NCBI RefSeq assembly: GCF_001194135.2
Contig: NC_068982.1
Span: forward strand, 150,453,149 to 150,489,690
DNA: 36,542 bases
Reading direction: 5' to 3'
Source: Octopus bimaculoides
Lineage: Eukaryota
Shown here: piece by piece, positions 1-36,542 of the stretch
How positions within the stretch are numbered: position 1 is the stretch's first letter
How the letters are laid out: every line of letters starts with the position of its first letter
Notes under the pieces: model-generated
Database searches by the model: none
The model's input: only the letters and a program-made list of their open reading frames with translations
Told to the model about the DNA's origin: nothing
Program-made: the position numbers and the translations under genes

Positions 1-150
1 GTTAGGAAGGGCATCCAGCTGTAGAAACTCTGCCAAATCAGACTCGAGCCTGGTGTTGCCATCCGGTTTCACCAGTCCTCAGTCAAATCGTCCAACCCAT
101 GCTAGCATGGAAAGCGGACGTTAAACGATGATGATGATGATGATGATGAT
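1..150 (+). mobile_element. SINE family A 3' portion with (GAT)n tail
   Basis: GTTAGGAAGGGCATCCAGCTGTAGAAA...CCAACCCATGCTAGCATGGAAAGCGGACGTTAAACGATGATGAT; the same motif recurs at 4695, 14220, 21734, 22421, 25627, 28395 and 36428. Confidence 0.85.
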
Positions 151-236
151 TGTTTTTTTTTTTTTTCATCTTTATTCCATTGTTGCTAATTTAACAAGAT
201 CTAGAGTATTTTTTAACATAACACAGCTAATGAAAA

Positions 237-901
237 TATTGCGTTGAGTCAAACGTTTTCCAGTATTTTGGTAATTTATTTGCTTTGTCAAGTTACAACA
301 AAAGCAGCCCAGCATTCAAAGTAGAGGCCAATGTGTTGCACCATCTGAAATCACCTTTCTGCCAGTTCTTTAATCCCATTCTGATAGCAGTTCTTGTCTT
401 GCGAGGCAAAGAACTCCTTCACTAAAACTACCACCGCCTCACAGGAAATGAGGCATGGATTGGAACAAGAAATAATCTGAGGGAGCTAGATTTGGACAAT
501 ATGCTGGGTTTGATTTCCTCAAGCTCCTTGGTGTTTAATCTGTGTTGTTCGAGCAGTGTGAGGTCTTGCTTCCTGTTAACTAATGCCAGGGTATTTTTGC
601 TGCACAATGGCATACATCTGTTCCAGCTGTTTAGAGTACAGGTTGGCAATGATGATTTGACCATCCAGAATGAATTTGTAGTGGATTATCCACCAGATGT
701 GGAGCATCAACTTGTATTTGAAACGCCCGTATTTGGTGACAAGTTCTGGAAGCTGGACCCTGCTTATGCCTGTTAGGATTGCAGAAAAATATCTTCCTCA
801 GATTGTTGTTCTGGTCCATGACTTACTTCCTGCACTTGTGACACTTCATCAACCAAGGAGCTGGAGGCTTCAGTGAAGGCATTTTTTGACTCAACACAAT
901 A
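237..901 (-). mobile_element. Internally deleted mariner (Tc1/mariner) transposon with both TIRs
   Basis: TIRs TATTG(C/T)GTTGAGTCAAA at 237-253 and, reverse-complemented, at 885-901 (16/17 identical, including terminal TA). Minus-strand frameshifted transposase remnants ARPHTARTT, PAYCPNLAPSDYFLFQSM and KEFFASQDKNCYQNGIKELAER*FQMVQHIGLYFE. Confidence 0.88.
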
Positions 902-1247
902 GTTACCAAGTGGATAGATATAAACCTACCTAATTTTTCAAATAATGTATATTCTAGCTAGCATTTTATTGCTAATAGTTTCAATTTTGATTATGACTCA
1001 TTATACATCAAGGCAAAATAGCCAGTAAATTTAAAGACCGGCCACATCTCTGGTATCAACAGTAGTGAAAATGAAAGAAAAATTATGTACACAAGGTCAA
1101 CACAATGCAGTAAATATCAGAGCTCGAGAACAAAATAAATGTTTAAAAACATTAAGATCCCTTGCAGCATTTCAAGTGGTGAAAACAAGGAAACAGAAAA
1201 TCCATAAAAATTGTTAGGGAGAGGTGACCTTTGGGTGTAAATTTGTG

Positions 1248-1760
1248 TACAGTAATACCTCACTTTACAAATTTTATTTTCTAGGCACAAGATCCAAATT
1301 TTGAATGAAGTGCAAAAGTTTCTATACCACAACAAATGCTTCTGCATGTTACCGAGAAATTTATAGAGAGCAAAAAAAAAAAAGCTTCTTCTAAAGCAAA
1401 TAACTCTAGACTTGTTTTTTAAAAAGAAATCTACAAGTACTTGTGAATCGGTGATTGCATCTATAAATGGTGTGCGCAAGTGTTGTGAGTGAAAGTGATT
1501 CAGAAAATAATAATATTTTTTTTATTATAAATGATCTTGATATTCTTTTTACTTTACATAAAATACACTCTACATTCTACTGTCGTTTTATTGCTATCTA
1601 TTTACGTATATTATAAATTTTATAGGTAAAATATTTTTCTGGGAACGAATTACAATTTATAACATTGCTACTATGGAAAATTATTGCTCTGTTTTATGAG
1701 TTTTCACTTTACGAGCAGTCTATGGGAGCAAATTAACTTGTATATCGAGGCATTGCTGTC
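1248..1760. mobile_element. Tigger/pogo-like non-autonomous element (MITE)
   Basis: TA|CAGTAATACCTCACTTTACAA at 1248 and TTGTATATCGAGGCATTGCTG ending at 1758 are degenerate inverted termini of the CAGT.GTACCTCG type. Confidence 0.6.
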
Positions 1761-4210
1761 TGCAAGTATGGCTATATTTCCAGATATATATGGAAAGTAG
1801 TATCTCGTACTGCTTGTTTTCAGCTTTTATGTCTTGTTTGCCTATAATTAAAATGATGACAACACCATTCTACTAAAACTGTCACATTGCACATTTTCTC
1901 AAATTTTTTAAAAAGTAGGTGAAAAATAATTGTGACAAAATTGAAGCATTGGGAAGTTTAACACTTTAGCATTCAGATATCTTTGTCAAATGTAATGCAT
2001 TGACACACTGATTTGAATTTGTCATGCATTACCTTGCAGCTTTGAGATTTCAACAATGTGATTTTTTAATTTTAGAATAATATTGTAATGTGAGAGGCTA
2101 GATCTGGCCAGTTTGAAAATAATACAGGTAGATATTTTGGCCAGATATGGCTGGTTTAAATGTTCAAAAAAATTCTTCAGAAAACAAGGGATTGGTGAGT
2201 AAATAGGTTATTGTCATTCAGGTTTAAAGTGTTGCAAGAGGAAATAAGTGAAAACTGAAAGAATTTTAAGGTATTTTCATGCTAAAGTCTATTACATTTT
2301 TTAAAATATAGTCTGGGTCCTAAACATATAGTTACATCATTTTCCTGCAGAATGAAATATTTCAAACTGCTCTTCTTTACCACTGCATAATAAGACTATG
2401 TATGTTAACCAAATATATTTCATTGTGTGAAATGTTTATCTATAATACTAGTTTGACATGGCAAAACTGTGAATCAGGTAGAATGAGAAAAGAGAACAGC
2501 AACATCTTGCTAACACAATGTAATGAATGCAGAACTCAAAATTCAGTGTATTTAATCATACTGAATAAGACCCATTTTATTAGAGATAAATCTAACTCTT
2601 TAGCATTCAAACCAGCTATAGTATTTTACATATTTTGTGTTCAAACTGGCCAGATCAGGCCTCTCGCAATTATGCTGCAATGTTATTCTAAAAATAAAAA
2701 GTTGCATCATTAAAATCTCAAAGCTACAACATAATGCATGATTAATTCAAAATGTGAACAAATAAATAATACATCTTACAGAATAATTTGAACGCTAAAG
2801 GGTAAAAAAAAAAAAAAATCATTCCAAATCCAAGAGGTAAATCAGAAATAATTAAAACGAGATATCATTAACTAACAAGAGATTTCAGAAATTCCCATCA
2901 AATCAACATTTTTAGTTTTGCATCACTTTCAAATTGCACATACTCACTTTAAGTTTAAGGGATGAGGGGATAGTAGATTAAATTGTGTAAGTATCTCTGG
3001 TTGACTTTGTTATTGTACTTTACTGTAGTATTTTAGTAATGTAGACTGAGACTGAATATGCCAAAGAACAGAAGAAAGAAAGCAAACAAAAGAAATAAAG
3101 AACAAAAATGAGCTTGTGGTGAAATATGGTAGCTTTATTAAGACACTGACTCTGTAATAAAACAGAACCATTGTAAAGCAACTGTACAATAAAATATGTC
3201 AGAAATTGTGACAGAATTCACAGGTTTCATACCAGCTCACTTTAGAATGAGATAGTTAATACAGAACAAGGCAATCCATTTTCCATGCCACAAGGAATAC
3301 TGCTGCCTTAAATGATAAACATATTCTTTTACAAAATATGAATAGCAGAAATGCAAAATGAAAGAAAATTGCTGGGAACTGGGAAGAAGGGAGAATTTGT
3401 TACTTAAAAAAAAGAAGTCATTTTTAAATAAAGAAAATCAAAAAGCTCAAAAAATATCAACCGGAATAAGAAAAATACTGTCTATAGGATTCAATGCTCA
3501 TCTCTACATCCAGCTGTCATGTTGGACCACTGAAAGCTGTTGATAGAAAAAATTATCACTTCAGTCTTCAAAGAAAAACCATTTTAAATAAAACCCAAGA
3601 TATGAATCATTGGGAATATAATGACTCAGCTGAAAAGCAGAGCATTCTGACAACAATCCTTCACATTTAATGCTAATAGGTAATAAACTGACTCCTTGCA
3701 AAGTAAAGTTATCACAAATAGCATTTAGGTAGATGTAGCAACTAATATTTTGTTGATTTCATAAGACTTGCCCTATCACTAAATGAAAATACTTTAAGCT
3801 TTCTCTAATTAAATCAGTAAAAATAATCTTGTCAGCTTCCCTAAAATCTTAAAAGAAATTTCCCTGCTGAACCTACAAAATAAATAGATATACTAATAAT
3901 AAAAATTACTTCCTGGAAAGTTAAAATAAACCCCCAAAAAACTATCTAAATAAAATATATATGAAAAATAAAAGTTGTAATAATAAGTAAAGCCAACAGG
4001 TGGAACAATATTTAGATTACCAGTTTATCTGCACCAGTACTTTATTAAGTAAATAATTATTTACGATATGTTCAAGGCAGCAAAACAAATAAGATCACTA
4101 TTTTAAGTAATAGTAGTAGTAATATCAGCAGCAACAGCATGGATAGTGATGGTATAGTAAGATGTAACACAGACTGTAAAATGCTGTCACATTCTACCGA
4201 AGTTCAATAA

Positions 4211-4357
4211 CTATTCTGTTGGAATATGAAATGTTCCAGAACTGGATTCATTGCCTGATGTGGCAGGATTGGTTTTGGCCTTGTTCAGAGACTGTAATGC
4301 TTTTTCTCTCAATAACTGTTCCAGTTTTTCTTGCTCTGCAGCACTATCAGAACCAGC
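4211..4357 (-). CDS. SRRM1: SRRM1 last coding exon (147 nt incl. TAG)
   Basis: tttttcag|GCT GGT TCT...GAA TAG; AGSDSAAEQEKLEQLLREKALQSLNKAK..., the conserved SRRM1 C-terminal motif. Confidence 0.93.
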   Translation of the reverse strand, partial: AGSDSAAEQEKLEQLLREKALQSLNKAKTNPATSGNESSSGTFHIPTE

Positions 4358-7300
4358 CTGAAAAATAAAGCCAATATTTAAGTCTTTTACCAATAAACTA
4401 ATTACATAATATTTAATTAAGAATGAATTAAAACAGTCTTATAAAAAAAAATGATTACAATAGTTAGATCATAATCATTCACACACTAAAGTCAATGCTA
4501 TCAAGTCTTATTCCTAGTTTCATGTTGTACAGGTCTGTAGGAGAGTTATGATTTAAATTAGCTTAAAAGCAATAGATAAAAATGGAACAGTCGATCTAAC
4601 TAACCATGCAGAGCAGAAATACAATTGCATGCCGAGTGCTAAATGTATTTTGACTGGGTTTCCAACACCCTGAATAAGTGAAGCAAAAAAGATGTCATCA
4701 TCATCATCATCATCTAGCATCCGTTTTCCATGCTGCCACAGGTTAGATGGTTTGACTAGGACTGGTAAGATGGAGAGCTCTACCAAGCTCCAGTCTATTT
4801 TGGCTGGATACCCTTCCTAACACCAGCCACTGCAAAGAGTGTAGTGAGTACCTTTTTATGTGTCACTGGCCACGACTATGATTCCACTTGGCTTGACATT
4901 AGCCATATTTAGCTCATAACCATCCATAGTGTCAACTGACATTTTCTTTGGGCATTCCTATGCTAGTGCGCCTCGAGAACCCAAATTATCCAAAATAATT
5001 CAAATGACATGAGATTAAGATCCTTAAACTTTGAATTTATTGTTGAACTTCACTATTCTTATACTTATCATGAGCAGTTCACATAATATTCACTTCTGTA
5101 TCACTCTCCCCTTTTCACTACTGTCTTTCTCATCTCTTGCTCTTACTTCCTTTGTTATGCCCCATCAACTCTTTTCACTCTGGCCCCATTACTATTACTT
5201 CTTTCTTTTATTACACTGCCATTTCAGCTCTTGTTCATTTTCCTGACTTTAGCCTGGCTCTCTTTTATTACCCCTACTTTTCTCAACACTCCACCCCGCC
5301 CATGTGACAGGAGATGCCAATATCTAACTGTAATGGTGATGTGTTAGAAAATGTCTTTTTTTTACACATCTCGTATGTATGTAAAAGAAAGGAATAAATG
5401 GAGACGTTGCAAAAAGAGGAGACTCTCTTATGAGGAACAAGAGAACATCTAAGATGCTAATGAATGAAGACATCTCTGATGCTGGTGCCACAATAAAAAG
5501 CATTCAATATGCTGTATAACAGTCAATGATAGGCCAACAATGGAAACATATAAATGATACATAGTCTCTGGCTCTTCTTGGAGATTGGTAACTCCCTAAT
5601 AAGAACTAACTCAGGTAATGATGACCTGCCTAAACTATGCCTGCATGGAAAAGTGAATGAATGTTGATTTAGCTTTCTTTTTACCCCTAAATCAATATCA
5701 AAACTATTAAATTTCTCTTATACAAAGAATTCTGCTTGTAACTCTTTCAGAAACCTAGTATTTGTGATGACATTCTTACGGCAAGCAGTACTAATCCACA
5801 ACCAGTTTTATTTAGTTTCTTGTTATACATCTGTTTAAATTGTCAGTTTTTTTAAATTAATTATTGTTACAATTCTTCCTTTCCTAGTCTTCATACTACA
5901 GGAATTCTGATCTTGCTGGAAGTTAATTTTCCCCAAAATATTATCACAATTGCTATCTTAAAATTAGAAGAAATAAGTAAGCTAATAACAGCCCACAGAC
6001 ATTACCATTTGGTGTATTTATGTGAATAAATTATAATCTATACAAAGCTATATTCCATATATATTGGTGGTCCCCAATAAAGCTATAAAACTGACACAAT
6101 AACTACTACATGTGAGTCAAAAATAAAATGAAGAAAAACTACATTAAATTATACGGAAACTTCATAAAAGTGAAAAAGGGAAGATGACACTAATTAACTT
6201 TCCACTTTCCCTGTTCAATCTAAGGCCTTTTTTATGATCAATTCTCATGGATTTTCAAACTATTTGAGTGTTGTTGAGAACTAATAATGATAAACATGAT
6301 GGTGAAAGCATAACACTTAAGACATTTCACAACTCTACAGTTATATATTAGTAGTATGAAGTAAATAGCTTTTGCTTTGTCCAAACAAGATATTTTTCGA
6401 CATACAGAACTGAGATTGACATTGATTCTCATTGACAGTAAATCCTTAACTAAAACAGAAAACTTTCATCACTAGTAATTGTATTGCAAGCAAAACTTTA
6501 TTCATCTAACATAGGCATCTTCCTAAACATGTAGGAGTTGAAAATTATTCGTAAGTGTAGAATACAACCACATCAGATTTAAGAAAAATACGCCTGAAAT
6601 ATTTATTTGGTTTAATATGAAGATGTTGGTGCCTTTTTTCTCTTTCTTTCCCCATTTTACTTCCATTTTTCCATGCTGGCATGAGTTGAACAAGTCTGCA
6701 AATTCAAACATTTGCATGAGTTCTTGTAGTAGGTGTATTATGGTAGCATGTACATCTCATTAAAGCTAATTAGTTGTTAACTTAATTGTTAAATATAGCA
6801 GAAAATAGACTTTGAAAGCAGTACTTGTAATGTTAATACTGGGTATTGTATATAAACAGATTCATTTATGAAGAGATAGAAAAATTTTCAAATCTTATAT
6901 ATAACTACTAGACAACTTCAACAATGATTTGAAGTAATGTATAATTCACTTCAATGCTCTAGAAACAAGTGAACTTCAAGCCAACTAAACTTGACAAGAA
7001 AAGGAATGAAGAACACTAATAATGTGTAAACTTCATTTTGTAGATGCACACGAATTCAATATTACACATGCTACAACTTAATATTTGTTGAATCAAAAGT
7101 TTAACAATAGCAAATCACAAGTGTTTAGAATATACTTCTATCATCAATAATTAAAACTGAATAAAACAAACCTCTTCTTCCTCTTTGCCCTTCTTGTGCT
7201 TATGCTTCTTATGTTTCTTGTGCTTTTTCTTCTTCTTCTTCTTTTTCTTTTTCTTTGTTGCAGCATCACTGTCGGATCCCTAAAAAGAAAGAAGACACAT

Positions 7301-10300
7301 ACTTCAAATGGAATATCTATTTTTTCACACATTATAAAAACTCCTAAGCAACAACTCTATAAACAAATGTTTCCTAATCTGAGAAAGCCGACAATCTCAT
7401 GCCTTATTTTAGTTTTAACAGCTCTAGAGAGATGTAATAAATCTTACAAACCTCAGACGAGGAAGACTTCTTCTTCTTTTTCTTTTTCTCTGATGAATCT
7501 GTTTTTAGCTTTTTCTTTGGAGATTCAGAAGAATCTTGGAACATTGTGTCATCCTGATACACCTTTTCAAGAGAAGGATGGTTTGAGTCAACAGAAACAG
7601 GTTCTGGAACTAATAAGTTTGAAGAAAGTGGTCTTGACTTATACGAATCTTGACTACTTAACCTTTGTTGATCTTTAGGTAAATTTTTAGTTTTTTTAGG
7701 GGAATCTCTTAACTTGCTTGATTCAACATCGTCCCGAGCTTTTTTAGCTGGAGGTGATGATGATTTTTTCCTTCTGGACAGAACTGGAGAGGGGCTACGA
7801 CTCATTGACATACTCCGAGATAATGACCGTTTCTTGGGGAGTTTCAATGAAGTGTTCACTTTTTCTGGAGATGCTGATACACCCTGAACTTTTCTTTGGT
7901 GTGATGCCACAGGAGATAGATTCTCTGAGTGTTGATGTACTGTTACAGTTTTACTTGTTCTTTGACGAAGAGGTGATGGTGATTGTCGGAAACGTTCAGG
8001 TGATGGAGATGCAGAACCCGACATTGAAGAAGATTTTTGTTTCAGGTAAGATTGATGTTGTGTTGCTGGAATCTGTCGCCTTGTCATTACAGACATTTGA
8101 GGTGAAGCATCACGGCAAACGGGAGATTCCGATTCACTACGATCTCTCTTAGCTCCTGGCAAGACCTTTTTCACTACTACTCTCTGTGGTGATTCTGATG
8201 ACGAGTGGTCACCATGAATTACTTTACGAGGAGGAGAAGGAGTGCGAGATTTCGAGATGTTTCTTCTCTGACGTACTGGTGGCGGTGGTGAATGTGATGG
8301 TGATCTTTTCATCCTGGGAGGGGACCTAGCATATGGTGAATGTTGCCTCATCTGACGAGGAGGGGAATCTGGTGTAACCTTTCGATGTCTTCGCCGCATC
8401 TGGTTAGGTGAAGGAATGTTTCGGCGTCTTGGCGATGGAGATCTAGAAATATCTCGAGGACGATTAGAGCGAGGTCGATCTCTAGCACGCATTGGAGAGT
8501 GAGGTGGACTCCTATAGAAAGAATGAAATACAAAATTAATAAGAATGGGCATTTTTTATTGCAATCAAAAATCTAACATTAAAATAAAATGATAAAGAAA
8601 TACACATTCAACATATTTTGACTTTTTGTGTTTAATTTTAGATTTGAGCAAGAGGAAAGTAGATATAAAATATTGGTGCTGACCTTTTAAGTCTAGGAGA
8701 TGCATAGCGAGGAGGTGACCTGCGATATCTTTGTTGAGGAGACCAGCCTCTAGGTGCATATGGATAGCTGAAAAGTAAAGAAAATAGATTATACAGAATA
8801 GAAAATGAGAGTAATAATTCACGGAATTATTTCTACGTGTATTTTGTACATGTTTCTTTCATGACAGTACAAGTCAAACACTATGGTATTCAGAGACATC
8901 TTCTGAAACTGGATTTTACAGCTGGAGAGACTAATGTGTCATCCTGATAAACCTTTGCAAGAGAAGGATGGAGAGACTAATATGCCACCTAGACCAGTGG
9001 GTCTCAACTGGGGTCCATGCAACAAAATAGTAAATGGGGATCCTCAGTAATATTTTACGGGTCCATGAAAAAATTCTGATTTAGATGTGTTTATTGAAAG
9101 AAACAGCTAGGTTTCTTTTTACATAGTTCTATCTACACAAATTAATATGTGAAAAACAAAATAGGAATTTTGAAATTAGTTTCTATCAAAACTATTTTAA
9201 AACACCGAATGGTTATGGGAGTACATCAAAATAAAATAGTAACCAAAGGGGTCCATAGATAAATAATGATTGAGAACCCTTGATATAGACTAATACAATC
9301 ACATAACTGTACATATTAATAAAATAACACAACCTGTTAGCTAATAAACCATGGCACTTCTAAATTATTATACTGTTTTGCATATCCTTTTCTTGCTGCC
9401 TTCTACCTGGATGAAAAATATGTTCTATTTCTACTCCAGGGTTGAGAGATCAGCAATTAAATAACAAATTACATGCTAGCATGAAATGGATACGAGGAAT
9501 AATATGCTCCACTTACGGTGACCGGCGCATAGAATATGGAGAAGGCCTCCTCCTAATTCGTCGGGAACCAGGATCACGGATAAGGTCTCTCCTACCATAT
9601 CTGTCTCTGGGTCGAGAAGGTGATGGATAACGACGATTTCGTATTGGTGATTCTGATCTCTTATCTCTTCTGTCTCGAGATTCTTCTAGAATAACGAAGT
9701 CAGTTTGAAATTAAATAGAAGTTTTACAAAACAAAATAAAATTTCAGATACACATTTGTTTTCGTCCAAAGGGTAACCAGCAAAGGAAAGTTGTTCCATC
9801 TGAGAAATAAACAACTCTGAAACAAATAAAACAGCCGCACAATAACAGCTAATAAGAATTAAGCAAAGAGATGGGTGACAAGATTTACCCTGAGTCTAAC
9901 AATAATACAGTTATTCAAGTATGCAAGGATTTGGAGATGGATCCATAATTCATCGACAGTAGATAACTTAAAATCTAGAGGCTTTATCCCATTACATATT
10001 GTTATTCCTTCTCAACCATGCAAAAGAACCAATATTTTTCCACATCACACTTATTGTTTCACAATCTGCATAGCTTTATCCTTGTCAGAATATTTTTAAA
10101 AATATTTTTACATTTGAAATGGTTCATGTAAATGTGATCAGAATCTTGTAATTTTTCTTTTTTCAACATAAAAACAACTTGAAGTAACAGGTAAAAGTAT
10201 TTCCTCTTTACACAATATAGGAATGTGTACAAAAATTGAGAAGAGTTACAGAAGTTATTGGAGAAGGTAGCTGTCTGACTGGCTTTCATGAAACTAAGTA

Positions 10301-13300
10301 TCAATATAATGAGTAGGCTACTTAAACTTCAGCGAGCAGGCATAAGCAGAGTCATCTATTTTGCTTCATCACAAACAACTTAGGATATGATGTATGAATA
10401 ATTTCATATTGTTATGCATACCCAGGAAGAACTTGCCTTCCTCTTTGAAGTTAAAAAATATTCAGCTGTTGTGAGCTTTTTATAAGACCCACAACAAAAT
10501 ACTGTTGCTAATCAAGGTTGTTGCTGCAAATAGACAGTCACTTAACTGCATCGATGAGAAAGGGCACCTGACTCATTAGTATGGAGTTTTTAACCAACAC
10601 AGTCACAACTTCAGAAGGGTGGTCTCCACAACCTATCTTCTCTACTGATGCTACAATGGTCTTTGTTCATTGTTCTGCTGGTCCCATGCAACCTTACCTC
10701 TTGCCATTCATATAGGATATACTCTCCACCCACCACCTTATCTGAATGCAAGCTTTCTACAGTCATTGGTTTTCTGATTTTTAAGAATTTTATCTGCCTC
10801 AAATGGCTCGTGAAGGACATTGGGTACAGTCCCTTCTTTGACACTAATTTAAAAAAAGTTAGTCAACTGGAAGTCAGACAAGGTTTACTGAGGAATGAAA
10901 ACAAGAGATAAATTAAACTAACTGTTAGAATGAGAAAAATTTGTATAAAAAAGAAATTATTTGTAGAAAAAGTTGCAAAAATGCTGTAATGTGAAAAGCA
11001 AAATTAAGAATAAAGTTTATCTAAAAAGAAATAATTACTGTGAGGTGGTTCTTCATCTTCAGAAGAAGAAGAGGTTGAACTTTCAACAGTGTCTTCATGA
11101 GTCCTATAATGGCGTCGCTGTTGAATACCTAATTTTACAGGAGAAGCAGCCTTTGCAGATTCATGATTATGACCTTGCTTATTATCCTATGAATAGACAA
11201 CATGTTATAATGTAAAAACACTAAGCATATAAACCAAACTGAAGTGAAGATAGAGAGAAAGCAAGCATGAGAAACAGAAAAGATACCTATCCAATACATA
11301 TATACCTTAAAATTCAAATGAGATAATGGCTGCTGTCAAACTGGTCTCTTTGCAGTCAAAGAAAAATTGTGCTCCCCATTATATAAAGGTAAAGTTAAAA
11401 TATATTTTGTTCATAAAATTACATAACAATATACATAAAAAAATTTTGTAACAAAAAAGTAAAGACAAGACATTCAATAAAAATCTCCACAGAAAAAATG
11501 TTAAGAAGATTATTTCATGAATACATAAACAATGCTAAAATAAAAAAATATTAAAAATCTAAACAAACAATATAGAATGAACCTGAAAAAAAAAAAAAAG
11601 CCAATAATTGTATTTCATGGATTGTTTTGTAATGAAATTCTTGGAATAATATTCTAGCCTTTTCTTTAAGAGGCAGATAAATAAAACACTTAAAGTATTT
11701 GTAACCAAGGATTTGTTTGAAATATATCTTCTAAAACTGTCATTATTACTGAATTAAAAAAATATTCAATATATTTTCCACATAAAAGAGCTATTATTGC
11801 AATTTATATATACAATGTTTAATTATTTGAAAGGCTTTAAAATGATACTGAATATTTTCATTTTCTCTTTACAAACTATACTATTAGCATAAAAATGTTG
11901 ATTAAATTTTTTAATTTTCACATTTTATTAATGCTTGAACTGAAACATTTTCTGCTCTCTTGGACAGACAACTTACAGTGCTAGAGTGATAAAACAGACT
12001 GCAAGGGAATATACATTTGTACTATCAAGCCAAAAACAAAAACAGATGTGGTAAATTATTTGGTATGTAACAAACAATTTGTACAAAAAAAAAAAAAAGT
12101 TGTGAAGAAGCAGTCATTTCTGTTGTGGTAATATTAATCAAATCCCAGCATCTTTGTTTTGTATCTTTAAATACACAGCTTTCATACAATATGACCATTA
12201 GTTATACTGCTTTTAACAGAGTAACAGATTCTTGTCAATTGGAATAAGTAGCCAACCATGTAATAGATTCAAGCTGGATCGATATCACTTCTCTTGCCGA
12301 GAAATTCTTCTTAGGTCTGTGAATCACCAATGAAGATAATGATGGGACTGACAAAGAAAAAGTTATACAATGCTAAAAATGAAAAATTATATTTTTTCTT
12401 TAAAATTCAAAATAATATAGGTAATGACATAAACAAGAAAAAAAATTATTTATTCAACATCAAAACCCTTAAAGTTCTGGCACAGTGAGTTTGACATTCA
12501 AGTTTTCAAGATAATCTTAATATATATATGCTGAAAAGCACACATGCAAAACACAAAGTATTTCAAATGATATAATTAAAATACTTTAGTAAAAATCATG
12601 AAAACAGTTATACACGCAGGCCATGAATTTATGAACAACTATGGATATATGACCTAGTAATGTGATTGACATCTAATTAGTATATATAAAAAAAAAGAAA
12701 AAAGCATTCTCCATTACTATATAAGCTGTCTGATTGCACTGACTGCTTTTTATCTTGACTTAGCTCCTGAGTTTGTGTCTCATTACACCTGTTTTTTTTT
12801 TGCAGCTCACATCTCCCATTATTTCTCGGAAGTACTTTGCACACCAGCTTAGCATTTTTATATTCAACTTGCACACTGCCAATCAAATGCAACAAACCTG
12901 TACATAGTATATATAGAACATGTGCACGATCCATTTTCCTAACCATGAAAGAGAGAAAGAATATGCAATGGGACTGAGGAATACAGGAAGATCACTTTTC
13001 CAGATGAGTATAGCAATTATAATTTTGGGTGATGAAAAGAGAATATCATGTAGATCAAATTTGACCAGAAGTTTTGAGTTCGTTAATTGTTAATTTCTTT
13101 ATGTATTCTCTAATTATCCCTTTGTATCTCAATGTCTGATCTAAAACAAATAGGACACAAAAGTTAAAATGCTGCAGGTCCATTCATAAGAATCGGAAGC
13201 AAAAGGGATAAAACTGAAGCCAAAGAAAACCACTTGTTTCAGTATATATATATAAAAAACCCCAAAAAACTCAAGCTAGAAGGGAATAAAAATCAATAAT

Positions 13301-16300
13301 AAAAAACCAACGTGAAAAACAAATAGCATTTAACCCTTTGATACCAACTCACTTGAGACTGCCTCTTATGTCAATACAAACTTTCTGTTTTAATGTAATC
13401 TAATTAAAACTCTCCATCAAATTTCATGCTAAATTTATATTTCAAATCAGCAGCTTAATAACAAAAGTAGAGTATTTTCGGAGAAATATAGTATCCTAAG
13501 GGTTAAACCACCTATCTATTACCTACTATCTACAAAAGGTGGAAAGGTTAAAAAAAGAACAGTCAAAAATGTATAATTTACTCATATCCTTTTACTTGTG
13601 GCCATATTCCATATTTAGAGTAATTGCTGTTGACACATCAAACCAAGATGTGATATTTTCCTATTTAGAACTGATGATGACCTGGCTGATAAATTGCCTT
13701 TGTTAAGCAGAGGGAGGGAAAAGAATAACAAAGTAGAACTTGATAAAAAGTAATATTAAAGATTATACCTACTGTAAGAAAAACAAAAACAAAATGAGAA
13801 TGGTGCAATAGGCATGAGGTTTTGGATCTTGTCTGTAGGGCTTGTTACTATTTTCCAGAAATTCAAGATGAACTTAAACTTAGAAACTATTGCCAGGCAA
13901 ATTTCTGAAGTTTACCAGTTATTTTGAATTTTTCAATTAGAAATAGATACTCTACAAAATTGGCAGAATACATTATATAAGCTATTACTACTACAGTGTA
14001 TGTGTGTCAGGTCCCACTGCCTGTCACCATGGGCAAGTGCTTTCTACTATAGCCCCCACTGGCTGACCAGATACTTGGACATAGATTTGGCAGACAGAAA
14101 GTGAAGCTCATAATGTGCATACAAGTATGTGTGTACCTGTATGCAAGCATTAGCTTCTTGCCAGTGTCATATCCTACAAAAGGGTCATAGAAAAACTCTC
14201 CTTTGACATTCTCTCGTCTAATCCATGCAAACATGGAGAAGCAGACGTTAAAATGGCGATGAGGATGATATGTATTGGGTTGGCAACTAAGTTCCTGCAG
14301 TTTTTTTTTAAATTTTGGAATCTATTTCTTTCGAGAATTCTATTTTTGAATCATTTTGGAATGTATTTTGTTTATTTTTTCTAGTTAATTTTAGTTAATT
14401 TTTGTTTATTTTCAGATCATTAAAATGGGATGTCAAGTTAAGAAAAACGAGCATTTTTGACACCTCCTTCTTTTTGCTTTTAATCAAGGTTCTAAGGCCG
14501 CAAGTGTTGCTTGCGACATTTGTGCTGTCTATGGAGAGGGTGCCATAACTGAAAGAACCGCTCATGATTGGTATGCCACGTCCAGTTGAGTTCGATGAAG
14601 AGCGATTAAACCAACTTTTGCACAAAAATTCTCACCAAACAACAAGGGAACTGGCAGAGAAAATGGAATGCCCGTACACTGCTATACTAACACAGACACC
14701 TCTCATATGCAGATAATGTCTAGCACTTTTAGCTCACTTGTGTTTCTTATAAAAAAAATTAAAAAATCTAAATTTCAATGTTAGTAGATTTAGGTAACAG
14801 GAATTAACAACTCTTTGCAAACAATGAGCGAAATCTAGAGACTTCATCCTACAGATGATCCTATAGTTAATAAATCCTGAATACCACAACTCAGATCCCA
14901 ATGTGGTCACTGAATATACTGATTTCCTAGCTAATTCTTTCATACACACTCAACGAGATCACTCCATAAATGATACAAGATTTTTTTTGTTCTACTACTA
15001 TTGAAACCCTTGGCCTTTGGTATGTTGACTGTCACACCATTATTCCACACTCACACATTATGTATTGTAACACAAATATGCTTTTGGAAAAGCAGTAATA
15101 ATCAGAATCCATTGACAACAGCCTTGTAAACAAAGTCAACAACACAAAGTCTATCAATAACCACAATACATCATCATAGGTACTATACAAATTGCATTTT
15201 TTAAAAAGTATGATCTCTATATGAATGACATCAACCAGCTCCAATGGCAAATTTTCTCTTAGGATGTTGAAACTACTGAGAGACTACATCTCAATTTTAC
15301 TCTAGGCAACACTTTTGACATTGGTGACACTGAAAATGAGGGGGAAAAGAACTAAGAAAAAGCTTAGACTTATCCCTAAAAGTTTTGGAAAAAGTAACAG
15401 TAACATGTGTGCATACAAACAGAGAGAATACTGAGAGATAAAGCAACACCAAAAAGTTATCTAATGACCAGTTTGGAGAAATAAGTACAAGTAAAGAGGA
15501 GCAACTCATATCTAGGCAACAGAAAGACTAGTTGAAGTGATCTAACTCAATGCCATCAACTATACAACAAATATACAAATAGGGTAGATTTTTACCAATT
15601 ATATCATGCATCATCTACTTACACTCACTACGACTGATCAGCAAAATCTAACTTATTTTTAACCCTGTACCATTAAGAGACAACTATAAAATTCCAAATG
15701 CTATTACTCACTTTAACAGACCACACACACACACATTACAACCAGATTCACCTGACTTTTCTACAGTAAATGTAACTGATTAGTTACATTCTACTTCTTC
15801 CTAGATCCATTCAATAAGCATGTCTCTCCTCTATTCCAAAGGTTTCAGGAATTTCTACCTGCTCACTTTCCTCTCTATATACGAACAAACTCACCTGCTT
15901 GGAAGGCTGAAAATACTCAGGAGTACACTGCCTCATACTTAGACTAAAGTAAACAAGCTCAATACTGATAACATCTTTTAGGCATGAATATTCAAATGCA
16001 TTTATGCTCATTCACACAGAACTAATTGTCTTATACAACAACTTTTCAACTATCCCAATCATTCTGAAATGACAAAGTGAAAACTTAGTTAACTCCTCCT
16101 TCTTTAACTGAACACGCCTCTCTGCATAAGAATCAAACTGGTTAACAAACAGACCATCAAACTATGTTGTATCTAACCAAACATACATAAAAATATCTAT
16201 ACTATCATGCAAACAGTAAAGAATGACTAAAAAAAATGCAACATGGATGGACACATATTTAATAAAAAGACAACACATAAACATACATTTTACTCTTTTC

Positions 16301-18235
16301 TCCAGGGTACATGAAATCTAATTGTTTCAATGTACTCACACAGCAAGCATTTGCTGATACAATTGATTAACTATACTGGTGAAAATTTATTAAAGAAATT
16401 ACACAAAAGCAACTTACCTTGGCAATCTGTTATTATGATAATCTGTGAGCAAACATCCAGCAGTGACAAGTTTTCAATCTTTCTGAAACTGTCCTGGTTT
16501 TAACATAAATTGGCCTCCAGTTTCCGTTTTTGGAGAGGTTTCAACACTGGATGTGTGCTTCCAAAAATAGAATAACTTCAACAAATCAGCAGTGTCTCTG
16601 TTTGGTTTCCAGTAAAAAAGAAATAGACTAACTTAGGGTGAAATGCCAAAAAAGCTAATAATATTGTAGCATTAATCACTGCATTGTTTAGCAGACAAGA
16701 GAATAGTACTGATAAATTAGATTAATTGTATCTTGCAGTCTTAATTAAATCCTACTCTAATATTAGTTAACCTCTAATACAAGGAAACTGTCTAACCATT
16801 GTTATTAAAAAAACTAATTAAGTGACCTTAAAACCAAAAATTGATCAGCCGAAAAACAGTAAACCTGTAAATTGCTGCTTTCTTTTTATAAAAGAAATTC
16901 AAAATTTCAACATCAAAAGTAGTCACAAACTTAACTTGCATTCTCCTACACATAAGAATTTCCATAAGAGATGGCAAGTACAAGAGAATTTTGGATTTAA
17001 ATTGAACTAAAGAAATATCATACATTAAAAATATTCTAGTCAGGCTTCCAATAAAAAAAACAATAAAAAAAACAAACCATTTAAAATATTTTCTTATTTT
17101 CCTTTTTTCTCCATCTAAAATGATTAGGATTTCAACACAAAAGAAAACATTTAAATGTCTCACCTGTCCAAAAAACACTAAATATATCACAATAAGAACA
17201 AATATATAACAAACAAACACCTTCAAAGAGCTAAACTTAGAGAGTATTTGTAAGAAAACATCATTCAGTTTCATTCTTTGTTAATGCTTTATTAAGCATT
17301 TATTTTTTTTCTGCATATTTTCCAAATCCAGTTTTTTTGTTTCCAATTTCATGTCTACAAAACAATGCTTTTCTTATGTCTACTTCCATCAGTATGGTGT
17401 TATTTCAATAAGGTGGTAACCAATAGTCTCACTTGTTTGTTATTTATGCTCTCCACTCACCTGTCCTGGAAGCTGCATTAAAAACATTCAGAACTGGGTC
17501 TAAAACGACTGGATCACTCTGCTCTACCCTACTCCCATTTAGGTTGGAAATCTACTTGTCCAACTCCAATTAAAACCACAGCTACTTAACATGAAGTATT
17601 TTATTGTGCATTGACAATGTACTTCTTCAAACTTCTATTCCATTTCTCTTCAAAACAAGACAACTGACCAACTACCTAGGTATATTTATTTTCATTCCCA
17701 CTAATTTCACTTACCCGCTGAAATTAGTCTTTTTTTTTTTTTGATAAAACAGGAAAGCTAATTTTATTCAAACTAGAATTTATGGAGCAGCAACAAAAGT
17801 GGGAAACTAGATCCGTCAATCTTCATTGAAAATGAACCTAGCGTATTGTTTCTGAGTATTCACTTGCACAATATGCTGTTACACCTTGTTTAGAAATTCT
17901 TATGAAGACAGGCCTGGAAAAAGATTTCATTATCATATAAAGGGACATGCAATGTTAAATAAATTTAATTCATTTATAAAGGAAATTGAAATCAATTTGG
18001 AGTATTCAAATTAACTGTAGGGAAATAATCATGATAAAAAGAAACATTTCTGTCTAGATCATCAGCACAATACCAAGATGTTACATATTCGACTGTACCA
18101 ACAATCCCAGTGACAAGCAGCCATTAAATAATTCTATAAAGCTAAGAGTAAAGACGATGGAATTATACTCAAAATAAATACAATCCAAATTTATGTTGTT
18201 TGAGAGGAAAAGTGAGTTTCTTAACACTCTAGCTA

Positions 18236-18289
<54 letters not shown>

Positions 18290-20626
18290 NNNNNNNNNNN
18301 NNNNNNNNNNNNNNNNNNNNNNNNNNNNNNNNNNNNNNNNNNNNNNNNNNNNNNNNNNNNNNNATATATATATATATACACACACACACACATATATATA
18401 ATGTAATTGTCATTGTTAAAAAGTTACAATATTCTAACAATGAATTTTTTTTTGGGGGGGGGGGGTAATATTTCCCATCATCTTTGCTTTTCAGAGAAAT
18501 TTGAAATTAATAAAATCTGGAAACACAAAAAAATAATAATCTAACTGATTGAAACTATCTAGTGAAAAGACAAAATGACTTAGTCTATGATTTAATTGTA
18601 TACAAACATTTTTCCTTTAAATGAAGTTAAAAAGCCTGGGTCAATAACTGGAGAAACTATCATACAAGCCTGTTTCAACCGAATTACTTACCCTTCTGGA
18701 ATTTTCAGTAGTGCGCTTTGATTTACCAGCTGAACTTGAACTTGATGAAGACTCAGATGAACTACTGGAAACAGAACTGGAGCTTGGAGACCTGGTAAGT
18801 AAAATATTGTTTGTGGTGTAGGCATGGAGTTTTACATTATTTTAGGGTAGATGAAAGGGAAAATAGTGATGCTGTTATCATTAAAAAAAGGAAATGCATC
18901 TAAAACTATATCACAGACTTAGCATGTCAGAAGAATACACCTACTTCATGGAACTTGCTGCCAAGAAAATGATAATAATGACAACTTGTTTAATTATTGA
19001 GGACCTAATTACTTATGAAGTATCATGCAGTAAAAGAAATTTTAACTTTATCAGAACATATATGATTTTAAGCTTTGTTACAAATAAGTTGGCCTACTTT
19101 GGATGGTTGCTTTATGGAATAAGAGCACCACTAAAGTGGCCAGGATTTTTTTTTCCTGATAACTTCTTCAGAGTTCTATTGTTTAAAACAGGAAAGATTT
19201 GGGGTGGAGGAAAAGGTTTGTTTTCGTTTTTTAAATTTAAATACTGGGCCCTTTCAAACAACCATTTGTGATTTTTCTGTATTTTCCTTTTTATTTGTCT
19301 GTTGAAACAACAGAGATTATGATTCTGCAGAATATTCTTTTCAAATTTTTTAAAGTCAAAAACAAACAAGTGATGCATAATCATGTTGTATAGAAAGGTG
19401 TAGCAGTATCATTTAAAACTGCCACGAAGACAAAGATGTCTTAGAGAGAAGCAACTACAGAGGAATGAAACTACTGGATCAGACTAAAGGTCACAAAAAG
19501 AGTCTGAACACAACTGATCTGTGAGTAGACCTAGCTGAAATGTAGTTTAGCTTTGTATTAAGAAGAGATCCCACAGATACCATCTTCCTAACGAAAGAAT
19601 TGAACAAGAAATATGTGACTAAGAATAAATTGCTATTCCCGACTTTCACTGATCTGGAGAAGCCATATGACAGGGTACCATGTTCAGTAGTTTGGTGGTT
19701 TAGATGAATGGCTTGTGAGGGATATACAAGCTATGTACAAAGATACAGTAAGCAGAGAGTTGACAACTATTTCAGTGATGAATTTAGCATGAAGGTAGTT
19801 CACCAAGGGCCAGTCCTCTCCTATTCATAAATCCTACAGGATCTTACAGAGGAGTTTTAAGATTGAATAACCCTGGAAATTCCTATATACTCCTGATCTA
19901 GTTCTTACAGCTGAATCTATAGGGGAATTAGAAGAAATTCCAGACATGGACACTGAACCTAAAATCAAGAGATCTCAAAGTAAACTTAGTAAAGACTAAG
20001 GATTTTAGTAAGAAAAAAGACATGATCCTGGCATCTTCAAGATAGTGGCCCTGCTTGATATATTTAGGAAAAGAGGTATTAACTCCATACATTATACCCA
20101 ATGTAAGCTATGGATAAATAAGTAGTGTAGTGAAATCACATGTGCAAATAGGGAAAGTAAGCTTCAGATGTGATAAATGCACTGAAAAGATTGGAAAAAC
20201 GTCCAAGAGAATCTTTCACTACTGACAATAAAAGTCTTTTTCCCCAAGTAAAATGCAGATTGTATGATGCTTGAGTTAAAAATGTGATGTGACATGATAG
20301 TGAGATATGGGCTTTCAATGCAGAAGACTGAAAAGAAATAAAGTGAGCATGGTCAACTGGTTGTGCAATGTAAATGTGCACAAAGACATAATACAAATGT
20401 GCTGAGAGAAAAACGGAGTAAGAGGAATCAGATGTAGTGTGCAAGAAAGAAGACTGAACTGGCATGGTCATGTGATGCAAATGGATGAGGAAAGCTGTAT
20501 AAAGAAGTGCTGATCACTTGACATGGATGGAAATTGTAGAATAGTGAGGTCGAACTGCTGATTGCAGTTCCTTGAACCTCATGAAGGATTCGACAAGAGA
20601 CTGAGATGAATAGCAATATGCAGTTC

Positions 20627-20677
<51 letters not shown>

Positions 20678-23600
20678 CACACACACACACACACAGAACC
20701 ACATTAATAGCTTAGGAGTGAAATTTAGGATTTCTCGGTTTTCTGTGAATCGATTTTGATAAAACTTTTCCCAACTGGTCTGCACACTATCGTTATGTTT
20801 CCATTATTCTGTGTAACATCCTTTCCTTTTTTATTTCAGATTCTTCAGTTTTTGGGTGAACCTCCTCTCTAAGAACAATGGGACATGGGAAAGGCCTTCA
20901 CAACAAAGAAAGGTCTGTCATCATCATGCAAAGTGCTAAAGGCATTTCTCTTCATGTCATTGCATAGAAGTTAGGTCATCATGTGGACACAGACGGTTCC
21001 TGAAGGACCCTTCATTTCTTTAACTGCAGCTTTTCTTCTTGAGTCTACTGATCTTTCTCACAACCTAGAGGCATTTCACTTGATATCCATCATACTTAAT
21101 ACCGTCCTATCCAACCACATCTTTGACCCTCCTCCTATCCATTAAACCACCCCAGCTTTACCATGTTTCCCAATCTCTCTGTTCATGCTTGCCTTTCCCT
21201 CCCTCTTGCAACCTGTCCATCCATTTATCACTTCTCTCTCTCTAATCTTTCTGTCTACTGCACCAGCATTACCATTCTGCTACTCTTTCATACCATGCAT
21301 CACTGGTCACCCCTTATCTACTGTTCACTACATCCACCCTTCAACACTATTCAATCCTCCAGTGGTCACCTACACTTCCCTGTCTCCCCTTATTCACTGT
21401 TTATTCATTATATTTACCCTATCACCAATTCCCCATCGCTAACCATATCTCACTATTCAACACTCTTGCAGTTATTCTGCCCCTGTTCATTTCCATTTAT
21501 CTTGTACCTGGTCTACACAGATATCTCGTCACTACATTTCTTCTTTGATCACCCCTACCTTTCTTCTAAAATATGAATGGCCACATGGCTCTGGTGCCTT
21601 CTCTCACACATTAACTCCTTTTCCCTTAGGAAAAGCTGCTTCTTTTAGGGTTTATAGTCTTGCAAGCTGCATAATGACTCCACTAGTGCTGGTGGCACAA
21701 AAAAAAAAAAAGCACTCAGTACACAATGTACAGTGGTTGGCATTAGAACAAACATCCAGATGCAGAAGCCATGCTTAAGTAGACAGAAGAGCACAATGCA
21801 GTCTTTGGACCCATAAGATCTTGTCTAACTGTCCAACCCATGCCAACATGGAACATAGGCATCAAATAATGATGCCGGTATAAACTCCAAAATCTAATAA
21901 TACAAAGCATTTTGTTTGTGAATGAAAATAATTTGTAACTGAAAGAAATACCTGATGGTTTTACCACATTCCAAATGATTATTTGTAACTTTTAAAAATT
22001 CAGAAACTGAAAGAAAATTGTTACACAGGAGAGTAATGTAAAATTTTTTTGTGTATAAATGCATGAAAAGTGAAGTTGAGCATTGTACCTTGTCCTTTCA
22101 AAGTTTACTACTTAATTAATGCCTAACAAAGGAAAGGGGAAACATGCAACAGATTACACATCACTTCATAGGTGGTTGAAATTTGTTTTGGGAGATACCA
22201 AGTGTAATCTTACAAGAGTACACCTAAAAACTTGAAAGCATACTCAAACTGATCCTGTACAATTAAGAAATATAAATATGAACTCACTATTTGAGTGGAA
22301 GTTTGTGTGTGTACATATCGTGTGCATTGTTTTTTGCAAAGAAGCCTACTAAAGCAATAGATCAAACCTTCTTTTGGTGGGCTCCTTTAGAAAACTTAGG
22401 CACATTGTGTATGTGTGTTTATCATCATCATCATCATCGTTTAACGTCCGCTTTCCATGCTAGCATGGGTTGGACACAAATTTTAACAAAAGTTTTGTAC
22501 TTAGAATGTATAAACAGGCATACTTGTATACATACATACATACACACACTCTCCAGAGTTTAACATCATTACCCATGTAATCATTCTCTTTCAGTTTCTG
22601 AATTTTCACAATAAATCATCGCATTAAAAATGTATTTTTTGCAAATAATCTGGAATGTGAGGGAAAAATCAGATATCCTGTTTCATTTATCACTTTATTC
22701 AAAGACAAAATGTTTGTTATTGAGCATCTCAGTGTTTACTGCCTGAAATAGAAATTTGTCAAATTGAAAAAGCTGTACAAAAATATGTGCAAGCTCTTCA
22801 AGAAAAAGACATAAGTACTGACATCGCAGAACTATAGAGGATAAACAGCTGCTTTAATTTACTTAACAACTCACTTCAAATTAATGTTTAATTTTCTATA
22901 TTAGGTCACCACTTATTTATGTTTATGTAACTTTGTGTATAGTTGTTCTTGTATGTGTCTCATTATGTTACTTGAGTGTTAAGTTCAAAAAGTGAATACA
23001 TAATGTAGCTGTCATGTTATGACATGAACAAACATAAAAATATCATAAGGATATATTGTTGCATTATACTGAATGGTATTTTCCAATATTGAACAATGAA
23101 AAATGCTGTTACAATCTCTCTGAAGCCTGCTGTCTTAATATACTTCCAATATTTTTTTTATATTCTGTAACTGAAACCTCAGTTATTGCACTTACTGAGA
23201 TATAAGCACATTTACTATATTAAGATTCTCCATACATCACTTCAGATATAATAAACCATTATGGTCTATCTTATGGAAAACATTTCCAGTATACCCTTAG
23301 CACATACACAATTTTTGTGCATACCTGGGTATGTTGTCTCTGAAATAGCTTACCAATAAATTTCACGAGACAAAGCAAAAAAGTCAGGGAATAACATTTT
23401 TGTGATGTTTGTATGTCTATGACAGTTACTAACCACATGCACAACACTGCTTTTAACATAAGCATAGAAAAAACCCTAAATCTTTTTTTTGTTTACAATG
23501 TTACCAATTTTTTCAACAATCTGACAAGTAAATAACATAAGCATTTGAATAAATAAGCTTGTTAGGTATGTTCTGGCCCAATCATTACAAGATGCCAAAA

Positions 23601-25428
23601 GTTAAACAACTTCCAAATTAACCATTTTGCTAACAAAATACCATGTTGTCATATGTTACCAAAATACTTGTACATATCAAAATTCCAATGTAAATCATGT
23701 AATTATGTTAAAAGAATCATACTATCATTAGGCAAACACTAACGGTGGCCAACAGTTATACAAAATAATATAAGCTTTAGATTTATTAATAAGGGTATGG
23801 CAGAGAAAGCAATGATTTCCAGAAAGAGAATAGGGTGAAAACCTTTCAAATATTTCTGGAAGAAATGGAGTTCACTCAGTCATCTCCATTGGATATTTAC
23901 TTTTGTTTATTCCAATTTATATGCTCCATATAATAAATGCAGAGATTAATTGCTACAAAAACTGTAAACAACGAAAAAGATAAACTGAACAAAAACTGGG
24001 ATATTATTTTTACATGATGTTTAAGAACACAGATGAAGTGTTTGTTGGATTGTTTGCACCTGGTTGATCAGATCATACAATCCAAATCATCCCAGCAATG
24101 TTCATCCAGTCTATTTAGGGGTATGTAAGACTACTTTTTCTCAGCACTAAAATTGGAGACAAAGTAAAAATTCATATGAAATCGATAGTTTTCCAGTTTT
24201 GTCAATTTGCTATGTATAATTTTCTATATTAGGTGACCACTTATTTATGTTTATGTAACTGTTTGTGAAAGATCAACATTCCCAAAACGGTGAAATATAG
24301 AGAAATTCTTACCTCCTTCTTATAGGACGGCGCCCTGGTGGAGAACGTCTATTATTTGGATTAGGTGAAGCTGATCCAATCCATTTTCTCTGATTTGGGC
24401 TTATTCTTCTTCTGAAAGAGCTGATAGGCCTAGGTGAAATAGTTCTTTTCTTACGAGGAGAGGGACTACGTCGCCTCCATGGAGATGGACTATGTCGTCT
24501 CCTTGGTGAAGGACTCCTCCGCTTTCGTGGTGATGGACTCCTCCTTTTCCTAGGTGAGCTACGAGGTTTTCTTGGAGACGGGCTCCTCCTTTTACGAGGA
24601 GGAGAACTGTGCTTTTTCCTTGGTGATATTGACCTCTTCCAGTAAGGTGGACTTCTCTTTTTCTCAGGAGAAATAGTGCGTCTCTGGGGAGATTTATGAG
24701 GTGAGTTATACTTATGGGATTTCGGTGATCTATGCCGTGAAGGAGATCTGAGGAAAGTAAGTGATATGTTTCTCTTAAAAGATTCTTCTGATAACATTAT
24801 ATAAGAACTTCATAAATTCATATTCAAGAGGAAAAGACAACTGTTACCTGCTTTGAGAACGTGATCGACGTCGATATTTCGGACTCTTAGAATGACTTTT
24901 TTCTCGTCTTTCAGGAGATGAAGATCTAGATTTTCTATCTTTCTTGGTCACCTCTTTCTTTACAGTAACTTTCTCCTCGCTTTTTTTTTTGTTGTCAAAA
25001 TTCTTTATATTTTCTTTCTCAGCATCTTCATTGCTATTTTGAAAATCAATACATTTTGAATTGAAAGAATTTATAATAAAAGCAATTAACATAAGTAGAA
25101 AGGATTCTTAAAATTTGCTATTTTAAATTTCACATGCACACAATGATGAAAGTGTAAAACAATTGTATGATCTAGGAGATAGTTAATTGTTGAGTACACC
25201 ATCAATCAATGTTTTTAAGAAAATAGAAAACAGGAATTTTCAATTTTACTTACATATCAATTATGTCCAGCTTTGGCTCCAAAGGCCTGGGTTCCTCTTT
25301 ACTGCCAGGGGAACTAGCTGAAATCAACTTTGGTGATTTTGAATCAATTGAAGGTCGTTGTGGAGATCTAGACTGACTGCTATCTTTTGATGACCTACTC
25401 CTGGATGAGCTTCTTGATCTAGAGATGG

Positions 25429-25461
<33 letters not shown>

Positions 25462-28400
25462 AGCAAAGATTGAGTATAAATTGATTCTTAATCTACCGAC
25501 ACCAATTATCATTAAACACAGTGTGGCTGCAGCCTGGGAACAAGCTTTTATTGTAATCAATAAAGAATTAGCCAATGGCAAAAGTTGGCTCGACAATTAG
25601 AAAATAAATCATCCTCCTTTAACAATTGCTTTCCATGTTAGCATGGGTTGCAGCAGGTTCCAGTCTGATTTGGCTTGGTTTCTGCAGCTGAATGCCCTTC
25701 CAAACCACTTTAAAGACTGCAGGAAATAATTCCAAGAAAGTAATTCTAATAAATTTTCATCGAGCTATTTGTATGCTACCCATGCTATGTTTTCCCAGAC
25801 AAATATAAGTTTAGCTATTGAAAAATAATCATTAAAGCCTTTCATGATATACTTATAATTAGCTGAACTGACCTGTTGAAATCAAACAAATATAGCAGTG
25901 ACAAGATATGCACCACCAAACCTTTAACTGGTACATTACAATAAATGATGTCTAATATTTGTTGACAGTGGCCAGAAAACATGTCAGAAAGATTAACACA
26001 ATGCTGTGTTAAAACAACGATAATATACATCACCATTTATTCATGAGGAATTAGTATTGCATATACCAATAAAATTCCATGAGCTCAGTCATCACAATTC
26101 ACTTATTTAGTTGCACTAAAAAATAACCGGATAATTTTTTTTTTTGAGGGTGTTGGTAGAAAGGAGGAACGTCTATTCTTTTATTTGTTTCAGTCGTTTG
26201 ACTGTGGCAATACTGGAGCACCACCTTTTAGCCGAGGAAATCAACCTCAGGTTTTTTTCTTTGTAAGTCTGGTACTTATTCTATTGATCTCTTTTGAGGA
26301 GCTGCTAAGTTATGGGGATGTAAACACAGAATAAAGACACACGCAAAATATATACATGTATATGATGAGCTTCTTTCAGTTTCTGTCTACCAAATCCACT
26401 CACAAGGCTTTGGTCAGCCTGAGGATATAGTCGAAGACACTTGCCCGAGGTGCCACACAGTGGGACTGAACCCAGAACCATGTGGTTGGAAGCAAGCTTC
26501 TTACTACACAGTCATGCTTGCACCTATAGCAATCGTTTTTTTTTTTAAATACAAATGGAAGATGCAGATGCTCACCTATCTTGAGACCTGTGATCTCTTC
26601 TGTCACCATCGTGACGGTCTTTATTAATGTCTTTCATATGTTCTTCTTGCTTTCTTAAACCAGCTTGAATCCGTTCCTGTTCAGCCTAGTTTAATAGGAA
26701 AAGGTTAAATCAGGATATATTTACCATTTTTATTTTGAAAGTAAAATAAATATGCATGGTTTAAACTGTGCTTGTAGATCCAACAAAATTGGTTCCAGAA
26801 AGAGAACCAACTAATAAGTGTGTTCTGATAAATCTGATTAACATGGCAACAGAGAAAGTAAGCATGAATGCACCTACCTGACGTTTCTTTATTTCTTCCT
26901 TTTTTTGTTCAAGGAATTTTGTTGGAATTCCACTAACATTATCCTGCGCACTTATTAACAGATCCCACAATTCTTGCATAAAAATCCGGGCGTTTTTGGG
27001 GTTCAGAAATCCAGTAAGATTAATTTGAATATCCTTTGGATCTGGCTGTTGCTATGGAGTTATAGAACAAAAAAACTTAAACAATAATTGTTATACTGAA
27101 ATCAAGAGGCCATTACCTGCATGACAATCAAATAATAAAATAAAGAAGCTACAATGAGCAAGTTCAAGTTTTCTTCAGAGTTTAAGGGATAACATACTTA
27201 GCTTATTCCAAGTAAAAGAAAAAAAAAACTGAGAGAATTCCTTGCTGGACAATAACTCAAATATATTAAAATCACTGTATATACAAGTAGACACTAATCA
27301 CAGTAGTGTTTTAGCTTTTCAGATGATATATTCCTAACTAACGGTCAAAAAATTTATTTGAGAGGAGCAGTTGAATTTTAAATATAAGCTACTGCTTCAT
27401 TCCAACTGACATCAATTAATAAAATACAGCTAAGCTGTGGGGTTCTACAAAATGTAGGCTGGACATTTGGATGCTTTAACCACCGCTGAAAAATACCTGA
27501 ATGCTACAGAAATGCAAAAATTACTCGTCCTACAAACATTTCTTTAATACTTAATGAATAATATATATATATATATATATATATAAAAACTAGCTCATGT
27601 AGAAAGAAAGAAAAAAAAAAAAACCTAAAATGGTCAGAACAAAAAGTAAAAATAATTTTGCCTGAAATCTAAATAGTAATCCTGTTTATATCCTTAATAC
27701 AATATTCAACTACATTCAAATGACAGTAGTATAGTTATAGATATAAAAGCCTAAAATATAAAATTTCAGATGAAAATAGAAGATACACTTAAAAAATTAT
27801 CCTACAGCCACATAAGAAAATAGAAACCAACATTTAAAATACATATGCTATTGTATATAGTAGGCACATACACTACTGCATAAAACCTTAAAGTGATGAA
27901 TCAAGGAAGGCACTACTAAGCAGTCACTAAAACCTGCTGTAGCCTAATCTCCCTCAAAACATACCATCTTTAAAAATGGAAGGCCCTATAAGATAATGTA
28001 GTCATAAAAACACTTAAGACAGGATAGTCACTACAATGCTTTTGACCCGAAGCATGTCTGCTTGATCAGTGATGACCAGGGAAAGGTTAAACAAAACTTT
28101 TTAAACTGAGAAGCCATAAACATACACAATAAGAAAATTATACAATAACTTAGGTATTTGTATAATGCAAGTGGGTTCAATTCAACTAATAGGGCACATT
28201 TTATAAAATTTGTCAATGTATTATTGCTAAATCTAATAAATCATAAATCAACAATTAGCAGTGCTCAGCATTAAGTAAACATGTAAATAAAATAACATAC
28301 TTTATTCTAAAGGAATATAAAATATGCAAATTATACAAATATTATATTTGCATATTCCTAACACCAACCACTCTACAGAGTACATTAAAATTTTTGGTGT

Positions 28401-29869
28401 TAGCAGGAAGCATCCAGCCTTAGAAACTATATCAATATGAAACTTAGAGCTAGTCCTCTAATCCATCTAAGAGGGCAGTAACTCAAAAATAATAACTGAC
28501 TGTGATGACCTAACTCATGCCAGCATTAAATGCTGATGTAAAATGATGATGATTTATAACTTGATTCCATACAGGATCTAAAGTAAATTCAGAAGTCCTT
28601 ATAGAAAACTGACTTTCCAGACCATTCCAACATCACAACTCAATACCCCCGCCCAACCAATGTAACATGCTCATTTTTTCTTTAAGTCCCTCACACATAA
28701 CAGTTCCCGTTCACTAGCAGATAGTATTTGTGTGTAAATGCTATGCTAATGTTACTATTTAAGGGGAGAAGATAAGAGTAGTGTGCAACAAATTACCATA
28801 AATGATGCAAGAGGAACAAAGGTCAAGAGAAACACATACCACGGTTGAGAATGTCTTAAAATGTCCCGACCATGTGGTTTATACCACCTTTGAGAGAAAG
28901 GTTGTTGCTCATCGATGGCAGCGACGACCAATAGCATCCAGCCGACATAATAGTAAGAAATTAATCCTGCAAGTGAGCAGCTTTGCCAGGACTTTGACGG
29001 GACAGGGAAGGCGTTTATAATTTGATCATCTCTAATTGTGAGAGGAAACAGCCAAACATCAGTACATTACCATAAACAACCAGAAACATATAAATACAGA
29101 TATGATATAAATACATTATAGAATTCAGTAGATTCTATATATACAAATGATTATACAGTTTATACGATAAAGAACAACATTATGAAATCTATTAAAAGAA
29201 ATGCATGTACACAAGTCACATATCAATTTTACATGTCAAATAATTCATTCAATTAAATGTTATCTACTGATATTACATGCATGTGACAAATATATAACAA
29301 GAACAAACCGTTAAAGCACTTACTTTGTCCTCAAGTTGATTATATACAAATTCAACAATAACATCATCCTCAATCCCTAAAAGTTCAGTGATTCTCTGGG
29401 AAATCCATGGTTTTAGAGTTTCTACATTCACTTTATTCATATCAACCTAAAATTATAGAAATAATTATTATATTAATAAATGATTGATCCAACAAGACAA
29501 TAACCAATAAAAATAATAGTAATACTTTTTAAATGCTTTTATCACATTTTTAAAATATGTGAAGAATCATTTCATTATATGAATGCTCTTGATTGTTGAA
29601 AAAAAATTTTTTTTTAAATAAAATTATCAATATCAACAAGATCTAATGAAGATAGAACAAACTCTCTAATCAAATAGAAAAATAACATTTGAAAGTAAAC
29701 TTTTAAGATATTTTTTAATCTGCTTTTAAAATCTGTAAACAAATTTTTACTCATCAGTTTCCAATAATATATACATTACCAAAAGTTCCTGGCGGTCATT
29801 TATAGTGGATTAATGGCCTTAAAGAGAAATTACATACCATTATACAATTCTATACCAAATTTTGAATTT

Positions 29870-29909
<40 letters not shown>

Positions 29910-32900
29910 AAGAAAAACAGGAACTAATTTATCAACCATTGATATGAAGATATTACAGCTCTATACATCATGTTAACATTTTTTCATGTTTGCATGGATC
30001 AGAGAAAATTCATTGAGGAAGATTTTCTTATTACAAGGTCTGTTCCTGTTGCAAACATCACTTGTTTCAAGCAAATGACTGTTTGTATGACTGACATTGG
30101 TTTACAATCAGTGAACAATGTCAAGACAACATGTGTTTGTGTATATAGTGTACACATTCATAATTAGCATTTTTTCAATTTGTCAAATTCACTTGCAAGG
30201 CTGGAGCTATAGTAGAAGGCACTCGTCCAAGATTCCACAGTGAGGCTGAAATCAAAACTATGTGGTTGCAAAATGAACTTCTTAACCACACAGCCATGCC
30301 TGTGCTTATATAAATATCATTTGCACTATCAGTGTAGAAAATTGAGTTGTTAGACTTTCTTTTCTAGTTTTGTCATATTCCAAGAAATAGCTAATTTTTC
30401 ATTGAATGTTGCTTTTAATGACAGAATATGATGATTCTACCAAGAGATAGGTTGGAATCATACCTACTGATCATATAACAATAGCTAGATTGACTAAACC
30501 AAATATAAATACAAGCTTTACTTAGCACTGCTTTAAGTAAAATTTAAAGAATAATCTTCAGTACAAAAATTCTTAAGAGTTTTCCACCCAAATGACATGC
30601 TTTATGAAAACAGAAAATTGTTTGATAACTGTCAAGTTTAGTCAACCTAACATGCTCTCATGAAGGCCTCACTTCAAATTAAAGTAAACTGCTGTTTTAA
30701 GATCATAATTTTACCTTTATGTGTAAAACAAAATTATTTACCTTTTTCTCCAATCCATCTGCGAACTTCATTGATTTCAATAGTTTTTTCTTTTTATCTG
30801 CAAACCGATTGTCCTGCTCTGCAGTGGTTCCCTACAAGTGAAGAAAATTTCATATTATTTATTAGGAAAATGGTTGAGGAAAAGAAAATTAAAAACAGGT
30901 AATTTCATCATTATCATTTAACATCCACTTTTGCCATGCATGAATTAGTTTTTACAGCCAGATCTCCTTCCTGTCACCAACCCTCACCTGATTCCAAAGT
31001 AATATTTCTCTATGGCCAGACATGTTCTCACAGAATACTGGAAATGAATGATTCTGCTTGTATGACAGTGACACTCATTTACAACTACCATGCGATGTTG
31101 AGACACAAACACACACATACATGATGGACTTCTTTCGTTTTCTGTCTACCAAACTATAGAAGACACTTGCGACTGAACCTGGAACCATGTAGTTGGGAAG
31201 CAAACAGCCTACTACACAACCACGACTGTGCCCATCATATTACTTCAATTTTATACACTAAGTCTGCAGCATTTTTTGAAAGCCTTTATAACCAGAAATT
31301 AGAATCTTTATTTAAAAGTAGGAATAGTGAAAAAAACAGAACTTTGTATGAAACCACAGAGTTAAACAGTAGAGTTGGAAACAAGCTCAAACTCCCTGAA
31401 ACAAATATGCACTACATTTTATTTGTGGGAAATCTCAAAGATAGAAAACTAAACTAAATTCAGGTGGGTGACTGAGGACTTGATCTGCTAGAAATAGTAC
31501 CCAAATTTCTTTCAAACTACCATCATCTTATAAAGAAGGAAACGGTGAATAATGAAATGTTAACCACAGCACACCACTGCAGGGAAGAGGTGGCTACAGC
31601 TTGAATGCTATAGAGTCTAAGTCTACTCAATCATGGTTAACCCAGAGGCTAAACAGCAACTAAATTCAAAGCTAACTTGTATATATATAAATATATATAT
31701 CAAACATTTTGTAAATATTTCAAAGATATATCTGAAATATTTACAAAATGTTTGACATTTTTATCTATTTACAATTGGTGAATCTATTACAGAACAGCTA
31801 TATATTTATAGATCTATACTAAAAATAGAAATGAGGTACATTTAAAGTGGAGGTTTAGGGGGGGAGCATAAATATTTGAGGCTGCATATCAATACAGAAC
31901 AATATCACCATCATATTGTAAATCAGGCAGCATATTTCATGAACTAAAACAATTTTTTTTTTTGTTACTTTCAAAATATGTAACTTTACCAGAAGAGAAT
32001 TCCAATAGTAATGCGAATTTTTAAATGCAGTTTAATTAACAAGATTATATAGTTGTTTAGCCCTAGGTCAAACTTGTTTGAGCAGACCTATGAGCAAAAT
32101 CATTCCAGCTTGTTTTCATAGTATTTGCAGCAATTTTTAAAGATAATGGTATGATTTGGATAAATATTTGGCTGTTATTTCTAAAAAGTCAAATGACTAC
32201 GTTGAGGCTTCTTTTTTGGCTCATCCAATATACAAATTTAAAAAATTCTTCACAGAAAGATGGAAGCCAGAATGCTTTCTTTCAAACGCCTGCAAACTTA
32301 TGTTGAGACTACAAAGAGGTATTTTAGAAACTTAATATGAAACAAAAATATTTTTTCATAATTAAGCATTTTCTTCATATTTGTTATATTTGAATTACTT
32401 TTGCTCAGTAAACATTTCCGATGATGTTACGGCAGGTTGAGAATCAGAAGCGGAGTCTCGTATTTAACAAGATTACTTTGAAAAGAGTTAAACAATTATA
32501 GTTTAATAAGACTTATCATTTAAAGATTATATTAAAAAAAAAAATTAATAGAAGACAGTGGATTAAGAGTGAACGCAATTTGTGGCAAGTATCTCGTATT
32601 CCTTTGTATTCCACAAATATGATTTCAATATGTATTTTATTGGGCCAAAACAAAAGAAAAAAAATCGTCCTCAAGACTGGATAAACAATTACAGGTTACC
32701 ACACACAGAGTATGTCACCAGCTTAAGCGAGATAAGACCAGCTGTTTGTATCCAGACTAGCTTTAATAGGGGAAGACGCATGCATTGAGCATTTCAGCAG
32801 CGACCATATGAACTGGCAAATACAAACGGAAATAAGGTACGAGATTAATTTAGTGTTAATAATTGTATAGATTCTCATAATAAATAATGATTTCTAATAT

Positions 32901-35576
32901 ACACAAGATTATCCATTCTGTCATCGAAGGAGGGAATATTTTATTTAATTTTGGAGGAGGCGTATCAATCTTACTCATGGTGACAATCGACTCGACGCGA
33001 GAGGCAGGTAACTCAAAACACATGACATTTTATTTGGAATCTACAAATTTCCTTTCACCCTCTAGAATTTTTTTGTCGGACGCCCAGTCGATTCTGCCAA
33101 TTCCACTGCTTATTTCCCACTACTATTTCTCATTCGCACTAGGCTGTGTTTGTTCAACCGATCAGCCTTGATCGAACAAACCTGTAACCGAAAACATTCC
33201 AGCATCGATGTGAAGGGAACTAATGTATCTTTTTGGAAGACGGGGGCGTGAGATTTGGGAGTAATTTGGCTGCTTTTCTAGCAGGTCAGCGACCCCGCAG
33301 TAGTTTCTACGTTGGCTCCACACATCGTGGTATATAGCCGATTAAATAAATCCTACAGCACATGAGTGGAAAGTAATTCTATAAGCTTCCACAAATGTAG
33401 TGACGGTTTGAAAAAGTTAGTTGATCATAGCCGGGTTTGCTTTACGACAGCGAGAAAAACTAAATCATGATAATGCAAACCAAAACATTTCATTACTTTG
33501 GAGCACCAATAGCGTTCCACTACCATTAAAGGAGTAATAGTAATTATGGTTTCAAATTTTGACAAAAGGCCAGCATATTTTAGTGAGAGGTGGGGTTGTC
33601 CATTTCATTGCCTCAAATGCTCAACTGGTACTTATTTTATCGACAAAGAAACGATGAAAGGCGAAGTCGACTACGGCGGAACGTAATGTATAAAAACCGT
33701 TTGTGAGGTGTAGGTTTTGTTAGTGTGCAGTAACAGGGAATCGAAACCACGCATTGCATAACATGGAACAAGGCTTGGAGTTTGTTACACAGGAGCGCAG
33801 TCTGAAAAAAGTGACGAGCACATGGTAGAAAAATAGAGAACAATGCAATGTGTGCATGTTATATAACTCGAGGTAAGTTGGTCGTATACAAACGAATCGA
33901 GCGTACATCTACGCAATATTTAATAGACTAGAATGACAGTCTCCCTCTAATCACACTATCGACCTCAGGTAACATTGGATTAAGTAGTACTAAATGCACA
34001 CTAGATGAAACGAGCTAACAATCCTCTTGTACGTTCAAGACTACACCATCTTTAATATGTGTGGTGAAACTGAGATGGCAAGCAGGTAAAGAAGATTTTT
34101 TTAAAAATGCTTTAAAAGGTCGCTCGACCTGCTGAAAAGCGAGGCTAAACCATCCTAAAATTACATTCTACAGTCTTAAAAAAAAACAGAAAGGACTTGT
34201 GAGATGTGGTTCTAGATACACTATATCTAAAAGAAAGGCAGCATGATCAGAGTTGGAAATTTTATAATAGATCTGCTCCGTCTATATATAAAAATAAACA
34301 TAGTAATAGGAATAAAATAGTAAAAAAAAAAACAGGATTTTTAAAAAGAAAATATAAAATAAATCAAAAACTTGTAAAATATCAAAAAAATAAAGCGAAG
34401 ACAATGGTGATTATGAAGTATCCTGGCACTTTTTCGTTAGTTCTCCGCATTTCAAATCGATGGATATTTCTTTGAGACAGTAAGTGGCATAGCGAACATC
34501 TACCATCCCCACAATTTTGCCTTGATTTGCTCAAATCATGATCACATGTAGTTCATGAAAACAGTCGGAAATATATTCGTTGAGAAACAATTCCAATGTC
34601 TTCAAAAAAAATTTTATGTGGTCATTGATCGAAGTTTTCAAAAAATTTTCAGTAAGTTATAAAAATGTAGTAAGTAGACAGTCACATTTCGTTATGTCAA
34701 AAGGGTTAAATCATTAACATGACAAGACAGAAGATGCTGTGGTCACGCAAATTGCTAGAAGTAGCAACCAAATCTACCTCAAATTATTATTCCAAAAAAG
34801 GACACATCTGATAATGTAGTTTTAGACATTCTATGAAGAGACAGGATGGCTATGGTTGGAACGCCTTTGCTCAAGCTCCGTTTTATTAAGCCAAGAGGAC
34901 TCTTACGAAATACACAGCTTATATATATATATATATATATACACATACACACATATATTATACATGCACATACATGAAGTCTAAACTAGAGGAATATTTT
35001 TCCCCCCAAAGTGTATTTTATTTTGGTGTTTCAATATGAAAATATTTTTAGATAACAAAAAAGTGAAAATAAAAAAAACAAAAACAAAACTTCAGTCTTT
35101 CAATAACATTCCACAAGAACAAAATTAAAATGAAAGCTTTCCTAGAATTGAAAGGAAGAAAAAAAAGCGAAACCTATCGAGGTTTTATCAGAGGATAAAA
35201 TCATGTTTTAATTACAGAGCATTTCAACATAGTACGTAAAGCTCCAGTGATGTTTTAAATTCAAATCTCTCTCTTTTTGAATAAAATTTATACGTGCATA
35301 TTACACAAATGCGAAGATTATGTTGGTGATATAGATATAAATATAGTGTAGTTTGAGCGGTAAACAGGTAACAGAGCAGCCATATTGTAAAGTGTCTGAC
35401 CTACATAGAGACACACACGTTTAGATTAGTCTTTGTACTCGGCTAGCATGTTTTTAAACGACCGATTACCGTACAATCTACATAAAAGGACACTGCAGGG
35501 CAGACATAAGAAAAATGACCAGTGAATAAGAGATAGTTTTTTGTCTTTTTACCTTAAAGAACCCTGCATCCGTCAT
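4211..35576 (-). CDS. SRRM1: Serine/arginine repetitive matrix protein 1 (SRm160), 15 coding exons, ~1040 aa (join of exons listed separately)
   Basis: Spliced translation starts MTDAGFFK|GTTAEQDNRFADKKKKLLKSMKFADGLEKK|VDMNKVNVETLKPWISQRITELLGIEDDVIVEFVYNQLEDK|QQPDPKDIQINLTGFLNPKNARIFMQELWDLLISAQDNVSGIPTKFLEQKKEEIKKRQ (PWI domain, closely matching the SRRM1 N-terminus as I recall it). It continues through RS/SP-rich exons, a QQRRHY...SSSSEDE motif, a poly-K/KKHKKH tract and C-terminal LEQLLREKALQSL. Exon lengths 24+90+123+174+110+165+186+435+100+148+169+84+1060+108+147 = 3123 nt; all phases match. Confidence 0.95.
4695..4880 (-). mobile_element. SINE family A copy
   Basis: (CAT)n then CCGTTTTCCATGC...GGCTGGATACCCTTCCTAACACC. 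Confidence 0.8.
7172..7279 (-). CDS. SRRM1: SRRM1 exon 14 (108 nt, K11 and KKHKKH tract)
   Basis: ctttttag|GGA TCC GAC...GAA GAG|gtttgt; GSDSDAATKKKKKKKKKKKHKKHKKHKHKKGKEEEE. Confidence 0.92.
7452..8511 (-). CDS. SRRM1: SRRM1 exon 13 (1060 nt, RS/SP-rich)
   Basis: tttctatag|G AGT CCA CCT...TCT GAG|gtttgt; lies within ORF 7404..8552 (382 aa). Confidence 0.93.
8684..8767 (-). CDS. SRRM1: SRRM1 exon 12 (84 nt)
   Basis: ttttcag|C TAT CCA TAT...AAA AG|gtcagc; phase 2/2. Confidence 0.87.
8923..8981 (+). repeat. 37-nt copy of exon-13 sequence flanked by a 13-bp direct repeat
   Basis: 8935-8971 matches 7545-7581 at 35/37; TGGAGAGACTAAT at 8923-8935 and 8969-8981. Confidence 0.9.
8987..9290. mobile_element. 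hAT (Charlie-like) MITE, 288 bp with 8-bp TSD
   Basis: Termini CAGTGGGTCTCAA (8995) and TTGAGAACCCTTG (ends 9282); subterminal GGGGTCCAT at both ends; flanks ACCTAGAC / ATATAGAC (6/8). Confidence 0.75.
9517..9685 (-). CDS. SRRM1: SRRM1 exon 11 (169 nt)
   Basis: ttctag|AA GAA TCT CGA...TCA CC|gtaagt; phase 1/2. Confidence 0.9.
11039..11186 (-). CDS. SRRM1: SRRM1 exon 10 (148 nt)
   Basis: ttcatag|GAT AAT AAG...CAC A|gtaatt; GIQQRRHYRTHEDTVESSTSSSSEDEE resembles the vertebrate VQQRRQYRR...SSSSEDE motif; phase 0/1. Confidence 0.9.
13330..13506. mobile_element. piggyBac-like MITE
   Basis: TTAA|CCCTTTGATAC ... GTATCCTAAGGG|TTAA: TTAA duplication with CCCTT/AAGGG termini. Confidence 0.7.
14005..14270 (+). 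mobile_element. Degenerate SINE (family B head plus family A tail)
   Basis: GGTCCCACTG...GGGCAAGTGCTTTCTACTATAGCC...GATTTGGCAGACAGAAA, then CCATGCAAACATGGAGAAGCAGACGTTAAAATGGCGATGAGGATG. Confidence 0.6.
14273..14690 (+). mobile_element. 5' fragment of a second mariner element
   Basis: TA|TTGGGTTGGCAACTAAG TIR-like start. From ATG 14425: MGCQVKKNEHF*HLLLFAFNQGSKAA...YGEGAITERTAHDWYA, then after a deletion RPVEFDEERLNQLL...QTTRELAEKMEC (mariner HTH region). No right TIR seen. Confidence 0.85.
16418..16597 (-). other. Candidate PTC-containing cassette exon in intron 9
   Basis: Perfect donor AAG|GTAAGT at 16417; candidate acceptors at 16598 (AGA CAC TGC TGA) or 16558, both giving stops in frame with exon 9. 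Confidence 0.4.
17715..17913 (-). other. Candidate PTC-containing (poison) cassette exon in intron 9
   Basis: ATCTTTTTCCAG|GCC TGT CTT CAT AAG AAT TTC TAA ... CGG|GTAAGT; 199 nt, in-frame stop at codon 8. Confidence 0.5.
18239..18400. repeat. (TA)n/(CA)n microsatellite containing a 74-N assembly gap (18290-18363)
   Basis: Seen directly. Confidence 0.98.
18692..18791 (-). CDS. SRRM1: SRRM1 exon 9 (100 nt, poly-Ser)
   Basis: ttaccag|G TCT CCA AGC...AGA AGG|gtaagt; SPSSSSVSSSSSESSSSSSS; phase 2/0. Confidence 0.9.
19400..20625 (+). mobile_element. Decayed, 5'-truncated LINE (RTE-like) reverse-transcriptase remnant, antisense to SRRM1
   Basis: Frameshifted fragments LERSNYRGMKLLDQ, FTDLEKPYDRVPCSVVWW, VHQG, PWKFLYTPDLVLTAES (decayed YADD) and Cys-rich QCKLWINK*CSEIT. 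Confidence 0.82.
20631..20695. repeat. (TA)n(CA)n microsatellite at the LINE 3' end
   Basis: Seen directly. Confidence 0.95.
20940..21200 (-). mobile_element. Possible decayed LINE 3' remnant
   Basis: GC-richer, pyrimidine-skewed stretch resembling LINE 3' ends; no clean motif could be translated. Confidence 0.3.
21734..21874 (+). mobile_element. SINE family A copy (degenerate)
   Basis: GGTTGGCATTAG...CATCCAG...TGTCCAACCCATGCCAACATGGAA...ATAATGATG. Confidence 0.7.
22421..22476 (-). mobile_element. SINE family A 3' end
   Basis: (ATC)n GTTTAACGTCCGCTTTCCATGCTAGCATGGGTTGGACA. Confidence 0.85.
22889..24260 (+). repeat. Dispersed 44-nt direct repeat (22889-22932 and 24217-24260)
   Basis: TAATTTTCTATATTAGGT(C/G)ACCACTTATTTATGTTTATGTAACT, 43/44 identical. 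Confidence 0.9.
24313..24747 (-). CDS. SRRM1: SRRM1 exon 8 (435 nt, RRSPSPRK repeats)
   Basis: cctcag|A TCT CCT TCA...AGG AG|gtaaga; within ORF 24309..24797. Confidence 0.93.
24848..25033 (-). CDS. SRRM1: SRRM1 exon 7 (186 nt)
   Basis: aaatag|C AAT GAA GAT...AGC AG|gtaaca; within ORF 24844..25092; phase 2/2. Confidence 0.9.
25254..25418 (-). CDS. SRRM1: SRRM1 exon 6 (165 nt)
   Basis: U30-tract ccatctctag|A TCA AGA AGC...GAT AT|gtaagt; RS-rich; phase 2/2. Confidence 0.9.
25627..25708 (-). mobile_element. SINE family A fragment
   Basis: GCTTTCCATGTTAGCATGGGTTG...CAGCTGAATGCCCTTCC. Confidence 0.7.
26170..26527 (-). mobile_element. tRNA-derived SINE family B, near full length
   Basis: Minus-strand head ATAGGTGCAAGCATGACTGTGTAGTAAGAAGC...GGGTTCAGTCCCACTG (A/B-box-like), body GGGCAAGTGTCTTC...GGATTTGGTAGACAGAAACTGAAAGAAGC, tail GACTGAAACAAATAAAAGAATA. 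Partial copies at ~30190-30306 and ~31100-31233. Confidence 0.85.
26576..26685 (-). CDS. SRRM1: SRRM1 exon 5 (110 nt)
   Basis: aactag|GCT GAA CAG GAA CGG...GAT AG|gtgagc; AEQERIQAGLRKQEEHMKD...; ends in phase 2. Confidence 0.92.
26878..27051 (-). CDS. SRRM1: SRRM1 exon 4 (174 nt, PWI)
   Basis: ccatag|CAA CAG CCA GAT...CGT CAG|gtaggt; QINLTGFL...ELWDLLISAQ. An alternative acceptor 6 nt inside (27045) is possible. Confidence 0.93.
27561..27585. repeat. (TA)n microsatellite
   Basis: Seen directly. Confidence 0.95.
28395..28553 (+). mobile_element. SINE family A copy (degenerate)
   Basis: GGTGTTAGCAGGAAGCATCCAGCCTTAGAAAC...CATGCCAGCAT...AAATGATGATGAT. Confidence 0.6.
28800..29070 (+). mobile_element. 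Possible Helitron RepHel remnant
   Basis: Frame-shifting fragments HVVYTTF..VAH.W.SDDQ and DGTGKAFII...VRG resemble the Helitron VVYxTF..A.G.LEDD and GGTGKT (Walker A) segments; weak. Confidence 0.35.
29324..29446 (-). CDS. SRRM1: SRRM1 exon 3 (123 nt, PWI)
   Basis: ttttag|GTT GAT ATG...GAC AAA|gtaagt; contains the PWI signature KPWI. Confidence 0.96.
29875..29906. repeat. (GA)n microsatellite
   Basis: Seen directly. Confidence 0.95.
30742..30831 (-). CDS. SRRM1: SRRM1 exon 2 (90 nt, PWI)
   Basis: ttgtag|GGA ACC ACT...GAG AAA AAG|gtaaat; GTTAEQDNRFADKKKKLLKSMKFADGLEKK. Confidence 0.95.
31700..31755. repeat. Perfect 23-bp inverted repeat, 10-nt loop
   Basis: TCAAACATTTTGTAAATATTTCA-aagatatatc-TGAAATATTTACAAAATGTTTGA. 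Confidence 0.95.
33620..33690 (-). mobile_element. SINE family C fragment
   Basis: AACTGGTACTTATTTTATCGAC...GATGAAAGGCGAAGTCGACTACGGCGGAA is the reverse complement of the central part of the 36169 element. Confidence 0.7.
35553..35576 (-). CDS. SRRM1: SRRM1 coding exon 1 (MTDAGFFK)
   Basis: ATG ACG GAT GCA GGG TTC TTT AAG|GTAAAA; A at -3; matches the MDAGFFR start of SRRM1 orthologues. Confidence 0.9.
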
Positions 35577-35745
35577 GATTGCGGTATTTATGCAGCTTCT
35601 ATCTAGAGAACGTGCAAAAAATCCCAGGCAAGAAATTACCCACAATGCATTTGTATGTTGCTATTAGTACACAGTTTCCAGTGGTTATCTACTCCTGTTA
35701 TCTCCTCATCTCTTAAGGGGGAACCACTATTTGCATACACGTGTG
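35577..35745 (-). promoter_or_regulatory. SRRM1 5' region (5'UTR/promoter or the end of a 5'UTR intron)
   Basis: Octamer ATTTGCAT at 35729-35736, E-box CACGTG at 35738-35743, CpG-retaining context. Also an acceptor-like TTTTTTGCACGTTCTCTAG 26 nt before the ATG. TSS not determinable. Confidence 0.35.
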
Positions 35746-35777
35746 TACTTTTAATCTTTTAACGTTGTGTAGTAATA

Positions 35778-35780
<3 letters not shown>

Positions 35781-35839
<59 letters not shown>
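35781..35839. repeat. (TA)n microsatellite upstream of coding exon 1 (shorter ones at 34920-34941 and 36411-36428)
   Basis: Seen directly. Confidence 0.95.
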
Positions 35840-35840
<1 letters not shown>

Positions 35841-36003
35841 TTTATTTAAAAGCAGCAGAAATATAACAAAAAAACTGTTACTCTGAGTTTCACGTTCCCC
35901 TTCATCGGACAGTTTTGTTAGAAACCTCTCTCTCAACTATAAATATATATAGGTTTGGTCTTGCAAACAGGAAAATAGAACTCAAAGCATGAGTATATAT
36001 ATA

Positions 36004-36168
36004 TTTACTAATATTTAGCAGAAGCAACAGAGAGTCTCAAGAGGCGAGAGTTTCGTGCGTTAGTACTTATTTGATAAGTTTCGTGTGTTGGCACTTATTT
36101 GGTAAGTGTTAATGCACGAAACTCTCGCCTTTTGACTCTCTCAGTTTATCTACTAAATGTTAATAAAA
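36004..36168. repeat. Foldback/palindromic element (~165 nt)
   Basis: AGGCGAGAGTTTCGTGCGTTAGTACTTA (36042-36069) pairs with TAAGTGTTAATGCACGAAACTCTCGCCT (36103-36130), 25/28; the outer arms also pair imperfectly. Confidence 0.8.
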
Positions 36169-36395
36169 GGCGGCGTGCTGGCAGAAACGTTAGCACGCTG
36201 GGCGAAATGCTTAGCGGTATTTCGTCTGCCGTTACGTACTGAGTTCAAATTCCACCGAGGTCGACTTTGCGTTTCATCGTTTCGGGGTCTATTAAGTACC
36301 AGTTACGCACTGGGGCAGGTGTAATCGACTTAATCCCTTTGTCTGTCCTTGTTTGTCCCCTCTACGTTTAGCCCCCTGTGCGCAATAAATAAATA
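36169..36395 (+). mobile_element. tRNA-derived SINE family C, full length
   Basis: GGCGGCGTGCTGGCAGAAACGTTAG (A-box-like), GAGTTCAAATTCC at 36241 (B-box-like), AATAAATAAATA tail; CpGs intact. Confidence 0.85.
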
Positions 36396-36427
36396 TTAAT
36401 AAAATACACGTATATATATATATATAT

Positions 36428-36542
36428 ATCATCATCATCATCATTTAACGTCCGTTTTCCATGGGGACTGGCAAACCAGATGGCTACACCAGACTCCACT
36501 CTGATCTGGCAGAGTTTCTACAGCTGGATGCCCTTCCTAATG
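36428..36542 (-). mobile_element. SINE family A copy, cut by window end, with a ~27-nt internal deletion
   Basis: (CAT)n TTAACGTCCGTTTTCCATG|GGGACTGG...CAGCTGGATGCCCTTCCTAA. Confidence 0.85.

What the first reader, a model, noticed from the sequence alone, without database searches (positions are those of the whole stretch)
15049..17714. Strand-specific cluster of consensus 5' splice sites in intron 9: candidate decoy/poison-exon autoregulatory module
On the SRRM1 sense strand GTRAGT occurs at 15049, 15617, 15623, 15706, 15889, 16334, 16412, 17455 and 17709. That is 9 in 2.7 kb, versus roughly 1-2 expected from base composition, none seen on the opposite strand in this interval, and only about six non-exon copies in the ~29 kb outside intron 9 (counted by eye). 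Further near-consensus donors lie at 15751, 15866 and 17163. This stretch has no recognisable TE. In vertebrate splicing-factor genes (e.g. SF3B1, OGT, SNRNP70), intronic decoy exons with multiple 5' splice sites drive intron retention or NMD as feedback. An equivalent module in a mollusc SRRM1, placed after the PWI and first RS block (469 aa), is not something I know to be described. It could sense U1/SR-protein levels and toggle full-length, retained or truncated SRm160.
Basis: partly seen in the sequence, partly recalled or inferred. Interest (0 to 1): 0.75.

Follow-up and report, generated by a model that had tools for sequence, protein, structure and literature searches.

The report
Conserved splice-donor cluster in SRRM1 intron
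A stretch in the middle of one intron of a mollusc splicing-factor gene (SRRM1) holds far more perfect splice-donor signals than chance gives, and a related species conserves them together with a nearly unchanged 290-base block, which fits a hidden non-coding "poison" exon that could throttle the gene's own output, although no transcript that uses it has been seen yet.

Summary
All nine GTRAGT copies sit at the stated coordinates on the minus (SRRM1 sense) strand, and none is on the opposite strand. Local composition predicts 3.3 copies, not 1-2, so the hexamer excess alone is modest (P about 0.005 locally, 0.01-0.02 after scan correction).

The signal strengthens on the full 9-nt consensus. 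Seven sites match at least 8 of 9 positions within 2 kb. These include the only three perfect matches in the whole 36.5-kb window (P about 0.001-0.009 in three controls).

I recovered orthologous intron DNA from a related species (L020, 88.6% identical). All seven comparable donor cores persist there, and two perfect 9-mers are unchanged. A 290-nt block (16723-16435) shows only 2 differences and ends 17 nt before the perfect donor at 16417. A conserved AG lies upstream of it. The exon 16678-16418 that these sites predict is 261 nt long, and its first in-frame codon is TGA.

The best reading is a conserved non-coding cassette (poison or decoy) exon module with satellite pseudo-donors. No transcript shows it in use, and mRNAs of a more distant relative join exon 9 directly to exon 10.

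In passing, I found a transcript-supported conserved poison exon in intron 3 (29031-28840).

If real, this is a new member of a known kind.

The parts
11187..18691 (-). Intron 9 of the SRRM1-like gene (phase 0). It lies between exon 9 (18791-18692) and exon 10 (11186-11039) and contains an assembly gap of 74 N at 18290-18363.
   Evidence: Exon model. Exon 9 and exon 10 borders and their direct junction are confirmed by mRNA contigs L001, L011 and L015.
17709..17714 (-). Donor-like site CGG|GTAAGT (8/9). It is TGG|GTAAGT in the relative. It sits in a 71-nt stretch with 2 or fewer differences (17728-17658).
17455..17460 (-). Perfect donor consensus CAG|GTGAGT (9/9). The 9-mer is identical in the relative.
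17158..17163 (-). Donor-like site CAG|GTGAGA (8/9), abutted by ttttttggacag. It is CAA|GTGAGA in the relative, so it is weakened there. The 66 nt downstream are nearly unchanged.
16435..16723 (-). Ultraconserved block: 290 alignment columns with 2 differences against the related species, where the background is 80-89% identity. It has no stable fold, no Rfam match and no long ORF.
   Evidence: (Poisson P 2.5e-12).
16418..16678 (-). Candidate conserved cassette (poison) exon '9a', 261 nt. The acceptor is ...ttctcttgtctgctaaacaatgcag|TGATTA, with 1 difference in 66 columns. The donor is AAG|GTAAGT. The first in-frame codon is TGA. An alternative acceptor at 16442 (tgtttgctcacag|ATTATC) would give a 25-nt frame-shifting exon (26 nt in the relative).
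   Evidence: The acceptor scores are weak to average for this gene (-1.5 and 2.7). There is no transcript evidence.
16412..16417 (-). Perfect donor consensus AAG|GTAAGT (9/9). The 9-mer is identical in the relative. It closes the conserved block.
16334..16339 (-). TGT|GTGAGT, 78 nt downstream of 16417. It becomes GTAAGT in the relative, so the R position swapped and the consensus was kept.
15889..15894 (-). Perfect donor consensus CAG|GTGAGT (9/9). It is also the only good juxtaposed 3'ss/5'ss (recursive-type) site. In the relative the hexamer is kept but the exon side is lost (CCA|GTGAGT).
15746..15751 (-). CAG|GTGAAT (8/9). The 9-mer is identical in the relative.
15706..15711 (-). AAA|GTGAGT (8/9). 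It lies beyond the reliable end of the orthologous contig.
15617..15628 (-). Tandem GTGAGT-GTAAGT pair with a poor exon side (GTA|, AGT|). No orthologous data are available.
15049..15054 (-). TGT|GTGAGT in (TG)n-like context. A low-quality site.
17715..18014 (-). Second candidate cassette exon, 300 nt. The acceptor ttatttccctacag|TTAATT is conserved, the donor is at 17714, and an in-frame stop falls at codon 3. It overlaps the conserved stretch 18169-17877 (13 differences in 296 columns).
   Evidence: This part is speculative.
15895..16063 (-). Third candidate PTC exon, 169 nt. The acceptor is ttgtcatttcag|AATGAT (tag in the relative) and the donor is at 15894.
   Evidence: This is the weakest candidate, because the donor is degraded in the relative.

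Best explanation
The middle of intron 9 carries a conserved, non-coding splice-site module.

Its core is an exon-like element, most likely 16678-16418. That is a 290-nt almost invariant block which follows a conserved AG and is closed by a perfect, conserved 5' splice site (AAG|GTAAGT). Around it lie further U1-complementary donors. Some are conserved (17460, 17714, 15751, 16339) and some are lineage-variable (15894, 17163).

Inferred mechanism:
1. U1 snRNP, together with SR proteins and SRm160 complexes, recognises these sites.
2. When splicing-activator activity is high, the cryptic exon is spliced in between exons 9 and 10.
3. Intron 9 is phase 0 and the exon starts with TGA (or shifts the frame from the 16442 acceptor). 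The message therefore stops at or shortly after residue 469 and should be removed by NMD. Alternatively, the exon engages the intron ends non-productively and delays intron removal.
4. Either outcome lowers the output of full-length SRRM1, giving negative feedback.

Shown here: the statistical excess of donors, their independence from repeats, conservation of the block and of the donor cores, and the in-silico premature stop.

Inferred only: any use of the sites in RNA, NMD or retention, and feedback.
For: - Donor excess. 9 GTRAGT against 3.3 expected. Seven sites match 8 or more of 9 positions, and all three 9/9 sites of the window lie here. P is 0.001, less than 0.0025, and 0.009 and 0.0013.
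- Independent origin of the sites, with no TE remnant.
- Orthologous contig L020 is colinear with 18252-15730. A block of 290 columns has 2 differences, P 2.5e-12.
- Donor 16417 and both candidate acceptors, 16678 and 16442, are conserved.
- 7 of 7 donor cores keep GTRAG. Six are identical and one has an R swap, against a background hexamer conservation of 0.40-0.51.
- The relative keeps 5 sense and 1 antisense GTRAGT, and two 9/9 sites.
- The block is not a structured RNA or a known RNA family, and it is full of stops in the exon frame.
- The same gene demonstrably uses a conserved PTC cassette exon in intron 3, so this regulatory logic operates at this locus.
- Precedents exist. SF3B1 intron 4 has six short cryptic exons with consensus site pairs, and multiple competing sites are typical of decoys (PMC6097662). 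SNRNP70 exon 7a depends on U1 bound at several cryptic 5'ss (PMC3798272). Mouse Srrm1 is listed among genes with detained introns or PTC cassettes (PMC5000506).
Against: - No transcript evidence exists for any junction into or out of the module. L001, found independently of this junction, joins exon 9 directly to exon 10. L011 and L015 do so too, but they were retrieved through an ORF that spans that junction, so they are biased.
- Candidate acceptors score only -1.5 and 2.7 on a crude scale on which the gene's real acceptors range from -3.5 to 7.6.
- Strong acceptors are not enriched in the interval.
- The invariant block stops 17 nt before the donor and starts 45 nt before the acceptor, so its borders do not coincide exactly with the proposed exon.
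- 9-mer conservation of the donors (3 of 7) is no better than background (0.40), and 15894 and 17163 are weakened in the relative.
- Only one comparison species is available, and its identity and library type are unknown.
- Most pseudo-5'ss in animal introns are not conserved and are presumably inert. In human, 578,872 were found and 3,712 are conserved (PMC13100119).
Confidence: 0.45

Rival explanations
1. The donor cluster as such has no function. The conserved 290-nt block is some other constrained element, for example an intronic transcriptional enhancer, a DNA-level element, or an unclassified RNA. The surrounding donors are inert pseudo-5' splice sites that arose in G+T-rich sequence and survive because the two species compared are close.
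For: - The sense strand is G+T-rich, which triples the expected hexamer count and fully explains the strand asymmetry.
- 2% of composition-matched permuted motifs reach an equal cluster before thinning.
- 9-mer conservation is not above background, and two top sites degrade in the relative.
- There is no acceptor enrichment and no transcript evidence.
- Most pseudo-5'ss are unconserved (PMC13100119).
Against: - After thinning, the permuted-motif P values are 0.009 and 0.0013, and jointly 0 of 3000.
- The only three perfect sites of a 36.5-kb window fall within 1.6 kb.
- The invariant block is flanked by a conserved AG and, 17 nt beyond its end, by a conserved perfect donor in the sense orientation.
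- In splicing-factor genes, ultraconserved intronic blocks are typically poison exons. This is general knowledge and is echoed in PMC13228269.
Confidence: 0.3
2. The donors are U1 snRNP landing sites that suppress premature cleavage and polyadenylation at cryptic poly(A) signals in this AT-rich intron (telescripting). When U1 is limiting, a truncated PWI+RS1 isoform would be produced.
For: All six sense-strand A[AT]TAAA hexamers in the interval lie 24-167 nt downstream of a strong donor. The position test gives P about 0.006-0.012, but it was chosen post hoc.
Against: - The PAS hexamer density here is unremarkable.
- Other PAS-rich parts of the gene (the 26-kb and 32-kb bins) have no donor cluster.
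- This reading does not explain the 290-nt invariant block.
Confidence: 0.08
3. Intron 9 is removed stepwise through recursive (ratchet) splice sites at 15894 and perhaps 17163.
For: 15894 is a juxtaposed acceptor and donor (tattttcagccttccaagcag|GTGAGT). Its acceptor score of 5.1 is in the top 2.6% of AGs in the intron, and its donor is 9/9. The AG|GT junction at 17163 scores 2.1 as an acceptor.
Against: - The intron is only about 7.5 kb.
- Finding one AG|GT junction that scores this well as an acceptor among the five AG|GT donors is expected by chance about 12% of the time (my estimate).
- In the relative, both junctions lose the abutting G or AG (CCA|GT and CAA|GT).
Confidence: 0.04
4. The donors belong to alternative first exons of an internal promoter in intron 9. 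Such transcripts would encode N-terminally truncated SRRM1 or a nested non-coding RNA.
For: The cluster consists of donors without a matching excess of acceptors. It also shows sense-strand G-over-C skew, which recalls promoter-proximal U1-site enrichment.
Against: - CpG observed/expected is 0-0.3 throughout, and no island is present.
- The gene's real promoter-proximal region shows no such cluster.
- There is no transcript evidence.
Confidence: 0.04

Closest known systems
Ultraconserved poison (PTC) cassette exons of SR and SR-related splicing-factor genes (e.g. SRSF3, TRA2B), coupled to NMD
   Same: - The host is a splicing-factor gene.
- The block is non-coding and far better conserved than the surrounding intron.
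- It is a few hundred nt long and bounded by an AG and a strong donor.
- There is an immediate in-frame stop.
- The same gene has a second such exon with transcript support, in intron 3.
   Different: - Inclusion, NMD sensitivity and autoregulation are untested here.
- Conservation is shown against a single related species only.
- The acceptor is weak.
- The element is surrounded by an unusual number of extra strong donors.
SNRNP70 (U1-70K) intron 7 / exon 7a module (PMC3798272)
   Same: Several cryptic 5' splice sites cluster in a conserved intronic region of a splicing-machinery gene. In SNRNP70, U1 binding to them is additive and activates an upstream alternative 3'ss, giving a PTC isoform. 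This is the closest match to the 'U1 sensor' idea.
   Different: In SNRNP70, sites A-C lie closely downstream of one 3'ss. Here the donors are spread over about 2 kb with spacings of 40-750 nt. U1 binding and U1 dependence are untested.
Decoy exons in retained introns (SF3B1 intron 4, OGT, ARGLU1, DDX39B; PMC6097662)
   Same: - The intron is longer than 1 kb and belongs to a splicing-factor gene.
- It has several conserved blocks with consensus splice-site motifs.
- It has multiple competing sites.
   Different: - Retention of intron 9 is unknown.
- SF3B1 decoys are 29-56 nt exons with clear site pairs. Here acceptors are not enriched, and only two or three pairs can be proposed.
Conserved pseudo-5' splice sites acting as U1-dependent intronic silencers (ENOX1/Enox UCP-5'SS; PMC13100119)
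   Same: These are intronic, apparently unused, consensus 5'ss that are conserved between species and are proposed to work by binding U1.
   Different: Those are single 9-nt elements next to an alternative exon and are conserved across animals. Here a cluster is seen, and conservation is tested at short range only.

Membership tests
Poison cassette exon coupled to NMD in a splicing-factor gene | Cassette exon bounded by a usable 3' and 5' splice site | tested here: inconclusive
   The perfect, conserved donor is at 16417. Conserved AGs are at 16678 and 16442, but their acceptor scores are only -1.5 and 2.7. No junction data exist.
Poison cassette exon coupled to NMD in a splicing-factor gene | Inclusion introduces a premature stop upstream of later exon junctions | tested here: met
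   Tested in silico only. Intron 9 is phase 0. An exon starting at 16678 begins with TGA. A 25-nt exon starting at 16442 shifts the frame and gives GGA TAA in exon 10 (sequence). Five coding exons follow.
Poison cassette exon coupled to NMD in a splicing-factor gene | Conservation well above the surrounding intron | tested here: met
   290 columns show 2 differences against 80-89% background identity in one related species.
Poison cassette exon coupled to NMD in a splicing-factor gene | The inclusion isoform exists and is stabilised when NMD is blocked, and it responds to the level of the encoded protein | not testable with these tools
   No read-level RNA data are available. mRNA contigs of a more distant relative show only the exon 9-exon 10 junction.
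Decoy exons that promote intron retention (SF3B1 i4 type) | The host intron is longer than 1 kb and is retained or detained in polyadenylated nuclear RNA | not testable with these tools
   Length is met (7.5 kb). Retention is unknown. L020 is an unspliced, colinear contig, but its library type is unknown.
Decoy exons that promote intron retention (SF3B1 i4 type) | Conserved cryptic exons with paired consensus 3' and 5' sites | tested here: inconclusive
   Two or three pairs can be drawn: 18014/17714, 16678 or 16442/16417, and 16063/15894. Strong acceptors are not enriched.
Decoy exons that promote intron retention (SF3B1 i4 type) | Multiple competing splice sites at or near the decoy | tested here: met
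   Seven donors matching 8 or more of 9 positions lie within 2 kb. 16417 and 16339 are 78 nt apart. 15894, 15751 and 15711 lie within 183 nt.
SNRNP70 exon 7a-type U1-sensing module | Several cryptic 5'ss closely downstream of one alternative 3'ss, bound additively by U1 | tested here: inconclusive
   The geometry matches only loosely, with spacings of 40-750 nt. U1 binding is not testable here.
Recursive splice site (ratchet point) | Conserved juxtaposed polypyrimidine-AG|GTRAGT in a very long intron | tested here: not met
   Only 15894 qualifies in the window. The AG|GT junction is lost in the relative (CCA|GTGAGT). The intron is about 7.5 kb.
U1 telescripting sites (U1-PAS axis) | Sense-strand 5'ss motifs placed upstream of cryptic poly(A) signals whose use rises when U1 is blocked | tested here: inconclusive
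   The six PAS hexamers lie 24-167 nt downstream of donors, with a post hoc P of about 0.01. Cleavage-site data are not available.

The most novel reading that the evidence does not exclude
Mollusc SRRM1 may be controlled by a two-tier unproductive-splicing circuit. The first tier is an ancient poison exon in intron 3, directly after the first PWI exon. It is seen in transcripts of a relative, has a homologous start in another mollusc, and has an analogous stop-bearing insert in oysters. The second tier would be a module in intron 9, where an ultraconserved cryptic exon is embedded in an array of U1-complementary donors. That array would act as a graded sensor of U1 and SR-protein activity and would switch between full-length mRNA, an NMD isoform and a detained intron.
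Probability: 0.15. Interest if true: 0.7.

Novelty: new member of a known kind. Interest (0 to 1): 0.5.

Why it matters
Feedback by unproductive splicing is well documented for vertebrate SR proteins and snRNP proteins. It is hardly explored in lophotrochozoans, and I found nothing on it for SRRM1 at this position.

If the intron-9 block is a used cassette exon, together with the transcript-supported intron-3 exon it would show that cephalopod SRRM1 is under layered splicing feedback. It would also give two short, precisely located elements to test by RT-PCR, antisense blocking or minigenes.

The dense array of strong, partly conserved donors without matching acceptors would also be a natural case for studying how U1 binding inside an intron affects its removal.

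If the sites are unused, the locus is still a clean example of a constrained intronic block of unknown function in a core splicing gene.

Tried and rejected
- **Repeats and TEs.** No internal or dispersed repeat explains the sites. Intron ORFs and three X-masked plus-strand frames gave no Pfam domain. A mariner-like HTH that I suspected at 14549-14713 (+) was not confirmed.
- **Non-coding RNA.** No Rfam family reached gathering or E <= 1 apart from (TA)n noise. There is no tRNA or SINE head. The conserved block has no unusual fold (z = -0.89).
- **E-box reading of CAGGTG.** There are 4 copies against 0.45 expected. I rejected this because the positions after the E-box follow the 5'ss consensus and all copies share one orientation.
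- **Internal promoter.** No CpG island is present.
- **Recursive splicing.** It is not conserved.
- **Searches that led nowhere.** The PWI query and the full-length query found no cephalopod full-length orthologue. My concatenated intron-ORF query was uninformative, because every hit in the other two searches was about 0.55-1.75 times the query length (inferred). The metagenome scans were empty. Exact look-ups of window ORFs were not on record. Run accessions appear in no paper.
- **Acceptor/donor pairing as evidence for exons.** I rejected it as not significant on its own, since about 0.5 acceptors scoring 5 or more are expected within 300 nt upstream of any site (my estimate).


Full report
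**Gene context**

The window carries an SRRM1 (SRm160)-like gene on the minus strand. I assembled a 15-exon model that gives a 1040-aa protein with an N-terminal PWI domain and RS-rich regions.
- Exon 9 is 18791-18692.
- Exon 10 is 11186-11039.
- Intron 9 is therefore 18691-11187 (7505 nt). It includes a 74-N assembly gap at 18290-18363.

mRNA contigs of a related species (L001, L011, L015) later confirmed the exon borders from exon 1 to exon 14, including a direct exon 9-exon 10 junction. In the PWI region, the closest named relative among the database hits was the oyster Magallana gigas (85% identity over the part compared). An unnamed Logan protein reached 94%. This fits a mollusc origin.

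**Checking the observation**

All nine GTRAGT copies are at the stated coordinates on the minus (sense) strand. No plus-strand copy lies between 12485 and 18212.

The composition argument needed correction. Here the sense strand is G+T-rich (A .31, C .12, G .20, T .38). Dinucleotide-preserving shuffles of the interval therefore give 3.3 sense copies and 0.7 antisense copies. Two things follow:
- The strand specificity is purely compositional.
- The hexamer excess is 2.7-fold, with P = 0.005 locally.

A scan statistic takes the largest count in any 2666-nt span on either strand, using shuffles that preserve local composition. It gives P = 0.01-0.02. Among all 4096 hexamers in the interval, GTGAGT ranks between 1st and 12th for over-representation, depending on the Markov order. 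CAGGTG, AGGTGA and GGTGAG rank alongside it.

**The signal is stronger on the full donor consensus**

- Seven sense-strand sites in 15711-17714 match MAG|GTRAGT at 8 or more of 9 positions.
- The rest of the window has only five non-annotated sense sites of that quality.
- The only three perfect 9/9 matches in the 36.5-kb window on either strand are 15894 (CAGGTGAGT), 16417 (AAGGTAAGT) and 17460 (CAGGTGAGT).
- None of the gene's 14 modelled donors is perfect.

Three controls support this:
1. Block-shuffle scan statistic: P = 0.001.
2. PWM sites of 7 bits or more: 5 observed against 0.29 expected, and 0 of 400 scan shuffles reach 5.
3. Column-permuted versions of the motif run on the real sequence, which keeps all real heterogeneity. 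After removing tandem pile-ups, 0.9% reach an equal cluster and 0.13% reach three perfect sites within 1.6 kb. None of 3000 reaches both.

The flanks of the strong sites share no similarity, and nothing in the interval recurs elsewhere in the window. No TE protein remnant, tRNA-like head or Rfam family was found. The sites therefore arose independently.

**What the interval lacks**

- Strong acceptors are not enriched there.
- Only 15894 is a convincing juxtaposed acceptor-donor.
- CpG is depleted throughout, so there is no sign of an internal CpG-island promoter.
- Poly(A) hexamer density is ordinary. However, all six sense hexamers lie 24-167 nt downstream of a strong donor (post hoc P about 0.01).

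**Comparative evidence**

The word-indexed protein search appears to return only hits about 0.55-1.75 times the query length, judging. For that reason my first attempt with concatenated intron ORFs was uninformative. The exhaustive representative search then found one 52-aa ORF (P0226) that is 73% identical to the start of a 148-aa intronic ORF. Its contig, L020 (Logan, SRR11869384, 2417 nt, present in two samples), is colinear with window 18252-15730 on the sense strand. Identity is 88.6% in ungapped columns and 80% when gaps are counted.

I take L020 to be the orthologous intron of a closely related species. I could not determine the species or the library type. A diverged paralogous copy cannot be formally excluded.

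Fate of the donors in L020:

| Site | Window | L020 |
|---|---|---|
| 17714 | CGG\|GTAAGT | TGG\|GTAAGT |
| 17460 | CAG\|GTGAGT | identical |
| 17163 | CAG\|GTGAGA | CAA\|GTGAGA |
| 16417 | AAG\|GTAAGT | identical |
| 16339 | GTGAGT | GTAAGT (still consensus) |
| 15894 | CAG\|GTGAGT | CCA\|GTGAGT |
| 15751 | CAG\|GTGAAT | identical |

- Six of seven intronic hexamers are identical and the seventh keeps the pattern. The background is 0.51 for all hexamers and 0.40 outside the two long conserved blocks. The binomial P for 6 or more of 7 is 0.07 and 0.019 respectively.
- Full 9-mers are conserved in 3 of 7, which is no better than the background of 0.40.
- The relative still has five sense and one antisense GTRAGT and two perfect 9-mers in 2.4 kb.

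The cluster therefore persists, but two of its strongest members are lineage-variable.

**The conserved block**

The most informative result is the identity profile.
- Window 16723-16435 is a 290-column block with 2 differences. The Poisson P is 2.5e-12 even at the ungapped mismatch rate.
- It ends 17 nt before the perfect, conserved donor at 16417. Conservation decays within about 25 nt after that donor.
- Inside the block lies a conserved AG with an upstream pyrimidine-rich stretch (ttctcttgtctgctaaacaatgcag|TGATTAATG). The first exon base would be 16678, with 1 difference in 66 columns.
- A second conserved AG lies at tgtttgctcacag|ATTATC (first exon base 16442).
- Exon 16678-16418 would be 261 nt, and its first in-frame codon is TGA.
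- The 16442 variant is 25 nt (26 nt in the relative). It would shift the frame into a TAA at the start of exon 10.
- The block has no unusual secondary structure (z = -0.89), no Rfam match, and stops in the exon frame.

A second conserved stretch (18169-17877, 13 differences in 296 columns) contains a conserved acceptor-like site at 18014. This lies 300 nt upstream of the conserved donor at 17714.

**Interpretation**

These features are the footprint of a conserved non-coding cassette exon of the kind that splicing-factor genes use for unproductive-splicing feedback. The extra donors resemble the competing sites described at decoy exons and at SNRNP70 exon 7a (PMC6097662; PMC3798272).

The inferred mechanism runs as follows. 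U1 and SR/SRm160 complexes define the cryptic exon. Its inclusion puts a stop at or shortly after residue 469 and sends the mRNA to NMD. Alternatively, non-productive pairing with the intron ends detains the intron. Either outcome reduces full-length SRRM1.

None of these steps is shown. I have no read-level RNA data. L001 was retrieved through its PWI ORF and is therefore unbiased for this junction, and it joins exon 9 directly to exon 10. The further contigs do the same, but they were retrieved through an ORF that spans that junction, so they are biased.

I put the probability of this explanation at 0.45. The main rival, at 0.30, is an inert donor cluster next to a constrained element of another kind. 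Telescripting, recursive splicing and alternative first exons are minor rivals.

**A by-product that bears on the interpretation**

The mRNA contig L001 carries an extra exon between exons 3 and 4. It corresponds to window 29031-28840 (192 nt; acceptor cacaattag|AGATGA; donor GTG|GTATGT).
- It is 93% identical over 193 aligned positions, more than the flanking coding exons (76-89%).
- It places a stop two codons after exon 3, which gives the 80-aa product P0038.
- L011 and L015 of the same species group skip it.
- The start of this exon is recognisably conserved inside the unspliced intron 3 of another mollusc contig (L003, z = 7.8).
- Oyster transcripts (L002, L005-L010; product P0055 is named Magallana gigas) carry about 1.14 kb of extra sequence directly after exon 3. 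It begins ...CAG TGA TTC TCT GTC CC and likewise ends the ORF at 79-80 residues.

SRRM1 in molluscs therefore does have a transcript-supported, conserved unproductive-splicing element, and it lies in intron 3. This makes the regulatory logic proposed for intron 9 plausible at this locus. It also removes the need for intron 9 to be the gene's feedback element.

**Comparison with the literature**

- Human SRRM1 has an NMD-linked 5'UTR exon controlled by RBM17 (PMC9250932).
- Mouse Srrm1 is listed among genes with detained introns or PTC cassettes (PMC5000506).
- I found no description of an SRRM1 element at the position of intron 9 and no cephalopod data.

If real, the module is a new member of a known kind rather than a new kind.

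Noticed in passing
window 28840-29031 (minus strand), inside intron 3; L001 283-473: This is a conserved poison cassette exon of SRRM1. The 192-nt exon (cacaattag|AGATGA...CAACCGTG|gtatgt) is present in mRNA contig L001 of a relative, and L011 and L015 skip it. It is 93% identical, more than the coding exons, and it stops the ORF at 80 aa (P0038).
   Followed up: yes
L003 about 1650-1740; L002, L005-L010 directly after the exon 3 homologue: The start of the intron-3 poison exon is conserved in the unspliced intron 3 of another mollusc contig (z = 7.8). Oyster SRRM1 transcripts carry about 1.14 kb of extra sequence after exon 3. It begins with an in-frame TGA and retains the exon 4 acceptor, which looks like poison-exon use plus partial intron retention. 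These transcripts were seen in 10 contigs from several runs.
   Followed up: partly
window 17877-18169 (minus strand): A second well-conserved intron-9 stretch shows 13 differences in 296 columns against L020. It surrounds a conserved acceptor-like site (ttatttccctacag|TTAATT, first base 18014), which lies 300 nt upstream of the conserved donor at 17714.
   Followed up: partly
window 16263, 16391, 17293, 17304, 17605, 17690 (minus strand): Every sense-strand A[AT]TAAA hexamer in the interval lies 24-167 nt downstream of a strong donor. The post hoc P is about 0.006-0.012. This may hint at U1-PAS pairing, or it may be chance.
   Followed up: partly
window 18239-18392: A (TA)n microsatellite flanks a 74-N assembly gap, followed by (AT)n and (AC)n. 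The true length of intron 9 is therefore uncertain. The orthologous contig L020 also breaks at this repeat.
   Followed up: no
window 21000-21600: This is a C/T-rich low-complexity stretch on the plus strand in intron 8, with extreme GC skew (-0.4). It produces long spurious ORFs.
   Followed up: no
window 14549-14713 (plus strand): A short stop-free stretch (…HQTTRELAEKMECPYTAILTQ…) reminded me of a mariner/Tc1 transposase helix-turn-helix. Pfam gave no hit at E <= 0.1, so this is unconfirmed.
   Followed up: partly
window 15751, 15894, 17163, 17460 (minus strand): Four CAGGTG E-box motifs occur against 0.45 expected, all in one orientation. Each is the exon-intron junction of a donor consensus, so the E-box reading was set aside.
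   Followed up: partly
L001 1000-1719; L011-L019: In the relative's SRRM1 mRNA contigs, the gene caller picked a 237-239-aa ORF in an alternative frame of the RS-rich region. This ORF runs across the exon 9-exon 10 junction. That made it a handle for retrieving 24 more mRNA contigs.
   Followed up: yes
window 426-773 (plus strand) and the window's first about 1 kb: Open stretches of up to 116 codons lie on the plus strand downstream of the SRRM1 3' end. They may belong to a neighbouring gene.
   Followed up: no
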